Shown: positions 1 to 64,000 of the stretch, one piece after another
How the letters are laid out: each line of letters begins with the position of its first letter
Position numbering within the stretch: position 1 is the first letter of the stretch
NCBI GenBank assembly: GCA_964598265.1
Contig: CAZRBD010000001.1
Location: 1,590 to 65,589, forward strand
DNA length: 64,000 bases
Direction: 5' to 3'
Source: an uncultured archaeon
GTDB taxonomy: Archaea; Asgardarchaeota; Lokiarchaeia; Sigyniarchaeales; SOKP01
Made by a program: the position numbers and the translations under genes
The notes under the pieces: generated by a model
Told to the model about the DNA's origin: nothing
Database searches by the model: none
What the model saw: the letters and a program-made list of their open reading frames with translations, nothing else

Positions 1-50
1 TTTTTGTTTTTGATTCAAATATTTGTAAAATGTTCATAATCTGTTCTCAT

Positions 51-1193
51 TTATAGCATACCATAAAAAATGAAAGCTGAAATTATTGTTAAAGTATTAT
101 ACACACCATGAGTAATTACCACAGCAATCAAGTTCTCATTTCTCCATTGATATAAAAGGCCTAACACTAAAGAAATCGCAAAATAAGGAATAAACGAGAG
201 AATGAATGAAATAATAATATATATCGGTGAGGTCAAATCAACTAAAAATAATCCGATTAAATGAATAAGTGAGAAAATTAAGGCGGTAACGATTATGCCA
301 CCTCTATTCCCTAATCTGCGTACTAAACCTTTTTGCATAAATCCTCTAAAGAGAATTTCTTCTGAAGTGCCAACAACTAAAATCATTACAATTGAAAATA
401 GAACGATACTTAGAATATCTGCTGAGGAAATTATTAGATCTACATCGTTGTTAGTACCACTAGCCTCTTGCACAATTTCTATGTTAAAAGTTGATTCTAA
501 TATAAGTTCAGTAAATAATGACACAAAAAATACTAAGAATAATCCAATTATTCCAAATAATATGCCAATTAAAACTTCTTTAGCAATCTCTGGTTTTTCA
601 AATCCTCTTGATGTGAAACCTAATAGAGCAAACCTATTTCCTAGGGTCGGATTCTGAAGATATTTCCCCACATAAATAGTTGGTAAAATTATAAAGATTA
701 ATTCAAATAGAGATAAGATAATTATAAAATAAGGGTTTGAAATGAGATCAAATAAAATTTCTAAATCAAAGGATACAAATGTGATTAAGAAAATAAAAGC
801 TGCAGTAAGAAAATTAATTAGAAGAAATGCACCTAAAGGTAGCCCAATAGAATTAGATGTACTCCAGAGCTTTTTTTGCTTAGTCTTGAGAATATCTTCA
901 TCCGGAATTTTCTTAAGGCCATAAGAAATTAATGGTTCAGATTGTATTGGATACGGAAGTGGTTGGACATATGGATTCGGATTTAATCTCGGTTGAAATC
1001 TCTTATACTTTTTTAAATATTGAAGATTTATACCACATTTAATACAATATTTAAGATTGTTAACTTTTGGGATTTTGTTTGCACAAACCGGGCAAAATGA
1101 CCATTCTATCCCTATTCCCTTTTTTATTTCCTTTTGAATAGAAGATTTTGCGTTTTTCGCATTATCCTTATCTTCTTTATCGTCCATTTTCAA
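51..1193 (-). CDS. CPBP-family (CAAX-type) intramembrane glutamic endopeptidase with N-terminal zinc ribbon
   Basis: N-terminal 'CPVC..x..CIKCG' ribbon, multiple TM helices, and CPBP motifs 'SEEILFRGF', 'FSLIHL' and 'HGVYN'. Confidence 0.75.
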   Translation of the reverse strand: MKMDDKEDKDNAKNAKSSIQKEIKKGIGIEWSFCPVCANKIPKVNNLKYCIKCGINLQYLKKYKRFQPRLNPNPYVQPLPYPIQSEPLISYGLKKIPDEDILKTKQKKLWSTSNSIGLPLGAFLLINFLTAAFIFLITFVSFDLEILFDLISNPYFIIILSLFELIFIILPTIYVGKYLQNPTLGNRFALLGFTSRGFEKPEIAKEVLIGILFGIIGLFLVFFVSLFTELILESTFNIEIVQEASGTNNDVDLIISSADILSIVLFSIVMILVVGTSEEILFRGFMQKGLVRRLGNRGGIIVTALIFSLIHLIGLFLVDLTSPIYIIISFILSFIPYFAISLVLGLLYQWRNENLIAVVITHGVYNTLTIISAFIFYGML

Positions 1194-1265
1194 TTTAAAA
1201 AAATAAATAATACTACTAAAAATTTTACATTTTAAATTAAAGAGAAAGATAGTGATTGTATTAAA

Positions 1266-3176
1266 TTATATAGCATAATTTCTATTATATGTTAACATTC
1301 GGGTAATTTCAAGCCCATTATAATAATTATCTGTTTTAGTATTGGGAAGGTATTTATTTTTAACAATTTCTTCTACATCTAGTTGGAGTTTTATTGAAGG
1401 CATCCAAAAAGTCTTATTGCTATGTTGATAAGACAATATAGCCATGATTAGATAAGAACCATTATTTCGTGGAGTGATTTTTGTTTTTATCCTTCTTCGT
1501 TCTTTTGCTTTTAATTTCTTGATATTAGTAAATTTGAATTTTGAATGAAATGATTCAGGCATAAGAAAATGAATTTTTATGTCTTTAATATCTGTCAAAT
1601 TTGGATTTTCAATTACGAGATTAATAGTCTCAGGCTCGTTTGCTCTCAATCTTTTGTTTTGTGATTTGATATCGATAAAAAGAGGATAAGGTAAGCCCTT
1701 TTCATTTAAATTAAAACTCAAATTAATCAACTTTTGAAGGTTTGGTTCTAATTCAATACTAAACTGGTTCTTTTGCTCTTCTACTGTGAGTATCTTTTTA
1801 TTACGTAATTCTTCAAATTTCTTAAACAATAGATTGGTATATCTTAGGATATATCTATCAAACTCAGAATGTTTCCTAGATATTAGCGAAATTAGTTTTT
1901 TATAATAATCTGATTCGAAATTCCGAAGTAGAGGTTTCTTAAATAAATCATTAATAAATTTTTTTAAGATTTTATCTAAATCTATTAAATCTTTTTGTTC
2001 TATTTCAAACCTCTCAATTATTTTATCATTTAGAATATCAATTTGCACAGAATCACTTAATTTATTCAATACATCAACTGATTCTGTATTATATGCATTG
2101 AAAGCCTTTACAATCATCTCTTCTAACAAATTATTAAATTTTTCAACATTTCTATTTTTATAATTTATGAATTCAGTACGATACGACTCTAAATACTTTA
2201 TTAGTTTACCTGAATGCAGTTTTAAAAGATTTCTTTGGTAGTTTTGATATTTTTCAGATATATTCTTAATCCAATCTCTAACGATATTTAATTGATTTAA
2301 GTTTTCTTCAGTATTGAATATAATATTTTCTTCTAAAGAATTTGTCGTTGAAAATGGATTAACAATCTTTACTTTTTCCAGTAAAGCACTTGTATCACGC
2401 TCTAATTGATAAATATATTCAATTTGTGAATATAGATGATAAGTTAGAAAGTTTTTTTCATCCATTCTTTCTAATCTTGTTAATAAGTTTTCTAATTTTA
2501 CAGAAAAATATTTTGGATTTTTATTTAGAATTCCTCTTAATATTTTTGTAAACTCAGTTAGGATAATATAAAGCTCCTTCTTCTTATTTAATTTTGATTT
2601 GTTATTTTCAAAATTTGTGATGTTACAATAATCTACGATATTTTGATAATTCTTTTCAACTACCTTATAGTATTTGAAGCATTTTTCAATACTTTTTGAG
2701 TTTTTTGCTAAAAAGCTATAGTATAAGCCGAGTAAAGTTTTATTAATGACAAAAGAAAAATCTCGAAATTCTTTATATTTTGTTTTGATTTTATCATCAT
2801 TTAAGTAGGGTAGTAAAAACTTTTCAATAACCAGCTCTAAATTTCCAGCAGATCGAATCAAAGAGAATAGTTTTTTGGGATTGATTCTTAAGTCATCAAG
2901 TTTAGTGATAATTAAATGCCTATACTCATTAAAACTTGAATTTAATTTACTAAAAAATGTTCTAATTAAATATTTTCTTCTTTCAATTTCTTTATTTTTT
3001 AAATTAGTTTGAATTTTAATTGATGTAAGATTTAAAATTATTGTTAAAAAATGTTTTAATGAATATATTGACTCCATATATAAATTTTTAGCTCCACAAT
3101 AAGGGCATTGAGCTTTTGAGCCTTTTACAATAGGTAGACTATTACCACAATTTTTACAAGGTAAATGCATTATCAA
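1266..3176 (-). CDS. Hypothetical large protein: N-terminal zinc ribbon, long Lys/Glu-rich helical body, C-terminal beta-rich (CARDB-like?) module
   Basis: 'CKNCG..x..CPYCG' at the N-terminus. About 450 aa are helical or coiled-coil-like. The last ~120 aa alternate hydrophobic and polar residues as in an Ig-like/CARDB fold. No family recognised. Confidence 0.6.
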   Translation of the reverse strand: MIMHLPCKNCGNSLPIVKGSKAQCPYCGAKNLYMESIYSLKHFLTIILNLTSIKIQTNLKNKEIERRKYLIRTFFSKLNSSFNEYRHLIITKLDDLRINPKKLFSLIRSAGNLELVIEKFLLPYLNDDKIKTKYKEFRDFSFVINKTLLGLYYSFLAKNSKSIEKCFKYYKVVEKNYQNIVDYCNITNFENNKSKLNKKKELYIILTEFTKILRGILNKNPKYFSVKLENLLTRLERMDEKNFLTYHLYSQIEYIYQLERDTSALLEKVKIVNPFSTTNSLEENIIFNTEENLNQLNIVRDWIKNISEKYQNYQRNLLKLHSGKLIKYLESYRTEFINYKNRNVEKFNNLLEEMIVKAFNAYNTESVDVLNKLSDSVQIDILNDKIIERFEIEQKDLIDLDKILKKFINDLFKKPLLRNFESDYYKKLISLISRKHSEFDRYILRYTNLLFKKFEELRNKKILTVEEQKNQFSIELEPNLQKLINLSFNLNEKGLPYPLFIDIKSQNKRLRANEPETINLVIENPNLTDIKDIKIHFLMPESFHSKFKFTNIKKLKAKERRRIKTKITPRNNGSYLIMAILSYQHSNKTFWMPSIKLQLDVEEIVKNKYLPNTKTDNYYNGLEITRMLTYNRNYAI

Positions 3177-3355
3177 TATGATTCCAAATAATTAACTATC
3201 TTCATTCTTCAACTGTAATAAATTATTATTTAATTATTAATATTTTATCCTTTAGTTTTAAATAATCAAGATATTTTGATAGGTTGTTTGAGAAGTGCAT
3301 TTTTGATGGTTGATCAAAGATGAAAAAAATAAGATTTCCTATTTAAATTTTTATT

Positions 3356-5116
3356 TTAATGAGTAAAATAGCAAAAGAGTTTATTATCTTTAAGTTCAAT
3401 GGGATTTACAAAGCCGAGTCTTTCAAATTGAACAGTTTGATTCATAGGTATTCGAAGAAGAGAAAGTTCACCATTCCCATATGAGATTGAACCGTCAGGT
3501 TTTAAAATAGAAACCTTGATATTTTCTTTTTCGGGTACCCATTGGATAATCGGAAAATCTCTGTTTAATTCCTTTGAGTAGAATATTGCTTCGATTTTCT
3601 TTTTAGTTAAGTCTTTAAACTTGATTTTAATGTTAATTAAATCTTTTAACCTAATATTTTGATTTATTTTGAATTTATTTACATCTTTAATCGATATTAA
3701 TAAAGTGAGTTGAGAATTCTTTACAGTACATTTAATTTTTCTCTTACCTAATTCAGGATGAGATGGATGTAATAGAGGTTCAGCAATATATTCCTGAACT
3801 GGAATCTCCATTATTGTTAGAGTTATCGGATCTTCAACAACAAAATATCTATTTGATATACTATCTATTATGTCTCTATTTTTTGCATACAACCAATTAA
3901 CGGAGTATGTTATTCCTGATTGAGACATTCCAAGATCTAATAATGAATCTCTTAACGCTTCAGGTCTAATTCCACGTTTTCGGAGAGATTGTAAACTCCA
4001 TGTTCTGGGATCATCCCATCCTTCATATCTTCCACTTTGAATATTATTTCTTGCTTCTGTTTTACTTAATTTCATATCAGCAAAGTTGAGTCTCCCATAA
4101 TAAAGTAATTCAGCTTTTTTCCAACCAAAGTGATCCCATATAAATTCTTCGATTAAACCTTCCTTAACTAAATCAATACCCCTTATTATGTGTGTAACAT
4201 TTATTATATGGTCATCAATTGCCCAAGAATATTCCAACATTGGCCATACAACATATTTATTACCCACTCTTGGATGTTCCGCTTCAGATATCCTCATAAT
4301 AATTTGATCTCTTAAAGCGGGATCTTTCTGATCCATCCCTGTTTTTAATCTTACTACCACCTCACCTTCATTATATTTTCTATTAAGCATAGCTTTCCAT
4401 TCTTCTAAGTTCTTTTCAAGTGAATGATTCCTATGAGGACAAACTCTCTTTTTTTTTTTGTAATTTTCCCTAAATGTAGATGCAGAACAGAAACAGACGT
4501 AAGCGATGTGATCTTTAATTAATTTTTCACAATACTCATAAAAAATTTCCAAACGATCGCTTTTGTAATAAATTTTGCTAATTTTTACTCCTAACCACTC
4601 TAAGCCTTCCTTTATTAAATTATAAGCCTCTGGTAACACATACTTAGCTTTAGGACTATTTCTTAAAGATTTTGGGCTCCCAATTGTATCATCAAAGAAT
4701 AGTATGAGTTCACCTTTATATTTTTTTATATATTCATCATTCAATACAACCATCCTAGCATTTCCGATATGTAATGCTCCACTAGGATACGGTGCTAAAC
4801 GCATTATAATTTTATCACGAGGAGAAACGTTGGGTAATTCGGGTAATTCTTTTATTCCTTCAATTCGTTCTTCTTTTTTTAAAGCTAGCGGATCTATAGA
4901 TAATAATTTGTCTTTCTGCTTCTCAAGATTTAATTTGAGTATTTCCACAATAATTTGATCTAAAAGTGGAATTATGGTTTTAGCTCGTGATCTTAAGTCT
5001 GGTCTTGAAGCCATTAGTTTACCCATTAAAGCTTTTTTATTTGGTTTCCCATCAAATTTTAAAGCATTTTTAAGCCCAGCTAGCCAAAGAATTTGGCTAA
5101 TTTCGTCATCTTCCAT
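3356..5116 (-). CDS. gltX: Glutamyl-tRNA synthetase (archaeal/eukaryal GlxRS type)
   Basis: Class I signatures 'PSGALHIGNAR' (HIGH-like) and 'MKLSKT' (KMSKS-like); length 586 aa is typical. Confidence 0.85.
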   Translation of the reverse strand: MEDDEISQILWLAGLKNALKFDGKPNKKALMGKLMASRPDLRSRAKTIIPLLDQIIVEILKLNLEKQKDKLLSIDPLALKKEERIEGIKELPELPNVSPRDKIIMRLAPYPSGALHIGNARMVVLNDEYIKKYKGELILFFDDTIGSPKSLRNSPKAKYVLPEAYNLIKEGLEWLGVKISKIYYKSDRLEIFYEYCEKLIKDHIAYVCFCSASTFRENYKKKKRVCPHRNHSLEKNLEEWKAMLNRKYNEGEVVVRLKTGMDQKDPALRDQIIMRISEAEHPRVGNKYVVWPMLEYSWAIDDHIINVTHIIRGIDLVKEGLIEEFIWDHFGWKKAELLYYGRLNFADMKLSKTEARNNIQSGRYEGWDDPRTWSLQSLRKRGIRPEALRDSLLDLGMSQSGITYSVNWLYAKNRDIIDSISNRYFVVEDPITLTIMEIPVQEYIAEPLLHPSHPELGKRKIKCTVKNSQLTLLISIKDVNKFKINQNIRLKDLINIKIKFKDLTKKKIEAIFYSKELNRDFPIIQWVPEKENIKVSILKPDGSISYGNGELSLLRIPMNQTVQFERLGFVNPIELKDNKLFCYFTH

Positions 5117-5161
5117 TTAAATTACTCAATTTTTAATTTTTAATGTAACATCATTTCAAAT

Positions 5162-6439
5162 TTAATTTTCTAACTCTTTTATTTTGATTTTAAGATTTTC
5201 AATACCATTCAGTAAACTATTCTTAACTATAAATGATGGTTCCTCTTTAGCTTTTTGGGTTAAGATCGTAGATTTTAAAGAATAAGTTTCTAATAAAACC
5301 TCCTTATTTTTTAAATCACATCCTTCTATCACAATATCAAGAATGTGTAATGCCAGTTGTAGTTCATTCTGTGAATATAAGTTCTTTGCATGTTCAAAAT
5401 ACTTTACTTCACTATTAATTTTCAGGAATTCCTTGGCTATATCTTCTGTTTTCGCGGGAAAAAGATTAGTAGGATTCCCCGAATCATACCATCCGTGATA
5501 AAGCCGATATACAGCGTGTATCGCGAACCTATAGCATCCATAAGATGGTTTTAAAAACTTGTTATTTTTAAATTTTTCAGGGTAGATATCAAGCATTTCA
5601 TGGTAGATTTGTTCAAACCACTTCCCTTCATTCATTCTCTTTACAACCTCATCATGAACGAAATGCATGGCTTCAGCTCTGATTGATAACACATCTTTAA
5701 CATCTTTTTTGCCTACTACTAGTTTCCCATGCCCCGGAAGTATATATTCAGCTTTTTTTTCTAACATCTTCTCCATAGCTATAGCCCATTGTTTTGGGTA
5801 ACGTTGAACCTTGTTAGGATTCCCAACATTTGGAAAAGAGGGATTCATTACTAAATCTCCTGTAAATAATACATTCTTCTCTTTAAAGTACATCCACAAG
5901 CTATCGTCTGTCTCTCCTATATCGTGATATATTTCAAAAGTATAACCGCCAAACTTTAGTAAGTACTTTTCATTACCGTGAAGGACAATAGAAGGATTAA
6001 GTGTTTCTTGAGCAGAAACAGGAGGAAATTTTTTAGTCCTGATAGATCTAAACTGGTTTTTGTTCAGCCAAGCATGATAATTTTCTAACATCCTATACTT
6101 CTCAAATCTCTTTAATACATTCTCATGAGCAATTACTTTGGGTATATCCCATCCTTTTGCCTTAACTTCTTCAAGAAGGGAAAAGAATCCAAAACAGTGA
6201 TCAAAGTGACCATGGGAATATACAATATATTTTATCGGTTTGTCTGAAAACTCTCGAATGGCTTTGTGTATACGGCGATGATATTGTTTAATTGCTAAAT
6301 CAAAAATCAATAACCCATCGGTAGTTTCTACTACACCTACATTAGCAAATCCACTGATATGATAACAAGTTCCATCAGCAAACGTTTTAGATGGAAAATT
6401 TCCTACAAAATCGCTCATATCTTCTTTTGTTGTTCTCAT
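5162..6439 (-). CDS. MBL-fold metallohydrolase, alkyl/aryl-sulfatase-like (MBL plus dimerisation domain, no C-terminal SCP2 domain)
   Basis: 'YSHGHFDH' metal motif and 'LYHGWYDSGNPTNLFP', which is typical of the alkyl-sulfatase dimerisation domain. Confidence 0.7.
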   Translation of the reverse strand: MRTTKEDMSDFVGNFPSKTFADGTCYHISGFANVGVVETTDGLLIFDLAIKQYHRRIHKAIREFSDKPIKYIVYSHGHFDHCFGFFSLLEEVKAKGWDIPKVIAHENVLKRFEKYRMLENYHAWLNKNQFRSIRTKKFPPVSAQETLNPSIVLHGNEKYLLKFGGYTFEIYHDIGETDDSLWMYFKEKNVLFTGDLVMNPSFPNVGNPNKVQRYPKQWAIAMEKMLEKKAEYILPGHGKLVVGKKDVKDVLSIRAEAMHFVHDEVVKRMNEGKWFEQIYHEMLDIYPEKFKNNKFLKPSYGCYRFAIHAVYRLYHGWYDSGNPTNLFPAKTEDIAKEFLKINSEVKYFEHAKNLYSQNELQLALHILDIVIEGCDLKNKEVLLETYSLKSTILTQKAKEEPSFIVKNSLLNGIENLKIKIKELEN

Positions 6440-6719
6440 TAATACATTATCTCACATATATTAATTATAATTTATAATCTAATCCTCAAATAAAAAAGAT
6501 TATTGTTACTAGACATTTCTTTTTTCCTAAAATCTAAGTTATTTTGGAGATGATATTTAGCATGAAATTTCGGAATTTTTAATATTAAAAGTGATTTAAT
6601 TCATTATATTATACAAATTGTAGATTTACATATCTTTCAATCTCAGAACAAATATAATTAATAGATAATAAATAGAGAATATAACAAATTATTAAGAAAT
6701 AAATTCGACAATTTATTAA

Positions 6720-6824
6720 GGCCTGGTAGTCCAGTCTGGATAGGGCGCTGGCTTGCGAAGCCAGACATCGAGGGTTCAAACCTCTTAACATGTAGGAAAG
6801 AGGGAATACATCCCTTCCAGGCCA
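6720..6824 (+). tRNA. tRNA-Arg (anticodon GCG) with a ~30-nt non-canonical intron in the T-arm
   Basis: Acceptor GGCCTGG (6720-6726) pairs perfectly with CCAGGCC (6817-6823), with discriminator A at 6824. D-stem is GTCC/GGGC. Anticodon stem is CTGGC/GCCAG with loop TTGCGAA. T-stem 5' GAGGG and TTCAAA follow, then ~30 nt intervene before CCCTT. This is the only GC-rich island in an AT-rich spacer. Confidence 0.8.
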
Positions 6825-6850
6825 CTTAGTTCTAAATAAAAATAAGATGT

Positions 6851-7621
6851 TTAAACAACGTAGTCTAAAATCTCTGATATATTGTTTATTTTGTGATAAT
6901 CGGTATTTTCAATTTCTTTTTCAAACGGAAATTTATATTTTCTCTCAAAAAGGATTGGCTGTATCTTAGTGCGCTGAGCACCTGAAATATCTGCATATTC
7001 ATCTCCGCACATGATTACAGATCTTGGGTCATTTCTTAACCCAAATTTATCAAGAACAAAATAAAATATGTCTGGATCTGGTTTTCTCTTTCCGAATTTA
7101 GCAGAAGTTAGTATAACATCAAAAAACTTGCTGAAATCATATTTATTAATAATATTTTTAATAGTTTTATGATTTGGGTGATTTGATAATAGTGCTACTT
7201 TGACATCTTTTAATGCTAATTTCTCTAACATTTCTTTAGTTTGGGCAAAGGGTATCCATCTATCCTCTTCACATGAATGATAAATATTAGCTAGGCTTCC
7301 ATATGTTGTGTCTATTAAGTTATCTAGGTTATTTATTACACCTTCTACCTTTAATGTTTCTAAAACATTTTAAAAGATTATTGAGGTTGGGAACTCCACT
7401 TTTGTTTTGATGCTTTTTCTGAAAAGATATTGCCTTTTTTTACTAAATTTTTGAAGAAAAGCTTCAATCGTTAATTTATCACTCCAAATTTGTTTTTCTT
7501 TTAAGAAATCAATAGATTTCATTAAACCTTGTTTAAAGCATTCATAATATCTCTCAACAGAAGGATCGTCAAAATAAAACAATGTGAACCCAAAATCAAA
7601 AATTACACCTTTTATCATCAA
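6851..7621 (-). pseudogene. HAD-superfamily hydrolase interrupted by a single in-frame TAA (7370-7372)
   Basis: ORFs 7370..7621 and 6851..7231 share one frame. The 46 codons between them are open and read '..NVLETLKVEGVINNLDNLIDTTYGSLANIYHSCEEDRWIPFAQTKE-MLEKLALKDVKVALLSN..'. HAD motifs present are 'IFDFGFT', 'LLSN' and 'K..KPDP..GDEYADISGA'. Confidence 0.7.
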
Positions 7622-7746
7622 TATATTAATTATAAAACTCAGATTTTTAAATTGTTTTAGTTAGAAATAAAAGTAGAAGAACAATGTTAAATCATTAATA
7701 ATTAACAATATTTTTGAGATAATCATTTATGCTTACGTGAGGTATA

Positions 7747-8274
7747 ATGTCGATTGATAAATGGATTCCTAAAAAAGGATCAAAGGAAAATAGAAGAATA
7801 GAAGAAGCCTTTAATAAACTCTCTACTGAAGAAGTTCAGGAATTAAAGAAAAAGAAGGTTAGAGCTTTGGTTAAAAAGAAAGTGTCCGTTAAAATTGAAA
7901 ATTCAGAATTGGATGAATTTTTACAAGAAATTGTTGAATTTAATGCCTGGATAAACCGGAGAACTTATTTAAAAGGAGATTTAGATAAAATAGAAATGTG
8001 GGTAAGAAATTTGTATTCTAAAATCATATCGGAACCCGCTCAAGAATCCATTCAATCTGACTATAGCGAAAAACGAAAAATTATTGATGAATATAAAAGA
8101 ATACCTCTACAGTTGTTAGATGAGAAAATTCGTATAGCTATAAACAAAAAAATTCATGGAGGGAAGAAAACTAGCTCCGATAACTACTATTTAAGAAAAT
8201 TAAAAACAATTATTCGAGATAAACTAACAGAAGCAAAATATTATGAAATTTTGGATAAGATCCTCAAATTATAA
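7747..8274 (+). CDS. Hypothetical Lys/Glu-rich protein
   Basis: Clean 175-aa ORF; no recognisable motif. Confidence 0.5.
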   Translation: MSIDKWIPKKGSKENRRIEEAFNKLSTEEVQELKKKKVRALVKKKVSVKIENSELDEFLQEIVEFNAWINRRTYLKGDLDKIEMWVRNLYSKIISEPAQESIQSDYSEKRKIIDEYKRIPLQLLDEKIRIAINKKIHGGKKTSSDNYYLRKLKTIIRDKLTEAKYYEILDKILKL

Positions 8275-8366
8275 ATTAAAAATAGTAATAGTATGAAAGC
8301 TTAGAGAAACCACAATATACTTTTTATTTTATCCAAATTTATATGATTTTATAATACAGAAAACCC

Positions 8367-9467
8367 TTGAAAAATATTATGATTCTAATTTGCCCTATAG
8401 CAGGTGTCGGCAAGAGATTACAGCCCTTTACATATTCTAAGCCAAAAGCATTTTTAAAAATTGCTGGGAAACGACTGATTGATCACATAATAACTAAATT
8501 GAAAAGTTCTTTTCCAAAGGGTACTACTATATGTTTTATAGTTGGATATAAAAAAAGACAGATAACTGAATACCTTAAGGAAAATCATTCTGATTTTTTT
8601 AAACTTGAATTTGTGGAACAATTACCGATGGGTTATTCAGCAGACACCCCATATTTCTCAGGATTAGGAGATGCAATTTTATTAGCAAAAGATTTTGCTC
8701 AAAATGATGATTGTTTTATATTTCTAAGCGATAGACTCCCAATGGAAGGGTATTCACAGATCTTGTTGAACTTCCATCAAAATATCTGTGATGGTATAAT
8801 TAATGTCAAACAGGTTGATAATCCGAAATTTTATGGAGTCATTGAATTGGATGTTAACAATTTTATTAGTAGCATTGACGAAAAACCAGAAAATCCCAAA
8901 TCAAATTATGCTGTCTCAGGTGCATATCTCCTTGGAATGAATATGTCTTCCCGGTTATTTGAATTATTAGAAATTCAAAGTAAAATTCCACTAGAAAACG
9001 GACAGGAGCATACATTAACTCGTATAATACAGCAAATTTTAGAAGAAGGATTTAAACTAAAAATTAATGAAATGAAAAGAGAAATCCTTGATTTTGGAAG
9101 ACCTGAGAGTTTATTAGCTGGAAATCGACTTCTTTTAGCTGAGATTAAGATTAGTGATCCGTTCTATGAAACCAGGCAACAATCTGGAAGCTTATTAGAC
9201 TCAAAAATAGTGCCACCTGTATTTATTGGTAAAAATGTGAAAATTACAGATTCGGTCATTGGTCCAAATGTTTCAATTGGGGATAATGCTGTATTAAAAA
9301 AATGTATATTATCTGAATCTGTCATAGGTGATGGAGTAAATTTAAAAAAAATTATATCTTCTTCTTCTATTATAGGAGACTATTGTATTTTAGAAAGTCT
9401 CATCAAAAAAAGTATAACTATTGGAGATTCCTCGTTCATTACAACTACTAAATCGAATTCATTTTGA
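8367..9467 (+). CDS. Sugar-1-phosphate nucleotidylyltransferase with C-terminal left-handed beta-helix (GlmU/RmlA-like architecture)
   Basis: 'CPIAGVGKRLQPFTYSKPKAFL' NTP-transferase signature. The C-terminus has hexapeptide repeats ('IGPNVSIGDNAVL..VIGDGVNL..IIGDYCIL'). The true start is probably ATG 8379. Confidence 0.8.
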   Translation: MKNIMILICPIAGVGKRLQPFTYSKPKAFLKIAGKRLIDHIITKLKSSFPKGTTICFIVGYKKRQITEYLKENHSDFFKLEFVEQLPMGYSADTPYFSGLGDAILLAKDFAQNDDCFIFLSDRLPMEGYSQILLNFHQNICDGIINVKQVDNPKFYGVIELDVNNFISSIDEKPENPKSNYAVSGAYLLGMNMSSRLFELLEIQSKIPLENGQEHTLTRIIQQILEEGFKLKINEMKREILDFGRPESLLAGNRLLLAEIKISDPFYETRQQSGSLLDSKIVPPVFIGKNVKITDSVIGPNVSIGDNAVLKKCILSESVIGDGVNLKKIISSSSIIGDYCILESLIKKSITIGDSSFITTTKSNSF

Positions 9468-9506
9468 TTATTTATTAAAGAAGAAAAAAAATTAGGTTTT
9501 AAGGAT

Positions 9507-10946
9507 TCAATCAAACTTTGGTCGTTTATCTTGCCAGGGAGCTATTTCTTCAAAAGCTTTTGAGACTTGTAGAACTGTTTTTTCATCATACCGTTTACCA
9601 ATAATTTGTAATCCGATTGGTAACCCAGAACTCGTCCAACCAGATGGAATTGAGGCAGCCGGTAAGCCATTCATATTAAATGGGTATGTATATGCCATCC
9701 AGCTCACAAGATTTAATGCTTTTTTATTAATAGAAGGAAATATTGTCCCTGATTCCGTTTGTTTTACTTTAAACGCAGGACATGGTGTAGTTGGAGTAAC
9801 CAAGAGATCGTAATTCTTGAAATATTGATGAAACACTTCATAAACCCGATTTCGATTTTCAATAGCTTTTCCCAAGTTTAGAATACTGCTATCTAAACCA
9901 AATCTAATTATACTAACTAAATCTGGTCCTAGATCCTCAATTCTTTTATTATAAGCTTTTTGTAAATCATAGGCGAACCCAGTTGCAACTAAGGTTTTAA
10001 ACGATAATTCAGGGTTTCTTACTTTTATTTTTGCTTCTTCTACATCCCATCCAAATTTATCAAACATTTGAACTCTCTTAAGAATATTATTTGCTACTTC
10101 CTCTTCAAGAGATTTAAAAAAACCTAAGCTTAAAGAATAACCAATCCTTAATTTTTTAGGTTTATCCTCAATGATTTTAACATAGTCTATGTTATCATTA
10201 GGAAATGAATTATTATCAGCAGGATGATACCCTTTCATAACATTCAACATTAATGCAGCATCTTTTACGTAGTTTACGATTGGACCGTAATGATCCATTG
10301 ATTTGAAAGCAATACCAATACGAGGATAGCTAGGAATACGACCATAAGTAGTTTTTAGACCAAATACACCACAACAGCTAGATGGAATTCTAATTGAACC
10401 ACCACCATCGGAACCTAATGCTAATGGTCCTATTCCCACAGCAACAGCCGAAGCAGCACCTCCACTAGAACCCCCTGAATTTTTCTCAATATCCCATGGA
10501 TTTTTAGTTTCCCCAAAAATCTTGTTTATTGTAATAGCAACATGTCCAAAATCAGGTGTATTTGTTTTTCCCAATATGACACAACCAGCAGCCTTCAACC
10601 TTTGGACAGCTATATCGTCTTGCTCGGGAATAAAATCTTCATACAATTTAGACCCATAAGTAGTTCTAATCCCTTTTGTTTGCATTAAATCTTTTATTGA
10701 AGTGGGGATTCCATGAAGAGGACCTAATTTTTCTCCTTGCTTCACCGATACATCCGCCTTTTTTGCCATTTCTCTTGCTAAATCAAGTGTTGGAGTGCAA
10801 TATGCGTTAATTATTGGATTTATTTTTTCGATTCTTTCTATTAATGTCTCTGTGATCTCTTCAGAAGTCAGTTCTTGGGTTTTAATTTTATCTAGCATCT
10901 CACTAGCAGACATAAAACAAATATCTTCTTTGTTCATTTTTCTCAA
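9507..10946 (-). CDS. Amidase-signature family amidase (GatA/FAAH-like)
   Basis: 'GGSSGGAASAVA' and 'GSDGGGSIRIP' amidase signature. Confidence 0.85.
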   Translation of the reverse strand: MRKMNKEDICFMSASEMLDKIKTQELTSEEITETLIERIEKINPIINAYCTPTLDLAREMAKKADVSVKQGEKLGPLHGIPTSIKDLMQTKGIRTTYGSKLYEDFIPEQDDIAVQRLKAAGCVILGKTNTPDFGHVAITINKIFGETKNPWDIEKNSGGSSGGAASAVAVGIGPLALGSDGGGSIRIPSSCCGVFGLKTTYGRIPSYPRIGIAFKSMDHYGPIVNYVKDAALMLNVMKGYHPADNNSFPNDNIDYVKIIEDKPKKLRIGYSLSLGFFKSLEEEVANNILKRVQMFDKFGWDVEEAKIKVRNPELSFKTLVATGFAYDLQKAYNKRIEDLGPDLVSIIRFGLDSSILNLGKAIENRNRVYEVFHQYFKNYDLLVTPTTPCPAFKVKQTESGTIFPSINKKALNLVSWMAYTYPFNMNGLPAASIPSGWTSSGLPIGLQIIGKRYDEKTVLQVSKAFEEIAPWQDKRPKFD

Positions 10947-11079
10947 TCATTTAATAAATTTAATAGAATAAATTAGGGAATTAACTAATATAAAAATTAC
11001 TCTATGATATACTGAAGATGATTTAAAACCTAAAAAATTATTTGATAAAGATAGAAGACAAATACATTTGTTAATTATT

Positions 11080-11487
11080 TTAAAATTTAAAATCAGATTG
11101 CCACTTCTTATATCCCATTTGCCATAGTTTCAATCGAGGTTTATTCACTTTATTATCCACCTCAATCCCAGGTTTAGGATTATTCATTACTTCATTATAT
11201 CGAGAATAATATTCTTCAGCACTCGGATCTCCCTTAACTAAATCCAATATTGCTTTTTCAGTAAAATACAAAATTAAATCTGGTTTAATATTTGGGTCAT
11301 CTTTGGTCATTTCTAACTTATTCTCGTTTTCTTTATACAAAAAGTAATGTAGTTTGAAGGCATTATCATTAGTAGAATTTTCAGTAATGCAGTATTCCCA
11401 GCAAGCCTGTAAATTTAGATGTCTCATTAGATCTAAATTATTAGGAAAATATCTTCTTAATTTCTTGAATAATTCTTCAGTTTCCAT
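11080..11487 (-). CDS. Small hypothetical protein, paralog of 13046..13516 (possibly SCP2-like)
   Basis: The C-terminal half aligns by eye with 13046..13516 ('DL.L....A...L......Y.......N.P..........L..MGY.K'). It starts 12 nt downstream of the ALDH stop. Confidence 0.55.
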   Translation of the reverse strand: METEELFKKLRRYFPNNLDLMRHLNLQACWEYCITENSTNDNAFKLHYFLYKENENKLEMTKDDPNIKPDLILYFTEKAILDLVKGDPSAEEYYSRYNEVMNNPKPGIEVDNKVNKPRLKLWQMGYKKWQSDFKF

Positions 11488-11499
11488 TGCGTATTTGGA

Positions 11500-12993
11500 T
11501 TACTTAATTTTTTCCAAATTTAATGGTGTACCATCATAAATATATTTCCCATAAACCAATTCTTGCGGATAATATTTACACCCTGCAGGATAAGCAGAAT
11601 CTTTAATACCTCCTAAAGACACCGTAATATCAACTAACATAGGTCGTGCATTTATATAAATATTCGCAGCTTCTAATTCGTTTTTAAAAACCTCAATATT
11701 ATTTAAATTTGAAGTGTAAACAACTGCTCGCATACCATAGTTACTTGCATTTGCCAATCTTATTGCATCTTTCATATCGTTAGCCTTAGTTATAGAACGA
11801 ACTGGTCCAAAAGCCTCTTCTTTCCATAAAAATGGAGCTTTTATTAAATCCACACATAATTCTGGTTTAATCTCAACAAGAGTTGGTGTGTAAAATAACC
11901 CATAATCCTCTCCAGTATCAATTTTTTCTCCTCCTGTAAATATTTTAGCACCAAATTTCTTGGCATCCTCTACCATCACTTCCATCATCATCAAGATTTT
12001 CCTACTTCCTAAAGGACCAATATCTACTTCTGGATCAGTTGGATCTCCGTATTTTAGCTTTTGAATTTCTTTTAAAAGGCATTCTATATATTCATCATAA
12101 ATATCTTTATGAACTATTATTCGTTTCATTGAAAAACATTGTTGCCCAGAATTAGTATAACTAGCTATTACATTCCATTTTGCTACATTTTCTAAATTTA
12201 CATCATCCATCACTATACCTGCATCGTTACCAGCACACTCGAAAAAAAAGTTTTTAAATGGCTGAGTATACATGGGAACTCCCATTGACCTGTCAACTGT
12301 TTTTTTCAAAAATCTACCATAACGAGCTAAGATATCCTTTGCTGTATGAGATGATGTAATCGTCATTATAGTTTTAATCAGGGGTGATTTAATGAATTCA
12401 TCTACGGCCCATTCTCCAGGAGCTATAACTATATCTAAAGCTTCGATAGCAGGTAAATCCATTTCTTCCATTATTGAATATGCCTTTAGCATTGTTAATG
12501 GACATGCTGTAGAGGGTTTTACTATTGCTCCGTTTCCAACTAGATAGTTTGAACCTAATTGATAGAGAGGTAGACTTAAAGGAGTGTTCCGTGGAGAGAC
12601 ACAAGCTGCCAAACCATGAGGAATGTATCTAATTCTAACGAGCTGCTCTCCTTCTATACTTGTTAAAGTTTTTTCTTCTAAGAATTGATAGTACCAATCA
12701 CAAAATTTGAAACCATTCATTACAATATTTAATTCCCATTCAGAATACTTGATTGGTAATCCCCCTTCCGCAACGACTAAATCCTTCAATTGGGATTTCT
12801 TAAATCGTAATTTCGTAGCAACTTTAGAAAGAAGTTGAGAACGTTCAAAAAAGTCCATCTCTTTTAATAGATGTTGATTTTTATTTATTTTCTTGATTTT
12901 TGCTCTAACTGTTTCTGGTGTGTCTGCGGGAATAGTTTCTATAAGTTCACCAGTGTATTTGTTTTTGATTTCTAATTCTTTTAATTTTGACAT
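11500..12993 (-). CDS. Aldehyde dehydrogenase family protein
   Basis: ALDH-like length, a catalytic Cys context 'GQQCFSMKR', and a Glu context 'FECAGND' in place of the ELGGK motif. Confidence 0.85.
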   Translation of the reverse strand: MSKLKELEIKNKYTGELIETIPADTPETVRAKIKKINKNQHLLKEMDFFERSQLLSKVATKLRFKKSQLKDLVVAEGGLPIKYSEWELNIVMNGFKFCDWYYQFLEEKTLTSIEGEQLVRIRYIPHGLAACVSPRNTPLSLPLYQLGSNYLVGNGAIVKPSTACPLTMLKAYSIMEEMDLPAIEALDIVIAPGEWAVDEFIKSPLIKTIMTITSSHTAKDILARYGRFLKKTVDRSMGVPMYTQPFKNFFFECAGNDAGIVMDDVNLENVAKWNVIASYTNSGQQCFSMKRIIVHKDIYDEYIECLLKEIQKLKYGDPTDPEVDIGPLGSRKILMMMEVMVEDAKKFGAKIFTGGEKIDTGEDYGLFYTPTLVEIKPELCVDLIKAPFLWKEEAFGPVRSITKANDMKDAIRLANASNYGMRAVVYTSNLNNIEVFKNELEAANIYINARPMLVDITVSLGGIKDSAYPAGCKYYPQELVYGKYIYDGTPLNLEKIK

Positions 12994-13045
12994 AATTCTT
13001 ATTTAGCTTTTTTCAATTTCAGTTTTAGAATAAAAAGTTCAAACT

Positions 13046-13516
13046 TTATATATTATCTTCATCTTTGAGGATGCCAGCAGTTTGTGCAAATTTGCCATAA
13101 CCCATATTAATTAAGGTTTGTGTTCTTTTGTGCAAAACAAAATCAATCCATCCTTTTTTCTCATCTGGATCGTTATAAAAAGCTCCAAAAAGTTGAGCAT
13201 ACTCTACCTTAGTTTTTGTTTGGATTAATTTTTTTACGGCATTTAATGAGAGTGCTAGTTCCAAATCTGAATCAACAGCACTCCCTGGTTTTATTTCAAT
13301 CCCATTTTTATTTCGATACACATTAAAAATATCTATAGGAGATCTCTTATCATAGGCTTTAAGTGAACTATAAAGTGCAAAATCAAAGTCTGAACCATTA
13401 ATAAGATCATAAAAAATTTCTGGATATTTTGCTAAAAATTTGGTGTATTTTCTGGCTATTTCAGTCTTGTTTGCTCCTTTATCAATAATTTGACTCGTTA
13501 TTTCTTCTTCATACAT
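13046..13516 (-). CDS. Small hypothetical protein, paralog of 11080..11487
   Basis: See 11080..11487. It sits between the SDR and ALDH genes with short spacers. Confidence 0.55.
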   Translation of the reverse strand: MYEEEITSQIIDKGANKTEIARKYTKFLAKYPEIFYDLINGSDFDFALYSSLKAYDKRSPIDIFNVYRNKNGIEIKPGSAVDSDLELALSLNAVKKLIQTKTKVEYAQLFGAFYNDPDEKKGWIDFVLHKRTQTLINMGYGKFAQTAGILKDEDNI

Positions 13517-13532
13517 CTTATAAACACACTTC

Positions 13533-14528
13533 TTACTGTTTTTCTTTTTCAGTATAATCTTTATACCAAACTATAGTTTCTTTTAGACCTTCTTCTAAGG
13601 AAGTAATCTTATAATGAATTGTTTTAATAGCTTTTTCGGAAGAATAGGACCAATTGTGATTCGACATTTTTATGGTCGCTCTATTTGTATAAGGCATTTT
13701 TTTTGTTATTTTTGTTTTCATCTCACATAAAAAGCCATAGAATAAAGCCGCACTCATTGGGAAATGACGAACTTTTTTCTTATTTCCTGCGATCTCAGAA
13801 ATCAGATTGAACCAATCTCCGATTTTTACATTTATCCCTCCAAGAATAAATTCTTCACCACTTAAATCATTCCTCTCAACAATACTGACTAAGCCATCAA
13901 TAACATCATTTACATATACAAAACTTCCAATAGTATCTCCTTTTCCGGGACAACCCAGAAAGGATCCAGATGTAATGTCGAGGATTGTTTGACCAAAGAT
14001 GTTAAAATCTCCTGAGCCGTAAATAATACCCGGATAAAATATAGTTACATTAAGCCCTCTCCTGATATATTCTTGGATATTTTTCTTAGCTTGAAATTTG
14101 GTTTTTGCATAATCAAGAAGTAACCCTTCTTCACTTTCAAACGTCTCATCAACGGGATCAGCTGGAGTCGCACCTAAAGCGATAAATGAGCTAATATAAA
14201 TAAGTCTTATCTCTTTTTCAAACGCTACCTTTGCGATATTTTCTGCCCCGTTTATATTAGTCTCTTCATAAACTGATTTATTTTTAGCCCACATTCGAGT
14301 GTATGCTGCTAGGTGATAAATTAAATCAATATTATCTACAGCATTATACAAGCTTTCGATATTTCTGACGTCGCCGATGACATAGTCGATCTTATTAAGA
14401 TCTTGAAACGGGGATATGTCACTACTCTCTCTAATTAATAACTTTAAATTATGACCAATAGTACTTAGCTTTTTAACTAAATGAATACCTAAAAATCCAG
14501 TACCCCCTGTTATAAGAATATTAACCAT
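13533..14528 (-). CDS. NAD(P)-dependent epimerase/dehydratase/reductase (extended SDR)
   Basis: 'ILITGGTGFLG' Rossmann motif and 'YAKTK' (YxxxK). Confidence 0.85.
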   Translation of the reverse strand: MVNILITGGTGFLGIHLVKKLSTIGHNLKLLIRESSDISPFQDLNKIDYVIGDVRNIESLYNAVDNIDLIYHLAAYTRMWAKNKSVYEETNINGAENIAKVAFEKEIRLIYISSFIALGATPADPVDETFESEEGLLLDYAKTKFQAKKNIQEYIRRGLNVTIFYPGIIYGSGDFNIFGQTILDITSGSFLGCPGKGDTIGSFVYVNDVIDGLVSIVERNDLSGEEFILGGINVKIGDWFNLISEIAGNKKKVRHFPMSAALFYGFLCEMKTKITKKMPYTNRATIKMSNHNWSYSSEKAIKTIHYKITSLEEGLKETIVWYKDYTEKEKQ

Positions 14529-14767
14529 GATTTAGATGGTGAAATACCAAATTTTAACTTAAAATATTAAAAAGTTACATTCTATTAAAGTTAGATCTTA
14601 AAGAAATTGGGTTAAAACAGCCTGGCATTGATATTGAAATAGCATAGAAAAGATTAAAATAATAGTCTAAAAAATATAATTATAAATAAAATCAAAATAA
14701 ATAAGTATATAATTTAAAATTTGAATAAATACGTTTCATAGAATTATAATAAAAAGGTGAATAAAAA

Positions 14768-15466
14768 TTGGAACTCTTAGGATGGCTTAACGGGATTTCT
14801 GCTTTAGGTGTACTTACTACAAACCTACTAATAGGCTTTTATTCGTTGTATAAAGCAAATAAATTGAAAGCTAAACTTCTTACTATTACTTCATTAACAA
14901 TAATTTTTATTGGATTATTATGGTTAGGTCCAAGCATAGATTTTCTCAAAGTTCTTATAACAGGAACTAATATTGAACCAGTATGGGTATATCCATTACT
15001 AAGTTATATGTGGGCCTCTGTGGGTATAACTTTGGGTATGTATATTGGTGGAGAATTATTGATGCCCAAAAAAAAATGGATTTTAGTGGGTATTTTCATC
15101 ATTTTAAGTATTGTTTATGAATATTTTCTTTTTGCGAACCCTCTAGCTTCTTTTAAATTTGAAGTACCAGTACCCCTAGGTAGCGATTTGATTGATACAT
15201 CTAGTAATTATTCGTATTTCACCTCCTATTTTTTAATTGTTTTTATACTATCTATTTTAATGTTTAACGGTATTGGATTTTTAGTGAAATCTAGGCAAGC
15301 AGCAGGAATCTTAAAAAAGAAATTTTTGTTTCTATCCATTGGTTTTATTGTCTTTGCAGTCATTGTAATTTTTGACTCAATAGTTCCTCCTATGATTGCT
15401 TTATTCATTGTTAGATTTGGAATTATTATAAGTAGCATTTTAATATATCTCGGAATTAAATCCTAA
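14768..15466 (+). CDS. Polytopic membrane protein (about 7 TM), unknown function
   Basis: Hydrophobic segments run throughout; the ORF is followed by a T14 run. Confidence 0.6.
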   Translation: MELLGWLNGISALGVLTTNLLIGFYSLYKANKLKAKLLTITSLTIIFIGLLWLGPSIDFLKVLITGTNIEPVWVYPLLSYMWASVGITLGMYIGGELLMPKKKWILVGIFIILSIVYEYFLFANPLASFKFEVPVPLGSDLIDTSSNYSYFTSYFLIVFILSILMFNGIGFLVKSRQAAGILKKKFLFLSIGFIVFAVIVIFDSIVPPMIALFIVRFGIIISSILIYLGIKS

Positions 15467-15480
15467 TTTTTTTTTTTTTT
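15467..15480 (+). terminator. Oligo-T tract (T14) immediately after the stop of 14768..15466
   Basis: 14 consecutive T directly follow the stop codon. Archaeal RNAP terminates at oligo-T. Confidence 0.5.
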
Positions 15481-15706
15481 AATTTTATAAAACATCTAAA
15501 ACTAAATAAGAAAATAGAAGCATCTCCTATTCCTTCGAGTTTTGTTCGGCACATCCGACATTCATATTAGTTGCTGTATTTCTGGTTGCCGCTCTAGTAT
15601 TTCTAGGTATTGATTTTGCATTAAAAGCCAAACAAAAAAAGTAACTCAAAATCCAAAATTCTTTTTTTCTTTATGTTTACATAACATTGTGGATGAAAAT
15701 AACGTA

Positions 15707-16183
15707 TTATGTAATGTTGTTATCGATTACAACTTGTCTCAAGTATAACTTCATAAAATGTCTTTGGCTAACACAAAAATCCATTTTCTGATTATTAGAT
15801 AACTCCGAGCAATTTGATAGGATAGAATCTATATCATTTAATATACCTAAATATTGACTTCTTGAATCACAAGTTAAGTATAGTTTAGGTATCTCTTTTT
15901 CATTAAGTTCTTCAATATAAGAGTTTTCATTCTCAGAATAATCATGGTTTATAAAAAATTTTTCATATTCCTTTATAGAAGTGATTAAAAAGTTAGAAAT
16001 GTAGTTGCATGATTCTTTTGATTTAATCTGGCTGAAAAGTTCTGAGACGAGTTCAGAAATTTTTATGCGATTTAGATCCTTATATCTTTTTTCTTCAAAC
16101 TTGTTTATTTTAACCGATTTTGAGAAATTTTCATTAGAAAGATTATTATATTGCTCATACCCAAATCCCTTCGAAATTATTTT
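15707..16183 (-). pseudogene. 158-codon open frame with no canonical start codon; an ATG lies one frame away across a T5/A5 run
   Basis: I translated this manually. No minus-strand stop occurs from 16183 down to TAA at 15707-15709. The only in-frame ATGs are about 25 codons from the end. ATG 16187-16185 would fuse to the frame after a 1-nt change in the homopolymer 16180-16184. Confidence 0.45.
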
Positions 16184-16365
16184 TCATCTCGGTTGAACAT
16201 TCTACTTGTTATAAGAAAAATTGATTTATTATTTAAAAAAAAAGTCTCTTCTGGTTTAGTGGAGAGTTCAATACTAAAGGAATAGTATTTTTGTAGAACA
16301 ATAATTCTGCTAAATTCTGTAATTTAAAATGTTAAAAAAAAAGAAATATGAACAAAAAATAAGAA

Positions 16366-16947
16366 TTACATTTTTGACCCACAATTAGGACAGAAATTAC
16401 CCTTTCCTTCCACATTATGACCACAATATACACAATAGCTTTTTCCCCCAGAGGGTAAAGGAGCATCCAACTTTCTTACTGGAGCTACATATTCAGTAGC
16501 AGGACTATAAGTTATAGGCTGACCTAATTTAATTTGTCCTGATTCAGTATCAAAACTATATTTTATAGTACCTTTATTTCTCAGATCAACTAATACACGA
16601 AGTATATCCTTAGGTTTCATACCTATTTCCAGCGCAATATGTTCAAGTTTATGTTTGCCCTGAAAATTTCTTTGAGCAAGGGCGTTTTTAACTACTTGTT
16701 TATACTTCATGTTTCGATAAAGTTGCTGAAATCCACCTACAAATATGAAAAAGGCAGGAATAAATAGCCAAAACCCCCACTCCGCTAGTCCTATGAACCC
16801 AATCTGATAAGTCCTAAAAAATAATGATAAAATCGCCACAAAAAGAAAGATAATTGCTGTTACGAAAGTTCCTATTGCTGCTTCATATGACTCTTTATAA
16901 TAGTACCTATGTTTATATTTATCTTCACTACTCAATTCGATCAACAA
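16366..16947 (-). CDS. Membrane protein with cytoplasmic wHTH-like segment and C-terminal zinc ribbon
   Basis: Two or three N-terminal TM helices and 'CVYCG..x..CPNCG' at the C-terminus. Confidence 0.6.
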   Translation of the reverse strand: MLIELSSEDKYKHRYYYKESYEAAIGTFVTAIIFLFVAILSLFFRTYQIGFIGLAEWGFWLFIPAFFIFVGGFQQLYRNMKYKQVVKNALAQRNFQGKHKLEHIALEIGMKPKDILRVLVDLRNKGTIKYSFDTESGQIKLGQPITYSPATEYVAPVRKLDAPLPSGGKSYCVYCGHNVEGKGNFCPNCGSKM

Positions 16948-17200
16948 ATTATTTTTTATATATTTTATATTGATAAAAAGTTAAAATACATTTTTAATAA
17001 TCTTTGAGTAGTCCAATTTTTATGTTGATTAGATTTAAAAATATAACATTTTGTTTAACTATGAAGTCGTATAAAAGTGAGAGAAGTTATGAGAAGAGTT
17101 TTTTTCGAAGGGATTTGAGATTAGCGAATGAACTAATTTAGATTCTTCTCAACCTTTAGAATATTATAAAAAGATTTTTCAATATAAATTATATATTTTA

Positions 17201-17959
17201 TCAATTAATCTTAAAACTACTGTCTAATTCTTTCAGCCAGTTTGAATCATTGCGTAATCTTTCGAAAATTTTCATGTCTCCGAAATCTCCTCTGAATTGG
17301 TTTTTTTCCATTTTTATTACACGAATATTCCATTTTCTCTCAACGATTCCAATTTTGATGGCTTCTGTTAACTCAATTTCACCTCTTTTAGTTGGTTTTA
17401 TAAAATTCAAAACTTCAAAAATTTCAACAGAAAAAATAAAAACTCCACAATTATTTAAATTTGATTTAGATTCACCGATTGCAGGCTTTTCTACAATATC
17501 CACGCAATAATCATTTTTACAATATATAGCTCCACCTTTATGAGGATCAGCAGAATAATTTGTCACTAAAATAAAATTATTCCCTTCTCTTTTGTAAGTA
17601 TTTAATACTTCATTATATACGCTATACGGAACTAAAATATCTCCCCAAGTCATGAAAAAATGTTTATCATTAATCAATTCTTCACACAATAATAAGGCTC
17701 CTCCCGTTCCATTAATATTTTTCTGTTCTACATATTCCAAGTTGATATTCCATTTTTTCCCATCTTTAAAATATTCAAATATGTGCTCTTTCATATGACC
17801 AACCACAAAAATAATGTTACTAAAACCAGTTTTTATCAATCCATATAAAATATGTTCCAATATTGATTTACCATGAATTAACAGCATAGCTTTTTGGGTC
17901 CTCTTAGTATATGGGAGCAATCTTCTTCCCATGCCAGCACATAATACTATTGCTTTCAA
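17201..17959 (-). CDS. Sugar-phosphate nucleotidyltransferase
   Basis: 'KAIVLCAGMGRRLLPYTKRTQKAML' NTP-transferase signature. Confidence 0.8.
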   Translation of the reverse strand: MKAIVLCAGMGRRLLPYTKRTQKAMLLIHGKSILEHILYGLIKTGFSNIIFVVGHMKEHIFEYFKDGKKWNINLEYVEQKNINGTGGALLLCEELINDKHFFMTWGDILVPYSVYNEVLNTYKREGNNFILVTNYSADPHKGGAIYCKNDYCVDIVEKPAIGESKSNLNNCGVFIFSVEIFEVLNFIKPTKRGEIELTEAIKIGIVERKWNIRVIKMEKNQFRGDFGDMKIFERLRNDSNWLKELDSSFKIN

Positions 17960-18159
17960 AATAATTCATCTCCACTACTCGTGTGAATTACAAATGCTTT
18001 TTCAACAGTTTCTTCAACAGTGTTAAAGATTTGAATCTCATTATTTGTGAGTATGGCAAACATGCTACCACCAAATCCGAATCCACTAATTTTACTTCCA
18101 AATGCACCAACATCTAGGCAATTTTGAATCATTCTATTGATCTTATATATATAAATCAT
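17956..18159 (-). pseudogene. C-terminal remnant of a GHMP-family kinase, 4-nt overlap with the downstream nucleotidyltransferase
   Basis: 'DVGAFGSKISGFGFGGSMFAIL' matches GHMP motif 3 (compare 'DAGALGAKQMGAGGGGCIVAIA' in 21404..22351). Only 67 aa remain, and a stop lies 4 codons upstream of the Met. Confidence 0.6.
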
Positions 18160-18284
18160 ATTATTTGGATATTACATTTTTTTTTCTTTCCAAATACTTA
18201 CACATTATTGATTTACTATGAATAGTTTTTTTTAAACACTTTATAGATTCAAAGAAGAAATATTAAAAAGGAAATTTTAGATTT

Positions 18285-19037
18285 ATGATACATGATTTTT
18301 TAATTATTAGGGATGGTTTACCACTATTAGTAAAGAATTATTCTAACGTTCACCATCTTTTTTCTCAGGGGGATAATCTCCTTATGATCTCTGGTTTTTT
18401 CTCAGCCCTAAATTCATTTTCAGATTCTTTTGAAGATTTAGGAACAATTAGCGAATTAAAACTCTCTAATAATGATCTAAAACTTTCTTTTTTAAGGGAT
18501 ACAAATATACCAAGTTTAATCTATCTCGCAACTTTTGATGCCAAATCCAAACTATCAAATATCCAGAATCTCTTACAAATTATTGCCAAAAACTTCTTAA
18601 AAGAATTTAATATTAAACAGATTTTAAGTTGGAATGGTAAGGTCGATAATTTTAATTCATTCGATTCAATAATTAACCAATACATAGGATCAGAAAATAA
18701 AAAAATCATTGTTGATACACTTGTTAATAAAATTGAATTATCAGAAAATAAGTTAGATGAAACAGTTGATGTGAGAGAGACAAATGAGAATAATGCTGAA
18801 CAAGAAAAAGTGGAAGCAATTCCACATTATTATAAATTAATTCCCTATTTAACCTCATCAAAAAAGATTAATCCAAAACTCTTCTTAACGGGAGAATCAT
18901 CATGTGAAATCTATGATCAAGTAGATGGGACAAAATCTATAAATCAAATATCTCAAAAATTAGAATCAACTCAAGAACGAGTGTATAATATATGCAAGAA
19001 TTTGATTAAAATGGGATTTATTTCATTCTCAGACTAA
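18285..19037 (+). CDS. Longin/roadblock-like N-terminal domain protein with C-terminal winged-helix
   Basis: N-terminus 'MIHDFLIIRDGLPLLVKNY...ISGFFSALNSFSDSF'. C-terminus 'TKSINQISQKLESTQERVYNICKNLIKMGFISF' is wHTH-like. The domain call is by pattern only. Confidence 0.45.
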   Translation: MIHDFLIIRDGLPLLVKNYSNVHHLFSQGDNLLMISGFFSALNSFSDSFEDLGTISELKLSNNDLKLSFLRDTNIPSLIYLATFDAKSKLSNIQNLLQIIAKNFLKEFNIKQILSWNGKVDNFNSFDSIINQYIGSENKKIIVDTLVNKIELSENKLDETVDVRETNENNAEQEKVEAIPHYYKLIPYLTSSKKINPKLFLTGESSCEIYDQVDGTKSINQISQKLESTQERVYNICKNLIKMGFISFSD

Positions 19038-19292
19038 TATTCTTTTATTCCACTTTTTTAAGAGAATGTTTTTTACCACAAAAAGAGTTTTGTTATTATG
19101 TTCTAACTGATATCACATTTTTTGATAACACATAAGTTTTATTATGTCAAATTTATATTATATTGAGTAAATAATTTTAGTGGCAAGCGTTTTGGTGTAA
19201 AAAATGTTAATAACAGATCTATGTCTCGAAAATACCACTTCAATCGAGGTATTAATCGATGAGCTAAAAAATGCAACGAGAATGATATTTTT

Positions 19293-21392
19293 ATGGATAA
19301 AATAATGGCGATAAATCCTCCAATTGTAGATTTGAACTCAATGGAAGCATTAATTGATGAGTTAAAGAATGCTACTGGGATGAAACTTGATCATTACCAA
19401 AGAAATTTCTTAGAAAAGCGAATTAATTTCAGAATGGAGCATTTAGGTATTGAAAATTACATAGATTATATTAATCTTATCCATTCGAGTCCTGTAGAGC
19501 GAGATTTGTTCCTAGATAAATTTACTATAAACTATACCTATTTTTTTAGAAATCTTACAGTTTTTCAGAATTTTGAGAAATTTATCCAATTTTATGTTAG
19601 GAAATTAGAAAAATCTAAAAAAATCATAAGAATTTGGTCGGCACCTTGTGCCACAGGTGATGAACCTTACTCTTTAGCAATGATATTGGATAATATTAAA
19701 AAAAAAAAAAAGATTTTTCCAGACTTTAAAATCTATGCCTCTGATATTGATACAAATGCTATTAAATTAGCCGTTGATGGTGAATATGGAGAATATGCTG
19801 TACATGAATTACCCGAACATTATTTAACAACTTACTTTACAAAAACAATTACTGAACTAGGACCTAAATACAAGATCAATGATCAGATTAAAAATAAAGT
19901 AGAATTCATTCAAGAAGATATTTTAAAAGGCTCTCATGTAAGTCAAAAGTATGATGTCATATTTTGTAGGAATTTTTTTATATATATTAACCAAAATGCT
20001 CGGGATCTTTTCTTAAAAATTATCGAAAACAGACTATATAATGGTGGTTTATTATGCATTGGTGGATCAGAAACATTAGCTCGTAAATATCATCATTTTA
20101 CTAGTGTTAACTTAAAAGATAGGTTCTATATTAAAGGTTATTTTGATAAAAATGAATCTTATAGAAATGGGATTGCTAAACTCTTAGGAGCTAAGAGAAT
20201 TACTAAAAAACACTCACCTTCAAGAAAAATTAAAAAACTTCTTAAAACAGAAAAGACGCGTGAAAAACCAAAAAGAGAAACGAAATTAATTGATGATATC
20301 AAGGAAATATTTGAAAGAAAAGAAATCAAGGAGGAAGTCCATGACATTCAAGGCAAAGAAAGAACGGAAGTTAAATTCACTAAAATTGTAGTAAATAATG
20401 GAACATTAGACGATAATATAAAACACACAACAGAGCCTTTAATAGTACCTACAGAAGAAGGGAAAACTTTATCATTAGAACATAGAGGAAAATCGTTAAA
20501 ACGTAGGGAATTATTACTACAGCAAAAAGAATTACATCTCGATGAGAAAATTAAATACATCGTTACTCAATCAAAATTCTTAGAAGGAGAAAGAGAGAAA
20601 ATTGATGAGCTCTCAGAAATTTTAAATAAAAAAGAAGAGGAAATAATTAACCGTACATTAGTTTTAGAACGTATTACAAGACAAACGGAACTAAAAGAAA
20701 GAAATGTGGCTCAAAGAGAGACTCAACTTGAAAAACGATTAAATTTAATAGAACAATACTCTAGACAAATGGTCGAACAAGAAAGACGTTTTTCTAATGA
20801 TTCTCGTAAATTTGCAGAGAATAATTCTAACGAAGATGAAATTAACTCCTTTGAGGAAAAAAGGATAGATCGAATTAAAACTCCGAACGAAAAAAACGAA
20901 TTAAATATTCCAAAAGGGTACTACAGCCTTATTAATTCCTTTGATAAAAATGAAAGATCTACTAAATTGACAATAAATGGATTAGGTTCGGGAATTGCCT
21001 TAGTTTTTAAAGATGCAATTAATAATATATTTGCCATGTCTCATATAACATTACCATCCTCAAGAGCTTCCAAACAGGGATATCATCTACTCTTTCCACA
21101 TACATTTGTAGATACATCAGTTCAAGATTTATATAATAACGTAATTTACAATGGAGGAAATAGGTCTAGTATCAAAGCTTTCATAGTTGGTGGTGCAAAA
21201 CTATTTTTAGACTATGATATGACTTATCAGGAGAATATTGATGCTATAAGAGAAGAATTAGCAGTACTTCAAATTGAGATTGAAGGCGAAGATATTGGAG
21301 GTTTAAGTGAAAGATCAATCAAATATGATACTATAAATGACGTTTTTTATGTAAAAAAAACCTGGGAATTTGAATATAGAAAAATAAAATAA
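19293..21392 (+). CDS. Fusion protein: CheR-type SAM methyltransferase, ~300-aa charged coiled coil, CheD-like domain
   Basis: CheR motifs 'IRIWSAPCATGDEPYSLAMIL' and 'IFCRNFFIYI'. CheD-like tail 'INGLGSGIALVF..IFAMSHITLP..AFIVGGAKLF..IEGEDIGGLSERS'. Confidence 0.7.
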   Translation: MDKIMAINPPIVDLNSMEALIDELKNATGMKLDHYQRNFLEKRINFRMEHLGIENYIDYINLIHSSPVERDLFLDKFTINYTYFFRNLTVFQNFEKFIQFYVRKLEKSKKIIRIWSAPCATGDEPYSLAMILDNIKKKKKIFPDFKIYASDIDTNAIKLAVDGEYGEYAVHELPEHYLTTYFTKTITELGPKYKINDQIKNKVEFIQEDILKGSHVSQKYDVIFCRNFFIYINQNARDLFLKIIENRLYNGGLLCIGGSETLARKYHHFTSVNLKDRFYIKGYFDKNESYRNGIAKLLGAKRITKKHSPSRKIKKLLKTEKTREKPKRETKLIDDIKEIFERKEIKEEVHDIQGKERTEVKFTKIVVNNGTLDDNIKHTTEPLIVPTEEGKTLSLEHRGKSLKRRELLLQQKELHLDEKIKYIVTQSKFLEGEREKIDELSEILNKKEEEIINRTLVLERITRQTELKERNVAQRETQLEKRLNLIEQYSRQMVEQERRFSNDSRKFAENNSNEDEINSFEEKRIDRIKTPNEKNELNIPKGYYSLINSFDKNERSTKLTINGLGSGIALVFKDAINNIFAMSHITLPSSRASKQGYHLLFPHTFVDTSVQDLYNNVIYNGGNRSSIKAFIVGGAKLFLDYDMTYQENIDAIREELAVLQIEIEGEDIGGLSERSIKYDTINDVFYVKKTWEFEYRKIK

Positions 21393-21403
21393 TATTAAAC
21401 GAT

Positions 21404-22351
21404 TTATTGATACCTAAATATATCAAAAACCCAAGCCCTCCCTCCTGCATTAGTAATTGCGTTTGCTACTTCTTTTTGTTTTCCAGGTGCAATCGCAACT
21501 ATACAACCACCTCCACCAGCCCCCATTTGTTTAGCACCTAAAGCACCTGCATCTTTAGCTGCTTCACATAATTTTATTATTTTCCGGGTATCGGCTTGGA
21601 ATACTCTCTCTTGTTCTTGTTGTTTATCCATTAGCTCACCTAGTTTTTTAAAATCTTTTTTTACCAGCGCTTCTTTAGCTTGATACACACATTTTTCTAT
21701 AACTTTGAAAGCATTTAATGTGATCCTATCTTTCTCTTGAATTTGCCTCATCACTCTATTTAAAATTATAGATGATTTTCTCTCCTCCATAGAATCTCCA
21801 ACTACTACTGGTAACTCTTTTATGTTTAATCGTTCTACTCGTGGTACCTCACCGGTGTGGATGAATATAACACCTCCATAAGTTATAGTGTACTGATCTA
21901 ACCTCCCGCACTGAATACCAAGATCATGATTCTCCCCTAAATAAGCTAATTCAGCAATATCGAAATTAGAAAGCTTTAACTTGAAAATATAATCTAATGC
22001 TTTTATGAAACCTACTGATATCGCTGCAGAGGATGATAACCCTGCTCCAATTGGTATTTCAGATTGTACATCAATATAAAATCCTTTCTTTACATATTTT
22101 CTTAATCTTTCATACAGAACACTCCAATAAGCTAAATCAATATTTAGTGGAGGTGATTCATCTAGTTTAAATTTAATATGTTCTTTTGTATCATGGCTAT
22201 AAAATTCAATGATGTCATCAGATTTTTCTTTGAAAGTAATCTTCATCATTAAATTAATTGCCATTCCTATTACAGGCTTGCCCAACAGGTCAACTTTATC
22301 ACCCATTAAACAAATTCGACCTGGAATTTCTAAAGAAATATTTGAATTCAA
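21404..22351 (-). CDS. GHMP-family sugar kinase (galactokinase-like)
   Basis: 'PGRICLMGDKVDLLG', 'PIGAGLSSSAAISVG' (motif 2), 'GIQCGRLDQY' and 'GAGGGGC' (motif 3). Confidence 0.8.
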   Translation of the reverse strand: MNSNISLEIPGRICLMGDKVDLLGKPVIGMAINLMMKITFKEKSDDIIEFYSHDTKEHIKFKLDESPPLNIDLAYWSVLYERLRKYVKKGFYIDVQSEIPIGAGLSSSAAISVGFIKALDYIFKLKLSNFDIAELAYLGENHDLGIQCGRLDQYTITYGGVIFIHTGEVPRVERLNIKELPVVVGDSMEERKSSIILNRVMRQIQEKDRITLNAFKVIEKCVYQAKEALVKKDFKKLGELMDKQQEQERVFQADTRKIIKLCEAAKDAGALGAKQMGAGGGGCIVAIAPGKQKEVANAITNAGGRAWVFDIFRYQ

Positions 22352-22400
22352 GATATTTAAAAAAAGGATATTAAATGTTTTAGGAAAATATTAATAGTTT

Positions 22401-22706
22401 TTATTTTAATTTTCTCTTTTGTTGGAGTTTTTTTCTTCTATGCTCAGAATCTTGAATTTTTTCTTCTAAATCCTGCAATTCCTTCTCATTTTTGCCTACA
22501 AATTTGAATTGCCCGTAAATTTTGCTTTCTTCTTTTTCTCCAGTTTTTGAGATCTTTTCAAATGATAATTTAATAGATGCGTCTTGATTTAATGCTAAGT
22601 TTATGAAATTTATAAAACCAATATGTTTTCTTGGTGCAATATTGAATTTTATAATCACTTCTTTTTTTTTATTGGTCGTTGTTTTTAGAATTAAACGCAA
22701 TTTCAA
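22401..22706 (-). CDS. Hypothetical small basic protein
   Basis: 101-aa ORF with no motif. Confidence 0.4.
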   Translation of the reverse strand: MKLRLILKTTTNKKKEVIIKFNIAPRKHIGFINFINLALNQDASIKLSFEKISKTGEKEESKIYGQFKFVGKNEKELQDLEEKIQDSEHRRKKLQQKRKLK

Positions 22707-22840
22707 TTATCTTCAATCTCGTTATTGTTCTATTAGATTTTTATAGTATGTTAGAGAAAACTAAATATTTAAAATAATGAAAATAAAAAAATGTTGTGTA
22801 ATATAAATTATTAAAAATATATATTGAGAAATTTGTATCA

Positions 22841-23473
22841 ATGCCCTCCAAATTTCGAGTAAGAAATATTTTCAAAAAGAAGATTGTAAAAGTAGTATCT
22901 AAAGGTTTAATAAAGATTGGAATAACTCCGAATTTAGCCACAATAATAATGCTTTGTTTTTCGATATTAAGCTTTGTCTTAATCTGGCCTATTAAAAATC
23001 TTCTTCTTTTTTCTATTTTTGTATTTATTACAGCACTTTTAGACGGGTGCGATGGCACTATCGCTCGAATGACTAACAGATCAAGCTCTTTTGGGGGATT
23101 TTTTGATTCGGTTATGGATAGAATATCAGAATTTTTTATATTTTTAGGATTACTATTATTTAATTGGAATCGTCTTCTCTGGAACTTTTTGGATGTAAAA
23201 CTAATAGTTTACATATCTTTTTTAGCATCTCTAATGATAAGTTATTCTAGAACAAGGGCAGAGTGTTTTTTCTCAGGAGACTTTGATGTTGGTCTTATGG
23301 GTCGTTCAGAGAGATTATTTTATATATTTATAACAATGATATTCGCCCATTTCTATGGTTATGTTGATATCTTCTTGTTTGTTTTTATGGTGCTTTTGCT
23401 AGCTAACCTAATTTTTAGGATAATCGAAATTTATAACCAAATAAAGAGCCAAGCTAATAACATTGAGAGGTAG
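22841..23473 (+). CDS. CDP-alcohol phosphatidyltransferase family (archaetidyl-serine/inositol-phosphate synthase-like)
   Basis: Exact motif D-x2-DG-x2-AR-x8-G-x3-D-x3-D in 'DGCDGTIARMTNRSSSFGGFFDSVMD', plus TM helices. Confidence 0.85.
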   Translation: MPSKFRVRNIFKKKIVKVVSKGLIKIGITPNLATIIMLCFSILSFVLIWPIKNLLLFSIFVFITALLDGCDGTIARMTNRSSSFGGFFDSVMDRISEFFIFLGLLLFNWNRLLWNFLDVKLIVYISFLASLMISYSRTRAECFFSGDFDVGLMGRSERLFYIFITMIFAHFYGYVDIFLFVFMVLLLANLIFRIIEIYNQIKSQANNIER

Positions 23474-23491
23474 TTTAAAAAGAAATTAGTG

Positions 23492-24229
23492 TTAAATTAA
23501 TTCAACTCTAACTCGATCCCCATCTTTTAATTTTAACTTGTCTCTCAAATAAGGTTCAGCTAATACCTCAACGATATTTTTTTTGTGGTGTGTCCTGTCA
23601 ATTTTCAATATTGCAGATTTAATTTTCTTTTCCTGAGAATCTAAACGGGATATCAAACAATCATAACAGTCAACTGATCCATAAGTACGCCCTTCTGCTT
23701 TAAACCCGTCAATCTTAACTGGGATTTGGTTTTTTAAGCTTTCTTCTAATAATTTTTTATTTAAATCACTAAATTGAAGGTTTAATGTTCCAAAATAAGG
23801 TTTAAATCCTAGTTTAACTTGAAACTGCTTATAATAATTCTGATTTCTCACGTAGTAGCCACCTTCTCCCATTCCTTCAGATACTTCTCCGACAATCAGA
23901 ATATCTTGGAGGATTTGTTTAAGATTTTTGTACATTGCAAGCATCACATCAGCACCTTCTTTAGTAATTCTTATTATTTGTTCTTTTCCTGTTATCTTTC
24001 TTTCTATCCACCCAATTTCTTCCAAATTAGTAATTCTTCTTGAAGCTGTTTGTTGAGATAAATTAAGAACCTTCCCGAACTCAACACTGCTAGTATGGAT
24101 TGCTTTTTTACTACCTATCGTTTTTGAGAGAAAATAAAGTGCAAACCAATTTGCATAATTTTCAGGTGAAATTTTAATCTTTTCTGATGTGGAATCTTTT
24201 TCATTTAAGATGTTTTTCATAATGTTCAA
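23492..24229 (-). CDS. ribK: wHTH regulator fused to CTP-dependent archaeal riboflavin kinase (RbkR type)
   Basis: N-terminal wHTH ('LSQQTASRRITNLEEIGWIER'). C-terminal 'PYFGTLNL' beta-barrel riboflavin kinase signature. Confidence 0.75.
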   Translation of the reverse strand: MNIMKNILNEKDSTSEKIKISPENYANWFALYFLSKTIGSKKAIHTSSVEFGKVLNLSQQTASRRITNLEEIGWIERKITGKEQIIRITKEGADVMLAMYKNLKQILQDILIVGEVSEGMGEGGYYVRNQNYYKQFQVKLGFKPYFGTLNLQFSDLNKKLLEESLKNQIPVKIDGFKAEGRTYGSVDCYDCLISRLDSQEKKIKSAILKIDRTHHKKNIVEVLAEPYLRDKLKLKDGDRVRVELI

Positions 24230-24656
24230 TAATTTCTTTTTTTATTAGACTAGAGGAATGTAACTTATATTTATCATAATATGTTTCTATTCTTTTGATA
24301 ATAATATTATTTAATCCTCTCTTTTCCAATCCATTTTTAAGAATGTCTATGTCATATTTTTGGTCTGGTCCTAAAACTATGATATCAGGATTAATTTCTT
24401 CAACCGTTTTTAGTGTATCGTTATCAGATCTTCCCAATCTAGCTTCTTTTACATTTTTTATACTTTTTATTACCTCCAATCTTTGATCTTGTGAGACAAT
24501 TGGAGAGTCTCCGGAATAAATTTTCCTATTCCTATCAGTTGCTACTACAACGTAAACATCTCCTAATTTCGATGCTTCATTGATAAGATATATATGACCC
24601 GCGTGAAGTAAATCAAAACATCCAGCAATAAGTACTCGTTTCTTAGTTTCGTGCAT
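24201..24656 (-). CDS. ribL: Archaeal FAD synthetase (cytidylyltransferase-fold FMN adenylyltransferase)
   Basis: 'AGCFDLLHAGH' nucleotidyltransferase motif, ~150 aa, overlapping the downstream ribK. Confidence 0.7.
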   Translation of the reverse strand: MHETKKRVLIAGCFDLLHAGHIYLINEASKLGDVYVVVATDRNRKIYSGDSPIVSQDQRLEVIKSIKNVKEARLGRSDNDTLKTVEEINPDIIVLGPDQKYDIDILKNGLEKRGLNNIIIKRIETYYDKYKLHSSSLIKKEIIEHYEKHLK

Positions 24657-24738
24657 TGTTCTCCCAATTTCGTGAAATTTTTATTTTTTTATTCTGTTAT
24701 ATGTGATTTGTCGAATTTTGTTCTTTAAGATGGCTTAA

Positions 24739-25350
24739 TCAAAATTTATCAGGTAAACAACTCTTTAGATCATTCATTTGAATAGCTAGTGATACATCTC
24801 CCCGAGTTTTTTCTATAATATTCCTCGCAACATCTATTTTATGCCGCAAATCTTGAGTTAGTCCAGATGGGTAGTCTAAAGAAAACAAATGTGTATAAAT
24901 TTCATCCATTGACTCTAAAATATCATTTAAATCTTCAACTTGAGAATTCCTCATACTATCTAAAGCAAAACGCCTTAACTCACCTACAACGTCTGCCAAG
25001 CCTAAAATGTAATTTATGGGGTTAATCTTTAAATCAGAAGGGGTTGGAAGTGCTTCTTTATTTACAATGGAATAAAATATTACTGATTCTGTAAATTCTT
25101 GTTCAGGAGTTTTCAAATATTTGAAGAATAATCCGGGATTTCGATTAACACATTCAACGAGTTGTTTATGAACTTTCTTTACGTTATCTATTTTTTCTTG
25201 ATATATAATAAACTCTTTTCTATGAATATGCTTAATAGAGATACTACAATCACGAACAATCTTTCGGGATAATCTTAAGATTTCTTCCCTATCATGATAT
25301 AATATTTCTAAATTTTTTGAAATTTCAGTAAAAGTATTTTTAAGATTCAT
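24739..25350 (-). CDS. Translin-family protein
   Basis: 'GLADVVGELRR' motif typical of translin/TRAX, in a ~200-aa helical protein. Confidence 0.6.
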   Translation of the reverse strand: MNLKNTFTEISKNLEILYHDREEILRLSRKIVRDCSISIKHIHRKEFIIYQEKIDNVKKVHKQLVECVNRNPGLFFKYLKTPEQEFTESVIFYSIVNKEALPTPSDLKINPINYILGLADVVGELRRFALDSMRNSQVEDLNDILESMDEIYTHLFSLDYPSGLTQDLRHKIDVARNIIEKTRGDVSLAIQMNDLKSCLPDKF

Positions 25351-25473
25351 AATTTGAAGTATAGTTTAGTATTAGTTAATTTGAATTTTGAATATAGTTA
25401 TGTATTAAAATTTGGAAAAATATTTAGAATTTATCATAACGATTGATTAACAAATTAAAAAAAAGATATTACA

Positions 25474-27339
25474 ATGAAAATTCTTTTAATTCACTCACAG
25501 GATGTAGAAGTTGTTAAAAATAAAGAAGCTACGAGTAATCCCCAAGAATTTAAAGATGATGTAATAAAATTGAAAGGTTTAATACTCGTCTGTTTTGTTT
25601 CCGTTGAAGATCAAGATACTTATGATACAGATTTAATTGCCAAACAAGGGGCTGAGGTAATTGAAGATGCAATACTTCAAATAACAAATTTCCCCGAAAG
25701 AGTAAGTGAGAAGAATGAAGAAATTAGAGATCATAATAAGAAGATCGAAGAAGGAAAGATTAAAGGTAAACAGAGGAAGCTTGTTGAATTAATCAAAGAC
25801 AGGAGCATATACCACGTTGACAAAATACTCGTTTATCCGTGGGCTCATTTAAGTAAATTTCTAAGTAATGAGTCAAATGCAATGGAAGTGTGCCCAAAAA
25901 TTGCAAATTTATTAGAAAAAAAAGGTATTGAAGCAAGATTTTCTCCTTTTGGTTGGTATAAGTCCTTTAAAATTAACTGTATAGGTCATGAAGTAGCTGA
26001 GATGTTTAGAGATGTAAAGTTGGGTATTAAACCAAAGGAACAAGTGAAAAACTCAGTCTTTAAAGTAATAACGCCTCAAGGGAAAGAGTTAAATATAAAA
26101 TGGGATGAAAATAAAAATATATTACCTCTGGAAGGTATACAAGACGAAAACTTCTTAGCCCTGTTGAAATCAGAATTGGGATCACGAAAGGTAGACAAGA
26201 ATATAGAACCTGCCCATATAAAAGTGATGAAAGAGTTTGAGCTTCTAGATTTTGATCCAAATTCCGATAAAGGCATTCTTCGTTGGTATACCAAGGGAAT
26301 GATAATGAAAAATCTTATCAAAAATTTCATAGAAGATAGAGTAATAGATTTTGGAGCTATACTTATTGAAACTCCAATTATGTACACTGTAAAAAATAAG
26401 AAATTAACTGCCCAAACTGCTCGATTTCCGGCACGGAGTTATTGGCTTGAATCCGGCAAAAACAGATTTCTGTTGAGATACGCAAGCGATTTTCTTCTAT
26501 TTGATTTATTTTCTCAAATGAGTTTAAAACCACAATATTTTCCTTTACGAGTTTATGAATTTGAGCAGTATGATTTTCGAAGAGAACAAGAAGGGGAATT
26601 ATCGGGATTAAGGAGGTTGCGTGGATTTATAATGCCCGATCTTCATACTCTCTGTAAAGATTTAGAATCTTCAATTGATGAATTTAAAAAGCAGTATAAA
26701 TTAATTAGGAGCCTAGAGGATGATTTAGGGATAAAGAGTTATTCTATTTTTAGAGCTACACAAAAATTTTATGAGGAAAATAGAGATTGGATTATTGATT
26801 TAATTAAAACTGAAAATCATCCTGCATTATTAGAATTATGGGAAGATAGATATTATTACTATGTTTTGAAATTTGAAAGAAATGTACTTTCTGCTCAAAA
26901 CAAGAGTGCTACACTAGCAACTAATCAAATTGATGTTGAAAGCTCCTTAGAATTCATGGTTGATAATGAAGGCAAGAAGAGGCAAAAGTACAATATTTCC
27001 TTTGTAGATACTGACGGTCAAATAAAATATCCTATTATTCTTCATAATTCTCCTACGGGGGGTTTAGAAAGAATAATATGGGGGTTAATCGAGTCAGCAG
27101 TTCGTAATAGAGAAAAATTGGTTCCGGGATTTAAAACATGGTTAAGTCCAATCCAAGTACGGATTATCACTATATCTGATGATCAAAATGAGTATGCTGA
27201 AAGATTATTAAATATTGTTAATGGAGAAGAATTCAGGGCAGATTGGGATGATCGTACAGAAACGGTTGGAAAGAAGATAAGACAAGCAGAAATAGAGAGG
27301 AAATCCTATACAATTATCATAGGAAAGGAAAAATTGTAA
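25474..27339 (+). CDS. thrS: Threonyl-tRNA synthetase, archaeal form with N-terminal editing domain; body up to the first in-frame stop
   Basis: 'MKILLIHS..' archaeal editing domain, a class II core ('FRREQEGELSGLRRLRGF', 'HNSPTGGLERI'), and the start of the anticodon-binding domain. Confidence 0.85.
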   Translation: MKILLIHSQDVEVVKNKEATSNPQEFKDDVIKLKGLILVCFVSVEDQDTYDTDLIAKQGAEVIEDAILQITNFPERVSEKNEEIRDHNKKIEEGKIKGKQRKLVELIKDRSIYHVDKILVYPWAHLSKFLSNESNAMEVCPKIANLLEKKGIEARFSPFGWYKSFKINCIGHEVAEMFRDVKLGIKPKEQVKNSVFKVITPQGKELNIKWDENKNILPLEGIQDENFLALLKSELGSRKVDKNIEPAHIKVMKEFELLDFDPNSDKGILRWYTKGMIMKNLIKNFIEDRVIDFGAILIETPIMYTVKNKKLTAQTARFPARSYWLESGKNRFLLRYASDFLLFDLFSQMSLKPQYFPLRVYEFEQYDFRREQEGELSGLRRLRGFIMPDLHTLCKDLESSIDEFKKQYKLIRSLEDDLGIKSYSIFRATQKFYEENRDWIIDLIKTENHPALLELWEDRYYYYVLKFERNVLSAQNKSATLATNQIDVESSLEFMVDNEGKKRQKYNISFVDTDGQIKYPIILHNSPTGGLERIIWGLIESAVRNREKLVPGFKTWLSPIQVRIITISDDQNEYAERLLNIVNGEEFRADWDDRTETVGKKIRQAEIERKSYTIIIGKEKL

Positions 27340-27354
27340 AATCAAACGATCTAG

Positions 27355-27534
27355 ATTAGAAAAAGAATGATTGATAAACCTATTGGATCAAAGAAACAGA
27401 CAGCTAAACAGAACAATGATGTAAATTTAGAAAAGTTATTTGAAATGTTAGAAGAAGACACAAGAAACTTTCCAAAATATAAATTACCAATCCCCTTTAG
27501 AAAATTCTCGACAAAAATTTACTTTCGAAGATGA
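27355..27534 (+). other. thrS: In-frame continuation of thrS after TAA (27337) and TAG (27352): conserved ThrRS C-terminal tail
   Basis: Same frame as thrS. It reads 'IRKRMIDKPIGS...LEKLFEMLEEDTRNFPKYKLPIPFRKFSTKIYFRR' and ends at TGA 27532-27534. Confidence 0.6.
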
Positions 27535-27556
27535 TTTTAATAATTTACTTGATTGT

Positions 27557-28180
27557 ATGAAAATAAAAGCTATCATATTTGATTTAGGTGGGGTTGTGGT
27601 TGATCTCGATTTTTCAAATTTCATTAATAAGATTATTTCTCAATCACCTCTTAATAAACCCCAAACATCTATTATGTTAGAATTTTTTAGACAATCTAAT
27701 ATTTATCATCAAGGAAAAATGAGTAATGCAGAATTTTATCATCTAGCATGTGATGTTCTTCAAGTATGTTCATTAGATCAAGCAGAATTTTTTACCGCCT
27801 TTAACAGCATTATTTCAGGTTTTAATCCCAAAATAACTGAACTAATAAAAAATTTGCGATTAACTAATCAATATAAATTAATAGCTTTGTCAAATATAAA
27901 CTCCAGTCATTGGGAATACTTGTTGGCTAAAAATTGGGGATTTATCGAATACTTTGATGAATTCGTTTTATCTCATGAAATTCATTTAGTTAAACCACAA
28001 CCGAAAATTTTCGAATATGTGATTCAAAAAGCAGGTTGTGATCCCAAAGAAATTGTATTTATAGATGATGGACTAAAGAATATACGCTCAGCCCAAAATT
28101 TTGGAATAAGAGTGATTAAGTTTACTAATTTTGAGGATCTTATTGAAGAATTTAAAAAGTTAGAGATTTTAAAAGAATAA
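27557..28180 (+). CDS. HAD-superfamily hydrolase (subfamily IA)
   Basis: 'IIFDLGGVVVD', 'LSN', 'KPQPKIF' and 'FIDDG' HAD motifs. Confidence 0.8.
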   Translation: MKIKAIIFDLGGVVVDLDFSNFINKIISQSPLNKPQTSIMLEFFRQSNIYHQGKMSNAEFYHLACDVLQVCSLDQAEFFTAFNSIISGFNPKITELIKNLRLTNQYKLIALSNINSSHWEYLLAKNWGFIEYFDEFVLSHEIHLVKPQPKIFEYVIQKAGCDPKEIVFIDDGLKNIRSAQNFGIRVIKFTNFEDLIEEFKKLEILKE

Positions 28181-28198
28181 TATTAATACGTTTTTTCT

Positions 28199-28735
28199 TT
28201 ATTCAACTAAATCCTTAAGGCATGCTCTTGCAATAAACTCAAACGCCTGCTCTACATTTAGTCCCGTTTTTGCTGATGTTTCCAAATAATTACAGCTCAA
28301 TTTCTTTGCCAAGTCTTCTGCCTCTGCTCTGTCAACTTCTCTCTCCAAATCCGCTTTATTCCCAAGAAGTATCATTGGAATAGTTTTCTTAACAGTTTTC
28401 TTTATTGAACTTATCCACCCTGGAATTTTGAGTAATGTTTGACTAGATGATAAATCAAACACACCAAGCGCAGCATTACTTCCCTTAAAGTAAATATTTC
28501 TAAGTTTATGAAATTGTGGTTGTCCTCCTATATCCCAAAGTAAAAGACGAACTGTTTTTCCATCAATATCCACATCTTTGATAAGGAAATTACTACCAAT
28601 AGTTTTTTTTAAATCCTCACCAAAATAATCTTTGATATATCGTAGTAATAAACTTGTCTTCCCCACTCCTCCAGGTCCAAACAAGGTTATCTTAAATTTA
28701 AACAACGAATTTGGCGACATTTTTAATCTCCTCAT
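28199..28735 (-). CDS. Ras/Rab-like small GTPase
   Basis: All five G boxes are present: 'GPGGVGKTS' (G1), T in 'KKTIGSNF' (G2), 'WDIGGQ' (G3), 'GNKADL' (G4) and 'ETSAK' (G5). There is no C-terminal prenylation box. Confidence 0.85.
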   Translation of the reverse strand: MRRLKMSPNSLFKFKITLFGPGGVGKTSLLLRYIKDYFGEDLKKTIGSNFLIKDVDIDGKTVRLLLWDIGGQPQFHKLRNIYFKGSNAALGVFDLSSSQTLLKIPGWISSIKKTVKKTIPMILLGNKADLEREVDRAEAEDLAKKLSCNYLETSAKTGLNVEQAFEFIARACLKDLVE

Positions 28736-28984
28736 CCATATTAAATGTTTGGCAAAAGAATTTAAAGAAATAATTATCCTTTAAATTTAAATTTTAATTA
28801 ATTCATTAATTATTATTTCTATATTATCTTTTAAAGATATTTATAATTTTATAATATAACAGATTTATATGTTAATTGAAATTTTTCAAAAAAAATTTTT
28901 CATACTAGTTTAAAATTGATAAATTTTTTTCTTTTCACTGTTAGAAATTAGATTCTAAAGTTTAGGATAATAGTGATAAGTTGT

Positions 28985-30274
28985 TCATGATTTATTCTTT
29001 TTTTGTCCTACTTTCCCTAGTTTAGACATTAACCATTCAGGAGATCCTACCCCATTAAAGAATTTCAACCAGATATACATTAGCAAACCTAAAAATCCAC
29101 AATAAGCTACATATACTATGGGAAGAAATATAATGGAAAATTGACTTAGAAATAGTGGAAGAAATAAATATTGAATAAGAAACAGGCTTAAAGACACTTT
29201 TCCATAAAATATGGCCATCTTTATCGCGTCGTTGCTTTTTTTCTTAATATCAATATAATAAAAGCTTACTGCAATGATTAATAATGCAGCACCAAGATTA
29301 TAAAATAAATTTTGGGCTGAACTCCTTATTAAAAAGAGAGGCATTCCTGGAAATTGATAATAATCTTGTTGATTAGCGATTCTAAGTAAATCTATATGAA
29401 GATATTCAGAGAATTCAATAGTAGTTGCTGTTTGTAAAGCCCACCCGGGTTCCCATTGATTAAAACTAATACCATAAGGAACAACAATAAAAACACCTAT
29501 TAAGATTAAAGAAACACCATAAGCGGAAAACAAACGAAACAATTTATAATATGCTTCTTGAGTTCCTTTCATCATGGCTTCAAAAAGCTGTTCGCCAAAG
29601 ATCGTAGATATAAAACAGATTGCAATCCAAGGGAGAAAAGGCATTTGTGGGAGAGGAGAAGTAATAATAAAATGTAAGATATAAACAGCTGGGTTATTAT
29701 CTTTAAAACTAAAAAGAATTTGTCTGATCCAAGGCGATATGAATATTATTATTGCACCAATTAATATTCGGGCACTTTTCCTTAATTTTAAGGCATAATA
29801 TGAAAAAATTTGGGAAAATCCAATAAACATAAGAAAATTCCAACCCCATAAATTCGCTGGGAATGGAACTACAACACCTGCAGTCTGTATTGACATAGGA
29901 TTCCACAAAACGCCAATGATGATGATAACTATCCCTCTTGTAAAAACTTTATTACGAATAATCTTTTCTGATACATCCCCCCCCTTTTTTTTTTTAATAC
30001 TAAAAACCACGCTAAGAGCAGAAAGAAAAACAAATAGTGAGGGTCCAACTATATCTAATAAAGCGAACACAAGCCCATATATATATCTCCAATCATTATC
30101 GAGCCAAAAGAGAGCCACATGAGCTACGACTATAAAACCAATTGCAACACCTTTAACAAAATCTATTGATGCAATTCTCTTTTGTGATGAATTATTCTCT
30201 CCTAGATTTTCTTTACCTTCATTAGGTGTTTTTGAAATTCTAAAATCTTGATGTTTATTGATAATTGTTGACAT
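28985..30274 (-). CDS. Polytopic membrane protein, DUF1624/HGSNAT-like putative transmembrane acyltransferase
   Basis: 'RIASIDFVKGVAIGFIVVAH' N-terminal motif and more than 9 TM helices. It is a paralog of 31761..33182, and both end in 'NGVGSPEWLM..G..GQK'. Confidence 0.5.
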   Translation of the reverse strand: MSTIINKHQDFRISKTPNEGKENLGENNSSQKRIASIDFVKGVAIGFIVVAHVALFWLDNDWRYIYGLVFALLDIVGPSLFVFLSALSVVFSIKKKKGGDVSEKIIRNKVFTRGIVIIIIGVLWNPMSIQTAGVVVPFPANLWGWNFLMFIGFSQIFSYYALKLRKSARILIGAIIIFISPWIRQILFSFKDNNPAVYILHFIITSPLPQMPFLPWIAICFISTIFGEQLFEAMMKGTQEAYYKLFRLFSAYGVSLILIGVFIVVPYGISFNQWEPGWALQTATTIEFSEYLHIDLLRIANQQDYYQFPGMPLFLIRSSAQNLFYNLGAALLIIAVSFYYIDIKKKSNDAIKMAIFYGKVSLSLFLIQYLFLPLFLSQFSIIFLPIVYVAYCGFLGLLMYIWLKFFNGVGSPEWLMSKLGKVGQKKNKS

Positions 30275-30463
30275 TTTATGCGCAAATTCTATGAAATGTG
30301 TGATTCTTTTATAAAATAGTAAATAATTTATGCAAAATGATAATTAATTTGAAGATTTAAAACGTATAAAACTTTCTTAAATGATAATTTTTAGAGGATG
30401 TGAAGTAAATATAAAATATCTTTAAAATTAGCAGAAATCAAAAGTAAAAACTTATTCCAGCTG

Positions 30464-31747
30464 TTATTTCGAACTATTTTTGAAATAATACAATAAGTAA
30501 AAGTAGAGAGTCATGATTATTATTAAACCAGTTATATTAATCGGTAAAAATTCATAAGTTAGGTAAAAGATCCCCCAAGAAATTACTATTAATACAGTTA
30601 AAAGGTAATATAGGTATTTAATCATTTTATAAAATTTAAAATTTTTATGAAAAAGAAGGAAAAAAGCTAAAAAAGGAGCCAACACGACAAGATGGTGAGG
30701 CCAAGAATCGAAATAAACAATTAACATTACTAAAATGCCTCCTAAAAATCCTTCGACTAAATTACTTGGTTTGTTTGAGTTATGAATGAAAAAATAATAC
30801 GTTGGAGTCAAAATTAGTAAGGTTATTGTAATTAATGTCAAAAAACCATTTAATTTTGCACCAAATATTTCGGTAAGAGTTAAAACAATCCTTGTCAGGC
30901 TGAATGAGGGGTTAATTTCTAAACCTCCTTCAATTGCATACGTATATTTTCCTCCAAGGTTAACCTCAATAAAGTCTTCGAACATTTGGGGGTATAGTAA
31001 GAAGTAGACCCATGATAACATTAATAAAACTATAGGTCCTAATAATCTTATGAACGATCTTTTAAAATGGAAATCATATGTCTTATTTTCTTTATTATAA
31101 TTTAGTATTATAACAAATGGTATTATTAATATTAATGTAGGTTTGAGTAGTATTCCAAATCCTAAGAATAAGCCACCTAAGAAATCATTCCTAATTCCGT
31201 TTTTTAGAAAATAGAATAAAGATAAGAGAACAAAAAAAGATACTAAAATGTTAATTTGTCCAAGGAAATAATTCATAAACTGAGGGAGCATAATCAAGAT
31301 AACGGCGTATTGATGGAGAATTGATTCATTTTTTGGATCACTAAACACATCTCTAAATTTTACTAAATCAAAACTTACTATGGATTTTGTATTGAGATTT
31401 ATGTAGATCTGTATGATCTTATAAATTAAATAAAGATTGATCATACCTAGGGAGAAGTTAAATAGTTGGAAAACAAAGTACCCTACCTCTAATCCTAAAA
31501 CTGAAAATGGCGTAAAAATGTATGCAGATAGGGGGAAATATCTGAATGGAAAGAGATATAATGAAGAATTATACAAATTAGAAATATCTTTAATAGCTAA
31601 TAAACCCGCATTATGAAAAGTCAAATAGTCATTGTTATTTCTACTCATTAACGGGCTATTTAAGCCATAAAAAAAGATAAAAGTGATAATTAAGTAGGAA
31701 ATATTAATTAGGAAAGCCAAGAAGAAGAATTTTTGTGTTTTATTCAT
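30464..31747 (-). CDS. Polytopic membrane protein, GT-C-fold glycosyltransferase-like (DUF2029/GT87-like)
   Basis: More than 10 TM helices and an acidic/aromatic first loop ('NNDYLTFHNAG'). Assigned by architecture only. Confidence 0.45.
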   Translation of the reverse strand: MNKTQKFFFLAFLINISYLIITFIFFYGLNSPLMSRNNNDYLTFHNAGLLAIKDISNLYNSSLYLFPFRYFPLSAYIFTPFSVLGLEVGYFVFQLFNFSLGMINLYLIYKIIQIYINLNTKSIVSFDLVKFRDVFSDPKNESILHQYAVILIMLPQFMNYFLGQINILVSFFVLLSLFYFLKNGIRNDFLGGLFLGFGILLKPTLILIIPFVIILNYNKENKTYDFHFKRSFIRLLGPIVLLMLSWVYFLLYPQMFEDFIEVNLGGKYTYAIEGGLEINPSFSLTRIVLTLTEIFGAKLNGFLTLITITLLILTPTYYFFIHNSNKPSNLVEGFLGGILVMLIVYFDSWPHHLVVLAPFLAFFLLFHKNFKFYKMIKYLYYLLTVLIVISWGIFYLTYEFLPINITGLIIIMTLYFYLLYYFKNSSK

Positions 31748-31760
31748 CAGGTGTTCCCAT

Positions 31761-33182
31761 TTATTCTTTGGGGGGATCTTTACTTAACTTTTTCATGAAA
31801 TCTTCCATTTTTTTTACTTTTTCGCGCTTTTTAATTCTCTCATACATTTTCTTAGATGTTTTCTTAACAGCTTCTCCTGATTTTTGACCAATTCGACCCA
31901 TTTGAATCATTAACCATTCAGGTGAGCCTACTCCATTGAAATATTCCATCCAAATATAAAGAAAAAGCCCCATAAATCCAATATAGGAAATACCAATAAT
32001 AAGAAATAATGCAATACCAAATTGATTGAAAAAGAGAGGAATAAAGATAAAATGAACTAAAAATAAACTTAGAGATGTCTTTCCGAAATAAATCAACATA
32101 TTAATAAAGCTACTACTTTTTTTCTTTAAATCAATAAAATAAAAAAATATGGATATAATTAATAACGCAGCACCCTGATTGTAAAACATGTTAGCACTTG
32201 TTCCCCTTATCAAGAAGTTGGGCATACCCGGAATTATGAGAAAATTTTGTTGATTTGCGTATAAAAGGTTAATTAGATGAGGATATTCAGAAAGGCCACC
32301 AATCATCGTGGAATCCAAGGGATCTGTTTCTGAAACCCATTCTAAGGTCCATCCAGGTTCCCAGTTGATAAAATTTAAACCGTCAGGATAGAATGCAAAA
32401 ATTCCTACTAATATAAAAATTATTCCCCAGACAAAAAAAATCCTAAACAAGCCAATATATGCATTTTCCGTTCCTTTATTCATTGCCTCATATATATATT
32501 CTCCGAAAATTGTTGAAATAAAAGCGATTGAAACCCATGGAAGGAGAGTTAAGTGAGGGGTTGGAGAGGTTATAATATAATGTAGAATACTTAGTACCAT
32601 GTTTCCTTGTATTTTACCTAAATAAAGTATAGCTCTTAAAGCAGGAGAGAGAATGATTATTAATATTCCTATCAAGATCCTTCTAGATTTCCTTATTTTT
32701 AGGATATAAAAAGCAAAAATTTGAGCAAAACCAAGGAATGTAATTATATTCCAACCATATATTGCAATCCTAAATTCTCCGTCTTCAATAATTAAAATAT
32801 TAGTAAGCATTCCTATTATTATCAGTACAACTCCTCTTGTAACAATTCGATTTCGGATTATTTTTGGATGTACAATTCCTTCTTTTCTTTTAACGCTAAA
32901 TATTACACTCAGAGCCGAAAGGAATACAAATAATGAGGGACCTAAAATATCTAATAATGCAAACATTATTCCATATAAGTAATATGAATCGGGTGCAAGC
33001 CAACCACTTGCAGTATGAGCTAATATTATAAATACAATTGCAAATCCTTTTACAAAATCTATTGAAGTAATTCGTCTAGGAGAAGCATAATCTCTTATAT
33101 CTTCAAGGGGAATTTCTTGTTTTAAGTAATTAAAAAGAGGAGGTGATTCCAATTCAATTTCATTTTTAGTTTGAGATGACAT
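31761..33182 (-). CDS. DUF1624/HGSNAT-like membrane protein, paralog of 28985..30274
   Basis: 'RITSIDFVKGFAIVFIILAH'. It is colinear with its paralog along the whole length. Confidence 0.5.
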   Translation of the reverse strand: MSSQTKNEIELESPPLFNYLKQEIPLEDIRDYASPRRITSIDFVKGFAIVFIILAHTASGWLAPDSYYLYGIMFALLDILGPSLFVFLSALSVIFSVKRKEGIVHPKIIRNRIVTRGVVLIIIGMLTNILIIEDGEFRIAIYGWNIITFLGFAQIFAFYILKIRKSRRILIGILIIILSPALRAILYLGKIQGNMVLSILHYIITSPTPHLTLLPWVSIAFISTIFGEYIYEAMNKGTENAYIGLFRIFFVWGIIFILVGIFAFYPDGLNFINWEPGWTLEWVSETDPLDSTMIGGLSEYPHLINLLYANQQNFLIIPGMPNFLIRGTSANMFYNQGAALLIISIFFYFIDLKKKSSSFINMLIYFGKTSLSLFLVHFIFIPLFFNQFGIALFLIIGISYIGFMGLFLYIWMEYFNGVGSPEWLMIQMGRIGQKSGEAVKKTSKKMYERIKKREKVKKMEDFMKKLSKDPPKE

Positions 33183-33440
33183 TTTTACTCATTTTTTTTC
33201 TTTGATGAATTTTTATTAAAAACTAATAAAAATAATATTTTTAAAATTTAATTTAATATTATCCTTTTTGAATTAGTTATAATATTTTTGGTTGGATTAG
33301 GAATTTTATTAAATTTTTGTTTAATTATCTTTCTCAAGAAGTAGAGTTAGCAAATATGGGTATAGGTTTATGTTTAGGCATAATTAGATTTCTACTGAAT
33401 ATATTTAATTTAATCATCATTTTAATAACCTTGTTTCTAT

Positions 33441-34751
33441 CTATTTAACAACTTTAAAATTTAATTTCTCAAATTTTAGAAAGATCTCATCCATTCTTTT
33501 CTTAGAAGAATGTGAGTCTTTAGTTTTTGTTGCTATTAAACATGAATATTGATTTGATTTATTAAATGAAATGGGGGGGGTGACTAATTCAGGAATTTCC
33601 CTCAATAATTTGGATAAGAATTGCTCATCTAATCGTTCTAAAGAATTGATGTTTTTTGATATTAATTCAATTCTAGAAAATTGTGAAAAGTTAAGAAATT
33701 CAAGATCTACTGGTTCGAAAATATTCATTTTTGATTTATAAATTAAATCTGCGCAGTTATAATTAATGACGTTTCTTACACCAAGATAAGATGTCGTCAA
33801 TCTAGGATTTATCTCTATAAAAGAGAATGAGGCGTTTTCTGTACTAATAAAATCAATGCCGAAATAGCCATTAAACCCTTTAAATTCAACTTTTTCAAGA
33901 ATTCTATCAATTTTTTCAATCAATTCTTCTATATTTTCTACTGGTGTTGTCCCTCCTAAATATTCTGAGATATTGGCTTGATTCATAATATTTACATCTT
34001 GAGTATTTATACTTAAGATAAATGGATTATTAATTTGAGATTTTGATACCTGGGGACACCCAATCAAAGAAATGCTTAAATCTCTTCCGTGTACAAATTC
34101 TTGCAATATATAATCCCTCCCTAATTCTGAGTATTCATTAAAATCTCTAAAGAAATTTAAAATTTCATTTTCTCCCTCAAAATAATAAATCGACTCTGCT
34201 CCCACTCCATCCTCTGGTTTAATAATAATGGGGCAATTTAATTTTTTAAATTTTTGAAGTATAAAATCTATGTCTAATTCTTTTCTTGTAGAGGGTATTC
34301 TATACGTTCTTGGTGTAGGAATTTTATTTTTTCTAAAAAATTTGAATACCTTAATTTTCGAGGTGCTTTGACTAATACATTTTAAACTAGCACTTAGTAA
34401 TTTTTTATTAGATTTTTTAACTAACTGAGATAGATTAAAAAGATTATTTGAAGATTCGGGAGCAATTATGAAGCAGTAAGAGCATTCTTCTAATGCCTCT
34501 TTGAAAGGTATTAAATAGTTATCCTCTGCATTTACGGTTTTAATGTTATTAGGATTGGCTTGAAGGAATTTGGATAAAAAAGACGCTCTATAGTCCAAAA
34601 TAGTACTTATCTCAAATTTTAATTCTTTAAAATCAGAAATAATTGCTCTTAACATTCCAAATCCTTCGCAAAATAATGAATTGGGTATATTAACTTTATT
34701 AAAACCACCACCGGAGATAAATTCAAAGATAAAAAGAGTATTTTTATTCAT
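33441..34751 (-). CDS. ATP-grasp ligase (MfnD-like architecture)
   Basis: 'IIIKPEDGVGAESIY', 'ILQEFVHGRDLSISL' and 'GYFGIDFI..FIEINPRLTTSY'. The N-terminus 'FIFEFISGGG' pre-ATP-grasp domain resembles the tyramine-glutamate ligase family. Confidence 0.65.
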   Translation of the reverse strand: MNKNTLFIFEFISGGGFNKVNIPNSLFCEGFGMLRAIISDFKELKFEISTILDYRASFLSKFLQANPNNIKTVNAEDNYLIPFKEALEECSYCFIIAPESSNNLFNLSQLVKKSNKKLLSASLKCISQSTSKIKVFKFFRKNKIPTPRTYRIPSTRKELDIDFILQKFKKLNCPIIIKPEDGVGAESIYYFEGENEILNFFRDFNEYSELGRDYILQEFVHGRDLSISLIGCPQVSKSQINNPFILSINTQDVNIMNQANISEYLGGTTPVENIEELIEKIDRILEKVEFKGFNGYFGIDFISTENASFSFIEINPRLTTSYLGVRNVINYNCADLIYKSKMNIFEPVDLEFLNFSQFSRIELISKNINSLERLDEQFLSKLLREIPELVTPPISFNKSNQYSCLIATKTKDSHSSKKRMDEIFLKFEKLNFKVVK

Positions 34752-35022
34752 ATTTAAGAGAAATTCATCATTTTCAGATTTTCAAAGGTTTACTTTTCAT
34801 AAAATTGTTATTAAATATTAGTCTTAAATTATTTCTCTTGTTATGAATTGTGTTGTGAAAAAACCATAGAGTCTGAACTTAAATTATCAACAAATATGAG
34901 ATTTATTAAAGAAACCAAATTCGATATTAATTGATAAAATTAAGAATCACATCAAAAGGTTTTAAAGGAAAAATAGAATATCTTTAAGTAACTTACATCT
35001 ATTAAAAAATTCTGATTCTGAT

Positions 35023-36252
35023 ATGTTTTTTGACGAAGAAACCATGAGAAGGATAAGGTATCTTCATTATAGTATTAAAAAAATTGAAGATGCCTTAGTT
35101 AAAGAAGATGAACATTTTAATTTAGACGATTTAAATTTGATTTTGGAATATACTAAAATCTTAAATGTTAATTACCGAAATGAAAACCATAAAGAGATCC
35201 TTAAAGCTTTAAATATCACTACGGTATTTCAAGATCCACAAAGCAATAAAGAAATTGAAATTAAAGATTTAATGTTCGAATGTGCTCGAGTATTATGGGT
35301 AATGGCAAAATCCTATGCTCAATTATCAGAAAAATATGAGGAAGAGGAAAATTGGGAAAATGCTGTAGTTTCTATGACAGAAAGCAGTAAAATGTACAAA
35401 ACTTCCGCATATTTTAGCGCTGCCGTTGTGTTTCAAAATGATAAAGGAGTAACACTCACATCTGAAAATCTAGAACTTAATTCGGAGGAATCAAGAATTT
35501 TAGCTCAAAGTGTTGCTACATTACGAGAAGAACATAATAATAATATATATTTCTGTTCGAAGATGTATGCTGGTCTTAGTTTATTGTCAAAACGTTTATT
35601 CTATCTTAAAAAACATGAAGAAAAAAAAAAGCAACAAATTAGAGCACAATTTCATTATGATATGGGAAAAGCATGCTTTCTTAAAGCACAGGCTACCATA
35701 GAATCATCAATAACAACAATCAACAAAGAGAAAGTTAAAAAGTTACAGCAAAAAGCTTCATGGTATTTTATTAAAGCTAAAGATATCTGGGAAGATATGC
35801 TCAAAAATATTCCAGCCACTGAGGAAGAAATGGAAAATATTGAGTTAAATTTATCAATAGTTAATGAAAATTTAAAAGAAAAGGATGTAGAACAATTAGA
35901 TTATGAGGAAATAAAAAAAATACAAGATCCAGAGCCAATTATTATTATACCTGAAAATTTAGCTCCATTTGTGCCAAAAAGCATTATTTATTTAACCAAA
36001 TTCGTTCCAAAAGATCTAAATATAAAAAGATTTAAATCTTATCAAAAAAAGAAATTAGAAGAAAAGATCCCATATAGTAAAAAAGAAAAATTGATAGACA
36101 AGAAAGCAGGAGTAGTTCGAACTATAAATGAACTTAAATTATTAAAGGAAAATAATGAAATTGAAGTAGAAAAATTCGCTGAGCTTATGGAAAAATATTC
36201 AACAAAACTAAAAATGATTGGCTCGGCACTTGAAAAATTAGGGAAAAAATAG
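35023..36252 (+). CDS. Hypothetical all-helical protein
   Basis: 409-aa clean ORF, helical and charged, with no motif recognised. Confidence 0.55.
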   Translation: MFFDEETMRRIRYLHYSIKKIEDALVKEDEHFNLDDLNLILEYTKILNVNYRNENHKEILKALNITTVFQDPQSNKEIEIKDLMFECARVLWVMAKSYAQLSEKYEEEENWENAVVSMTESSKMYKTSAYFSAAVVFQNDKGVTLTSENLELNSEESRILAQSVATLREEHNNNIYFCSKMYAGLSLLSKRLFYLKKHEEKKKQQIRAQFHYDMGKACFLKAQATIESSITTINKEKVKKLQQKASWYFIKAKDIWEDMLKNIPATEEEMENIELNLSIVNENLKEKDVEQLDYEEIKKIQDPEPIIIIPENLAPFVPKSIIYLTKFVPKDLNIKRFKSYQKKKLEEKIPYSKKEKLIDKKAGVVRTINELKLLKENNEIEVEKFAELMEKYSTKLKMIGSALEKLGKK

Positions 36253-36308
36253 ATTAATTTTGTGTTTATTTATTAAAAATTTTTAGAGTTCTCAAGGATA
36301 AGTCTTTT

Positions 36309-36734
36309 TTATTTTTCAATATATCTTTGGCGATTTTTTTGTAATTCAAAATCTCTTTTAGATTCCATTAGAAATACTAAATCATATACTTCTTTAAGAA
36401 TCAAACCAATGAGCAATGCTTCTATAAAAATTATTAGAAATACCATTAGTTTTTCTAGATTATGAAGATCTATAATAAGTAGGGCGATTAATAAAAAAAA
36501 ATGAGGAATATAAAAAAGTGTAAACACTCCCATTTTTTTTCCGTAATTGATTATATGTTTATTTTCTAATCTGAAAACTCTTTCTAATCTTATCGCATTT
36601 AGGAAGTAGATTGAAGCAAAGAACAAATTAAAAGAACATAAAATTACTATATAATCTCGTATTTGAGTATTTAAAGAAATATATGGTTTCAAATAAATAG
36701 AACCAAACAAAAAGGAGAGTGAAAATATAAACAA
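36309..36734 (-). CDS. Small membrane protein (4 TM)
   Basis: Hydrophobic profile. Confidence 0.5.
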   Translation of the reverse strand: MFIFSLSFLFGSIYLKPYISLNTQIRDYIVILCSFNLFFASIYFLNAIRLERVFRLENKHIINYGKKMGVFTLFYIPHFFLLIALLIIDLHNLEKLMVFLIIFIEALLIGLILKEVYDLVFLMESKRDFELQKNRQRYIEK

Positions 36735-37105
36735 AACTATTGAAAGACTTAGTAATCCTTCTCTGAAATCCTTGTAATCTATGCCTTGTCACCATCCATA
36801 TTCCACTATTCAAGTGCAAATGAAATAAAGTTATTATTTCATATAAAAATTATTTCCAAATTCTATTTGAAATTGAAGGTTTATTAAATAGAAAAATTAC
36901 CCTATTTTATTTGAATTATAGAGCGATTTATTCTATGAGTTTACTCAGAAACGAAGAAATTAAAAGACTAAAAGAAACTCACCCTGTTAAATACGTCTTT
37001 TTATAATTAGATTAAAGTTATTGTAATGTTGAGAATAGGCTCAGTATTATATACCATATTTAATCTTGTTATTATTTTCGCTTAATTAATATTTTAGGCT
37101 AAGTT

Positions 37106-37423
37106 TTGGATACAAAAATTACTTCTATTTTTATTTTAAGCATTATTTTTCAAATTATGTCTGAACATATATCAATCCTTTTGTATATAAAAAACATGCT
37201 AGCAGATTTAATTTATATTAATGGAATAATTGCAACAGAATTAATCAATGTAACAGAAAATACAGCTACAATTCGCCGTGGAGAAGAATTTTTAAATAAA
37301 ACAAGTTGTCCAACTGAACACCATGAATTGAACAAAAAGGTCATTGAGATCCTAAAAAAATATCAAAGAAAGCCAGAAGATACCTCAGTTTTGGCAAATC
37401 ATGTTTTAAAACATTTAGAATGA
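37106..37423 (+). CDS. Hypothetical protein (start more likely ATG 37157)
   Basis: The ORF lies upstream of, and on the same strand as, the IscU-like gene. Confidence 0.4.
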   Translation: MDTKITSIFILSIIFQIMSEHISILLYIKNMLADLIYINGIIATELINVTENTATIRRGEEFLNKTSCPTEHHELNKKVIEILKKYQRKPEDTSVLANHVLKHLE

Positions 37424-37441
37424 TACTACGATGGTTATAAC

Positions 37442-37876
37442 ATGAATAAAGATTTTGATCAATTTGTTGATAATCTTCAAAAAGAAATTATTAAAAAAGA
37501 AATTAAGGATCATAATGAAAAAATAGTTGATTTATTTCATAATCCTATCAATATGGGGAAACCTCCTGATGAAGATATTACAGTTTTTGAAGAACGAAGA
37601 GGAGGGTCAAAAGGTTATTTCCTTGGCCTTTATTTAATGATTGAGGATAAATTAATTATAAAAGCACATTTTGAAACCGATGGATGTGGTGTGATGGTTG
37701 CTATAGGATCACAATTAACATTATTGCTTGAGGGTAAATCTATCGAATCTGCTGAAAATTTAAAACCAGAAGAGATAGAAAAAGCTTTAATGGGAGTTCC
37801 TCAAGATGAATTTCATTGTATTGATTTAGCAATTGAGACTCTTAAGAGTATAATTAAAAAATACACTTACAAATGA
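37442..37876 (+). CDS. NifU/IscU N-terminal-domain-like Fe-S scaffold protein
   Basis: 'ETDGCGVMVAIGS' and 'EFHCIDLAIETLK' match the second and third IscU Cys motifs. I did not see the first Cys motif. Confidence 0.55.
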   Translation: MNKDFDQFVDNLQKEIIKKEIKDHNEKIVDLFHNPINMGKPPDEDITVFEERRGGSKGYFLGLYLMIEDKLIIKAHFETDGCGVMVAIGSQLTLLLEGKSIESAENLKPEEIEKALMGVPQDEFHCIDLAIETLKSIIKKYTYK

Positions 37877-37895
37877 TAAGTCCGCATTCAATATC

Positions 37896-38612
37896 ATGGA
37901 TTTAAAAGTTAAAAACATCAATATACCAGGAAAATCTGATAATGTATCTCTTAGAGGCTCAATATACTATACACTTAATACAAAACACGAAGCCCCATTC
38001 GTAGTTATTCTTCCTGGTTTTTTAGAACACAGGACAAGTGGATTTGTAAAATATTACGCTAAGAAATTTGCTAATGCTGGGTATTATACTTTATCTTATG
38101 ATTATCGCGCTCATGGTGAAACTAAAACAAGATATGGGAGTAAATGGAATAAAATTCTTCCATTAATTTTTTCAGATATTCATGTAGTTTTAGAATGGAT
38201 TTTAGAATTTCAATCTAGTAAACTTTTAACAGATAAGATTGTGTTATTTAGTAGAAGTTTAGGGGGAGGGATTGCATTATCTCATGGCTTTATTGATGAA
38301 AGAGCTAAAATTCTGATTGCTTTATCACCCCGTTATGATTATCATACGACAAATGTAAAATTCCAAGAAGAAGTTGTTAAAAAAATTAGCCCACATTATT
38401 TTCTAAGAAGAGATTCAATGAATAACGAAAGAATTTTAATTGCCCATTGCAGGGACGATGATAGAATTCCGTTTCAAAATTTAAACCAATTTAAAGACCA
38501 TCTTGGATTAATTGATGAAAATGTTATAATTTTTGAATCAGGTGGGCATTCATTTAAAGGTCATAGAGAAGAAATTTTTAAATATTCTCTTGAATTCTTA
38601 AAGAAATTGTAA
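37896..38612 (+). CDS. Alpha/beta-fold hydrolase
   Basis: Nucleophile elbow 'SRSLGG' and a late 'D..H' ('CRDDD...GGHSF'). Confidence 0.65.
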   Translation: MDLKVKNINIPGKSDNVSLRGSIYYTLNTKHEAPFVVILPGFLEHRTSGFVKYYAKKFANAGYYTLSYDYRAHGETKTRYGSKWNKILPLIFSDIHVVLEWILEFQSSKLLTDKIVLFSRSLGGGIALSHGFIDERAKILIALSPRYDYHTTNVKFQEEVVKKISPHYFLRRDSMNNERILIAHCRDDDRIPFQNLNQFKDHLGLIDENVIIFESGGHSFKGHREEIFKYSLEFLKKL

Positions 38613-38651
38613 GTAAGAAATTTAAATATGAAATATTAAAGATGAATAAAA

Positions 38652-39554
38652 ATGGACAAAATTTTAATTGTCGGACCGGCATCTCAAATACTTGGATTTA
38701 AAATTGCACAAGAATTAGGGCTTGAAGCTTTAAACACCGAAACTAAATTATTTCCAGATGGGGAGAATTATTTACGAATTAATATCGAAGATGAAACTAT
38801 AATTACTGGAAAGGAAGTAATAATTGTTCAATCAACAGGACCTAGTTCCAGTAGAACTCAAAATGCAAGAATAATGGAACTATTTATGATGATTGATTCA
38901 GTAAAGCGTATAGGTGCCGCAAAAATCACTGTTGTTGTACCCTACCTAGCCTATGCCCGTCAAGATGATAGATTCAGACCAGGAGAAAGTAATTTTGCCG
39001 AAATTCTTATTCAACTACTAAATTCTTTAGGAATTGATGAATTATTTGCTGTAGATGTTCATTCTCCATCAACCCTTAAAAATTGTTCATGTAAAGCAAT
39101 AAATATTGATTCAATGAAGCTTTTAGCAGATTATATAAGGTCTAAAGGCGCAATAGACATCATTGTAGTATCTCCAGATAAAGGTGCTCAGGAGAGATCA
39201 AGAATATTTGCTACACACTTCGGTGACAATGTTCCTGTGGAAGTTTTTGAAAAAAAAAGAGATCTGAAAACGGGAGAAATAACAATGAGTGGATCTTTGA
39301 GTTTAAAGGATAGAGATGTTGTTATCGCAGATGATATTATTGCAACAGGAGGGACAATGTCAAAAGCAATAAAGTTGGCAAAACAAAGTGGAGCTAGAAA
39401 AATCTTTGCTGTAACCACTCACGCATTATTATTACAACAAGCTAAATTTAGAATTTTAAAGGCAGGAGCTGATGAAATCATTGGCACTGATTCTATTGAC
39501 AATGAAGTTAGTAAAGTTTCACTAGCAAAAATAATTGCTGATTATTTAAGGTAA
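38652..39554 (+). CDS. prs: Ribose-phosphate pyrophosphokinase
   Basis: 'VVVPYLAYARQD', 'VVSPDKGAQERS' and 'DDIIATGGTM' PRPP-binding loop. Confidence 0.9.
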   Translation: MDKILIVGPASQILGFKIAQELGLEALNTETKLFPDGENYLRINIEDETIITGKEVIIVQSTGPSSSRTQNARIMELFMMIDSVKRIGAAKITVVVPYLAYARQDDRFRPGESNFAEILIQLLNSLGIDELFAVDVHSPSTLKNCSCKAINIDSMKLLADYIRSKGAIDIIVVSPDKGAQERSRIFATHFGDNVPVEVFEKKRDLKTGEITMSGSLSLKDRDVVIADDIIATGGTMSKAIKLAKQSGARKIFAVTTHALLLQQAKFRILKAGADEIIGTDSIDNEVSKVSLAKIIADYLR

Positions 39555-39564
39555 ACCTGGATAT

Positions 39565-40107
39565 TTAATAAGTCTGTAATATCTCGAAGACGGTGGCTCG
39601 GGTTTTTTTTTTCAAGATTTCTTTATTTGAATCATTTACTATTGTATAATCGGCATTTTTTATGAGCTTTTCAAGACCAAAATCAATTTCTCTTTCATCT
39701 CTCTCTTTTAATTCATAAAGATTTTTTGGATCATCATCACGGTTTCTTTTAAATAACCTTTCAAATCTCACCTCTTCATTTACTACAATAGCAATAATAG
39801 GAAACTTCCAAAATTTTCTAAAAATTTTCCCTTCAGCAATAGACCGAACGCCATCAACAAAAACGATATTTTGAGCTTTAGATTTTATTAATTCGACACA
39901 TTTTATAGCAATTATATCTGAACCACCTAGTTTTCGTAAGTCTTTGGCAATTTTACCTAAATTTTTTCCAGAATATTCTAGATTCCTTAATTTGGCTTCA
40001 TTTCGTACAACATCACCCATGGTTATAACATAACCTAAATCGCATATAGCGTTTATAGCTGTCGTTTTACCTGAACCAGGAAGTCCACAGATTGCTAGTA
40101 CTTTCAT
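39565..40107 (-). CDS. P-loop nucleotide kinase (archaeal UPF0200/dephospho-CoA-kinase-like)
   Basis: 'MKVLAICGLPGSGKTT' P-loop in a ~180-aa protein. Confidence 0.6.
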   Translation of the reverse strand: MKVLAICGLPGSGKTTAINAICDLGYVITMGDVVRNEAKLRNLEYSGKNLGKIAKDLRKLGGSDIIAIKCVELIKSKAQNIVFVDGVRSIAEGKIFRKFWKFPIIAIVVNEEVRFERLFKRNRDDDPKNLYELKERDEREIDFGLEKLIKNADYTIVNDSNKEILKKKTRATVFEILQTY

Positions 40108-40220
40108 ATTTAATGAAAAAATACATTGAATATAATTTATATATTTAGAATTTGTTTAGATTCTATATATAATAAGAAATTAACTTTTTTAATTATAAAA
40201 TAAAAAAAAATTTCAGCAAT

Positions 40221-41351
40221 TTGATGAAAAAAAATAAGAAAATTGACCCCTTTAATACACCAGCAGTGTTAACTCTAAAGGCATATAAGAGAATTATAGG
40301 ATATGCGAATAGATATGCAAATCAGAATTTAAATACATCTAAATGGCGCGAGGTATATGGGATCCTGATTGGAGCAATAGAAAATGACGAAAAGATTATT
40401 GTAAAGGATGCTATACCTATGGTTGTTGGAGATCGTGCTGGTGTTAAATATGAAAATAAACAATATGTAGATATGGCTCAAATAGATGCTTCAGTTTTTG
40501 AAAGATCAATACAAGATAATAAAAATGATTTTATTATTGGTTGGTTTCATACACACCCAGGATTTGGTTTTTTCTATTCCCCAATTGACTGTTTGACTCA
40601 ACTGGGATATCAACTCCCAAATCCTTATGCATTAGGGCTTGTTTTTGACCATTGTGAAAAAAAATCTGAGTCTCACTCTTTGGGAATCGCTGGATTACGA
40701 CTTAAAAATCCTGAAAGAGGAATTTCTTCAACATACGATCTAATAGAGTTAGAATATGAATTTGAACAAAATTTAATGAATAAGGAAGCAAAAGCCGTTA
40801 CTAAGAAAGTTGATAAAAATATTGAAAAGGTCCTGAAGGAATTAGAGTTTATAAGTGAAATTCTTCGGAAAAAAGCGTTAGCCCAATTACAGAGAAATTA
40901 TGGCCTTATTTTAGTACCTAAAGAAGATGTTATAATTACTCATAATGAAGCAGAAGCAAATGCAGATGAACGGTATTTATATGAATGGGATCCTGATTTT
41001 TTTAAAAAATCGTATCGTATTCCCAAATTTAGAGAAAAAATAGAAAAAATGATTTCGGCTGCTTATGATGAACTAGATGATTTAATTGGAAAGAAAGATG
41101 AAATAAAATTTAAAGTTAGGAAAGAAAGGCTCAAGAAAAAAATTAAAACGGTTTTAAAGAAACCCAATGAATGGTATGATAAATTAATTGATGATTTTTC
41201 AAAAAAAATTGATTTAATATATCCTTTTTATGATTATCTAGACACTACCGAAAGAAAAGTTATCGAACATTTTGAAGAGAGAAGTTCTGAATATTTTAAG
41301 GTTTTAAATGAATTAAATAAACGTATAAAATTAAATTTAAAGGATTATTGA
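40221..41351 (+). CDS. JAB1/MPN/Mov34 (JAMM) metalloprotease with ~200-aa helical C-terminal extension
   Basis: Exact JAMM motif HxHx7Sx2D in 'HTHPGFGFFYSPID', with an upstream Glu in 'REVYGILIG'. Confidence 0.75.
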   Translation: MMKKNKKIDPFNTPAVLTLKAYKRIIGYANRYANQNLNTSKWREVYGILIGAIENDEKIIVKDAIPMVVGDRAGVKYENKQYVDMAQIDASVFERSIQDNKNDFIIGWFHTHPGFGFFYSPIDCLTQLGYQLPNPYALGLVFDHCEKKSESHSLGIAGLRLKNPERGISSTYDLIELEYEFEQNLMNKEAKAVTKKVDKNIEKVLKELEFISEILRKKALAQLQRNYGLILVPKEDVIITHNEAEANADERYLYEWDPDFFKKSYRIPKFREKIEKMISAAYDELDDLIGKKDEIKFKVRKERLKKKIKTVLKKPNEWYDKLIDDFSKKIDLIYPFYDYLDTTERKVIEHFEERSSEYFKVLNELNKRIKLNLKDY

Positions 41352-41490
41352 CACTTTATTTATCAAACTTTAAAAATAGGAAAAAATATAATCAAATTAA
41401 GAACTTTAGTTAAATTTTATATTAATGATATATTATTAGCTAATACAAGCTTCTTTTTATAATCGTACAAGATTTTTATTGTGAATAATC

Positions 41491-41817
41491 ATGGCTCATG
41501 CAACCACAATCATAATTAGAGACAGAAGTGATAAGGAAAAGTCTATTAAAGACGCAATCTTTGCTTTTACAGGAGGGAAAAAAGCTATACTAATCAAAGG
41601 GGAGGGAACGGAGATTGCTACTGCTGTAGAAGTAGCTGAAATTTTAAAAAGTCGAATGTACCCGAGGTTAGAAATTGGGAGTATTTCTTTAGGAAGTCGT
41701 CCTTATTTTAATAACAGACAACAAACATATCAAAATAGAAGAAATAAAGTAAATAAAAACAAAATAGATATAATTTCTAAAATTGAAATTACGCTTCAAA
41801 CCAAATCGTTTACCTGA
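41491..41817 (+). CDS. albA: Alba-family DNA/RNA-binding protein with basic C-terminal extension
   Basis: 'AILIKGEGTEIATAVEVAEILKSR' Alba core. Confidence 0.7.
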   Translation: MAHATTIIIRDRSDKEKSIKDAIFAFTGGKKAILIKGEGTEIATAVEVAEILKSRMYPRLEIGSISLGSRPYFNNRQQTYQNRRNKVNKNKIDIISKIEITLQTKSFT

Positions 41818-41820
41818 TTT

Positions 41821-42006
41821 ATGAAATCTAGATCCGAATCGAATTTTAAGCATTTAGGCCCCTTAATAGTGGAAACCAGAACTCCTGCGATTTGTGAGAT
41901 TTGTAATAATTTCATTTATAAACGTATTTATCACGATGAAAATTCGAAAAAAAAACAAAAAATAATATTTGTCTGCAAAAATTGTTTAAACAAAAAGAAT
42001 GAGTAG
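41821..42006 (+). CDS. Small zinc-ribbon protein
   Basis: 'CEIC..x..CKNC' four-Cys ribbon. It starts 3 nt after the Alba stop. Confidence 0.5.
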   Translation: MKSRSESNFKHLGPLIVETRTPAICEICNNFIYKRIYHDENSKKKQKIIFVCKNCLNKKNE

Positions 42007-42027
42007 TATTTATTTAAAAGTACATTC

Positions 42028-42852
42028 TTATTGATTTGATATATATTCTACTTTCTCTTGACTTCTCTTCTCAAGAAATTTTGTCCAATCAAAAGCCATG
42101 ATAAAAAACATAAATGTAATGGTGACTAACAACAAGATTGCTTCAGTAATTACGCTTGATATTCCATTGGATTCAACGCCCTGAGCCGTAAATCCAAGTG
42201 CAACAAAAATAGGCCAACTACAATAAAATAATATCGTAAAATTTTTTCCTAACCATCCCGGGATTATACATTTCCAGAATGGATATTTAATCATTCCTAA
42301 TGGTAAAAACAAAATGTCATCCGGTAATGGAGTTATTGCAAATAAGAAAATGTATAAAGGTGTTCTTTTTTTATTTTCTAAAATTAACCTCCCAAATCCA
42401 TCAACATTATTTAGTAAATCTGATTTTCTCTCTTCCGCTATTTTTTTAGTTCCATATCCAACAGCGTAACCAGTGAATTCACCTAATGTACTACCTAAAC
42501 CCCCTAGTAATACTAAACCAACAATCTCAAGCCAATAAGGACCAGACTGTAAAATCTGTTCAAGAGATAATCCAGAATTAACATATTTCAAATAAACGGA
42601 GTTTGAAAGGGAAAAAAGAACAAAGGGAAATGGAATTGGAAATCCAATTGATGCTGAGCCTAAAAAACATATTACGAGAGAAATTAATAGAGCCCAAAAA
42701 TAATTTGAACCCTCAGTAATTGCTGAGAAACTCTCTCTTGAGCTTAATATTGCCTTTTGAAAATCAGAAACTAGTAGAAATAAAAATATATAGACTATAA
42801 CAAGTAAATAAAAGATCGTAAAGACACCGGTTAATTTCTTCGAAATCGCCAT
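42028..42852 (-). CDS. DedA/VTT (TVP38/TMEM64)-family membrane protein
   Basis: Polytopic protein with a 'TPLPDDILFLPLGMIKYPFWK..GWLGK' re-entrant-loop motif. Confidence 0.5.
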   Translation of the reverse strand: MAISKKLTGVFTIFYLLVIVYIFLFLLVSDFQKAILSSRESFSAITEGSNYFWALLISLVICFLGSASIGFPIPFPFVLFSLSNSVYLKYVNSGLSLEQILQSGPYWLEIVGLVLLGGLGSTLGEFTGYAVGYGTKKIAEERKSDLLNNVDGFGRLILENKKRTPLYIFLFAITPLPDDILFLPLGMIKYPFWKCIIPGWLGKNFTILFYCSWPIFVALGFTAQGVESNGISSVITEAILLLVTITFMFFIMAFDWTKFLEKRSQEKVEYISNQ

Positions 42853-42853
42853 T

Positions 42854-43249
42854 TCATCTTTTTTTTCTTGATATTTTAGTATTTAATCCATTTCTTGCTT
42901 GTAATAGAATGTCAAGATTAGATATCACTTTTCCAACTTTATTTACTCGGTTAGGAAATTCTTGATCCTCAATAATTATAATTAATTCATCTGTTTTAGG
43001 ATTATATATTATGTCACCTTTTTCAATAGCCGATTTAGACTTGGAATTTCTCCCTTTAAAAATTTCAACCCCTGGTAAGGTCCAATATTTTTTTGATCCA
43101 AAACTAAATCTACCTCTTAAAACAAATGGAATTTTATCAATTATTGCATCAGCTGAAAATGGAGCTAAATGACGGATAATTTTGGCAATTATTGTCCCAA
43201 TTCCAAATAAATCAATTCTTACTGCTAATTCTCCACTATTTAAACTCAT
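42854..43249 (-). CDS. Small beta-rich protein, possibly cyclophilin-like fold
   Basis: Weak pattern resemblance only. Confidence 0.3.
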   Translation of the reverse strand: MSLNSGELAVRIDLFGIGTIIAKIIRHLAPFSADAIIDKIPFVLRGRFSFGSKKYWTLPGVEIFKGRNSKSKSAIEKGDIIYNPKTDELIIIIEDQEFPNRVNKVGKVISNLDILLQARNGLNTKISRKKR

Positions 43250-43728
43250 GGTTTGATGAATAATTTACTTTCATATTTTATTGTAATTATATCAATATAA
43301 ATCTTAAACTCTGTAATTTCTTAATAAAAATATCTAAGAATTCATATTCTATATATTAATAACAAAATTTAAATACTCGTACTTTCATATATCTAATTGG
43401 AAAGGACACATTATACTTAGATAGTCGTTATTAAACAATTTTAAATTTTCAATTGTTCCCAAAGTGCTTAAATGTTTAAAGAGATTATCATCCACTTAAC
43501 TAGCATATTGGAGCATTACTAAAGTGATTTTTCAAATTTACTAAAGATATCCCAAAATAGATAATTGATTCATTAAACGTTGATATTTGATCTCTAGTAG
43601 AATTACGTATTACATAGTTTTTCTATGCCTGAGACATTTAAACAATGGAGCTTTTTAATAGAAGCTTTGGTTTACTTAATTGTTTCATCGGATTGTGGTG
43701 CCTTAAATTTGGATCAATTGCACTTGGC

Positions 43729-44589
43729 TTAGTTGGAGCATCTATTGTCCTTTTTTTTTTTTTTATTAACAACAATTAAATCTTTTACATTATCAATATC
43801 ATAAAAATTGTAATCAGAACCAATTTCCTGTGCCATAATTTCGTTTCCTTTTTCGATTACCACATTCAACATTTCCCAAACTGTTTTTTTAGGAACTTTT
43901 ATTTTTGAAATTATACTGATTATGTTGTAATTCAATAAGAAAATTGGAATAACTTCTTTGATGCAATCACTAGAATGCAATTTTTGTATATCTATTTGAG
44001 AAATTTTAACAAGTAATTTGTTTAAACTTGATGTCTTAATATCTACAATTGAAATTGTCTTAGGATCTCCATAAAGTTCGTTTAATTTCTCAACATCTAT
44101 ATTTCGATAAAAGATCAATGGATAATCTTGAATTATTTTATTTTTTTTTAAAATAACTTGCATAATTTCTGCGAGGATATGGAAATCAAAAATTGTGTCT
44201 CCTGGAATTAATAGATAATTTTTTTTTTTATTAAAGAAATTTTTATTTTTCGTTATGGATAAGAAAGAATATAAGGGTCCTAATTTATAAACATTCTCAG
44301 AATCTATTATTAACAGCATATCTTGAAGAGATTCGTTATCTTCTGATAATCTGGAAATAAAATCTCTGATTTTATAACCCAAATGACCAATAACTATAGC
44401 GATTTGTTTTATCCCTAATTTTAAAATATTATTTATATTATTCTCTAGAATTGTTTTATTATCTAATGCTTCTATTTTAAGTAAAGGTTTTGGAATAGTC
44501 TTTGTTAAGTGTTTAAGTCTAGAACCTTCTCCAGCACATAGAATTATGGGTGATATTTTATTTCTAATTTCATTCTCTAGTGGTAACAA
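43729..44589 (-). CDS. Nucleotidyltransferase (NTP_transferase family); 3' end runs through an A14 tract
   Basis: 'ILCAGEGSRLKHLTKTIPKPLL'. The C-terminal 'KKKKKDNRCSN' is encoded across 43751-43764. Confidence 0.7.
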   Translation of the reverse strand: MLPLENEIRNKISPIILCAGEGSRLKHLTKTIPKPLLKIEALDNKTILENNINNILKLGIKQIAIVIGHLGYKIRDFISRLSEDNESLQDMLLIIDSENVYKLGPLYSFLSITKNKNFFNKKKNYLLIPGDTIFDFHILAEIMQVILKKNKIIQDYPLIFYRNIDVEKLNELYGDPKTISIVDIKTSSLNKLLVKISQIDIQKLHSSDCIKEVIPIFLLNYNIISIISKIKVPKKTVWEMLNVVIEKGNEIMAQEIGSDYNFYDIDNVKDLIVVNKKKKKDNRCSN

Positions 44590-45487
44590 TTTTTTTCCCG
44601 TCCATATCCAATATAATAGTATGTTCTTCTTGGGATACTGGTTCTCTACTTTTCTCTATTAAAATTGGATATTTATCTAATATCTTTTTTCCTATAAATG
44701 AATTTATAGTTCTTTTTATCTTATCTTTAGGGATAAGATTCTTCTTTTCTATCCAACGCGGTGAAAATGGAAGATGTTTAAAATTTTCCTCGATTTTATT
44801 CATGTAATTTAGCTGTTCATAAGGAATATTCTTTTTAACCCTTTTAAGAAATCTATAAATATATGATTGACTTCCATTCTCAACTCTTCCTACTCCAGAT
44901 GTAGCAAATGGTTCACAAGCGTAAGCATCACCAGGTTTTAATATTTGGTTATGAAATACATCATTATAATTAGGAATAAAAGGTCCAGCATGTAAATTAA
45001 ACTGTTTTAACTCATGACCTCCAAGATTTATTATAGGTCTCAATCCTCTATTCTTGATCTTCTGCTCTATAACTTTGCCAAGTTCATACAATTTGATCTC
45101 TGGATTAAATATTTCAATGGCAGCTTCTATCGCTTCATGTGCTGCTTCAATATAATTTTGAAATTTAGGATTCTCATCAATATTGATAGTGAAAGCTGAA
45201 TCTGCAATATAGCCATTATAATGAGCACCAATATCAATTTTAAGTAAGCCACTTTCTGGAATTACACTCAGGTCATCAATTATGGGACTGTAATGTGCAG
45301 CAATTTCATTTAAACACATATTTATAGGGAACGAAAGTTCACAACCATTCTTGATTATTTCCTCTTCACTTTGATCTGCGATATACTTAAAACTAATCCC
45401 CGGTTGTACTAAGTTCCTTACTAATTTTTTAGCAGCTATAACTGCTTTTCCAGCCTTAATGTAATCTTGAATATATTCTTGACTCAT
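44570..45487 (-). CDS. map: Methionine aminopeptidase, type 2 (archaeal)
   Basis: Metal ligand contexts 'IDIGAHYNGYIADSAFT', 'GGHEL', 'ACEPFAT' and 'QEEHTI'. Confidence 0.9.
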   Translation of the reverse strand: MSQEYIQDYIKAGKAVIAAKKLVRNLVQPGISFKYIADQSEEEIIKNGCELSFPINMCLNEIAAHYSPIIDDLSVIPESGLLKIDIGAHYNGYIADSAFTINIDENPKFQNYIEAAHEAIEAAIEIFNPEIKLYELGKVIEQKIKNRGLRPIINLGGHELKQFNLHAGPFIPNYNDVFHNQILKPGDAYACEPFATSGVGRVENGSQSYIYRFLKRVKKNIPYEQLNYMNKIEENFKHLPFSPRWIEKKNLIPKDKIKRTINSFIGKKILDKYPILIEKSREPVSQEEHTIILDMDGKKIVTTRE

Positions 45488-45522
45488 ATTCTTTAATAAA
45501 GAAATATGTAATTAAAACTTCA

Positions 45523-46857
45523 TTATGGTGTTAATCGTTCAGGGGTTCTAGGATACATTACAGCCTCTCTAATATCATCTAATCCACATAATACAGTTAA
45601 CCAACGAGCAATCCCCAATCCAAGACCTGCATGGGGAGGCATCCCAAAATCAAATGTTTTTAGATGAGATTCAAAAGAGACAGAATTTAATCCTTTTTCT
45701 TCAATAGCTTCAATTAATTGATCCTTTTGATGAACTCTGGTCCCGCCTGATGTTAATTCTAACCATCCTTTTTGTAAATCAAATGATTCACTATACCTTG
45801 CGTCTTCTGAAGGCATTATATAAAAAGGTTTAATTTCCATTGGCCAATGGGTTATGTAATAATATTCGGGATATTCTTCACCAAGTTTTCGGTTAGCCTC
45901 AGTTGAGAGATCTTCCCCCCATTCTATATTTAATCCAAATTTCGTTTTTAGTACTTCGATAATTTCATCGTATTTATGTCTTGGGAAAGGAATTTCGGGA
46001 ATCATCGTTTTATTTTCCATATTTAATAATTTTAAAGCATCAATTTGATTCTCTCTTATATCAGAGATAACATGGTGAACCAATTCCTCTAAAGTTTTTA
46101 AAACATCATTCATAGTGGCAAATGCCATTTCTATATCTAACTGAACAATTTCACACAAGTGTCTTTTTGTATGTGATTTCTCAGCTCTGAAACTTGGTCC
46201 GATCTCAAATACATTTTCATATACTCCACACAACTGTTCTTTATATAATTGGGCCGATTGAGTAAGAAATGCTTCTCTTTCGAAATACATTATTGGAAAA
46301 AGCTCTGTTCCTCCCTCTGTTGCGGAACCAATAATTTTTGGTGTATAAATCTCTTTAAAATCATGTTCAAACAAAAATTTTCTAGAAGATCTTAACATCT
46401 CACCCCTAATCGCAAAAACTGCTTGATTTCTTGCTGATCTCAAATCTAACGCTCGATTATTTAGTCTAAGATCTAACTCAGATATAGTTTCTCCGGTCAT
46501 ATCAATGGGTAATTTATCCGGAGTCTTATTTAAGATTTTTATCTCAATTGGTATTATTTCAACCCCACCAGGAGCAGCTTTAAATCTTTTAACTTTTCCT
46601 TTTACCATAATACAATAATGATATCCAACTTTTGATTTTTCAAAAAGCTCCTGAGATACTACCCCTTTTTTCAAAGTAATTTGACGCTCACCATATATAT
46701 CTTGAAGATTAATGAACTTTAAACCCCCCAGATCTCTGTAATTTCGAACCCATCCCCCTAAAATGACTTCCTGATCTTCTAGATCTGGAATGACATCTTT
46801 AGTATAGTGGGTCTTTCTCCAACCTCTTAATTCATCCAGCATTAACCGTATCAACAC
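45523..46857 (-). CDS. aspS: Aspartyl-tRNA synthetase (archaeal/eukaryal class IIb)
   Basis: 'TQSAQLYKE', 'FRAEKSHTKRHLCE', 'GGTRVH' and 'PPHAGLGLGIAR'. Confidence 0.75.
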   Translation of the reverse strand: MLIRLMLDELRGWRKTHYTKDVIPDLEDQEVILGGWVRNYRDLGGLKFINLQDIYGERQITLKKGVVSQELFEKSKVGYHYCIMVKGKVKRFKAAPGGVEIIPIEIKILNKTPDKLPIDMTGETISELDLRLNNRALDLRSARNQAVFAIRGEMLRSSRKFLFEHDFKEIYTPKIIGSATEGGTELFPIMYFEREAFLTQSAQLYKEQLCGVYENVFEIGPSFRAEKSHTKRHLCEIVQLDIEMAFATMNDVLKTLEELVHHVISDIRENQIDALKLLNMENKTMIPEIPFPRHKYDEIIEVLKTKFGLNIEWGEDLSTEANRKLGEEYPEYYYITHWPMEIKPFYIMPSEDARYSESFDLQKGWLELTSGGTRVHQKDQLIEAIEEKGLNSVSFESHLKTFDFGMPPHAGLGLGIARWLTVLCGLDDIREAVMYPRTPERLTP

Positions 46858-46931
46858 AGAATTTTTTATAAGGAAATATGATTCTAAAAGTTAAATTAAA
46901 AATAAAATTTTTGCTTTATTATCTAATATAG

Positions 46932-48419
46932 ATGGTTAGTTTAAAATGGGATGGGAAAATAGGGAGAACAGAAGTTTTTTCAAAGGGTGAAAAAACATTA
47001 AATTTCCGAGTTCTTGATAACTATACTAATATTAAGTCTAGTTTTAATAGTTTGAAGGATTGGAAAAATCTCTTATTCTGGGGAGAAAATAATACACTCA
47101 TGAATTTTCTTATAGAAAATTATGAAAATAAAATAACTATGATTTATATTGATCCTCCATTCGCAACAGGAGGAGAGTTTAAATTAAAAATCCTAATAGG
47201 GAATCTTGGCAAAAAAATTGAAGATCTCGCTTATAATGATAATTGGAAAGAAGGCTTACATTCATATTTCAATTTTATATACGAACGACTAATTCTTATG
47301 AAAAATTTGTTGAATGATAAAGGTTCTATCTATATACATTTAGATTGGCACATTTCACATTATATAAAACTTTTAATGGATGAAATTTTCGGTTATGAAA
47401 ATTTTCGAAATGAAATAATATGGGCTTACCCAGCAGCTTCAGCTAAAACTCGAAGATTTTTTATAAGATCTTATGATACTATTTTATTTTATTCAAAATC
47501 AGACAATTATATTTTTAATGATAACCCGAAAATTTATATGGAATATTCTAACCGCGTAAAGAATGCATTAAAAAGAGATGATAAGGGAATCTTTTATTAT
47601 CGAGGTGGTAGTCATAACGGTAAAAAGTTGTCAAGAAAAGTTTATGTCGAAAAGGAAGGTATTTTTCCTAGAGATGTGTGGAATGATATTCCATACATCA
47701 GAGCTAATACTAAGGAATACCAAGGTTTTTCTACTCAAAAGCCTGAAAGACTTTTAAAAAGAATTATCTTAGCCTCCACAAATGAGAACGATCTTATCGC
47801 TGATTTTTTCTGTGGCTCAGGAACTACTTTAGTCGTAGCGGAAAAACTAGGTAGACGGTGGATAGGCTGTGATTTGAACAAACTCGCTATTCATATGACA
47901 AGAAAAAGACTACTGAACATCAGTAAAAGTAATAATATTTTAAATTGGTCAGAATTATATAATAAGACACCTCAATCTTTTCAAATCATACAATTGGGCA
48001 ACAAAGACAACTCGGAGATAATAAATAAAAAATTTTTATTAGAAAATGTTGAAAATAATAGAATTAGAAATAAAATTAAAACCACCAATTTAAAACTATT
48101 TATTCATCAATATGATCATGAAATAGAAGTGGAAATAATCGATTATAAGTTGTCATTTAACCATCTTTTATCTGAATATGTAAGAGAAAAAATAGATTCA
48201 TTTGCAGACTGGATCGATTATTGGGCCATAGACTATAATTATGATGGTAAAATTTTTAACAATATGTGGACATCATTTAGAACTCCAAAGAAAAGAGAAA
48301 TAGCTTTAAAATCTACTCCTTATCTTTATAAAAAAAAAGGTAATTTCAACCTTTCTGTAAAATCAATAGATATTTTTGGAATTGAAACCGTAAAATCGTT
48401 TGATGTTGAGATCATTTAA
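46932..48419 (+). CDS. N6-adenine/N4-cytosine DNA methyltransferase (beta-class order, DPPF before FxGxG) with ~170-aa C-terminal extension
   Basis: 'IYIDPPFATGGEF' (motif IV) and 'DFFCGSGTT' (motif I). Confidence 0.85.
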   Translation: MVSLKWDGKIGRTEVFSKGEKTLNFRVLDNYTNIKSSFNSLKDWKNLLFWGENNTLMNFLIENYENKITMIYIDPPFATGGEFKLKILIGNLGKKIEDLAYNDNWKEGLHSYFNFIYERLILMKNLLNDKGSIYIHLDWHISHYIKLLMDEIFGYENFRNEIIWAYPAASAKTRRFFIRSYDTILFYSKSDNYIFNDNPKIYMEYSNRVKNALKRDDKGIFYYRGGSHNGKKLSRKVYVEKEGIFPRDVWNDIPYIRANTKEYQGFSTQKPERLLKRIILASTNENDLIADFFCGSGTTLVVAEKLGRRWIGCDLNKLAIHMTRKRLLNISKSNNILNWSELYNKTPQSFQIIQLGNKDNSEIINKKFLLENVENNRIRNKIKTTNLKLFIHQYDHEIEVEIIDYKLSFNHLLSEYVREKIDSFADWIDYWAIDYNYDGKIFNNMWTSFRTPKKREIALKSTPYLYKKKGNFNLSVKSIDIFGIETVKSFDVEII

Positions 48420-49797
48420 TTATTTCTCTAATTAACATTGTTGCATATCTCCCCTTTAAAAGAGAAAACTCGAGCTTAACTTTTTTCTTCCCAGGATAGA
48501 GTTCATCGTCATCTATTTGTAATAATTTAAAACCGATAGGTTTACTGGTTATAGCCCTCAGAGAACCTTTAAATTTTGGTTCATTTAGAAACTCACTGCT
48601 AAAGAACTTCTTATTAAGGTTTAAATGCTTGAAAATTTCCTTCAACCATTGTTTTGCTAGTGGAAATTCATCAAAATTGGTATTATAACCAATAATAGGC
48701 AAAACTATTACAGCACGGTTTAAATCTAATGCTTTATCAATTGTTTCATCATAATTCTTTCCATAAATATATAAAGCCCTTGTTATATCCCCATTAAAAT
48801 CATCTAATATACTAATCGTATCTCCTTTTATAGGTTTAAACAATGAAAATCCTTTTGCTACCCTTAAAGTAAGCATTTTATTAAATAAAAATGATTGAAA
48901 AGCGCTAACTAATAACTGTTTAAGAAAGGATGGTAATGTATTTAGGCTACCAGAGTAGTCTCCTGGATTCTCTATCAAATGATGAATCATATTCCTTTCA
49001 TAATTCAAGCTTTTTGGGAAATTATTATAAGCTTTTTCAAGATTACCATCATTTCTAAGATCTCTTCTTACTATTTTAGAGTCAGATAACTCTGTAGAAT
49101 ATGTTGTTGATACAAGTTCATTAAAGGCTTGCTTAAAATTACCTTCTATTAGATAACGCCCAGCAATATGTGAATTTGGGCGATAACGCCCAAATCTCTG
49201 TAGTCCAAAATAATTAGGAAAACCAAAGTCATTTAAAAAAGATATGTAATTATCAATTTTTTCTTTTAGATTTCTAAAATTTTCTATGTTTCGAAGAAAA
49301 ATAGTAAAATTATTACCTTTGTGACTTCCTAATTTGACTGATTTTTTTGAGGGTTGAATATTCCTAATAAATATATCTTTTATTCTTAAACGCCCCAATT
49401 TTTCAATATAATCACCTTTTATAGCTATTTTTTGAACTGAGATAGAAAATTTATCTTTTAATCCAGAATAATTAATCCAACTATAAGGAATACTGAGATT
49501 GTTCTTAATTTTCTTTATAGCATCAAAAGTATCTCTATTAACTTTTACTAAATTGAAAGTGGTATATCGATCTTTCAATTCTTTAGAAAAGGGGTGACTT
49601 TTATTATCTTCTTTTATAGAAAGAGTTTTACCACTATGAATTATCTCTTTTACGATGAAATCTTTAAATTGTTTTTTGTATTCTCCGCCGATTCCCTTAA
49701 ACTTACTAGTTGCATATATTTCAATTCCTACGAATCTCTCTACATCTCTCTCATCATTTCTTTTAAAAGTATAAGTATCTTTTTCTGCTGTAGACAA
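48412..49797 (-). CDS. truD: tRNA pseudouridine synthase TruD/Pus7 family
   Basis: 'GLKDKFSISVQ' catalytic Asp motif and 'NYFGLQRFG'. Confidence 0.75.
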   Translation of the reverse strand: MSTAEKDTYTFKRNDERDVERFVGIEIYATSKFKGIGGEYKKQFKDFIVKEIIHSGKTLSIKEDNKSHPFSKELKDRYTTFNLVKVNRDTFDAIKKIKNNLSIPYSWINYSGLKDKFSISVQKIAIKGDYIEKLGRLRIKDIFIRNIQPSKKSVKLGSHKGNNFTIFLRNIENFRNLKEKIDNYISFLNDFGFPNYFGLQRFGRYRPNSHIAGRYLIEGNFKQAFNELVSTTYSTELSDSKIVRRDLRNDGNLEKAYNNFPKSLNYERNMIHHLIENPGDYSGSLNTLPSFLKQLLVSAFQSFLFNKMLTLRVAKGFSLFKPIKGDTISILDDFNGDITRALYIYGKNYDETIDKALDLNRAVIVLPIIGYNTNFDEFPLAKQWLKEIFKHLNLNKKFFSSEFLNEPKFKGSLRAITSKPIGFKLLQIDDDELYPGKKKVKLEFSLLKGRYATMLIREIIK

Positions 49798-49819
49798 TTT
49801 TCTAGCCTAAATTCCAATC

Positions 49820-50176
49820 TTATAATAACTGTAGATCTCCAGTTATTTTATCAACTTCTTTCGACAACATGGGGCCAATCCCTAAGGCAGTTGTTGTACC
49901 AGGTGGTAGTTGAGTTAGCCCCGCATCATTAATAATAGAGAAGGGAAATTTTTGTGATTCTAATTTTTTTACAATTTCATTGAATTGATCAATATTTTTA
50001 AGTTTAAGGACGACTTTTTTCTGCCCAGAATTCTTCCAATTCTTCCATACAGCTTTATTTCTTACTCGAACTAAATCTGACGCTGATAAACTTGCATGAC
50101 ATGATTGAGCACACTTTTTCCCAGTACTCATTTTTAAATCTGTCCTAATTAAAATAACTTGTTTGTATTCTTCCAC
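49820..50176 (-). CDS. pth2: Peptidyl-tRNA hydrolase, archaeal/eukaryal Pth2
   Basis: '[11 protein letters not shown]' and '[19 protein letters not shown]'. Confidence 0.9.
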
Positions 50177-50230
50177 AGTAAATCTATTAGATATAAGAAG
50201 AGAGCTAATAAAATTTTATTGATTTATAAT

Positions 50231-50746
50231 TCAAAGTTGAAATTCTATAATACAAATACTTCCAGTCAATTCTAAAATCAATTCTTTGAGTTCATCTTCA
50301 GTAAACAAAATATATTCCTTATCATCTTCACTTAATACAGCTTTAAATTGAATGTCGCCAGTAGCTAAAAAGATTTCGTTCAACGAAAGTAATTTTTTTG
50401 GTGCAATTAACCCTTCTATTACTGGTCGAAGCTTATTTGGCTTTTCAATTAGAATTAAATCATCAATTTCGTATGCCTTTTTAATCCAAGTTATAAGGTT
50501 AGGATTAAACTTAATTTTATCTTTTTTCCCAATTACTAAAATTACCACATCTTCAAAATCTATAGCTTTAAAGAACGAGATATCTTTTAGAAAAACAAAC
50601 TCTTCATTATTCTCTTCTAAATTTATAAAATCTTTAGCTAAGTCAATTTCGAATTCGGATATTTCTCCCGCATCAAGTCTAGCTTGACAGTTATTACATA
50701 AGAATCCAGAATTTATACAAGTTTTATCTGCCGGAAGAACTTTCAT
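50231..50746 (-). CDS. Hypothetical zinc-ribbon protein at the head of the pth2-truD gene string
   Basis: 'C..x..CNNC' N-terminus; family not recognised. Confidence 0.5.
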   Translation of the reverse strand: MKVLPADKTCINSGFLCNNCQARLDAGEISEFEIDLAKDFINLEENNEEFVFLKDISFFKAIDFEDVVILVIGKKDKIKFNPNLITWIKKAYEIDDLILIEKPNKLRPVIEGLIAPKKLLSLNEIFLATGDIQFKAVLSEDDKEYILFTEDELKELILELTGSICIIEFQL

Positions 50747-50909
50747 GAGTTTTAAACTAATTGTAATATATCATTAAAAATTTATACCTCTAGTAAAAAG
50801 TATAGATATTGTTATTCTTATTAATCTCTATTAAAAATTGTTAATTAATTTTATTAAAAAAAATCTTAATTATTAGTTTTTAAAAGTAGGTATCAATAAA
50901 GTGATTTAT

Positions 50910-51830
50910 TTACACATCCAATGAAAAGTATTCACCTATCTCTTCCTCAATTTTTGAAATATCATTAATAACCTGTTTGAATTCTTCTCTAGGAATTTTT
51001 TTTCGATTGAGCAAAGTCTTTGCATATGTTTTATATTTTTCAACAATATGGGATTCAGCAAAATTATTTAGTTTTAGGCAAAATGAATATAGATATGAAT
51101 ATGTTTCTGCGTATTTCGAAAATTCTAATGATTCAATTACTTTATTTAAATAATATTTTAATCTCAGTTTCCGATCTTTGATCTCATCTTTTAGAGATTT
51201 TGATTCTGTTTGGTATTCAATAAATTTTTCATCGTCTCGAAGCTTCTCTGAGATTTCTATTAATTTCTTTGACATTTCGTATTTTTTAAGAAAATTTTCT
51301 TCTGTCAGATACCGAAAATTAAGGTCCTCTCTTTTTTTTGATAAATCTCCTCTAATTTGCTCTGATAAAGAACCTTTTTGATCCCATATTGACTTTAATA
51401 TAACACTCTGATCCGCTGTTAATGATGATTCACCAGATAATTGCCTTTCCGAAAGAACTAATTGTATTATTTTTAAGTCAAACATTTCAAGTTTTTCTGG
51501 TGTATGATCCCAATTATTAAACAATTCCTCATGGGTTTGAATGATATCTTGGATTTTTGGAATAATCTTTTTGACTTCTTTTATGTCTGCTTTTGCTGTA
51601 ATGATTACTAAATCAGATGATATCTCAGGTATACGTGTTATTAAAACAAAATATTCTCCTAATTCTATTGTATTCAAAGATTCTGAACTGTTTTCTGTTA
51701 ACTCTGATACGAAGGTTTGCAATGCAGAAAAAAAAGAGCTAAACATTTGTAGTTTTTCGTCGCTTTGGAAGTTCTTATTATAAATTAACTCTTTAGTATT
51801 GCTTTGGAAAAGGTAGAGTGATTGTATCAT
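50910..51830 (-). CDS. Longin/roadblock-like N-terminal domain protein with coiled-coil tail (distant paralog of 18285..19037)
   Basis: 'MIQSLYLFQSNTKELIYNKNF...MFSSFFSALQTFVSEL' parallels 'MIHDFLIIRDGLPLLVKNY...ISGFFSALNSFSDSF'. Confidence 0.45.
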   Translation of the reverse strand: MIQSLYLFQSNTKELIYNKNFQSDEKLQMFSSFFSALQTFVSELTENSSESLNTIELGEYFVLITRIPEISSDLVIITAKADIKEVKKIIPKIQDIIQTHEELFNNWDHTPEKLEMFDLKIIQLVLSERQLSGESSLTADQSVILKSIWDQKGSLSEQIRGDLSKKREDLNFRYLTEENFLKKYEMSKKLIEISEKLRDDEKFIEYQTESKSLKDEIKDRKLRLKYYLNKVIESLEFSKYAETYSYLYSFCLKLNNFAESHIVEKYKTYAKTLLNRKKIPREEFKQVINDISKIEEEIGEYFSLDV

Positions 51831-52023
51831 GTCTTATTCAGCTCAACTTTATTAAAAGTTAAATTCGAATTTTTCGATGAAAATTATTAATACCAATATT
51901 ACAATTAAAAAAAATGAAATAATTTATATTTACCCATTTCGAAAGGTAGAGATTTAATTTATGTGTTAATTAAACTACTATTAGGACAAATTTGAATTTA
52001 ATTTCAAACTTCAAGAAGTCATT

Positions 52024-52218
52024 TTAGATTTCTATAATATCACAACTAATATTTTTTAATAACCTCTCTGCGGTCAGCGGATCAACAGTATAAGTGTAAA
52101 GAATTTTCTTGGTCCTTAACTTTAATTTGACTAATTGTTTTAAACGCTTAACTCGACAATGAATGGCAAATTCAGAGATCTCCAAAAACTTTTCTTCATC
52201 AAAAATTTCTCTAGGCAA
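52024..52218 (-). CDS. rpl38e: Ribosomal protein L38e
   Basis: 'MPREI....FLE' and 'VKLKLRTKKILYTYTVDP..AERL' parallel eukaryotic RPL38 ('MPRKIEEIKDFL...VKFKVRCSRYLYTLVI..KAEKL'). Confidence 0.65.
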   Translation of the reverse strand: MPREIFDEEKFLEISEFAIHCRVKRLKQLVKLKLRTKKILYTYTVDPLTAERLLKNISCDIIEI

Positions 52219-52416
52219 AATAAATCAACTATATTACGTATTGTAATCGGTAAGTAGATCTATTAATTATTTAATTTTAATTTTATCAAATTTTATCATA
52301 TTCATCATCTGTTCAAACAAAAATTTTATTTTGAATCATGTGTTTTAGAAATTATTCTTATATTTAATTCTAAGTTATAATTTAAAGAATAGAAAGTACT
52401 TAAAAACTGAAGAGAC

Positions 52417-52578
52417 GTGCCGATCGACGATCCCCTTAAGAGAAGAATCGCAAGATATCATTTACTAGAGAAATCTGTATGTAGAAGATGTGGAGCTCTT
52501 AATCCAGTAAATGCTAAAAAGTGCCGTAGATGCCGTGGAAAAGATTTACGACCAAAAAGAAGAGAACTCACTAAATAA
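52417..52578 (+). CDS. rpl40e: Ribosomal protein L40e (53 aa, GTG start; too short for the ORF track)
   Basis: My translation is 'VPIDDPLKRRIARYHLLEKSVCRRCGALNPVNAKKCRRCRGKDLRPKRRELTK', which has the C-x2-C-x14-C-x2-C L40e ribbon. Confidence 0.75.
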   Translation: MPIDDPLKRRIARYHLLEKSVCRRCGALNPVNAKKCRRCRGKDLRPKRRELTK

Positions 52579-52633
52579 CCTATTATAGTTTTTTTCGATT
52601 GAATCATCAGCTATCCACGACTTTTTTTCAGGC

Positions 52634-53029
52634 TTACCAAGTTTCTACTTGCACTTTATGAACTTTTTCATAGTGTTTAATGTTTCGTGTTATTAATTTA
52701 ATATCCTTTTCAATAGCGATCGAAGCAATAAAAATATCTAATTCATTAATTAATTCCTCCTTTCTTTTTAGGCTTGCTCTAATTTCACCATAAATCTTCC
52801 CGTCAATAATATCAAAGGGATATATTACCAACTTAGACAGTAATTTATTAACTGCATTTATATTTTCTTCTTTACTTTCCGAGAGATATGCTCCAAAATA
52901 TAATTCAGCAACATTAATGGAAGATGTTGACAATAACTGATAGCTTTCAAGTAGTCTAGAAATTTCCTTCTTCGCATCCTCGTCATTTCTTAAGAATTGT
53001 ATAAGAATATCTGTATCTAAAAGAACCAT
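52634..53029 (-). CDS. vapC: PIN-domain toxin VapC
   Basis: 'MVLLDTDILIQFL' first acidic motif and a later 'D' in 'ELDIFIASIA..ITRN'. Size 131 aa. Confidence 0.75.
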   Translation of the reverse strand: MVLLDTDILIQFLRNDEDAKKEISRLLESYQLLSTSSINVAELYFGAYLSESKEENINAVNKLLSKLVIYPFDIIDGKIYGEIRASLKRKEELINELDIFIASIAIEKDIKLITRNIKHYEKVHKVQVETW

Positions 53030-53262
53030 TATAATTCAACCCTTCGGATTTGTGAGTTTTTTCGATTTTCATATATTATCTTTAAAAGCTTATCTGATTC
53101 AACTTTTGAACCTTGCCAAGATCCTGCTAACTCAAGGATTTCCTTTTGAGCTGGTTCTGATGTTAATCGAAGAATTAAATCATTAAATGATTCTTTTTTC
53201 CGTTTTTTACGTTTAAGCGCATTATACGCCTCGTCTGAAACGGAAATTGTTTTATAACCCAT
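53029..53262 (-). CDS. vapB: VapB-type antitoxin (RHH-like)
   Basis: 77 aa with a 1-nt overlap on vapC. The N-terminus 'KTISVSDEAYNALKRKK' is strand-helix-like. Confidence 0.55.
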   Translation of the reverse strand: MGYKTISVSDEAYNALKRKKRKKESFNDLILRLTSEPAQKEILELAGSWQGSKVESDKLLKIIYENRKNSQIRRVEL

Positions 53263-53310
53263 AATTTACTTAACCTTTATTAGAAATTTACATAATAGTT
53301 TTCTATAATT

Positions 53311-53334
53311 ATCTATATATAGATATCTATATAT
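53311..53334. promoter_or_regulatory. Perfect 14-nt palindrome ATCTATATATAGAT followed by a repeat of ATCTATATAT, in the divergent vapBC / RING-like spacer
   Basis: Read directly from the sequence. It lies 49 nt upstream of the vapB start. Confidence 0.4.
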
Positions 53335-53384
53335 TATTTTATATTTTACCATAAATTATTCGTATTTCTGTATTACCTGTTCAA

Positions 53385-53630
53385 GTGTCAGAAGAAAAGA
53401 TTGTGGTTTCTAAAGAGAAGAAAATTTGCTTGGTTTGTATAAGTGAAGTGCTACGGTTCTCATATATATGCAAATGTGGTGCTAATTATTGTGAAAATTG
53501 TGCTCGAGCATTAATTAATTTGGAAAATGTTTGCTTGGCTTGCGATGTTCCAATTGATTATTCAAAACCTGTGAAACCATTTAAGGATGAAGAAGAACGC
53601 ATAGAAATTCAGGAAAAAGCAAAAAAATGA
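53385..53630 (+). CDS. Small C4C4 RING-like zinc-finger protein
   Basis: Cys spacing is C-x2-C-x10-C-x-C-x4-C-x2-C-x10-C-x2-C in 'CLVC..CKC..CENC..CLAC'. Confidence 0.55.
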   Translation: MSEEKIVVSKEKKICLVCISEVLRFSYICKCGANYCENCARALINLENVCLACDVPIDYSKPVKPFKDEEERIEIQEKAKK

Positions 53631-53818
53631 GTAAAATTGATCTGAAAAAATGTAATATGAACGAAAGTAAATTCTTATTTATACCTAAAAGTTAAAGATT
53701 AAACTTTTCTAAATCTAATTCCTAATGTATTGTAGAATAGATGGAAAAATCGTAAACTTTTTTAATTTTATGACTTAGAGATCTATATAAATAAAATTTT
53801 TAAATATTAAAATCAAAA

Positions 53819-55519
53819 GTGAAAAATATGGCACAATTAGGTGGAACGCCCATTTTAATAATGAGAGAAGGTACAGAGAGAACGCGTGGTAGAGATGCTA
53901 TGTCAAATAACATCGCTGCTGCGATTGTCATTGCTGAAGCTATAAGAACATCACTTGGACCGCGTGGAATGGATAAAATGCTTGTAGACCAATTTGGAGA
54001 CGTCGTTATTACTAACGATGGAGCTACAATCTTAAAAGAAATTGATGTACAACATCCGGCCGCTAAAATGATGGTCGAAGTAGCTAAAACTCAAGATTCC
54101 GAAGTTGGTGATGGTACAACAACCTCTGTTATTCTTGCTGGTGAATTATTAAAACGAGCTAAAAAACTGATTGAACAAAAAATACATCCAACAGTAATTA
54201 CCGAAGGATTTCGAAAAGCCGCTGAAAAGGCTATTGAAATACTCGAAAATATCTCAGTAAAAAGCGGTATTGATGATGAGAAAGGTTTACGTAATGCTGG
54301 AATGACTTGTATGTCATCTAAAATTGTCTCAGAATCAAAAGAAATACTTGCTCAATTATGCATGGAGGCTATTAAAGCAGTCGCTGAAAAAAATGATGAA
54401 GGTGATTGGGTCGCTGATATTGATAAAGTTCAAATCCAAAAGAAAGCAGGTGAAGGTATCGATGATACCAGCTTAATAAAAGGTATTATCCTCGATAAAG
54501 AAGTCGTTAGCCCTGGAATGCCAAAATCAATAAAAAATGCGAAGATTCTACTCTTGCAAAGCGCTGTTGAAATCGAAAAGACTGAATTTGACGCTAAACT
54601 TCAAATTACCAGTCCAGAACAAATTCAACAATTTCTTGATGAAGAAGAGAAAATGTTAAGAAATATGGTCGAAAAAATTCAAAACTCCGGAGCAAATGTA
54701 TTAATCTGCCAGAAAGGAATAGATGATATGGCTCAACACTTTCTTTCTAAAACGGGAATTATGGCGATTAGACGTGTTAAAAAATCTGATATCGAAAAAC
54801 TCGCTAAAGCTACTGGTGCTGCAATCTTTACTAATCTTGATGATGTTACCACTGAAAAACTTGGATGGGCAGGATTGGTTGAAGAACGCAAAATTATGAA
54901 CGATTCTTGGATTTTCATTGAAGAGTGTAAAGATCCAAAAGCGGTTGTCATTTTTATTCGAGGAGGGACTGACCTTATTGTTGATGAAGTCGAAAGAGCA
55001 ATTCATGATACCTTATGCGTTATAAGAGATATCGTTGAAGATCAGAAAATCGTGGGCGGTGGTGGTGCTCCAGAAATGGAAGCTGCTATCCAATTGCGAA
55101 AATATGCCTCTACCCTAGGGGGACGTGAACAACTCGCTGTAGAAATTTTCGCCGATTCGCTCGATATAATCCCAAAAACCTTGGCTGAAAATGCAGGTCT
55201 TGACCAAATTGACTCACTCATGAAATTAAGAGCTTCCCATCAACAGGGAAATGTTTTTGCTGGTCAGGATTTAGAATCTGATTTAATTATTGTTGATATG
55301 ATGGCAGTTGGGGTAGTCGAACCCACAGTTGTCAAAATTCAAGCAATTAAAAGTGCTACTGAAGCTGCTTCAATGATTTTACGGATTGATGATGTTATCG
55401 CTGCTGCACGATCTGCTGGACCGCCTGGAGGTATGCCACCAGGTGGAATGGGCGGTGGAATGCCGGGGATGGGTGGAATGGGCGGTGGAATGACCCAAGG
55501 CATGAGCGATATGATGTAG
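53819..55519 (+). CDS. ths: Thermosome subunit (group II chaperonin)
   Basis: 'GPRGMDKML', 'ITNDGATIL', 'VGDGTTT' and a C-terminal GGM repeat tail. The likely start is ATG 53828. Confidence 0.95.
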
Positions 55520-55650
55520 TAGAAATCTTATTAAATTTTTTTTATTTTACTTTTTTCTCTTATTGTTTATAGTAAATTTGATATATCTAATTTAAGATTA
55601 AAGCTATTTACTTCTATTACCTTAAAAGATAGCAAATTGAAAAAAAAAAG

Positions 55651-56055
55651 TTAAGTATTAAATTCTTTCTCGCGTTTTTTTTGGTTCTCTATCCATTTCT
55701 TAATATTATTAACAATCTCGTCGTATTTTATTACCTGTATATTATCAGGTAATTTATCGTTTTTAATCGATTTTCCATCCACTATTTTTTGATTATACAA
55801 CCCTGGAATATCCTGATAAATCGCTTGCACATTATTTTGTTCTGCAATATTGACAATATCTTGTGCCAATTTAACCAAACGACCCATTATATAGATGTCT
55901 AATGGTACTATCAACTGTTTAAAGAGCGTAGCTGCTTGTACCCAGTTTGGATCTTGATATTCATTCATAGATTTTTCTAACAAATCCCTAATTTTCTGCT
56001 CTATATAATTTTCAATATCTCCACGAGCATCATACATCTCGTCTAATCCTGCCAT
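55651..56055 (-). CDS. Hypothetical protein
   Basis: 134-aa ORF with no motif. Confidence 0.45.
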   Translation of the reverse strand: MAGLDEMYDARGDIENYIEQKIRDLLEKSMNEYQDPNWVQAATLFKQLIVPLDIYIMGRLVKLAQDIVNIAEQNNVQAIYQDIPGLYNQKIVDGKSIKNDKLPDNIQVIKYDEIVNNIKKWIENQKKREKEFNT

Positions 56056-56163
56056 TTATTTCCCTCCATTCATTTTTGTAATATCTCATTTCTTTGGTAT
56101 AATAGAAATTTAAACCATACTATTTAAACAAAAAATACTTTATTATTCAAACTATTTTGAAAT

Positions 56164-56352
56164 TTATTTTTCCTTTAACATTTTCGCGATATTTTGTGTT
56201 AGCTCGCACCCAACAATATCTATTCCTTGTATTGCGTGTTTAAGGTACTCTTTTATATCTTCAGAGTCGATATACCTTCTTAACATTTTTAAATCGATTC
56301 GTACCTCTATTAATAAATCAATTATCTCATCTAAGCTCATATTTGGTATCAT
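56164..56352 (-). CDS. Hypothetical small protein; contains the left copy of a 25-29 nt direct repeat
   Basis: 62-aa ORF. Its 'SEDIKEYLKH' segment recurs as a remnant near 60720-60760. Confidence 0.4.
   Translation of the reverse strand: MIPNMSLDEIIDLLIEVRIDLKMLRRYIDSEDIKEYLKHAIQGIDIVGCELTQNIAKMLKEK
56238..56265 (+). repeat. Left copy of direct repeat tgtYtaaggtactctYttatatcttcaga
   Basis: The 25-nt cores 56241-56265 and 60723-60747 match at 24 of 25 positions in the same orientation. Confidence 0.85.
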
Positions 56353-56539
56353 TATCTCTTCTATTATTTGCTCTTCAGGTATTTTACATCAGCTCCATTT
56401 TTTTTAATTTTACTAGTTTTATGTATAGATCTATTTAAACAAAAATTTCTTTTGTGAGTGACGTCTGGGGATTTTATTTTATATTTTAAGTTTAAATATT
56501 TGTTTTGAAATAAATAGTAAAAAAGACAAAAATTCAATC

Positions 56540-57262
56540 ATGGTTAAGAGTGAAAAAGCTCCCTCTGGTTACATTTATCGAGCAAATAATATTCATAATG
56601 GGAAAAATTACTTAGGAAAAACTGGAAAGACAATAGAAGAAAGATGGAGTGAGCATTTAGATGATGGTAGGGCATTAAAGCGAGAACGAGAAGCTAATCT
56701 TGATAAAAAAATATATGGTACTCATCTCGATAACGCTCTAGCTAAATATGGTCCTGATGCATTTATTGTGACACAGGAAGACGTTGCTTATAGTGAGGCA
56801 GAGTTGAAAGAAAAGGAAAGATATTATGTTAAGGAATATGATTCGATGAATCCAGATAAAGGGTATAATATGACGGAAGGTGGGGAAGGAGGTAGAATGA
56901 GGCTTGAAGTAATCGAAAAAATAAGAAAAATTTCGATAGAGAAGGCAAAAGATCCAATATGGCTGGAAAAAGTAAGCAAGGGAGTTTCAGACAAATATCA
57001 AAACGATCCTGAATATCAAGAAAAACAAGCTAAAGAAAGGAGAGAAAGGGGTGACGATCCGAAATTTCGAGAAAAAATGAGAGATGTAAATCGGCGATAT
57101 AAAAAAGAAATTAAGGATAAAAAAGAATTTCTAGAAGATATCCAGAGGAGGATGAGCAAAGAGATTGCTAAAAAGTATGGTATGAATAGATCAATCGTAA
57201 ATAAAACGATACAGGAATTTTTTAAAAACAATTTTAAAAACTCAAATGATAATTCACCATAG
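56540..57262 (+). CDS. Free-standing GIY-YIG nuclease-domain protein (homing-endonuclease-like) with basic helical C-terminus
   Basis: 'GYIYRANNIHNGKNYLGKT..EERWSEH' (GIY-x-YIG-R) and 'YNMTEGGEGG'. Confidence 0.65.
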   Translation: MVKSEKAPSGYIYRANNIHNGKNYLGKTGKTIEERWSEHLDDGRALKREREANLDKKIYGTHLDNALAKYGPDAFIVTQEDVAYSEAELKEKERYYVKEYDSMNPDKGYNMTEGGEGGRMRLEVIEKIRKISIEKAKDPIWLEKVSKGVSDKYQNDPEYQEKQAKERRERGDDPKFREKMRDVNRRYKKEIKDKKEFLEDIQRRMSKEIAKKYGMNRSIVNKTIQEFFKNNFKNSNDNSP

Positions 57263-57292
57263 ATTGATTTTGAACAATAAAAGCAGGTAAAA

Positions 57293-57883
57293 TTACACTA
57301 ATAATCTTAATGAAGTTTGAAATCCAAACAGAATCCAAAAAAAGAATCCTACTCCAAGAAAGGGAAGGAATTTTAATTTAGAACGAAGGATGAATTTATT
57401 AAAGATCATAAGATAGATTCCAACAGTAATAAACAAAATCGCTAATAGGGAGATGAAACTGATTAGAAAAAACAGACTTTTCTCATATAGGGTCAATGTA
57501 TAGACTTGTTCTAATGAATTTATTGAAGCTAATTTATCTCCTATATAATTAATGACAATTTGAGGTTCGGGGAAATTAGTAAAGACATTATACAGAAATG
57601 TTGAAAGTATCTTAAATAAAAATCCGAATCCGATGAAAATGAAAATTGCGGACCCGGCTCTTCCCCGTCTTTTCACCAATTCAGCATTTCCATGAATTTT
57701 TTCGTCATATTCTTTTTCTCTGGCGTGTAATAGTAACACAATTCCCATTAATGAGAAACATAGAAATAATATGTAATTGCCATTTTTGAAGAAAAGATAC
57801 CAAAAGTAATTTAAACCATCTAAAAAGTTATTTAACGGGTCTACTAACCATCCAAAGTCGAATTCTGGAAGAAAACTGAACAT
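57293..57883 (-). CDS. Membrane protein (4-5 TM)
   Basis: Hydrophobic profile. Confidence 0.5.
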   Translation of the reverse strand: MFSFLPEFDFGWLVDPLNNFLDGLNYFWYLFFKNGNYILFLCFSLMGIVLLLHAREKEYDEKIHGNAELVKRRGRAGSAIFIFIGFGFLFKILSTFLYNVFTNFPEPQIVINYIGDKLASINSLEQVYTLTLYEKSLFFLISFISLLAILFITVGIYLMIFNKFILRSKLKFLPFLGVGFFFWILFGFQTSLRLLV

Positions 57884-58076
57884 ATTGTCCTTTATGTAAA
57901 TGTTTCTATTTAATTAAATTGTCAAATTTGACACTTAATATTCTAAATAACAGTATTTAAAATTGTAAGATTTTTTAGAACAAAAGGCATTTATGTAGTT
58001 AGAGATTAAATATGATCAGAAAATAGGTTTTAATAAAAATATTTTATCTCAACTTATTAATTATTAGGAAATCAGA

Positions 58077-60190
58077 GTGTGGAATATAATGAGAAAAGAA
58101 AACAGAGTAAAATTGATTATCATAACTATAGGTATAATATTCGCGATATCGACGAATAGTAAAAGTATTTTCATTGCTCCATTAAATAATAATGAAAATT
58201 TGGAAACTCGAGACAAGTTCTCTTCAAAAAGACCAAAGAATTCGGGTTTCTGGACTCTTAACTCTATTCATGTTGATAATAATTGGTCCGCTACAGCGGA
58301 TTTGGATTGGTGTAGTGGTGACGGATCGTGGAGTAATCCTTATGTTATTGAAAATGTCACCATTGATGCAAGTAGTTCACCTACGGGAAGTGGAATTTAT
58401 ATCAATAATTCCAAGAGCGATTACTTTATAGTCAGAAATGTTACGGTTTACAACGCAGGGAGTGATTTTTTTTATGATGCGGGAATCAAATTGAATAATT
58501 CAAACAACGGAACATTGATAAATAATAACTGTTCAAATAATGGAGGAAATGGTTTTTTGATATATAATAGTGAAAATAACACAATGTCGGGAAACTATGT
58601 AAATTACAATCAATTTGGGATATTTTTTTCTGAGAGCAATAATAACACTTTCTCGGGAAATAATGCAACCTACAACAAAGGGTCAGGGATATATCTATCT
58701 TTGAGTAATTATACCACAATCTCAGGAAATAAAGCTTCTAATAATAATCAGCATGGAATAGTTTTATCATCGAGTAATAATGACAACATTTCAGGAAATT
58801 CCGCATATAACAACACTGACAATGGGATATATTTATCCACTAGTGATAATAACACCATCTCGGGAAATAATGCAACCTACAACAAAGGCTCAGGGATATG
58901 GTTAGACTTTAGTGATAGCACCAACATCTCGGGAAATACCGTTGATAATAACAACTATGGGATATATTTAACTAATAGTCATTACAACAATATTTCGGGA
59001 AACACCGCATATAACAATATTGTCCATGGGATAGATTTAGGCGCAAGTAATGGCAACAATATCTTGGGAAACACCGCATATAACAACACTGTCCATGGGA
59101 TATATATATATATAATAGTAATAACAACAATATCTCGGAAAATACTGCACATAACAACACTATTCATGGGATATGGTTAGACTTTAGTGATAGCAACACG
59201 GTTTCGGGAAATACCGCTAATGATAACTTAGAATATGGAATAACACTACGTTTTAATTCCAATGATAATAATATTACTGAGAATTACATATATCACAACG
59301 CAATAGGAGGAATTGCAATAAAATCTGGTACATGTGAGGATAATATAATTTCTGAAAATATAATAGTAAGTAACGATTTATTTATCAATGACAGCGGCCT
59401 TAATACTATAATAAAATATAATTATCTTGATATAATACCACCTAGTTTTGTCGTAGAAATTCTTGATTTATCATTTTATAAAACAGAATTTATAGTATCT
59501 ATAAATCTTACTAGTCAAGTTACTTTCTTACAAGTTTCTAACGTTTCTATTCAAATGTGGTGGAATGGAAATCTTATCCTTTCAAATGATATCAAAGATA
59601 ATGGAAATGGCTTTTACAATGTCTCCTTACTTCCGATATTCGTTGAGCCTGATGAAAATCCTATTTTATTGAATATGACGTTTTCAGCAGCTTACCATAA
59701 TGTTAAGTATTATGAAATGAATATTGCAGTTGAACCAGAACCTGACGATGCACCAGTCAGTGTATCAAATTTATTATTTATTGAGATTAGAGATCAATCT
59801 TTCTCACTGGAGGAATTTAATATAACGTTCTATATTTATAATGAATCTAATCATGGTATAGACAATGTAACAATACAGATGTGGTGGAATAGCACTGACG
59901 TCTCCTCTATCGTTCTAAATTTAGGGAGTGGCTTGTATTTTGTATCTTTAGAACCTATAACCGTAAAACCTGGAGAAGATCCAATCTTATTTGAAATGAA
60001 TATCTCTGCATTTGGATATGAAGATAAATCTTTCGAGACTTATATTGCTGTAGATCATGATGTTCTTCTTGGCGATGATAGTACAGGTGGAGAAGCTATT
60101 CCTGGTTACTCAATAATTTTTATAGGACTTACTGCAGTGGGTACAATAGGACTTATATACGTAATTTTTAAACGTAAACAACAAATTTAA
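58077..60190 (+). pseudogene. Large surface protein: signal/anchor, ~15 parallel beta-helix (PbH1/NosD-like) repeats, two tandem Ig-like modules, PGF-CTERM-like anchor; frameshifted at (TA)7 59101-59114
   Basis: ORFs 58077..59180 (frame 0) and 59084..60190 (frame 2) are colinear repeats 'ISGN.A.NN...GI.L..S.NN'. Removing one TA gives 'GIYIYNSNNNNISENTAHNN'. The C-terminus is 'IPGYSIIFIGLTAVGTIGLIYVIFKRKQQI'. Confidence 0.75.
59101..59114. repeat. (TA)7 dinucleotide microsatellite inside the surface-protein coding sequence
   Basis: Read directly: 'ggga tatatatatatata atagt'. Confidence 0.95.
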
Positions 60191-60719
60191 TATGCAAATA
60201 TAAAGTTTATAAATTATTTTAGCTCATTCACTTAATCCACAAGAGCCATAATCAACTTCAGTATTTATTATTTCTTTTTATTTCTCTCTTTTTTCTTTTA
60301 AATTGTTTTAGCCTAATAATTGAGTAAATGAATGCTGTAATTTGAAATAACTCTAACTAATTTTAAAAATCTTTTGATTTATTAGTTCAAAACCGTAGTA
60401 GTAAACCTATAAAAGGGATCAACGTTCGAGTTCCAGAGTTGGTTGAATTAAATTTATCAGATTTCTCTAGATATTTAGGAACAATGGGAAGCTTAAGCAG
60501 AAGAGGTGTAAGAATTGATATATTTCCTAAAAATGTTGGTAATTTTACTTTAAGCGCCACAGTCACATCCACAGATGGCCATTCCTTTACAGGTCCAATT
60601 GGAGTCCAAGTAACATGAAGGTATCTAGAGATTTTCGACTCCAAATCAAAACTTAAATTTTATTTTTTCTTTTTATTGGTTCTTTACTATAATAATTTTA
60701 TACATTCCCTATATATTAT

Positions 60720-60747
60720 GTCTAAGGTACTCTCTTATATCTTCAGA
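60720..60747 (+). repeat. Right copy of the direct repeat
   Basis: See the left copy. The minus-strand translation here, '..KKSVNSEDIREYLRHNI*', mirrors 'RRYIDSEDIKEYLKHAI' of ORF 56164..56352. Confidence 0.85.
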
Positions 60748-60766
60748 ATTAACACTTTTCTTTAAA

Positions 60767-62044
60767 ATGACTCATAAGTCTTTTAACTTATTAAGAACTA
60801 GGTTTCAATATATAATTGAAATTAAGAGATTAATAGAGATGAAAGGAAATTTTAAGATTCGTAAATTAACTGAAAAAGATCGCGAAGTTTATAGAAAATT
60901 AGTGCGATATGCTTTTGAAACAGCCAAGAATAATTATGAAGATTTAAAATGGCCTTCAGATAAAGTACCTATGGATTTGCATTATGGAGCGTTTAATGAG
61001 GAACAATTAGTTGCGGGAACAAGAATTATTCCATTTGACATGAGAATGCGTTCTCAAGATTTTAAAATGTATGGAGTGGCGGAGGTTGCTTCAAAACCGG
61101 AATATCGTAATCGTGGTATTATAAGAGAAATTATGTTAAAAATGTTTGAAGATATGCATGATAATGATATTCCCCTTTCTGTTCTATTTCCATTTAAGCA
61201 TTCCTTTTATGAGATGTTAGGTTATAAACTTGTTGATTTATATTTTATTTATGAATTTAATATCTCGGATATTTTATACAGAGAAACGGATTATTGCATG
61301 AAAGAAGTCGAAAGGATAAATGATGATATTAGAACAGTTTATGATCGAGCTATTTTAGATTTTGATTATATAGCAAAAAGACCTGAGATTCAATATTGGA
61401 GGCGGTTATACAAAAATAATTATAAATTTATTTGCTATAACGGAACCCAACCTGTTGGTTTTGTAATAATAACATTCACTAAAAAGGATGGTGAGTGGGA
61501 GTTGTTAAAACACCCCGATAAAACAATATGGATCCAAGAAACATTCTGGCTGGATCAAATAGCTAAACAGACAATCTTCAATTTTCTATGGGGTCATCGA
61601 GATCAACGAAAATATATAGCTGGGGCTTTTTCCGCAAATGAAAATATAATAGATCTTTTAAAAACTCCCCGAATAAAAAACATATATGTGATAGATAACT
61701 CTCTTCTAAGAATAATAGATGTAAAAACTGTTTTAGAGAATTTGAAATATCCTCTTGATGACTTTTCTGTAATATTACACATTACAGATAAATTTTGCTC
61801 TTGGAATAATGGATTTTTCACATTAACATCGGAAGAAAAACAAATTAATGTTAAGTATAATGAATCGTTAGAAAAAGTCACTGATATAGAGATAGAAATT
61901 AAATATTTAGCACAACTGTTAGCAGGTTTTAGAACAGTTAGTAATCTACTAGAATTTGGTTTTGTTTCAGTTAATAAAGAAAAAATTGAGCTCTTACAAG
62001 ATTTATTTCCCTTGACTAATAATTATTTTCATGACTTTTTCTAA
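60767..62044 (+). CDS. GNAT N-acetyltransferase, Eis-like (GNAT plus C-terminal SCP2-like region)
   Basis: 'VASKPEYRNRGIIREIM' acetyl-CoA motif A. A ~400-aa three-domain length is typical of the Eis family. The likely start is ATG 60839. Confidence 0.65.
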   Translation: MTHKSFNLLRTRFQYIIEIKRLIEMKGNFKIRKLTEKDREVYRKLVRYAFETAKNNYEDLKWPSDKVPMDLHYGAFNEEQLVAGTRIIPFDMRMRSQDFKMYGVAEVASKPEYRNRGIIREIMLKMFEDMHDNDIPLSVLFPFKHSFYEMLGYKLVDLYFIYEFNISDILYRETDYCMKEVERINDDIRTVYDRAILDFDYIAKRPEIQYWRRLYKNNYKFICYNGTQPVGFVIITFTKKDGEWELLKHPDKTIWIQETFWLDQIAKQTIFNFLWGHRDQRKYIAGAFSANENIIDLLKTPRIKNIYVIDNSLLRIIDVKTVLENLKYPLDDFSVILHITDKFCSWNNGFFTLTSEEKQINVKYNESLEKVTDIEIEIKYLAQLLAGFRTVSNLLEFGFVSVNKEKIELLQDLFPLTNNYFHDFF

Positions 62045-62254
62045 ACTCAGCAGGTTAGTATTCTCAGACTCTTCAATGCATCGAAGTTTTTCTAGTTCTT
62101 ATTGCCTTATGAGGACAAATTTGAATACATTTCCCGCATCCATTACATTTTTGTTCACTTATTTTTGCCAACAATAATTTTAATAATTTTAGGAACAATT
62201 TTTAGAGTAGGAAATCTAGTGGTGTTTTAATGTGTTTAATCAAAAAAGAATTAA

Positions 62255-64000
62255 ATGGCTAATTTTCTGGATTCTTCTGAGTTTCTGTTATTTTATTTTG
62301 TTTTAAACATTGTTATTATAATCCTAAATACATTATTCTTAATATCTCGGAAGAGAGAGAATTCAGTAAATAAGTTAAAATTCCTGATTATCTTTTTATT
62401 AGGGACTTCGATAATTATCTTTGGTTTCACTTCATTTCCGTATCTAATAGCTACTTCAGATTCACTAAGATCTTCAGATCAAGTACTCATGGATACTATT
62501 TTTCTCTTTTTGCTATGTTTTTCTACAGTATTCTTTATTTATTCAGTACATCACTCTGATGACGATATTGTAGAATTAAAAAAGCCCTCCTTTTTTAAAG
62601 CCCGGAAAGGAAAGATAAAGATAGGAAGAATCGTTAAAGAAGGAAGAAAGAAAGGTAAGTTTTTCCTATCTCTAGAAGATCTCGAGAAACATATGTTTGT
62701 TTGCGGTGCAACAGGTACAGGTAAGAGTAATTTCCTTCAAAATTTCTTAATAAACATAACAAAAAGTTATAAGATTCCTTTCCTTCTGGCAGAATTCAAG
62801 GGAGAATATCAATTTTTGCAGAGAAAAATCATTGATTTGATGATAATAAGACCGGGAGAGAATTTTTCAATAAATATATTCAATCCTGGAGATACTCTTC
62901 CGGAAATTCACGCAGAGAGGATATTTGATATCTTGAAGAGTGGTAAATTCTTAGATGATAATGCCGAGTTCTCTCCGCAGATGGAAAAAGTTTTAGTAGA
63001 GATATTAACAAAAGTCTGTAAAAATAAGGAATTTCAAAGCTGGCAAGGATTCTATAAGTATTGTAAAGGGTATGCAAAGAATAAGAGAGCTGAAATTCCA
63101 ATGTTAAGTCAAACACTCATCAGTATCACAAATAGGATAAGAAGATTTTCCTTGGGGCCCTTAAAAGCGATATTTGGTACGGAACACAAAATTAAAACAG
63201 AAAATCTTTTCGATAGAAATATATTAATTGATTTAAGTTCCATTATCCGTTTAGGGGGAGAAAAAGAGGATGCTCTATTTTTTCTTAACATGGTATTGAA
63301 ATATCTATGGGATAAAAACCTTACACGAGGTGCATATAACTTCCAAGGGATTAAGCACATTACAATTGTTGAAGATGCTCAATATTTTGCTCCAAAAGAC
63401 CTTACAAAAAAAAACAAGTTAACATCGTATTTAGAAGACATAGCTCTCCTTCAAAGAGGTACAGGTGAATGTTTGATTTCTTTAGCAACTCATCCTGATA
63501 TTAGTGAAGAGATTTTGGCAAATTGTGGTGTTTTAGTATGCTTTAAGACTCATATAGATAAAGAATTTCTCTGTAAATTATTAAATGTAGATGGGGAGAA
63601 TGAAGAATATTTATCAATTTTAGAAAAAGGGCAATGTATTGTTAGAGTAAATTCAATTAAGAGGCCATTTCTACTTGATGTTCCATATATTCAAAGAGAA
63701 TGGTTAAAAAGCACAGAAATCAATGAAACTAATCGGAGAGTTTTAGATAAGTTTGAAAAAGCAAAAATGGAGAGGGGAGATAAAATTACACATCATTCAG
63801 AAAATAGTGGCAGTTATTTAAATACATTAAAAAATAAGATTGTGAGAGTTATGAGAATGAGAAATAAACATAAAAAAGAAAGAATGGATTCAAACTCGGA
63901 CTTTGATTTTGAAGATGAATATTTGGACTCAGTAAAGAAGGAATTTCAAAATGTTAAGTCTTTAGAAGTTTCTTCTGATTCGGAAGGATTATTTGAAAAT
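62255..64000 (+). CDS. Membrane-anchored HerA/VirB4/FtsK-superfamily P-loop ATPase (3' partial, runs off the window)
   Basis: My translation from ATG 62255 gives 582 open codons. It has 3-4 N-terminal TM helices, Walker A 'VCGATGTGKSNF' and Walker B 'HITIVEDAQYF'. It is absent from the ORF track because no stop falls within the window. Confidence 0.7.
   Translation, partial: MANFLDSSEFLLFYFVLNIVIIILNTLFLISRKRENSVNKLKFLIIFLLGTSIIIFGFTSFPYLIATSDSLRSSDQVLMDTIFLFLLCFSTVFFIYSVHHSDDDIVELKKPSFFKARKGKIKIGRIVKEGRKKGKFFLSLEDLEKHMFVCGATGTGKSNFLQNFLINITKSYKIPFLLAEFKGEYQFLQRKIIDLMIIRPGENFSINIFNPGDTLPEIHAERIFDILKSGKFLDDNAEFSPQMEKVLVEILTKVCKNKEFQSWQGFYKYCKGYAKNKRAEIPMLSQTLISITNRIRRFSLGPLKAIFGTEHKIKTENLFDRNILIDLSSIIRLGGEKEDALFFLNMVLKYLWDKNLTRGAYNFQGIKHITIVEDAQYFAPKDLTKKNKLTSYLEDIALLQRGTGECLISLATHPDISEEILANCGVLVCFKTHIDKEFLCKLLNVDGENEEYLSILEKGQCIVRVNSIKRPFLLDVPYIQREWLKSTEINETNRRVLDKFEKAKMERGDKITHHSENSGSYLNTLKNKIVRVMRMRNKHKKERMDSNSDFDFEDEYLDSVKKEFQNVKSLEVSSDSEGLFEN

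Follow-up and report, generated by a model that had tools for sequence, protein, structure and literature searches.

What is to be made of a tRNA gene whose acceptor strands lie 90 nt apart and whose T stem closes only when 30 nt are taken out of the T-loop? This is the question raised by positions 6720-6824 of the window, by which we mean the whole 64 kb stretch of DNA that was analysed. We found that the locus is very probably a functional tRNA-Arg(GCG) gene with one 30-nt T-loop intron of the bulge-helix-bulge (BHB) type, removed by protein splicing. An earlier note, made from the letters of the sequence, had proposed a tRNA-Arg(GCG) with an intron of ~30 nt in this arm, and the fold, the orthologs and the motif agree on it. 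The kind of feature is already known, as T-loop BHB introns have been published and so have Asgard tRNA sets rich in introns, and the current understanding is unchanged. The present analysis contributes the exact motif and junction, the observation that standard gene finders mis-call or miss the gene, and a single locus that in related lineages carries an intron at 58/59, an intron at 45/46 or no intron. The gene is made up of the following parts.

6720-6824, plus strand: tRNA-Arg(GCG) gene, from G1 to discriminator A73; precursor of 105 nt, 75 nt without the intron, CCA not encoded
6720-6779, plus strand: exon 1, tRNA positions 1-58; 3' end set by the BHB cutting rule, 6780 being equally possible
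6810-6824, plus strand: exon 2, with A59 and U60 (6810-6811), CCCTT (6812-6816), CCAGGCC (6817-6823) and the discriminator A (6824)
6720-6726 and 6817-6823, plus strand: acceptor stem, 7 bp, GGCCTGG with CCAGGCC, a perfect complement 90 nt apart
6729-6746, plus strand: D arm, stem 6729-6732 with 6743-6746, strands GTCC and GGGC around AGTCTGGATA
6748-6764, plus strand: anticodon arm, stem 6748-6752 with 6760-6764, loop TTGCGAA, anticodon GCG at 6755-6757
6765-6769, plus strand: variable loop, sequence ACATC
6770-6774 and 6812-6816, plus strand: T stem, 5 bp, GAGGG with CCCTT, closing only with 30 nt taken from the T-loop
6775-6779, plus strand: T-loop U54-A58, the end of exon 1; GAGGG-TTCAAA spans 6770-6780

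Read from its 5' end, the gene runs GGCCTGG, TA, GTCC, AGTCTGGATA, GGGC, G, CTGGC, TTGCGAA, GCCAG, ACATC, GAGGG, TTCAAA, CCTCTT, AACATGTAGGA, AAGAGG, GAATACAT, CCCTT, CCAGGCC and a final A at 6824. The distant acceptor strands and the canonical D and anticodon arms, which had been pointed out previously, are all found at the coordinates listed above. Without the 30 nt, the gene forms a complete cloverleaf with stems of 7, 4, 5 and 5 bp, 7-nt loops UUGCGAA and UUCAAAU, U33, and a T-loop of the UUCRA form. The minimum-energy fold of 6720-6827 (108 nt; -42.3 kcal/mol, z = -3.2) is the interrupted cloverleaf, in which the GAGGG/CCCUU T stem surrounds UUCAAA, a hairpin and GAAUACAU.

Gene finders recover the locus in part. 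The Rfam tRNA model RF00005 detects a tRNA here with 31 bits, its gathering score being 29; the match covers model positions 8-63 and leaves the acceptor stem unaligned, and such a partial match is expected of an interrupted gene. ARAGORN calls a 74-nt tRNA-Arg(gcg) without an intron at 6721-6794, and its calls are unchanged under the intron option, which models only introns at the canonical position. When the 75-nt sequence spliced in silico is supplied, ARAGORN calls it tRNA-Arg(gcg). A permissive Rfam scan of the whole window gave no other interrupted tRNA or small RNA. The identical 105 nt are present in an independent assembly (Logan SRR8482198, L031), and since this is a separate assembly of a public sequencing run, an assembly artefact is excluded. 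The open reading frame at 6609-6791 (60 aa, minus strand), which had been dismissed as an artefact, lies antisense over the tRNA and its upstream part is unconserved in the ortholog L002, and the dismissal is reasonable. A box C/D guide RNA inside the intron was considered and rejected, as the intron is 30 nt long and 6780-6809 contains neither a UGAUGA (C) nor a CUGA (D) box.

Where, then, would the intron be cut out? The additional ~30 nt had been placed behind GAGGG-TTCAAA, next to a relaxed BHB-like motif in which CCTCTT (6781-6786) pairs with AAGAGG (6798-6803) beside the AAA of 6778-6780. Both proposals hold, with the intron at 6780-6809, and the BHB core proved to be fuller than first described, as it includes a 4-bp GUUC/GAAU helix that fixes the predicted cuts at 6779/6780 and 6809/6810. 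The elements of the motif are as follows, with groups A and B of the orthologs and the four-sequence alignment described further below.

6780-6809, plus strand: intron, 30 nt, position 58/59; it can be drawn as 6781-6810 (59/60) with an identical product
6774-6777 and 6804-6807, plus strand: central helix H, 4 bp, GUUC with GAAU; paired in 4 of 4 sequences, with G-U changed to G-C in L002
6778-6780, plus strand: 5' bulge AAA, 3 nt, with the predicted 5' splice site at 6779/6780; invariant in groups A and B
6781-6803, plus strand: inner hairpin h', CCUCUU (6781-6786) with AAGAGG (6798-6803), 6 bp, 11-nt loop at 6787-6797; present in the minimum-energy fold
6808-6812, plus strand: 3' bulge ACA(UC), 5 nt, with the predicted 3' splice site at 6809/6810; lineages vary between ACA, AAA and AAG
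6770-6773 and 6813-6816, plus strand: outer helix, the remaining 4 bp of the T stem; present in all four aligned sequences

Helix H is formed by the pairs G6774-U6807, U6775-A6806, U6776-A6805 and C6777-G6804, its exon side being G53-U54-U55-C56. Because helix H takes G6774 from the T stem, the 3' bulge is 5 nt and not 3 nt long, and the motif thus departs from the strict BHB form at its 3' side, whereas the 5' site has the helix, the 3-nt bulge and h'. The predicted splicing motif is therefore of the relaxed HBh' type, its 5' site being canonical and its 3' bulge enlarged, and relaxed HBh'-type motifs are an accepted class among non-canonical introns (PMC4090602, PMC5829648).

A BHB consists of a 4-bp helix between two 3-nt bulges, and in canonical precursor tRNAs this helix includes the first two anticodon bases (PMC4090602). 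From that helix placement and the canonical cut at 37/38 it follows that each cut falls two bases into a bulge, and we applied this here as a cutting rule, namely 2 nt into each bulge bordering the 4-bp helix (geometry from PMC4090602). Applied to the window gene, the rule takes out 30 nt and leaves GAGGG UUCAAAU CCCUU with a T-loop of 7 nt, and in L002 and group B (L004) it also yields a 30-nt excision and a 7-nt T-loop. Since a register error of one base would give 6 or 8 nt, the exact 7-nt loop serves as an independent consistency check. The predicted spliced junction of the window gene reads ...GAGGGUUCAAAUCCCUUCCAGGCCA, which can also be written as GAGGGUUCAA joined to AUCCCUUCCAGGCCA. 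The positions 58/59 and 59/60 give one product in the window, because A6780 and A6810 are the same base. In group B the products differ by the cut, with 58/59 giving UUCAAGU and 59/60 giving UUCAAAU, and it is UUCAAAU that the relatives carry; the UUCAAGU prediction suggests that the 58/59 rule may be inexact. In all, we infer from the sequence that the gene is expressed and spliced and that the junction falls at 58/59 or 59/60.

The stability of the motif was compared on sub-folds of the T arm, as a full-length comparison is confounded by alternative D-arm pairings. In this fragment the nearest-neighbour model favours a fold of T stem and hairpin in which helix H is absent, at -13.5 kcal/mol, and the conformer with UUC/GAA pairs stacked on the hairpin has -11.6 kcal/mol, ~2 above the minimum.

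Next, the orthologs were examined. They were obtained by synteny look-ups via the neighbouring genes and by two pattern scans, and they fall into four groups, A to D. The pattern scan of genome contigs gave one relevant match (L008), six bacterial matches being left out. A search of viral contigs with the 5' half of the gene gave no match. Group A (the window, L031, L002 and L024) has the same gene with the same intron; relative to the window, L002 carries one base change in its variable loop and three more in its intron, all of them either unpaired or turning G-U into G-C. Group B (L004, L015, L016, L019 and L023) has a 30-nt insert in the identical place with a nearly all-different sequence, CTTTAATAAAATTCTTATTTAAGGAATAAG, an acceptor stem AGCCCAG/CTGGGCT and a T stem GGGGG/CCCCC, and it keeps the AAA bulge and the GUUC/GAAU helix of the window gene. 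Its neighbourhood of HAD, MBL and GluRS genes is the same as in the window. Neither ARAGORN nor Rfam makes a call on the group B gene. Group C (L020) is intron-less, with the T arm GGGGG TTCAAAT CCCCC and an Rfam score of 66.8 bits over the full model; it represents the same locus, since upstream it shares its flank with the window and downstream with group B. Group D (L008, L014 and L017) has an uninterrupted T arm (TTCAAAT) and a 26-nt insert in the variable region at position 45/46, which forms a near-canonical motif of AAA, a 4-bp helix (CCAG with CUGG or AUGG) and AAA, and whose removal by the same cutting rule gives a tRNA of 75 nt in which the variable loop has 5 nt, AAAUC (AGAUC in L017). 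The T-loop predicted for the spliced window gene, UUCAAAU, is the loop that L020 and group D encode, and the spliced product agrees with L020 in both subsets of group A (A1 and A2). Synteny of the tRNA locus holds for the closest lineages only, and the look-up found no tRNA-Arg(GCG) near the MBL-fold homologs P0005, P0007, P0012 and P0014 (L027-L030).

Covariation was assessed on four sequences of groups A and B, whose alignment is gapless across the insert; group D was left out, being mis-aligned in an eight-sequence MAFFT alignment that mixed both intron types. In the four-sequence alignment 98.3% of the cells are paired, compared with 37-62% when the partners are shifted by 1-3 columns. Both partners differ in seven pairs: the long-range acceptor stem has three of these, the T stem has one and the intron hairpin has three out of its six, and one hairpin pair becomes U-U in group B. 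Since it comes from only three distinct intron sequences in two lineages, this covariation lends the structure qualitative support and carries no statistical weight.

These comparisons bear on several other readings of the locus. The one that survives best, which we still consider improbable, is a dead pseudogene of tRNA-Arg(GCG), in which the 30-nt insertion broke the T-loop and stays in the transcript while another gene supplies the tRNA. The weak or partial response of the standard finders (Rfam 31 bits) would fit such a reading, as would L001, the closest neighbour contig, where no tRNA stands at the equivalent spot next to a neighbouring protein 90% identical, and the in-frame stop in the adjacent HAD gene, which implies some decay in the region. 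However, the insert and both half-stems are retained even where the neighbouring proteins share only 75-85% identity, and the acceptor stem, the T stem and the intron hairpin each contain compensatory changes. The exons are perfect with all stems fully paired, and the insert has a geometry that fits exact excision; in a pseudogene, a splicing motif would not be kept through a turnover of its loop sequence.

Less probable still is an uninterrupted tRNA at 6721-6794 with the T arm GAGGG-TTCAAAC-CTCTT, the downstream CCCTTCCAGGCC being coincidental. This is what ARAGORN calls, and Rfam aligns GAGGGUUCAAACCUCUU as the T arm, but two of the seven acceptor positions would be unpaired and one would be a G-U, versus seven Watson-Crick pairs with 6817-6823, the GAGGG/CTCTT T stem requires two G-U pairs, and the acceptor stem is the very part that Rfam does not align. 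Moreover, the pseudo-T-arm exists only in group A and cannot form in group B, where the distant acceptor strand co-varies. The 12-mer CCCTTCCAGGCC, made of the 3' strands of the T stem and the acceptor stem, is single-copy in the 64 kb window with up to one mismatch allowed, against 0.05 copies expected by chance per window.

We give equally little credence to an intron at 65/66, in which CTCTT at 6782-6786 is the 3' strand of the T stem and 6787-6816 is removed, with the junction ...UUCAAACCUCUU joined to CCAGGCCA. This was the second of two T-stem solutions that the earlier note had left side by side, the first being CCCTT at 6812-6816. GAGGG does pair with CTCTT, with two G-U pairs, and the excision is likewise 30 nt, but no BHB-like motif brackets the junctions and the equivalent group B bases, TTTAA, are unable to pair with GGGGG. 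In L020 and group D, a C-rich T-stem strand adjoins the acceptor strand, matching CCCTT at 6812-6816, and of the two solutions it is this one that stands.

The last alternative takes the insert for a scar, or a duplication, from the integration of a mobile element in the 3' part of the gene, and it is hardly credible. In its favour, integrative elements of archaea frequently enter tRNA genes at their 3' parts, two copies of GAGGG are present (6770-6774 and 6800-6804) and 6800-6816 folds as a T-arm look-alike in a suboptimal structure of -12.3 kcal/mol. Against it, the insert has a length of only 30 nt and is without flanking integrase or element genes, the GAGGG repeat is missing from group B, which has the same architecture, and no second copy of the intron sequence was found in the window with up to three mismatches allowed, a search that served as the check for intron transposition.

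We next considered the host and the route by which a spliced T-loop intron would mature. The window has a G+C content of ~29%, and close homologs of the neighbouring MBL-fold/alkyl-sulfatase protein number in the hundreds, the names given being Promethearchaeota, Lokiarchaeota, Hodarchaeota and Thorarchaeota. By Pfam, the open reading frames of the window encode a Ras-family GTPase, a translin-family protein, an archaeal ThrRS editing domain, a JAB-domain protein, Alba, TruD, PTH2, a thermosome subunit and a RING-finger protein. Judged by its genes, the host is a member of the Promethearchaeota, a Loki-type Asgard archaeon, and not one of the Thermoproteales.

The steps by which the observed gene, with its motif geometry, its conservation and its intron-less relative, would be turned into a tRNA can be proposed as follows, the cleavage, the ligation and the enzymes being predicted. 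The precursor would be transcribed from an AT-rich promoter, for which one block is a candidate.

6689-6703, plus strand: putative promoter element TTATTAAGAAATAAA, 17-31 nt 5' of the mature end; low confidence

This block is shared with the intron-less L020 (TTAATAAGAAATAAATTCGACAATTT) and in part with L002, the remaining upstream sequence being divergent; the region is AT-rich throughout, and we assign the block a promoter role with low confidence. In the precursor, GUUC of 6774-6777 on the T-loop side pairs with GAAU of 6804-6807 in the intron as the central helix, EndA would cut at 6779/6780 and 6809/6810, two bases into each bulge, and an RtcB-type ligase would join the exons, restoring the GAGGG/CCCUU T stem and the T-loop UUCAAAU. 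Trimming of the ends by RNase P and RNase Z, and addition of the CCA that the gene does not encode by the CCA-adding enzyme, would then complete the 75-nt tRNA. Because the 3' site is relaxed, a broad-specificity endonuclease would be needed. The Asgard EndA is described as an (alpha-beta)2 enzyme with an L1 loop, the element that confers broad specificity in Crenarchaeota, and by the same account a relaxed motif of this type is not expected as a substrate of the strict alpha4 or alpha'2 endonucleases (PMC5829648). No Pfam match to EndA or RtcB was found among the 60 open reading frames of the window that were scanned.

The intron can be placed among several known systems. The non-canonical T-loop intron sites described in PMC4090602 include 53/54, 56/57 and 59/60, and T-loop BHB introns are described from Thermoproteales, other Crenarchaeota and ARMAN-2 (PMC4090602, PMC5829648), the 59/60 hBH intron of ARMAN-2 tRNA-Cys(GCA) having served as a test substrate in the work reported in PMC5829648. 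Like these, the intron studied here is short, has T-loop bases in the central helix and splice sites in the bulges that flank a 4-bp helix, and has one relaxed side, requiring an EndA of broad specificity. It differs in its Lokiarchaeia-like Asgard host, in the tRNA, Arg(GCG), and in its position by the cutting rule, 58/59, which here is indistinguishable from 59/60; additionally, its motif is canonical on the side of the 5' splice site (HBh'), in contrast to the hBH motif given for the ARMAN-2 example. With the canonical intron at 37/38, whose hBHBh' motif is strict, it has in common the 4-bp helix, the 3-nt 5' bulge, cuts two bases in and presumed joining by RtcB, and it is unlike that intron in lying in the T-loop rather than the anticodon loop and in its 5-nt 3' bulge.

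Non-canonical and multiple tRNA introns are on record for Asgard archaea. The survey by Kaneta et al. 2018 (PMC5829648), which reports non-canonical tRNA introns, covered Loki-, Thor-, Odin- and Heimdallarchaeota, and Valentin-Alvarado et al. 2024 (PMC11291895) report introns, often non-canonical, in 92-95% of the tRNA genes of Atabeyarchaeia and Freyarchaeia. The present intron shares with these the superphylum, the intron class and a presumed (alpha-beta)2 EndA with the L1 loop. The published surveys are genome-wide tallies, whereas here orthologous loci are compared and three intron states of a single gene are seen. It had been hoped that an intron at this site would be informative about the type of splicing endonuclease; it is so to a lesser degree than expected, the Asgard (alpha-beta)2 EndA and non-canonical Asgard introns having been published already (PMC5829648, PMC11291895). 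Intron transposition has been described in Thermoproteales (Fujishima 2010, as cited in PMC4090602) and tRNA gene heterogeneity in Caldiarchaeum populations (PMC3293823). As in those cases, the presence and position of the intron differ among orthologous tRNA genes; here, the gene is a Lokiarchaeia-like tRNA-Arg(GCG) and its states are 58/59, 45/46 or none. The window contained no similar intron sequence at another site, which gives no sign of transposition.

The three intron states at a single orthologous locus amount to a small natural experiment on intron turnover. That one locus with shared flanks shows, among closely related Lokiarchaeia-like archaea, at least three states (58/59, 45/46 and none) might reflect recent and repeated gain, loss or relocation of introns, a tentative reading to which we give somewhat less than an even chance. 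If it is true, the locus offers a natural series on how introns move, in the archaeal lineage closest to eukaryotes, which also tests whether introns protect tRNA genes from integrating elements. Furthermore, the gene supplies a defined relaxed-BHB substrate on which the (alpha-beta)2 endonuclease of Asgard archaea could be tested for its specificity; among archaeal enzymes, this endonuclease is the nearest relative of the eukaryotic TSEN complex. For annotation, ARAGORN mis-calls the window gene and both ARAGORN and Rfam miss group B; as a result, Lokiarchaeia genome bins may be described as lacking Arg(GCG) or with a wrong call for it, and their tRNA completeness would appear lower.

Finally, on the group B contig L019 a second tRNA (1129-1232, Rfam 48.7 bits) was observed with an insert of ~30 nt in its variable region, in which an ACCA/UGGU helix appears to be flanked by two AGA bulges. 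Among the distinct tRNA genes seen on these Asgard contigs, three of five have a non-canonical intron.

We found that the tRNA-Arg(GCG) locus exists both with and without the T-loop intron, since the flanks of an intron-less copy on L020, a related contig from a marine-sediment metagenome, match the window upstream and the group B loci downstream, group B being the related contigs that carry a same-site 30-nt intron of other sequence.

L020 8597-8670, plus strand: intron-less tRNA-Arg(GCG)
L004 about 457-560, minus strand: group B tRNA-Arg(GCG) with T-loop intron; also present on L015, L016, L019 and L023

ARAGORN made no call at all for the group B gene, and Rfam at the gathering threshold left it undetected on all five contigs (L004, L015, L016, L019, L023); genome bins of this lineage would seem to be without tRNA-Arg(GCG). 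Exclusively in group A, the window and the three contigs sharing its intron with few or no changes, the intron gives rise to two T-arm look-alike hairpins, GAGGG-UUCAAAC-CUCUU (window 6770-6786) and GAGGG-AAUACAU-CCCUU (window 6800-6816), the first of which misled both ARAGORN and Rfam. A fold containing both look-alikes is suboptimal: its energy is −12.3 kcal/mol, and that of the spliceable form −13.5 kcal/mol. They hint that the group A intron may have originated in a partial duplication of the T arm.

Orthologs of this tRNA in other Promethearchaeota carry an insert at another site.

L008 4606-4706, minus strand: tRNA-Arg(GCG) with variable-loop intron
L014 1668-1768, minus strand: tRNA-Arg(GCG) with variable-loop intron
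L017 807-907, minus strand: tRNA-Arg(GCG) with variable-loop intron

In all three the T-loop is intact, and a 26-nt predicted intron lies at 45/46, in the variable loop, instead. Its bulge-helix-bulge (BHB) splicing motif is near-canonical, with an AAA bulge followed by a 4-bp CCAG/CUGG helix and a further AAA bulge, and the anticodon stem contributes its 3' strand to the BHB helix; in L008, AUGG serves as the central-helix strand, resulting in one mismatch.

Additionally, group B contig L019 holds a second tRNA.

L019 1129-1232, plus strand: second tRNA, 104 nt, 48.7 bits to the full model

Upon reading its sequence by eye, we observe an anticodon loop UCCGGAA, in which the anticodon is apparently CGG and position 33 C instead of U, and an insert of ~30 nt that separates the anticodon stem from the T stem. 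The insert, in which a long inner hairpin and an apparent ACCA/UGGU helix between two AGA bulges can be made out by eye, looks like a BHB intron at position about 43/44.

Sequence comparison of the contigs indicates that the tRNA locus is undergoing rearrangement among close relatives. In L001, the closest neighbour contig, whose MBL protein is 90% identical to that of the window, no tRNA was found in the interval from the HAD to the MBL gene (2632-3000), and a short conserved stretch (…CCCATTGATCCAACGGA…TTTGGGTTGAATATTA) is common to L001 and the group A contig L002 and absent from the window. Directly downstream of the tRNA in the window lies the HAD gene.

Window 6851-7621, minus strand: HAD-family hydrolase gene, a single 257-codon frame with an in-frame TAA at 7370-7372

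In the L002 ortholog, Gln replaces the stop codon (SIIFQKVLE in L002 versus SIIF*NVLE in the window), and in the independent assembly L031 the gene is called with the same split, its C-terminal ORF being 126 aa. The in-frame TAA is probably a real nonsense mutation, which would leave a pseudogene or a two-piece gene.

Elsewhere in the window, we identified the following genes.

19293-21392, plus strand: 699-aa ORF, N-terminal CheR methyltransferase domains and C-terminal CheD domain in one ORF
28199-28735, minus strand: Ras-family small GTPase (E = 3e-47)
40221-41351, plus strand: JAB/MPN-domain protein
52634-53262, minus strand: 131-aa PIN-domain ORF adjoining a 77-aa ORF, base 53029 common to both
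53385-53630, plus strand: 81-aa ORF that weakly matches the RING finger zf-C3HC4_3, its 22 bits falling short of the 27-bit Pfam cut-off

By its domain content, the 699-aa ORF is predicted to encode a chemotaxis-adaptation fusion protein of this Asgard archaeon. The PIN-domain ORF and its 77-aa neighbour look like a candidate VapBC-type toxin-antitoxin pair. Finally, the eukaryote-like signature proteins, namely the Ras-family GTPase, the JAB/MPN-domain protein and the weak RING-finger match, are consistent with an Asgard origin.

What the first reader, a model, noticed from the sequence alone, without database searches (positions are those of the whole stretch)
19293..21392. Orphan CheR / coiled-coil / CheD-like fusion with Gly at the CheD catalytic Cys position
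The N-terminal 280 aa form a clear CheR methyltransferase. The C-terminal ~150 aa align to CheD ('GLGSGIALVF', 'MSHITLP', 'VGGAKLF', 'GEDIGG..R'). As I recall, CheD deamidases use the Cys in 'GLGSC', and here it is Gly, while the His of 'HxxLP' is kept. The two modules are joined by ~300 aa of Lys/Glu-rich heptad-like sequence. No CheA, CheW, CheY, MCP or archaellum genes lie in the 64 kb. A methyltransferase tethered to a probably non-catalytic receptor-binding module could be a repurposed protein-modification system.
Basis: partly seen in the sequence, partly recalled or inferred. Interest (0 to 1): 0.65.

Follow-up and report, generated by a model that had tools for sequence, protein, structure and literature searches.

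The report
Asgard CheR fused to dead CheD
This gene encodes a protein methyltransferase of the chemotaxis (CheR) type permanently joined, through a long coiled coil, to a catalytically disabled copy of the chemotaxis enzyme CheD; it belongs to a conserved, unstudied family of Asgard archaea that has left the chemotaxis gene cluster and always sits beside a eukaryote-like longin-domain gene.

Summary
ORF 19293-21392 (699 aa) is CheR_N+CheR (163 bits), then an 88-aa disordered basic stretch, a 112-aa coiled coil, and a complete CheD fold (TM 0.88 to T. maritima CheD). Gly567 sits at the catalytic Cys position and His584 is kept. No che, MCP or archaellum domain was found in the 64 kb.

It is not an oddity of one gene. 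About 108 protein clusters and 36 species-level Asgard genomes carry it. Cys is replaced in 109 of 110 members (Gly 85, Ser 18). The CheR motifs are invariant, and the CheD-like domain is the best conserved part.

In 35 of 38 loci it lies directly downstream of a longin + winged-helix gene, in a housekeeping neighbourhood.

A sister subfamily with the same build (Thr/Ser at the Cys site) sits next to CheB, in one case beside MCP, CheW, CheY and CheA. The architecture therefore arose inside Asgard chemotaxis, and the window's subfamily is a paralog that moved out. One MAG has both this fusion and a che cluster with a stand-alone Cys-bearing CheD.

Most likely it is an active, dimeric CheR that docks through a dead CheD domain. 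Whether it still methylates chemoreceptors or a new target is unresolved. New variant of a known kind; moderately interesting.

The parts
18285..19037 (+). Partner gene: 250-aa longin-domain + C-terminal winged-helix protein, no Pfam hit
   Evidence: Immediately upstream on the same strand in 35 of 38 genome loci and in L001-L007, at 39-58% identity. The AlphaFold model (pLDDT 70) shows a bb-a-bb-a domain plus a winged helix. Foldseek hits: TRAPP Bet5/Trs23, Sec22b, VAMP7 and AP sigma longin domains (TM 0.6-0.72), and full-length GATOR1 Nprl2/3. Some homologs carry a precomputed TrmB (PF01978) hit.
19160..19207 (+). Conserved 5' element (…GAGTAAA.AAT…GCAAGCGTTTTGGTGTAAAAAATG) holding the ancestral translation start site
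   Evidence: About 82% identical to the same block in loci whose proteins are only about 51% identical. The core TTTGGTGTAAAAAAT is exact in 11 loci and occurs once exactly in the window.
19204..19305 (+). 33-codon upstream ORF (MLITDLCLENTTSIEVLIDELKNATRMIFLWIK*): the ancestral N-terminus, cut off by a 98-nt tandem duplication. Its stop overlaps Met5 of the main ORF as TAATG.
   Evidence: The 82%-identical relative L050 has one uninterrupted copy.
19293..21392 (+). Whole fusion ORF, 699 aa (CheR - disordered segment - coiled coil - CheD-like)
19341..20186 (+). CheR methyltransferase module (residues 17-298: helical N-domain + SAM-binding domain), predicted active
   Evidence: Pfam 163.5 and 37.9 bits. 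Foldseek 5FTW TM 0.83. Family-invariant W115 S116 P118 A120 G122 E124, S150 D151 D153, C225 R226 N227 Y231; R86 nearly invariant.
20208..20471 (+). Disordered Lys/Glu/Thr-rich segment (residues 306-393)
   Evidence: pLDDT 30-35 with no secondary structure. Least conserved part, top-residue frequency 0.34.
20475..20810 (+). Coiled coil: one 112-residue helix (residues 395-506)
   Evidence: pLDDT 85-90. Hydrophobic periodicity power 1.40 at 3.5 residues against 0.16 or less at nearby non-heptad periods, in a single register. No MCP-type methylation motif.
20898..21389 (+). CheD-like domain (residues 536-699), full CheD fold lacking the Cys nucleophile
   Evidence: Pfam CheD 50.7-53.1 bits. 2F9Z_C TM 0.88, rmsd 2.3 A. 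Most conserved part of the protein, 0.76.
20991..20993 (+). Codon of Gly567, at the position of the CheD catalytic Cys (T. maritima Cys27)
   Evidence: Family: Gly 85, Ser 18, Glu 3, Lys 2, Asp 1, Cys 1 of 110. Stand-alone CheDs: Cys in 101 of 112.
21042..21044 (+). Codon of His584, at the position of the CheD catalytic His (T. maritima His44)
   Evidence: Family: His 83, Asn 14, Tyr 10.
22401..22706 (-). Conserved 101-aa protein of the same syntenic block. No functional link to the fusion is shown.
   Evidence: Present downstream in 36 of 38 loci at 57-74% identity. Directly adjacent to the fusion where the GHMP kinase gene is absent. No Pfam hit.

Best explanation
The ORF encodes a member of an Asgard-archaeal family, here called subfamily A, of CheR-type SAM-dependent protein-glutamate methyltransferases. 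Behind a disordered basic segment and a 112-residue coiled coil, each member carries a complete CheD fold whose nucleophilic Cys is replaced by Gly.

The CheR half keeps every SAM-binding and catalytic motif and is most likely active. The CheD half cannot deamidate by the known Cys-His mechanism. It most likely acts as a built-in docking ('reader') module that holds the coiled-coil dimer on a Glu/Gln-bearing helical substrate so that CheR can methylate it.

The family is a paralog of fusions of the same build that sit beside CheB in Asgard che clusters (subfamily B). Subfamily A has left the che cluster. It is fixed in a housekeeping neighbourhood directly downstream of a longin + winged-helix gene. 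I judge it most likely to work with that partner as a che-derived two-gene module that does not need a CheA/CheW/CheY pathway.

Shown: domains, folds, residue states, family-wide conservation, synteny, and paralogy with che-cluster fusions.
Inferred: CheR activity, the docking role of the CheD-like domain, dimerisation, independence from chemotaxis, and the functional link to the partner.
For: Domains and folds.

Catalytic site:
- Cys is lost in 109 of 110 family members (mostly to Gly), and His is not invariant.
- By contrast, 101 of 112 stand-alone CheDs keep Cys.

Conservation:
- CheR motifs are invariant across 61 sequences.
- The CheD-like domain is the most conserved part (0.76 against 0.69 for CheR). 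It is therefore under selection for something other than Cys-based catalysis.
- The coiled coil has a clean heptad signal.

Genomic context:
- About 108 clusters and 36 syntenic species-level loci. None is in a che cluster.
- The longin + winged-helix gene is directly upstream in 35 of 38.
- No che genes in the window's 64 kb.

Ancestry:
- Subfamily B has the same architecture and lies next to CheB in three loci, with MCP, CheW, CheY and CheA in L047.
- A and B form one clade of long Cys-less fusions next to Asgard Cys-bearing CheDs and short Cys-bearing CheR-CheD fusions.
- The A and B CheD domains are only 26% identical, less than A against Cys-bearing Asgard CheDs (34-39%). This suggests a changed binding specificity.

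Distribution:
- Che gene sets are reported in only 27 of 97 Asgard MAGs (PMC9834061).
- A is kept alongside a canonical che cluster in MAG DZ3M.28, so it is not simply redundant with that cluster.

Partner link: a protein homologous to the partner's longin domain lies inside the L047 che cluster (hhalign probability 72%, E 3e-5; the only extra HMM hit among about 940 ORF segments).
Against: - No substrate has been identified and there are no biochemical data.
- The ancestry is chemotactic, and at least one genome has both subfamily A and a che cluster. MCPs therefore remain the simplest substrate.
- I could not survey the window's genome, or any A-bearing genome, for MCP or CheA.
- The genome scan returned no locus titled as a cultured Asgard species, so the family is not universal, and its correlation with che genes is unknown.
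- Cluster counts come from a word-index-limited search.
- The wide synteny consists of housekeeping genes, so adjacency to the longin gene could partly reflect slow genome rearrangement.
- In divergent members (L044/P0283 'RVGMV…ACYADIL'; L045 His to Trp) the former active-site motifs have decayed. This weakens the idea that the cleft is always the binding site.
- The longin homology to the che-cluster protein rests on a single sequence at moderate probability.
Confidence: 0.45

Rival explanations
1. Ordinary but unusually built accessory chemotaxis enzyme. The fusion methylates MCPs encoded elsewhere in the genome. The dead CheD domain tethers CheR to receptor arrays, a job done in E. coli by the receptor pentapeptide, and the coiled coil spans or dimerises on the array. 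Its housekeeping location is incidental.
For: - The sister subfamily B sits next to CheB in three loci, and in L047 beside MCP-CheW-CheY-CheA.
- MAG DZ3M.28 has both the fusion and a che cluster.
- The CheR domain is fully canonical.
- CheD is an established MCP- and CheC-binding protein (Chao et al. 2006, structure 2F9Z; from memory).
- Some Lokiarchaeia have 15 MCPs and putative chemoreceptor arrays (PMC9834061).
Against: - None of the 36 syntenic A loci lies in or beside che genes.
- No che gene lies in the window's 64 kb.
- A is sampled about 8-10 times more often than the che-cluster subfamily.
- Che sets are reported in only 27 of 97 Asgard MAGs.
- A coexists with a che cluster that has its own CheD in DZ3M.28.
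- The A and B CheD domains are only 26% identical.
- The invariant partner is a longin + winged-helix protein, not a Che protein.
Confidence: 0.35
2. The CheD-like domain is still an enzyme. It would be a deamidase or methylesterase using another nucleophile, such as Ser566 next to Gly567, the Ser found at the Cys position in 18 members, or the Thr/Ser of subfamily B. The protein would then be a bifunctional writer/eraser.
For: - His584 is kept in the window and in 83 of 110 members.
- The former active-site motifs (GLGSG, MSHISLP, PHTFxDTS, GGAKLF) are the best conserved stretches.
- Ser or Thr at the Cys position in minorities of A and in B could in principle act as nucleophiles.
Against: - The commonest residue at the nucleophile position is Gly, which has no side chain (85 of 110); Glu, Lys and Asp also occur.
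- His is replaced by Asn or Tyr in 24 of 110.
- Mutating the Cys abolishes activity in characterised CheDs (established knowledge, from memory).
- Scores fall far below every NCBIfam CheD equivalog cutoff (73 against 240 bits).
Confidence: 0.08
3. A decaying relic: a che gene left behind after loss of chemotaxis, with no current function.
For: The catalytic Cys is lost. The window copy has a disrupted 5' end (98-nt duplication with a uORF). A few divergent members have degenerate motifs.
Against: - The ORF is intact at 600-740 aa in about 108 clusters, with invariant CheR motifs and a CheD-like domain at 76% column conservation across members 27-82% identical.
- Synteny is conserved across 36 species-level genomes.
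- Differences between the two copies of the LIDELKNAT segment in the window are all synonymous.
Confidence: 0.02

Closest known systems
CheR protein-glutamate O-methyltransferase (S. typhimurium 1AF7/1BC5, B. subtilis 5FTW)
   Same: Two-domain CheR fold (TM 0.83 to 5FTW). All SAM-binding and catalytic motifs are present. Pfam CheR_N + CheR score well above their cutoffs.
   Different: Carries a 400-residue C-terminal extension (disordered segment, coiled coil, CheD fold). Not encoded with che genes. Far below the NCBIfam CheR equivalog cutoff (119 against 435 bits). Substrate unknown.
CheD chemoreceptor glutamine deamidase / CheC activator (T. maritima 2F9Z chain C)
   Same: Same fold (TM 0.88, rmsd 2.3 A, 26% identity). 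Pfam CheD above its cutoff. His of the catalytic pair retained in the window.
   Different: The Cys nucleophile is replaced by Gly across the family. It is a domain of a larger protein, not a stand-alone protein of 160-200 aa. No CheC partner nearby. Below all CheD equivalog cutoffs.
Asgard che-cluster CheR-linker-CheD-like fusions ('subfamily B', e.g. P0309 = TXT67587.1, P0298, P0303)
   Same: Same architecture and size (684-743 aa: CheR_N, CheR, long charged/coiled-coil linker, Cys-less CheD domain). Asgard labels. Sister clade in a crude NJ tree.
   Different: B has Thr/Ser ('GSTYV') rather than Gly at the Cys site. B lies next to CheB, and in L047 beside MCP-CheW-CheY-CheA. A lies in a housekeeping locus behind a longin + winged-helix gene. 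The two CheD domains are only 26% identical.
Short CheR-CheD fusions with intact catalytic Cys (Lokiarchaeota P0260 = MBN1802962.1, P0256; bacterial-type P0109)
   Same: CheR followed by CheD in one polypeptide. The Asgard ones are 39-42% identical to the window's CheD domain.
   Different: They keep 'GSCIA…MSHILLP' (Cys and His), have short linkers with no long coiled coil, and are 403-528 aa. They are probably bifunctional enzymes and plausible evolutionary precursors.
CheR enzymes with appended targeting modules (CheR-TPR of the FrzF/WspC type; pentapeptide-tethered E. coli CheR; P. aeruginosa CheR1-MapZ, 5XLY/5Y4R)
   Same: The principle of a CheR catalytic core directed or regulated by an extra binding element. 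CheR-TPR proteins appear among the distant hits, and CheR1-MapZ structures among the PDB hits.
   Different: Here the appended module is a dead enzyme of the same pathway (CheD), joined by a coiled coil. I found no description of this in the searchable literature.
Longin-domain regulators (TRAPP Bet5/Trs23, Sec22b/VAMP7 longin, AP sigma, GATOR1 Nprl2/Nprl3), for the partner gene
   Same: The partner's N-terminal domain has a longin fold (TM 0.6-0.72). Longin followed by a C-terminal winged helix resembles the Nprl2/3 layout, which gives the top full-length Foldseek hits.
   Different: No sequence-level family hit. The full-length superpositions are poor (rmsd about 20 A, TM about 0.27). Model confidence is moderate (pLDDT 70). 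No small-GTPase gene is adjacent.

Membership tests
CheR methyltransferase (PF01739/PF03705) | Pfam CheR and CheR_N domains above gathering score | tested here: met
   163.5 bits (cutoff 27) and 37.9 bits (cutoff 27)
CheR methyltransferase (PF01739/PF03705) | Two-domain CheR fold | tested here: met
   Foldseek 5FTW E 2.8e-19, TM 0.83; 1AF7/1BC5 TM about 0.7
CheR methyltransferase (PF01739/PF03705) | SAM-binding and catalytic motifs conserved (WSAxCxxGxEPYS, xDID, CRNxxIY, FFR) | tested here: met
   IWSAPCATGDEPYS, ASDID, FCRNFFIY and YFFRN are present. W115 S116 P118 A120 G122 E124 D151 D153 R226 N227 Y231 are invariant in 61 sequences.
CheR methyltransferase (PF01739/PF03705) | Equivalog-level match to characterised CheR (NCBIfam NF007902) | tested here: not met
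   119 bits against a cutoff of 435
CheR methyltransferase (PF01739/PF03705) | Encoded with, or acting on, MCP/che pathway components | tested here: not met
   No che/MCP domain in the 64 kb or in 36 syntenic loci. Action on MCPs elsewhere in the genome cannot be tested here.
CheR methyltransferase (PF01739/PF03705) | Glutamate O-methyltransferase activity | not testable with these tools
   Needs a biochemical assay
CheD deamidase (PF03975) | Pfam CheD domain above gathering score | tested here: met
   50.7 bits in the whole protein and 53.1 bits for the isolated domain, against a cutoff of 25
CheD deamidase (PF03975) | CheD fold | tested here: met
   2F9Z_C TM 0.88, rmsd 2.3 A, 164 columns; domain pLDDT about 90
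CheD deamidase (PF03975) | Catalytic Cys nucleophile (T. maritima Cys27) | tested here: not met
   Gly567 in the window. The family has Gly 85, Ser 18 and Cys 1 of 110. Stand-alone CheDs keep Cys in 101 of 112.
CheD deamidase (PF03975) | Catalytic His (T. maritima His44) | tested here: met
   His584 in the window; variable in the family (His 83, Asn 14, Tyr 10)
CheD deamidase (PF03975) | Equivalog-level match to CheD (NCBIfam NF041119, NF010018 and others) | tested here: not met
   Best score 73-76 bits against cutoffs of 240-251
CheD deamidase (PF03975) | Stand-alone protein of about 160-200 aa in a che operon, typically beside CheC | tested here: not met
   It is the C-terminal domain of a 699-aa protein, with no CheC in the window. 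Contrast L043, where a 182-aa Cys-bearing CheD lies between CheB and CheC.
Asgard che-cluster CheR-CheD-like fusions (subfamily B) | CheR_N-CheR-long linker-Cys-less CheD architecture | tested here: met
   Same domain order and size
Asgard che-cluster CheR-CheD-like fusions (subfamily B) | Adjacent to CheB or within a che cluster | tested here: not met
   B lies next to CheB in L047, L048 and L049. The window and 36 A loci have no CheB.
Asgard che-cluster CheR-CheD-like fusions (subfamily B) | 'GSTYV/GSSYI…MSHVLFS' signature | tested here: not met
   The window has 'GSGIA…MSHITLP'. The A and B CheD domains are 26% identical.
Longin-domain proteins (partner gene 18285-19037) | Longin fold (b-b-a-b-b-a core) | tested here: met
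   Model elements E2-9, E12-18, H29-44, E66-71, E78-84, H90-107. Foldseek TM 0.6-0.72 to Sec22b, Bet5, VAMP7 and AP sigma. Model pLDDT is only 70.
Longin-domain proteins (partner gene 18285-19037) | Sequence-profile membership (Pfam longin/Sedlin/Sybindin and related) | tested here: not met
   No Pfam family at E<=0.01

The most novel reading that the evidence does not exclude
Subfamily A together with its longin + winged-helix partner is a new chemotaxis-derived signalling module of Asgard archaea. A dimeric CheR 'writer', guided by a dead-CheD 'reader', would reversibly methylate a non-receptor target, possibly the longin/winged-helix protein itself or a protein it recruits. This would couple a prokaryotic adaptation enzyme to a eukaryote-type longin regulatory platform with a layout like Nprl2/3 or TRAPP. 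The presence of a longin-like protein and of a Roadblock-Ras GTPase inside Asgard che clusters would then mark the ancestral connection.
Probability: 0.25. Interest if true: 0.8.

Novelty: new variant of a known kind. Interest (0 to 1): 0.6.

Why it matters

A conserved gene pair joining a chemotaxis-type methyltransferase to a longin + winged-helix protein would be an unexpected bridge between bacterial-style sensory adaptation chemistry and eukaryote-like regulatory modules. The dead-enzyme docking domain adds to this.

Even on the conservative reading it is informative. It would show a new way of tethering CheR to its substrate, by a pseudo-CheD domain on a coiled-coil arm, and it is a clear case of an enzyme becoming a binding domain within its own pathway.

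Public annotation pipelines currently label these proteins simply 'CheR family methyltransferase' or 'CheD'. That could inflate inferences of chemotaxis in Asgard genomes.

Tried and rejected
1. Self-methylation of the protein's own coiled coil at MCP-like sites. The helix has no [ASTG][ASTG]xx[EQ][EQ]xx[ASTG][ASTG] motif, no looser variant, and no conserved Glu/Gln pair. Rejected.
2. Thr21 to Ile as a second sign of inactivation. The closest Cys-bearing CheDs also have Ile or Val there. Rejected.
3. The 113-aa gene upstream of the subfamily-B fusion (L047), and the 185-aa gene in the L043 che cluster, as homologs of the longin partner. hhalign probability was below 1% for both. Rejected.
4. 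Window ORF 50910-51830 as a paralog of the partner's longin domain. hhalign probability was only 24%, with no HMM hit. Left open as weak.
5. The conserved 5' element as a known RNA family. Only a sub-threshold snoRNA match, E 0.32. Rejected.
6. Exact look-up of the window protein in public assemblies. Not on record. The nearest is P0001 (99%), called from Met5.
7. Same-genome co-occurrence of subfamily A (P0100) and B (P0309). Inconclusive.
8. Reading the L. ossiferum supplement for CheR/CheD fusions and chemotaxis tables. The held file is truncated. It shows only that a CheR orthogroup (no CheD Pfam) is present in L. ossiferum and absent in P. syntrophicum.
10. Literature searches for a described CheR-CheD Asgard fusion or a longin-chemotaxis link found nothing relevant.
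Full report
**1. Observation**

The ORF is real and lies exactly where stated: 19293..21392, + strand, 699 aa.
- Pfam finds CheR_N (17-67, 37.9 bits), CheR (80-275, 163.5 bits) and CheD (587-688, 50.7 bits), all above their gathering scores.
- NCBIfam hits CheR and nine CheD equivalog models, all far below their cutoffs: 119 against 435 bits for CheR, and 73 against 240 bits for the best CheD model.
- By sequence the closest solved structures are B. subtilis CheR 5FTW (E 2e-33) and T. maritima CheD 2F9Z chain C (E 7e-11).
- The CheD alignment reads INGLGSGIAL over TLGLGSCVAV and MSHITLP over MAHVMLP. Gly567 therefore occupies the catalytic Cys27 position, and His584 the His44 position.

**2. 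Structure**

An AlphaFold2 model built on 61 family sequences (mean pLDDT 74) divides the protein as follows:

| Residues | Element | Confidence |
|---|---|---|
| 17-298 | CheR | confident |
| 306-393 | disordered Lys/Glu/Thr-rich segment | pLDDT about 33 |
| 395-506 | one continuous helix | pLDDT 85-90 |
| 507-535 | short tether | low |
| 536-699 | alpha/beta domain | pLDDT about 90 |

- Foldseek against the PDB gives 5FTW at TM 0.83 for the first domain, and 2F9Z_C at TM 0.88, rmsd 2.3 A over 164 columns, for the last.
- The helix shows a sharp hydrophobic periodicity at 3.5 residues (power 1.40 against 0.16 or less at nearby non-heptad periods) in one register. It is a true coiled coil of about 16 heptads.

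**3. Surroundings in the window**

Pfam scans of every ORF of 100 aa or more found no CheA, CheW, response-regulator, MCP, CheB, CheC or archaellin domain in the 64 kb. The content is archaeal housekeeping with Asgard-typical extras:
- Glu-, Thr- and Asp-tRNA synthetases, thermosome, TruD, Pth2, PRPP synthetase and CTP-dependent riboflavin kinase.
- A Ras-family GTPase, a JAB protein and Alba.

G+C content is about 29%.

**4. A family, not a one-off**

- A homolog search returned about 108 clusters with the same CheR+CheD architecture at 32-99% identity. Every named one was labelled Promethearchaeota, Lokiarchaeota, Thor-, Hod-, Hermod- or Odinarchaeota.
- A scan of one genome per species found 38 loci, all in Asgard MAGs.
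- Across 110 sequences the Cys position is Gly 85, Ser 18, Glu 3, Lys 2, Asp 1, Cys 1. The His position is His 83, Asn 14, Tyr 10.
- The CheR motifs are invariant across 61 sequences: W115 S116 P118 A120 G122 E124, D151, D153, R226 N227 Y231.
- The CheD-like domain is the most conserved part of the protein: mean top-residue frequency 0.76, against 0.69 for CheR, 0.51 for the helix and 0.34 for the disordered segment.
- It has its own invariant residues: P602 H603, D607 T608, G633 G634, G669 G670, K689 W691 E692 R696.

A domain that has lost its nucleophile yet is the most constrained part of the protein is best read as a pseudo-enzyme kept for binding. That reading is an inference.

**5. How far from real CheD**

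An exhaustive search of 1.84 billion representatives with the CheD-like domain gave 872 hits. I classified the best 150.
- Proteins under 260 aa (stand-alone CheDs) have Cys at the catalytic position in 101 of 112 sequences with a residue there.
- Proteins of 400 aa or more have Gly 15, Thr 4, Ser 3, Cys 2, Lys 1, Asp 1.
- The closest Cys-bearing relatives (GSCIA…MSHILLP, 36-42% identical) carry Lokiarchaeota or Promethearchaeota labels.
- They also have Ile at the T. maritima Thr21 position, so Thr to Ile says nothing about activity.

**6. Conserved partner**

- In L001-L007 (members 32-55% identical) and in 35 of the 38 genome loci, a 235-251-aa gene lies directly upstream on the same strand (median gap about 160 bp). 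A 94-101-aa gene lies downstream on the opposite strand in 36 of 38.
- The wider block is also syntenic: NTP-transferase, GHMP kinase, CDP-alcohol transferase, RibK, a cytidylyltransferase, translin and ThrRS. Part of this conservation is therefore plain vertical inheritance.
- The upstream-gene/fusion adjacency nonetheless survives insertions and deletions around it, for example an SNF2 helicase in L004 and variable presence of the GHMP kinase gene.
- The upstream protein has no Pfam hit. Its model (pLDDT 70) is a bb-a-bb-a domain plus a C-terminal winged helix.
- Foldseek returns longin domains (Sec22b, VAMP7, TRAPP Bet5/Trs23, AP sigma; TM 0.6-0.72). The top full-length hits are GATOR1 Nprl2/Nprl3, though those superpose poorly.
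- Some homologs carry a TrmB-type HTH hit.

**7. Origin inside chemotaxis**

Three results tie the architecture to che systems.
- **Both in one MAG.** Locus L043, in the same MAG (DZ3M.28) as the syntenic fusion locus L031, is a che cluster. It contains a CheC-like gene, CheB, a stand-alone 182-aa CheD with the Cys (YGLGSCIALILFD), CheC, a Roadblock-Ras GTPase fusion, and a second CheB.
- **A che-cluster sister subfamily.** A second group of long proteins (P0298, P0303, P0309, P0292; 'GSTYV…MSHVLFS', Thr/Ser at the Cys site) has the same CheR_N-CheR-linker-CheD architecture. It lies next to CheB in all three loci examined. In L047 it also lies beside MCP, CheW, CheY and CheA.
- **Cys-bearing short fusions.** Shorter Lokiarchaeota CheR-CheD fusions keep the Cys (P0256, P0260). 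A bacterial-type one also exists (P0109).

In a crude NJ tree, A and B form a clade containing only long fusions and their fragments. That clade sits next to the Asgard Cys-bearing CheDs and the short fusions.

The simplest history runs: Asgard CheD, then a short catalytic CheR-CheD fusion, then a long Cys-less fusion with a coiled coil, then a split into a che-cluster form (B) and a relocated form (A, the window's).

**8. Is subfamily A still a chemotaxis enzyme?**

*Evidence for independence:*
- No A locus is in a che cluster.
- Published work finds che sets in only 27 of 97 Asgard MAGs, and none in 'Ca. P. syntrophicum' (PMC9834061).
- A is retained beside a canonical che cluster in DZ3M.28.
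- The A and B CheD domains are only 26% identical, less than A against Cys-bearing CheDs.
- The fixed partner is a longin + winged-helix protein.

*Evidence for a continuing chemotaxis role:*
- The ancestry is chemotactic.
- A and a che cluster co-occur in one MAG.
- The CheR core is fully canonical.
- No alternative substrate has been identified.

I could not survey any A-bearing genome for MCPs. The genome scan returned no locus titled as a cultured species. The held copy of the L. ossiferum tables is truncated.

I therefore rate 'che-derived module now working outside the che pathway' at 0.45 and 'accessory CheR for MCPs' at 0.35.

**9. A link between the partner and che clusters**

- The 271-aa protein encoded between the MCP and CheW genes in L047 aligns to the partner's longin domain over 123 columns (hhalign probability 72%, E 3.3e-5).
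- A longin HMM built from the partner family, run over 980 ORF segments from all loci and the window, hits the 40 orthologs, three truncated partner copies at contig ends, and only that one extra protein (E 1.2e-5).
- This suggests that a longin-type protein was already associated with the che-cluster fusion before subfamily A moved out. The evidence is one locus at moderate confidence.

**10. Mechanism proposed**

- Shown: an intact CheR core, a coiled coil, a CheD fold without the Cys, and strong constraint on that fold.
- Inferred: the coiled coil dimerises the protein.
- Inferred: the CheD-like domain binds a Glu/Gln-bearing helical surface. CheD does this on receptors and on CheC (established knowledge, structure 2F9Z).
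- Inferred: the flexible 90-residue segment lets the CheR domains reach nearby glutamates.
- This is a writer enzyme fused to a reader domain, playing the same role as the pentapeptide tether or the TPR extensions of other CheRs.
- I tested and rejected the idea that the protein's own coiled coil is the substrate.

**11. Side finding at the 5' end**

- Many loci share a conserved block, …TAGAGTAAAAAATCTTAATAGCAGGCGTTTTGGTGTAAAAAATTTCC….
- In at least ten of them, the frame encoding the conserved N-terminal peptide (KISVSSINPSSIDALIEELKxATGMKF) reads GTG TAA AAA ATT. There is no ATG, GTG or TTG after the TAA. This points to an AUU/AUA start, or to a start-stop followed by re-initiation.
- Gene callers consequently truncate many family members.
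- The window has ATG at that position (19204). A 98-nt tandem duplication, absent from the 82%-identical relative L050, has turned the ancestral N-terminus into a 33-codon uORF. Its stop overlaps Met5 of the main ORF as TAATG.

**12. Verdict**

- The object is a new variant of a known kind: a CheR with a built-in pseudo-CheD domain, part of a conserved Asgard gene pair with a longin + winged-helix protein.
- I found no description of it in the searchable literature. Public pipelines label these proteins 'CheR family methyltransferase' or 'CheD'.
- Interest 0.6.

Noticed in passing
window 19160-19207; L008 4382-4420, L012 4376-4415, L014 976-1015, L018 4385-4425, L033 5481-5520 and others: The 5' block of the fusion gene is conserved. 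In at least 10 loci the frame encoding the conserved N-terminal peptide reads GTG TAA AAA ATT/ATA, with no canonical start after the in-frame TAA. This suggests an AUU/AUA start, or a GUG-UAA start-stop followed by re-initiation. Gene callers therefore truncate many family members, which begin MKFDHYQ… or MEELK….
   Followed up: partly
window 19204-19305 (uORF) and 19293-19390: A window-specific 98-nt tandem duplication of the gene's 5' end. The ancestral start, ATG here, now opens a 33-codon uORF that re-encodes the N-terminus (…SIEVLIDELKNATRM…) and stops at a TAATG overlapping Met5 of the main ORF. Nucleotide differences between the two copies of the LIDELKNAT segment are all synonymous. 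The 82%-identical relative L050 lacks the duplication.
   Followed up: partly
L043 4327-5283 (+): A Roadblock/LC7 + Ras-family small GTPase fusion gene lies inside an Asgard che cluster, between CheC and a second CheB. This hints that the output or regulation of Asgard chemosensory systems may involve small GTPases.
   Followed up: partly
L047 15110-15925 (+): A 271-aa protein encoded between the MCP and CheW genes of an Asgard che cluster. Its C-terminal half is homologous to the longin domain of the window's partner protein (hhalign probability 72%, E 3e-5; the only extra HMM hit among about 940 ORF segments).
   Followed up: partly
window 22401-22706 (-): A 101-aa Lys-rich protein with no Pfam hit is more conserved (57-74% identity) than the fusion itself. 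It follows the fusion in 36 of 38 loci. Its function is unknown.
   Followed up: no
L047 5595-7217; L048 5407-6975; L049 8319-9914: The CheB proteins next to subfamily-B fusions are unusually long (522-540 aa). In L047 a low-complexity Lys/Ser/Glu-rich insert of about 150-190 aa lies between the receiver and methylesterase domains, echoing the disordered linker of the fusions.
   Followed up: no
L047 10431-11237; L048 12210-13001: An LCIB_C_CA (carbonic-anhydrase-like) gene lies directly downstream of the subfamily-B fusion in two independent loci.
   Followed up: no
L046 2835-4244: A short (469-aa) Lokiarchaeota CheR-CheD fusion with intact Cys and His lies outside any che cluster, between lipase-like genes and a TFIIB gene. 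It is a possible intermediate between stand-alone CheD and the long Cys-less fusions.
   Followed up: partly
L045 294-2216: A divergent 640-aa member (Bin_204) lies outside the usual synteny, next to genes that by sequence resemble leuC/leuD (no domain search was run on them). It has Gly at the Cys site and Trp at the His site, so the former active site is decaying further.
   Followed up: partly
L047 1-1631 (-): The A-type ATPase catalytic subunit gene carries an intein (Intein_splicing + LAGLIDADG hits).
   Followed up: no
window 46932-48419 (+), 52634-53029 (-), 56540-57262 (+): An N6/N4 DNA methylase, a PIN-domain protein and a GIY-YIG protein are scattered among housekeeping genes. They may be remnants of restriction-modification, toxin or mobile elements.
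   Followed up: no

Follow-up and report, generated by a model that had tools for sequence, protein, structure and literature searches.

In several known systems, an in-frame stop codon is decoded: methanogens and certain Asgard lineages insert pyrrolysine at TAG, selenocysteine is inserted at TGA, and some genetic codes have a reassigned stop. Archaeal aminoacyl-tRNA synthetases can also be split, as are the AlaRS of Nanoarchaeum and the crenarchaeal threonyl-tRNA synthetase (ThrRS). For the latter, Korencic and colleagues are said to have described in 2004 a natural division of the Crenarchaeota ThrRS into separate catalytic and editing proteins. The thrS gene of the window (the whole stretch of 64,000 nucleotides that was analyzed) recalls both situations, as its two stops precede a conserved in-frame coding sequence, like those of recoded genes, and as it leaves an archaeal ThrRS in more than one ORF, like the crenarchaeal enzyme. 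It also shares with a unitary pseudogene of the same window, a HAD-family gene, the presence of in-frame stops upstream of a frame that is still homologous to full-length relatives. The likeness that we favor is with the local consensus or assembly errors of metagenome-assembled genomes (MAG): the lesion sits on one contig and is contradicted by other assemblies of the same population, it spans about one short-read length (116 bp), it is made of substitutions only, it is blind to selection and it falls in an essential single-copy gene. It is unlike such errors in its density (11 changes in thrS) and in its partly 4-nt-periodic spacing, both of which are unusual. The features concerned are the following:

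25474..27534, plus strand: full-length thrS frame, 686 codons plus TGA, from Pfam, NF003068 and homolog length
25474..27339, plus strand: 621-aa ORF of the window as it stands, ending ...IIIGKEKL-TAA and exactly equal to P0125
27298..27413, plus strand: private patch, 11 substitutions in 116 bp, from the comparison with L001 and L002
27337..27339, plus strand: first in-frame stop, TAA, from GAA (Glu622); GAA in all near-identical assemblies
27352..27354, plus strand: second in-frame stop, TAG, from TCG (Ser627); TCG in all near-identical assemblies
27355..27534, plus strand: stranded thrS 3' end, residues 628-686, with the last two beta-strands, the terminal helix and the conserved tail NFPKYKLPIPFRKFSTKIYFRR
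7621-6851, minus strand: HAD-family gene with an in-frame TAA (7370-7372), present in all six other assemblies covering it

The gene encodes an archaeal-type threonine--tRNA ligase (NF003068 / PRK03991), as seen from both its score and its domain order. The intact allele P0001, from which the window's frame differs solely at 8 patch codons, reaches 571.9 bits against NF003068 (cut-off 484), with a match that extends from residue 106 to 682 and covers profile positions 63-610 of 613. The Pfam domains come in the order N-terminal archaeal editing domain (PF08915), class II core (PF00587, residues 323-540) and anticodon-binding domain (HGTP_anticodon, PF03129, residues 561-661), and this last one runs across both stops. 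The preliminary description had the ThrRS ORF ending ...IIIGKEKL at TAA 27337-27339, and the same frame continuing through NQTI and TAG 27352-27354 into IRKRMIDKPIGSKK...KIYFRR up to TGA 27532-27534, all of which we find in the sequence. It had also likened the read-through sequence to the end of the anticodon-binding domain and to the usual tail of archaeal ThrRS, and this homology holds: the 59 codons after the TAG belong to ThrRS according to Pfam, to the PDB ThrRS alignments, which continue through both stops, to NF003068, whose match goes on to residue 682, and to the read-through length of 686 aa, which is the exact length of 125 of the 129 family members. In the family alignment, this tail carries the invariant residues P667, K670, P672, P674, R676, S679, F684 and R685. 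In the C-terminal part, an AF2 model places strands at 626-631 and 644-650 and a helix at 652-663, with a block-mean pLDDT of 60-92 over 621-660 and of 59 for 661-670; in the catalytic core it is of low quality (pLDDT <50, residues 237-393), and we draw no active-site conclusion from it. As for the zinc triad (Cys, His, His), both His align (DLH391 and ILH524) in the HMMER alignments, and the zinc Cys of S. aureus corresponds to Asp339, a residue invariant in the family, in a segment without Cys where the alignment is weak and the AF2 core poor. Finally, the ATG at 27367, 12 nt after the TAG, opens a mechanical ORF of 55 aa.

The state of this gene in closely related DNA could be followed in several assemblies. 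ENA scaffold_236 and Logan SRR8482198_4997 are 99.91-99.95% identical to the window over 22 kb and 13.5 kb. Against L001 and L002, the window has 12 differences in 22,061 bp, 11 of which lie within 27298-27413, and both comparison assemblies agree with one another at all 12 positions. They also bear out the earlier claim that the thrS lesions are substitutions and not indels. The other assemblies from the same sediment population, which match the window at 99.9% identity or more where they overlap it, encode an intact 686-aa ThrRS. The more distant strain L021 (LAZR01004063, 96.7% identical) has the intact state at 10 of the 11 patch sites, over the stretch 27297-27396, and it is for this reason that the states found in the window are read as derived; the eleventh site, I647, is intact in the L021 protein P0122, with no Asn there in 129 aligned sequences. 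These assembled sequences show the patch to be private to the window's record and derived. At the protein level, the truncated P0125 is the sole truncated member of the 11 in its 90% cluster, and the protein-cluster tables place it on just one NCBI contig, 112,130 bp long, while the 10 other members are 686 aa long and come from ENA, Logan, JGI and NCBI. A scan of genome contigs yielded neither thrS allele, and exact-product look-ups had no entry for the window's TruD variant. The broken allele is not reproduced in independent data, as the ENA, Logan, JGI and LAZR assemblies are all intact.

Within the patch, the amino acid changes are W609R, I610K (2 nt), P611S, K619E, E620K, E622stop, S627stop and I647N, in addition to synonymous changes at P636 and K640, so that the window differs from the intact sister allele by two nonsense and six missense codons. 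These changes disregard coding constraint and fit random, unselected substitution: when 11 random substitutions are simulated in the ancestral patch, 8-9 codons are usually changed (8 are observed), and two or more stops appear in 14-23% of the trials. Non-synonymous and synonymous changes stand at 9:2 in the patch and at 5:12 among the private coding differences outside it (Fisher p=0.018); transitions and transversions, at 4:7 in the patch and 12:8 in the rest of the private differences, show no significant contrast (p=0.27). The ancestral bases at the 11 sites are T (four), A (three), G (two) and C (two). Only 2 of the 11 changes are of the deamination type (C>T, G>A), and only 2 others, precisely those that make the stops, are of the 8-oxoG type (G>T, C>A).

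In the wider family, the ancestral residues of the patch are invariant or close to it. W609, E620 and S627 are each found in 129/129 aligned sequences and P611 in 128/129, and the residues that the window has at the patch sites are absent from all 129 homologs. Column 622 is more variable (E, Q, D, N, T, A, S, G or L), although it is never a stop in these 129 sequences; the codons found there in relatives are GAA, GAG, GAT, CAA and GCT, and the codon at 627 is TCT, TCA or TCG in 17 related genomes. No in-frame stop is present at 622 or 627 in the near-identical assemblies, in any of the 129 family members or in the 17 GTDB relatives read. The gene was found in 21 related genomes and is single-copy in all of them, and the 19 copies that reach the C-terminus are all intact. 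Within the window, there is no second thrS and no thrS fragment.

The same record carries other private clusters. One of them, at the C-terminus of the thermosome gene (55493-55509), turns PPGMGG into TQGMSD with an exact 4-nt spacing, and it is likewise selection-blind. The window's thermosome variant clusters with P0282, but the latter is an unrelated fragment of 51 aa that brings no independent support. In three private clusters taken together, 12 of the 17 gaps are divisible by 4 (p~1e-4, a nominal value, since the period was noticed after the data had been seen, and no concrete mechanism is attached to it), versus only 6/70 and 3/41 for natural strain differences; the L021 control shows the codon period, with 39 of 70 gaps being multiples of 3. 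To our knowledge, there is no mutational process with a 4-base period. The private variants of the thermosome, of TruD and of a 634-aa protein are all confined to the same 112-kb contig, and this second private cluster with a 4-base spacing suggests a record-specific artefact. Other private clusters look natural: that of 63022-63079 has 9 of its 11 changes at third-codon positions and 2 amino acid changes, and that of 2435-2446 has three synonymous changes and one missense. Because of these natural-looking clusters, the window's record is taken to be a somewhat distinct haplotype.

Several ways of producing such a patch were tried and rejected. An import from a functional relative, through recombination or cross-species mis-assembly, does not agree with the fact that R609, K610, S611, K620 and the stops are found in 0/129 homologs. 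Gene conversion or template switching within the window was rejected because the mutated sequence has exact matches of at most 10-11 nt elsewhere in the window, which we take as chance level, and because the patch mutations improve no repeat there, direct or inverted. No single DNA-damage process fits the 11 changes. Illumina phasing errors, in which the derived base equals the preceding one, fit 5 of the 11, which is not expected to be above chance in AT-rich DNA. A bit-flip in 2-bit-packed data was considered for the 4-nt periodicity; the five thermosome changes all clear bits, but those of thrS are mixed, which does not support this model.

Two of the readings listed in the preliminary description make the stops functional. 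A programmed readthrough or recoding, in which TAA and/or TAG would be decoded by a suppressor tRNA, a pyrrolysine-like system or a variant code to give the 686-aa enzyme, is in accordance with a frame that is open and homologous past both stops, and with the in-frame TAA of the HAD gene. It is nevertheless extremely improbable: the stops occur in no ortholog, whether in the assemblies at least 99.9% identical, the 129 homologs or the 19 related genomes; two different stop codons replace two different residues, a Glu and an invariant Ser; and W609R, P611S and E620K, at invariant sites, are left unexplained. A genome-wide reassignment was rejected as well, as the window is dense in intact ORFs and each of the three stops serves as a terminator there, the 46 long ORFs ending with TAA (31), TGA (9) or TAG (6) at normal lengths, and no split gene was recognized among the window's ORFs besides thrS and HAD. 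As to the decoding machinery, none is visible in the window, in which the sole tRNA is a tRNA-Arg(GCG), with no suppressor, Pyl or Sec tRNA, no recoding RNA element and no other Rfam match. The HAD gene does have its TAA at 7370-7372 on the minus strand, as had been reported, but it does not make a parallel case pointing to a genome-wide phenomenon, since this single TAA is common to the six other assemblies, whereas the thrS stops lie in a dense patch of one record; to judge from these assemblies, the HAD TAA is a separate, genuine lesion, fixed in the population. A functional truncated or split ThrRS, with residues 1-621 acting alone or in non-covalent association with the 55-aa peptide starting at ATG 27367, could draw on the position of this ORF right after the TAG and on the archaeal precedents, yet it is very improbable too. 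The crenarchaeal split separates whole domains and is conserved across lineages, whereas the break in the window interrupts the beta-sheet of the anticodon-binding domain instead of falling between domains (AF2), is unique to one record and kept in no relative, and is accompanied by damaging missense changes of invariant residues just upstream; besides, the 621-aa and 55-aa products are both missing from the gene-position look-up, and the protein collection records the 621-aa form from a single source contig only. Recoding, readthrough and a split enzyme can practically be dismissed. A targeted diversification of the thrS 3' end, by a diversity-generating retroelement (DGR) or by gene conversion, is as hard to credit as recoding: the patch, of about 100 bp near the gene's 3' end, is reminiscent of a DGR variable region, but its changes are not adenine-specific and have a mixed spectrum, no template copy is found in the window and no reverse transcriptase among the called genes of the syntenic loci, neither the strains nor the family vary in this region, and the target is a housekeeping enzyme.

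This leaves the two other options of the preliminary description, a consensus error and a very recent pseudogene, of which we favor the former. We infer that the thrS stops are probably a local consensus error in one record, with a technical cause, rather than a real mutation. The gene would be an ordinary single-copy archaeal-type ThrRS, from a deep-sea sediment Asgard archaeon of the Loki type (Promethearchaeota), and its true product would be the 686-aa protein terminating at TGA 27532-27534. The 116-bp patch, with both stops, is confined to the one public record from which the window was cut, and would have arisen at consensus building, through an error of local assembly, polishing or data handling, being absent from the organism. 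Against this artefact stand the natural-looking private variation of the same record and the difficulty of obtaining an 11-error path from random sequencing errors, unless the local coverage was about one read, as De Bruijn-graph assemblers normally require read support for each k-mer. These two points speak in turn for a real, very recent inactivating allele, in which a single clustered-mutation event, such as an error-prone repair-synthesis shower over ~100 nt or a conversion from a degenerate donor, would have destroyed the thrS 3' end in one lineage or in a minor subpopulation that the assembler chanced upon, the cell using a second ThrRS or the allele being a dead end, e.g., relic DNA in the sediment. 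The gene indeed has disabling lesions and is otherwise intact in relatives, the haplotype is made of substitutions without indels, and the HAD gene shows that a fixed nonsense lesion exists in the population. We nevertheless hold a real allele to be unlikely: 11 changes in 116 bp versus 1 in the other 22 kb would need a local error rate of ~10% in one event, thrS is essential and single-copy in the related genomes, the window holds no donor copy, none of the other assemblies from this sediment system has the allele, and neither the 4-nt spacing nor a second selection-blind cluster in the essential thermosome gene is expected biologically. It is more doubtful still that the patch is real in the precise sense of ~10% substitutions over ~116 nt, without indels, caught before selection removed the allele; if true, these slow-growing sediment archaea would have a pathway of short-patch DNA synthesis that is highly prone to error, with a similar event at the thermosome tail.

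The thrS stops are thus most likely not a real biological feature or, at most, a very fresh dead allele. If the patch were real, it would record a mutation shower of unusual density in an essential gene, which no present evidence requires, and the record-specific clusters with a 4-base spacing may be of interest to the curators of the assembly. The chief value of this case is one of caution, as an apparent signal of recoding in an Asgard archaeon vanishes upon comparison with near-identical assemblies: when in-frame stops are found in a single metagenome-assembled record, sister assemblies or reads should be checked before claiming readthrough, a change of code or the loss of an essential gene.

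The preliminary description had reported two in-frame stops in the gene for threonyl-tRNA synthetase (ThrRS), thrS, followed by an open frame with a possible restart codon, and all of these elements are indeed present:

25474-27339, plus strand: thrS reading frame as it stands, 621 aa, ending ...YTIIIGKEKL at TAA
27337-27339, plus strand: first in-frame stop, TAA, thrS codon 622
27352-27354, plus strand: second in-frame stop, TAG, thrS codon 627, after NQTI
27532-27534, plus strand: TGA closing the frame after the TAG, which reads IRKRMIDKPIGSKK...NFPKYKLPIPFRKFSTKIYFRR
27367, plus strand: ATG in the tail, same frame, downstream of the TAG

Three domains are recognised in the read-through product: an archaeal ThrRS editing domain (PF08915), a class II core (PF00587) and an HGTP anticodon-binding domain (Pfam), whose match (residues 561-661, positions 1-93 of the 94 in the profile) spans both stops. 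When aligned by HMMER with bacterial ThrRS of solved structure, 'GKEKLxNQTIxIRKR' lies opposite 'GDKEVESGKVAVRTRR'. In a protein search, the best 120 of hundreds of relatives were 685-717 aa long, nearly all of them exactly 686 aa, which is the read-through length and the exact length of 125 of the 129 aligned family members. Against the archaeal-type ThrRS equivalog NCBIfam NF003068 (cut-off 484), the intact sister allele P0001 attains 571.9 bits, with a match up to residue 682 (profile position 610 of 613). The tail is thus the usual archaeal ThrRS C-terminus, and the ThrRS homology that had been proposed for the residues beyond the stops is confirmed.

Where the source gives a name, the relatives are threonine--tRNA ligases of Promethearchaeota, Lokiarchaeota or related Asgard MAGs. 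The GTPase genes fit the Asgard (Promethearchaeota) origin to which these homologs point. Other genes of the window include:

28199-28735, minus strand: small Arf/Ras/Roc-family GTPase gene, with relatives in locus L015 (12170-12700)
24739-25350: translin
19293-21392: CheR-CheD fusion
about 52634-53260: VapBC pair

An AF2 model of ThrRS is poor in the catalytic core (pLDDT below 50 for residues 237-393), but the anticodon-binding domain is for the greater part modelled confidently, with 10-residue block means of 71-92 over 561-630, then 60, 80, 89 and 59 over 631-670. According to the model, residues 612-616, 626-631 and 644-650 form beta-strands and residues 652-663 a helix, so a stop at codon 622 would remove two strands, the terminal helix and a strongly conserved tail, in which P667, K670, P672, P674, R676, S679, F684 and R685 are invariant in the family alignment. 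Within the core, at 26479-26511 (residues ~336-346, RYASDFLLFDL), the zinc-binding Cys of bacterial ThrRS aligns by HMMER with a family-invariant Asp, D339; the segment is devoid of Cys, and the two His ligands, H391 and H524, are apparently kept. This may reflect a variant metal site or merely a weak alignment in this poorly modelled core.

P0001, which is free of stops, matches the read-through product at 99% identity. Its coding DNA was taken from two sources, the ENA assembly ERZ23486238 (on the 126-kb scaffold_236) and Logan's assembly of SRR8482198. Over 22,061 and 13,540 aligned bases, respectively, the same 12 window positions differ from both assemblies and there are no indels, in agreement with the earlier statement that the lesions are substitutions; 11 of the 12 fall inside 27298-27413.

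Substitutions of the thrS patch (intact to window state)
27298: TGG to AGG, W609R
27302-27303: ATT to AAA, I610K
27304: CCC to TCC, P611S
27328: AAA to GAA, K619E
27331: GAA to AAA, E620K
27337: GAA to TAA, E622stop
27353: TCG to TAG, S627stop
27381: CCA to CCT, synonymous
27393: AAA to AAG, synonymous
27413: ATC to AAC, I647N

The window's states are derived, since the more distant strain LAZR01004063.1 (marine-sediment metagenome, 96.7% identical over thrS) has the intact state at 10 of the 11 sites (27297-27396 read). The eleventh, I647, is intact in its protein, P0122, and Asn is found at 647 in none of the 129 members. In this family, W609, E620 and S627 are invariant, P611 is kept in 128/129 and I610 in 124/129, and none of the 129 has a derived residue of the window at its position. 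thrS occurs once per genome in 21 related GTDB species-representative MAGs, and the 19 copies that reach the C-terminus are all free of internal stops; in the 17 MAGs where the EIEW motif was located, codon 627 is TCN throughout, and codon 622 is one of GAA, GAG, GAT, CAA and GCT.

The broken allele is also private to one record. A public protein identical to the 621-aa ORF, P0125, comes from one NCBI contig (112,130 bp); in its 90% cluster of 11 it is the sole truncated member, the remaining 10 (ENA, Logan, JGI, NCBI) being 686 aa long. The other private protein variants of the window (thermosome, TruD and a 634-aa protein) come from this same contig. The related samples derive from sediment cored close to the Loki's Castle vent field (BioProject PRJNA504765; PMC6401483). 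Comparison with 23 additional loci (ENA, Logan and NCBI assemblies), which together cover nearly the whole window, showed that the window-private differences are few and clustered.

Window-private differences
2435-2446: 4 differences
27298-27413 (thrS): 11 differences
51866-51867: 2 differences
55493-55509: 5 differences, at the 3' end (C-terminus) of the thermosome gene (53828-55519, plus strand)
63022-63079: 11 differences, in a DUF87/HerA-like gene that runs past the window end
9570, 33407, 48926: singletons
about 40135: 4-nt indel, intergenic (40107-40221)

At the last site, 4 bases (TATT-like, in an AT-rich run) present in two other assemblies are missing from the window; none of the remaining private differences is an indel.

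Random placement of 11 substitutions in the ancestral patch (117 nt) most commonly altered 8 or 9 codons (8 are observed). At least two stops arose in 14% of the simulated patches under a uniform spectrum and in 23% when the spectrum was AT-biased, owing to the many AAA and GAA codons in the patch. The non-synonymous to synonymous ratio is 9:2 in the patch versus 5:12 for private coding differences elsewhere (Fisher p=0.018). In contrast, cluster 63022-63079 also has 11 private substitutions, in 58 bp, but 9 are at third-codon positions and just two amino acids are altered, both conservatively (E/Q, Q/D), so that it resembles DNA imported naturally, by recombination, from a related strain that has not been sampled. 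Taken together, the thrS patch behaves like unselected noise.

The five thermosome substitutions, of which four are non-synonymous, follow one another at intervals of exactly 4 nt and convert the C-terminal tail ...GGGMPPGMGGMM of three other independent assemblies into one found only on the NCBI contig with the broken thrS. When the gaps separating adjacent differences are counted together for the 2435, thrS and thermosome clusters, 12 of the 17 prove to be multiples of 4 (binomial p≈1e-4, nominal, as the test was chosen after the data were seen). Among gaps between natural strain differences, multiples of 4 number 6/70 and 3/41, and the control with the 96.7%-identical strain, mostly within thrS, shows a codon period instead (39/70 gaps are multiples of 3). 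The thermosome changes are compatible with a simple 2-bit-packing model, those of thrS are not. No biological cause is evident for a 4-base period; we suspect a processing artefact of this one record, and the period strengthens the case for such a technical origin.

The in-frame TAA that had been noted in a HAD gene is also present:

7621-6851, minus strand: HAD-family hydrolase gene, with one in-frame TAA (7372-7370) after codon 83

Pfam HAD domains span this stop, and its homologs are single proteins of ~250-260 aa, aligned from about residue 88 on. Unlike the thrS stops, it is identical in all six other assemblies covering the site, each of which calls two genes (82 and 126 aa); it is thus a genuine, population-wide nonsense lesion, and the gene is either a pseudogene or split. 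The lesion has no relation to the thrS patch and does not argue for recoding.

Four options had been left for thrS, and two are kept. Recoding or readthrough is excluded: the stops are not conserved, they replace two different ancestral codons, and invariant residues are damaged alongside them. Moreover, all three stops are in normal use in the 46 long ORFs of the window (TAA 31, TGA 9, TAG 6), its sole tRNA is Arg-GCG, and only thrS and HAD were recognised as split. A split or truncated functional ThrRS is unlikely, as the break would fall within a beta-sheet, invariant residues just upstream are changed too and relatives have no similar arrangement. DGR activity or gene conversion at the 3' end finds no support, the substitution spectrum being mixed, with no template copy in the window and no RT among the genes called in the syntenic loci.

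A real, very recent clustered mutation that made a dead allele would agree with the natural-looking private variation of the same record and with the read support that graph assemblers usually require. It is nevertheless rather unlikely, since it needs a ~10% local error rate in a single event, in an essential and single-copy gene of which the window holds no second copy, and none of the other assemblies from this sediment system contains the allele. thrS carries no programmed feature, and we favour a consensus error over this dead allele as the probable origin of its stops.

Follow-up and report, generated by a model that had tools for sequence, protein, structure and literature searches.

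Organization of the Locus

The window analyzed here is a 64,000-nucleotide stretch of DNA from a Lokiarchaeon, an Asgard archaeon of the Loki's Castle deep-sea sediment. It carries a gene for a right-handed beta-helix protein with predicted membrane anchoring, and the gene is present in a frameshifted form (Table 1). Read from GTG 58077 or ATG 58089, frame 0 ends ...NNTVHGIYIYIIVITTISRKILHITTLFMGYG* at 59180, the out-of-frame tail of its product being IIVITTISRKILHITTLFMGYG. The remainder of the gene follows in a shifted frame that had been described as open from 59084 to 60190, and all 369 of its codons are indeed free of lesions, although gene callers annotate only a 211-aa ORF (59555–60190) within it. 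The two frames meet at an alternating TA run, ATATATATATATATA in the window.

Deletion of one TA unit from this run had been expected to restore a protein of ~700 aa. The repaired translation is 699 aa long, reads ...HGIYIYNSNNNNISENTAHNNTIHGIWLDFSDSNTVSGN..., and matches a public protein (P0001) at 100% identity over 100% of its length. Exact look-up of the truncated ORF as it stands in the window (367 aa and 363 aa) gave no match, and the 211-aa downstream ORF did match. A second ORF of 699 aa in the window (19293–21392) was considered as a paralogue and rejected, as it is an unrelated CheR-CheD fusion.

Table 1. Coordinates (window numbering) of the beta-helix gene, its reading frames, and its internal features.
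Feature	Position	Strand	Remarks
Whole gene, 699-aa membrane-anchored right-handed beta-helix protein; frameshifted (OFF) allele in the window	58089..60190	+	Repaired translation 100% identical to P0001; PF05048, PF13229, TIGR03804
Unrepaired 5′ frame, encoding 363 aa (ATG 58089) or 367 aa (GTG 58077)	58089..59180	+	Last 22 codons out of frame; TAG 59178-59180
Remaining 3′ portion, 369 open codons in the shifted frame	59084..60190	+	No further lesion; stop 60188-60190
N-terminal hydrophobic helix, residues 3-22, predicted signal peptide or membrane anchor	58095..58154	+	AlphaFold2 model; sequence KLIIITIGIIFAIS
PbH1 repeat array, 69-nt (23-aa) units	58560..59227	+	Unit from 59099 is 71 nt through the extra TA; repeat families D1-D3
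First copy of the 31-nt exact internal repeat	58651..58681	+	Patch 58661-58685 converted to second-copy sequence in the window lineage
Second copy of the 31-nt exact internal repeat	58858..58888	+	Logan contigs found here break at this copy
TA tract, (AT)7A = (TA)7 at 59101-59114; site of the +TA insertion	59100..59114	.	Intact allele (AT)6A; sister lineage (AT)6G
Two tandem beta-sandwich domains, residues 453-545 and 563-652 (repaired numbering)	59447..60046	+	AlphaFold2; absent from the frameshifted product
C-terminal tail IPGYSIIFIGLTAVGTIGLIYVIFKRKQQI, Loki-CTERM-like sorting/anchor signal	60098..60187	+	NF033507 below cut-off; model helix 687-698; absent from the frameshifted product

Architecture and Family of the Encoded Protein

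The repaired protein is a right-handed parallel beta-helix, with matches to NosD (PF05048, 232 bits against a cut-off of 23.6), Beta_helix (PF13229, 164 bits against 25.9), and TIGR03804 (183 bits against 19.45). In the AlphaFold2 model, an N-terminal helix precedes a long beta-helix (residues 55–447, pLDDT mostly >90); a pair of beta-sandwich domains comes next, and a hydrophobic helix and a basic tail make up the C-terminus. An internal repeat, D4 (IQMWWN motif), occurs in the beta-sandwich region as copies 324 nt apart.

The 22–23-residue PbH1 coils are of the kind found in NosD/PbH1 proteins and in PfbA of S. pneumoniae (PDB 4mr0, 3zpp). The protein is nonetheless not an orthologue of NosD, since it scores 77.4 bits with the NosD maturation protein model (TIGR04247), where the cut-off is 300, and no nos genes are found among the neighbouring genes. 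Likeness to PfbA is similarly limited. Fold comparison places generic carbohydrate-active beta-helices, namely glycosidases and alginate epimerases, at the top together with phage tailspikes; PfbA is the one adhesin among the matches and ranks 35th. The label "adhesin" for this protein is a guess.

The C-terminus resembles that of Loki-CTERM proteins (NF033507) in its IPGY motif, hydrophobic helix, and basic KRK tail, but residues 670–697 score 17.7 bits, below the curated cut-off of 19.9. Among close homologues, 2 of 18 match NF033507 at E ≤ 0.01. Taken with the modelled helices, a cell-surface location is plausible. Asgard cell-surface biology is poorly known, and the literature searched on Loki-CTERM proteins and on beta-helix surface proteins of Lokiarchaea yielded nothing specific.

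The TA Tract

No alternating run in the window is longer than the one at 59100–59114; the runner-up is 10 nt, and (AT)5 runs lie at 30077 and 32490. In first-order Markov simulations of 64-kb windows, 15 nt was reached in 1 of 300 and at least 13 nt in 7 of 300. The extra two nucleotides can be assigned to the tract independently of translation, since start-to-start spacings in the PbH1 array are 69, 69, 69, 66, 69, 71, and 69 nt, and the sole 71-nt spacing belongs to the tract-bearing unit.

The tract had been put forward as the switch of a phase-variable surface protein. Under this reading, it would be maintained as a hypermutable sequence flipping frequently and reversibly between (TA)6 (ON) and (TA)7 or other lengths (OFF), and would provide bet-hedging at the cell surface as in bacteria. 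In its favour, a change of one unit decides whether the full-length frame is open, the 699-aa ORF being present with (TA)6 and lost with (TA)7, and the product is a predicted surface protein. The tract itself speaks against this. It is short, and from its codons it is a by-product of I-Y-I-Y written in AT-rich triplets, the ancestral G-I-Y-I-Y-N codons (GGG ATA TAT ATA TAT AAT) yielding a 13-nt alternating AT run; ATA and TAT are heavily used codons in the window. The frequency of such runs in simulation (7 of 300) corresponds to about two per genome at an assumed size of ~5 Mb. IYIY occurs at the tract position only in orthologues and is absent there in other family members, and in the sister lineage the run is interrupted, (AT)6G. 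The tract is therefore neither longer than expected nor kept across orthologues. A contingency locus would be expected to belong to a phasome, a set of surface or restriction-modification genes with generally unstable repeats; within the 64 kb surveyed, there is no second dinucleotide tract of at least 6 units. The A14 run of the cheR-cheD ORF (at 19698) served as a control and kept its 14 nt in all six other assemblies of the same populations.

Tract Alleles in Other Assemblies

Two tract lengths were found in total, (TA)6 and (TA)7. The intact allele, (AT)6A, is carried by SAMN10404972 (contigs L006 and L025), in which the 699-aa gene encodes P0001. Across the whole gene, a single TA is all that separates the window from these contigs, which bears out the placing of the frameshift exactly within the (TA)7 repeat. 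The 15-nt tract recurs in SAMN10404973, on a 126-kb scaffold (L027) that stems from another sample and assembly pipeline, and also in the per-run Logan assemblies of five runs (SRR8482191, 193, 194, 196, and 198); the supplements of PMC6401483 hold no mapping of SRR runs to BioSamples, and the (TA)6 and (TA)7 assemblies may share reads. Every sister-lineage contig (L007, L008, L009, L022, and L026) has an in-frame 13-nt tract, from which the in-frame state is taken to be ancestral. The comparison of the tract in related genomes, one of the checks suggested at the outset, thus gives (AT)6A, (AT)7A, and (AT)6G, respectively, for SAMN10404972, SAMN10404973, and the sister lineage.

These data bear on whether the shift is real. 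If it were a sequencing or assembly error, the true genome would carry (TA)6 and an intact gene. Dinucleotide runs are error-prone in some technologies, and the source contig does hold patches unique among the assemblies, in thrS (27298–27413, with two in-frame stops) and at 63022–63079. These suspicious patches, however, consist of substitutions and not indels, and neither is common to other assemblies, whereas the extra TA is; moreover, assembler k-mers exceed the 15 nt of the tract. Since L027 and five independent Logan assemblies also carry (TA)7, assembly error is excluded as the source of the tract, and an error of any kind is very improbable.

An old, fixed pseudogene undergoing neutral decay is scarcely credible either. 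Such a reading would fit the two separate ORFs that the gene forms in the window and in several assemblies. Even so, the 369 downstream codons are stop-free at 29% G+C, a composition at which stops are frequent, there are zero further differences from the intact allele, and that intact allele coexists in the same core. The variant in which further lesions lie downstream, named in the preliminary description as an alternative, is excluded by the lesion-free frame.

Populations that differ in tract length are >99.7% identical and come from one sediment core, so that, judging from the assemblies, broken and intact alleles are segregating there side by side. The lengths may even be mixed within a sample. 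Contig SDBT01024685.1 (assembly K1060, one of a depth series with K940 and K1000 in core GS10_PC15) starts at window position 59102, which marks the longest suffix common to the (TA)6 and (TA)7 alleles (13 nt). An assembly graph with an unresolved branch at this point would give such a start, and both alleles therefore probably coexist in one sample. Contigs reached through the upstream 196-aa gene, followed to find a left-hand partner that ends at the tract, break earlier, at 58680 and 58552. The ON and OFF lengths in one core, the contig break exactly where the alleles diverge, and a downstream frame without secondary lesions all favour a maintained switch. Two tract lengths in near-identical genomes are, however, exactly as expected from a one-off mutation and from a phase-variable locus alike, and a single change suffices to account for them.

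Flanking sequence offers a further view of mutability. Over 10.6 kb compared between the window and L006, the TA is the only indel, alongside 32 substitutions that lie mostly in short patches; this pattern is compatible with a tract much more mutable than ordinary sites. In addition, L001–L004 and L027 carry (TA)7 on the same flanking haplotype (63022–63079) as the (TA)6 allele of L006. Both lengths on one haplotype could reflect recurrent change, although the window's own version of that patch may be an artefact.

A DNA-pattern scan across the tract gave 0 matches in species-representative genome contigs, the locus being absent from that set, and related loci there share ≤40% identity, too distant for tract comparison. 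A protein search with a 106-aa Logan fragment returned no scored matches. Exact look-up of the hypothetical cut products of (TA)4 to (TA)9 returned none from a collection that evidently leaves out products truncated at contig ends. Contig L035, encoding P0131, was rejected as a carrier since it represents a different genome without the beta-helix gene.

Consequences of the Extra TA Unit

In the (TA)7 allele, translation would leave the frame mid-beta-helix at about residue 341 and would stop 22 codons later. The frameshifted product would lack the last coils, both beta-sandwich domains, and the C-terminal anchor, from which the allele is inferred to be almost certainly null or severely crippled. 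Counting against loss of function, the product keeps the N-terminal helix and 11 beta-helix coils.

Recoding could in principle spare the cell this loss, if the (TA)7 allele still gave full-length protein by −1 ribosomal frameshifting (after ...TAT ATA) or by transcriptional slippage. The wholly intact downstream frame would suit such a process, and a −1 shift after the fifth codon of the run would produce GIYIYI-NSNNNN..., a tolerable one-residue insertion. Yet the site is without an X XXY YYZ slippery heptamer, the downstream RNA fold is not significant (z = −0.86; 36 of 200 shuffles fold as well), and the frameshift is not conserved, the nearest alleles being in frame. On these grounds, assignment as a programmed ribosomal frameshift gene was rejected, and recoding of either kind appears highly improbable.

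Other Lesions and Rearrangements

Frame loss in this gene is not confined to the tract. A G to T change at 58932 creates a TGA (nonsense) codon in L007 and L009, while L008/L030 lack one nucleotide at 58809, a deletion found again in the independently assembled L026. These knock-outs come from populations of two other cores; the intact sister-lineage allele is represented by L022 (P0123). That the same gene is off elsewhere through irreversible lesions is a further point against a reversible switch.

The gene is also rearranged internally. Its 5′ end has undergone a module swap. A long near-identical repeat noted previously is real and comprises 31 exact nucleotides in two copies 207 nt (3 × 69) apart, as against the 32 nt at 58655 given earlier. 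In the orthologue L022 the first copy is divergent, whereas in the window that copy has been converted over the patch given in Table 1. Independent knock-outs, the 5′ swap, and gene conversion between repeats together suggest that the gene is a fast-evolving, individually dispensable member of a very large paralogous family.

A Probable Recent Loss-of-Function Allele

The explanation preferred here, with a probability of about 0.65, is a recent, slippage-derived loss-of-function allele segregating in a gene for a fast-evolving and probably dispensable surface protein. An incidental 13-nt AT run supplied by the I-Y-I-Y codons would have been the ancestral state, and replication slippage in one sub-population would then have added one TA unit, converting (TA)6 to (TA)7. 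The insertion would be very recent, given that the gene shows no other difference from the intact allele. Loss of the gene appears to be tolerated, or at times favoured, for instance where viruses or partners exert pressure on the cell surface. The TA run would accordingly be a mutational weak spot and the source of one among several knock-outs; it is not demonstrably a switch kept for that purpose.

The proposal of a phase-variable locus stands in part, in that one repeat unit sets the frame and tract length is polymorphic among close populations ((TA)6 in SAMN10404972 against (TA)7 in SAMN10404973 and the five Logan runs). It is weakened by a tract that is short, explained by codons, and unconserved, and by non-repeat knock-outs elsewhere, and a maintained switch is judged unlikely. 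Were it true, the locus would rank with the earliest documented examples of archaeal repeat-mediated phase variation and would lie in the lineage closest to eukaryotes; the independent knock-outs elsewhere would then suggest strong fluctuating selection, exerted by viruses or syntrophic partners on the surface protein. A 2025 review of phase variation treats the distribution of phase-variable loci across archaea as future work (PMC11868660).

Comparison with Known Systems

Helicobacter pylori provides the closest bacterial counterpart. Its dinucleotide tracts lie near the 5′ end of the gene, are longer, occur in many lengths, and form a repeat conserved across strains, and their switching has been measured. 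By contrast, the Lokiarchaeal tract lies mid-gene, has 6 or 7 units only, derives from IYIY codons, and is interrupted in the sister lineage, its lengths being those read from assemblies. What the two have in common is a coding dinucleotide run in a surface-protein gene, of which a one-unit change truncates the product, and a tract length that varies among close relatives. Coding tracts of this kind are an accepted switch in outer-membrane adhesin genes of H. pylori, for instance SabA (PMC2715451), and this precedent counts in favour of a switch here.

A second point of reference is the segregation of loss-of-function (pseudogene) polymorphisms, tied to indels in simple sequence repeats, in expanded surface-protein families of prokaryotes. 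It is represented by the statistical survey of cultured strains by Lin and Kussell 2012 (PMC3315296), whose species table includes the archaea Methanococcus maripaludis and Sulfolobus islandicus. As in the cases reported there, indels concentrate at a short coding repeat, and frameshift alleles segregate within a species. The present case differs in that it concerns a single locus in an uncultured Asgard archaeon, with several independent knock-outs and an indirect sign that alleles coexist within a sample.

Implications for Surface Proteins and Annotation

Even on a conservative reading, members of the very large Lokiarchaeal family of beta-helix surface proteins turn over quickly, by slippage, nonsense mutation, module swapping, and intragenic gene conversion. 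Such turnover bears on the interpretation of Asgard metagenome-assembled genomes and on the choice of surface markers. The locus offers a case that can be checked, with ON and OFF alleles one TA unit apart in one core and three kinds of independent knock-out across neighbouring cores.

A caution also applies to annotators, as gene callers split the beta-helix gene into ORFs of 363 aa and 211 aa. In one assembly, a TGA within the gene is read through because genetic code 4 was chosen.

Frameshift within a TA Run

The window has a G+C content of 29.3%, and its longest AT alternation, ATATATATATATATA, lies at 59100-59114, with a runner-up of 10 nt. The 5′ ORF starts at GTG 58077 or ATG 58089, passes through successive PbH1 units of 23 residues, and enters the AT run as ...HGIYIY, after which it continues out of register as IIVITTISRKILHITTLFMGYG to a stop at 59180. 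Between 59084 and 60190, a second frame stays open and carries the repeat series onward; deletion of one TA yields a 699-aa protein. The same shift can be read without translation from the 69-nt repeat array, where start-to-start spacings are 69, 69, 69, 66, 69, 71, and 69, and the sole 71-nt spacing belongs to the unit containing the AT run. The preliminary description of this frameshift is borne out in every detail (frames, run, and one-TA repair). In first-order Markov simulations, an alternation of 15 nt was reached in 1 of 300 windows and one of 13 nt in 7 of 300.

Assembly error and a decayed pseudogene had been named as alternatives, and both are excluded. Assembly error is ruled out because (TA)7 recurs in independent assemblies, a relevant point given that the source contig of the window has flaws. 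An old pseudogene is incompatible with the open 3′ frame, which comprises 369 stop-free codons in an AT-rich genome, and with a gene that otherwise equals the intact allele. Recoding, by which a full-length protein would be made from the (TA)7 allele, is unlikely, as a slippery heptamer is absent, the RNA 3′ of the run folds no more stably than shuffled sequence (z = -0.86), and the nearest alleles are already in frame.

Protein Family and Architecture

The repaired protein, i.e., the translation after deletion of one TA, matches the profiles NosD PF05048 (232 bits), Beta_helix PF13229 (164 bits), and TIGR03804 (183 bits), and falls outside the NosD subfamily at 77 bits against a cut-off of 300. 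Its AlphaFold2 model (mean pLDDT 81.6) is summarized in the table. The C-terminal tail, IPGYSIIFIGLTAVGTIGLIYVIFKRKQQI, is similar to the Loki-CTERM sorting domain, with a score of 17.7 bits that is below the cut-off of 19.9. Identity as a surface beta-helix protein is well supported; "adhesin", the label used in the preliminary description, is not, because the fold matches are mainly to glycosidases, alginate epimerases, and phage tailspikes, with the adhesin PfbA matching weakly. The family is very large (1167 matches at E <= 1e-10 among 8000 candidates scored), and its named matches are from Lokiarchaeota, Promethearchaeota, and other Asgard archaea. The window's genes for an Arf/Ras-type GTPase and a BRO1-domain protein, both eukaryote signatures of the kind typical in Asgard archaea, support its Asgard assignment.

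In the model, the predicted position of the shift is near residue 341, within a beta-strand belonging to roughly the eleventh coil. The (TA)7 product would include the N-terminal helix and 11 coils but not the rest of the beta-helix, the two beta-sandwich domains, or the C-terminal anchor, and its function is presumably lost.

Features of the protein model, alleles of the gene, and other features of the window (L, contigs from related assemblies; P, public proteins; Logan, per-run assemblies)
Feature	Location	Source or remark
N-terminal helix, then disordered linker	residues 3-22	AlphaFold2 model
Beta-helix	residues 55-447	AlphaFold2 model, pLDDT mostly above 90
Two beta-sandwich domains	residues 453-545 and 563-652	AlphaFold2 model
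C-terminal helix, after disordered stalk	residues 687-698	AlphaFold2 model
(AT)7A, frameshifted		window; L027 (SAMN10404973, 126-kb scaffold); Logan SRR8482191, 193, 194, 196, 198
(AT)6A, intact 699 aa		L006/L025/L031 (SAMN10404972)
(AT)6G, in frame (N to D), intact 705 aa, different 5′ module		L022/P0123 (SRR1555748)
(AT)6G plus G to T (GGA to TGA, in-frame)	58932	L007 (SRR1555744), L009 (LAZR01004543)
(AT)6G plus 1-nt deletion	58809	L008/L030 (SDBU, KR126), independently assembled L026 (SAMN10397929)
A14 homopolymer	19698-19711	inside intact CheR-CheD fusion ORF 19293/19305-21392
T14 runs	15467-15480 and 43751-43764	
C8T11 run	29977-29995	
G8 run	33573-33580	
Arf/Ras/Roc-type small GTPase	28199-28735 (-)	
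BRO1-domain protein	35023-36252 (+)	

Alleles across the Loki's Castle Cores

All near-identical contigs are from sediment cores near Loki's Castle, and were drawn from PRJNA259156 (core GS10_GC14) and from the author assemblies KR126, K940, K1000, and K1060 of PRJNA504765 (PMC6401483). The ENA prefix "BAEC19-1" appears to denote a re-assembly of the Backstrom 2019 study, judging from the record name and the lesions of contig L026, which are identical to those of SDBU01041794. Across the gene, the TA is the only difference between the window and the (AT)6A allele, whose product (P0001) matches the repaired protein at 100% identity.

Contig SDBT01024685.1 (L029), from K1060, opens with ATATATATATATAATAGT..., and its position 1 corresponds to window 59102. 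This start is exactly that of the longest suffix (13 nt) common to (TA)6 and (TA)7, the point at which an assembly graph that contained the two alleles would fork, as an unresolved bubble. Since the contig begins at the shared suffix, coexistence of (TA)6 and (TA)7 in the K1060 sample is suggested.

The lesions at 58809 and 58932 are independent inactivations of the gene in other sediment cores. The deletion occurs both in SDBU and in the separately produced SAMN10397929 re-assembly, and the nonsense change in both the ENA re-assembly of SRR1555744 and the LAZR01 record. Protein P0002, from the L007 gene at 571-2688, shows W at the in-frame TGA and so masks the nonsense mutation; the gene call evidently used genetic code 4 on this AT-rich contig.

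Rapid Evolution of the Gene

Alleles from the GC14 core have window positions 57975-58444 (upstream region and N-terminus) replaced by unrelated sequence, with flanks 98-99% identical on both sides, which is a recombinational swap of a 5′ cassette. The replacement module is ~800 nt long (L007 151-948, L022 655-1452) and covers the N-terminal ~120 residues. A second process is intragenic gene conversion in the window's lineage, in which the patch at 58661-58685 (with 58863-58887) took on the sequence of the copy that lies three repeat units, or 207 nt, downstream. The conversion accounts for the near-identical internal repeat of the preliminary description, which is present but in its correct form is a 31-nt exact match between 58651-58681 and 58858-58888. 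The Logan contigs found here end at this repeat. In the 3′ 1658 nt, the window and L022 differ at 20 codons, 15 of them non-synonymously, and 8 of the 20 fall in the conversion patch.

Switch or Polymorphism

The locus acts as bacterial coding-region dinucleotide switches do, such as H. pylori SabA (PMC2715451), and is similar to the frameshift polymorphisms at repeats that a survey of prokaryotes covered, two archaeal species included (PMC3315296). Archaeal phase variation is treated as an open area in a 2025 review (PMC11868660). As to the proposed contingency locus, the run does frameshift the gene and is polymorphic in length, but it is neither conserved nor excessively long. The locus is best classed with a known kind, the frameshift polymorphisms that arise at repeats in surface-protein genes.

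A true phase-variation switch would fit the occurrence of ON and OFF lengths among populations >99.7% identical, in one core and probably in one sample. Over 10.6 kb, the window and L006 show no indel apart from the TA, and (TA)7 contigs (L001-L004, L027) have the same 63-kb flank haplotype as the (TA)6 contig. Such behavior is nonetheless improbable, as only two lengths are seen and a single event is enough to produce them. The ancestral run simply encodes I-Y-I-Y with ATA and TAT, both preferred codons, and an AAT comes next; IYIY is found at this position in orthologues only, and the sister lineage has an interruption in the run. Moreover, irreversible lesions also inactivate the gene in two other cores, and the TA run is the only dinucleotide tract of at least 6 units in the 64-kb window. 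Finally, the much longer A14 in cheR-cheD stays at 14 nt in 6 of 6 other assemblies, in both lineages, which suggests that constraint on the gene, rather than general repeat instability, is the variable factor. On balance, these points therefore favor a knock-out allele that arose recently by slippage and segregates in a surface-protein paralogue that is dispensable and evolves fast (probability about 0.65).

Substitution Patches in the Source Contig

The window carries substitution patches absent from every other assembly, and its source contig (NCBI, 112,130 bp) calls for caution because of them; the TA insertion is not among these patches. At 27298-27413, the 3′ end of thrS (ORF 25474-27339) has 11 substitutions in 116 nt, the only difference of the window from assemblies L023 and L024. 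They create an in-frame TAA (27337-27339) and TAG (27352-27354), which leave threonyl-tRNA synthetase with 621 aa instead of 686, and represent either a source-contig artefact or a rare defective variant. Another window-only patch (63022-63079; 11 substitutions in 58 nt) lies in a DUF87/HerA-like ATPase gene (62255 onwards) and changes 2 amino acids only; the alternative version is common to all other assemblies examined (L001-L004, L006/L025, L026-L029). Further short clusters separate the window from L006 at 53694-53749, 55493-55509, 56458-56539, and 56632-56700, and one cluster alters the thermosome C-terminus (TQ..SD vs PP..GG). Real strain haplotypes underlie at least some of the patches, since the window's GIY-YIG variant is also present in the 126-kb scaffold.
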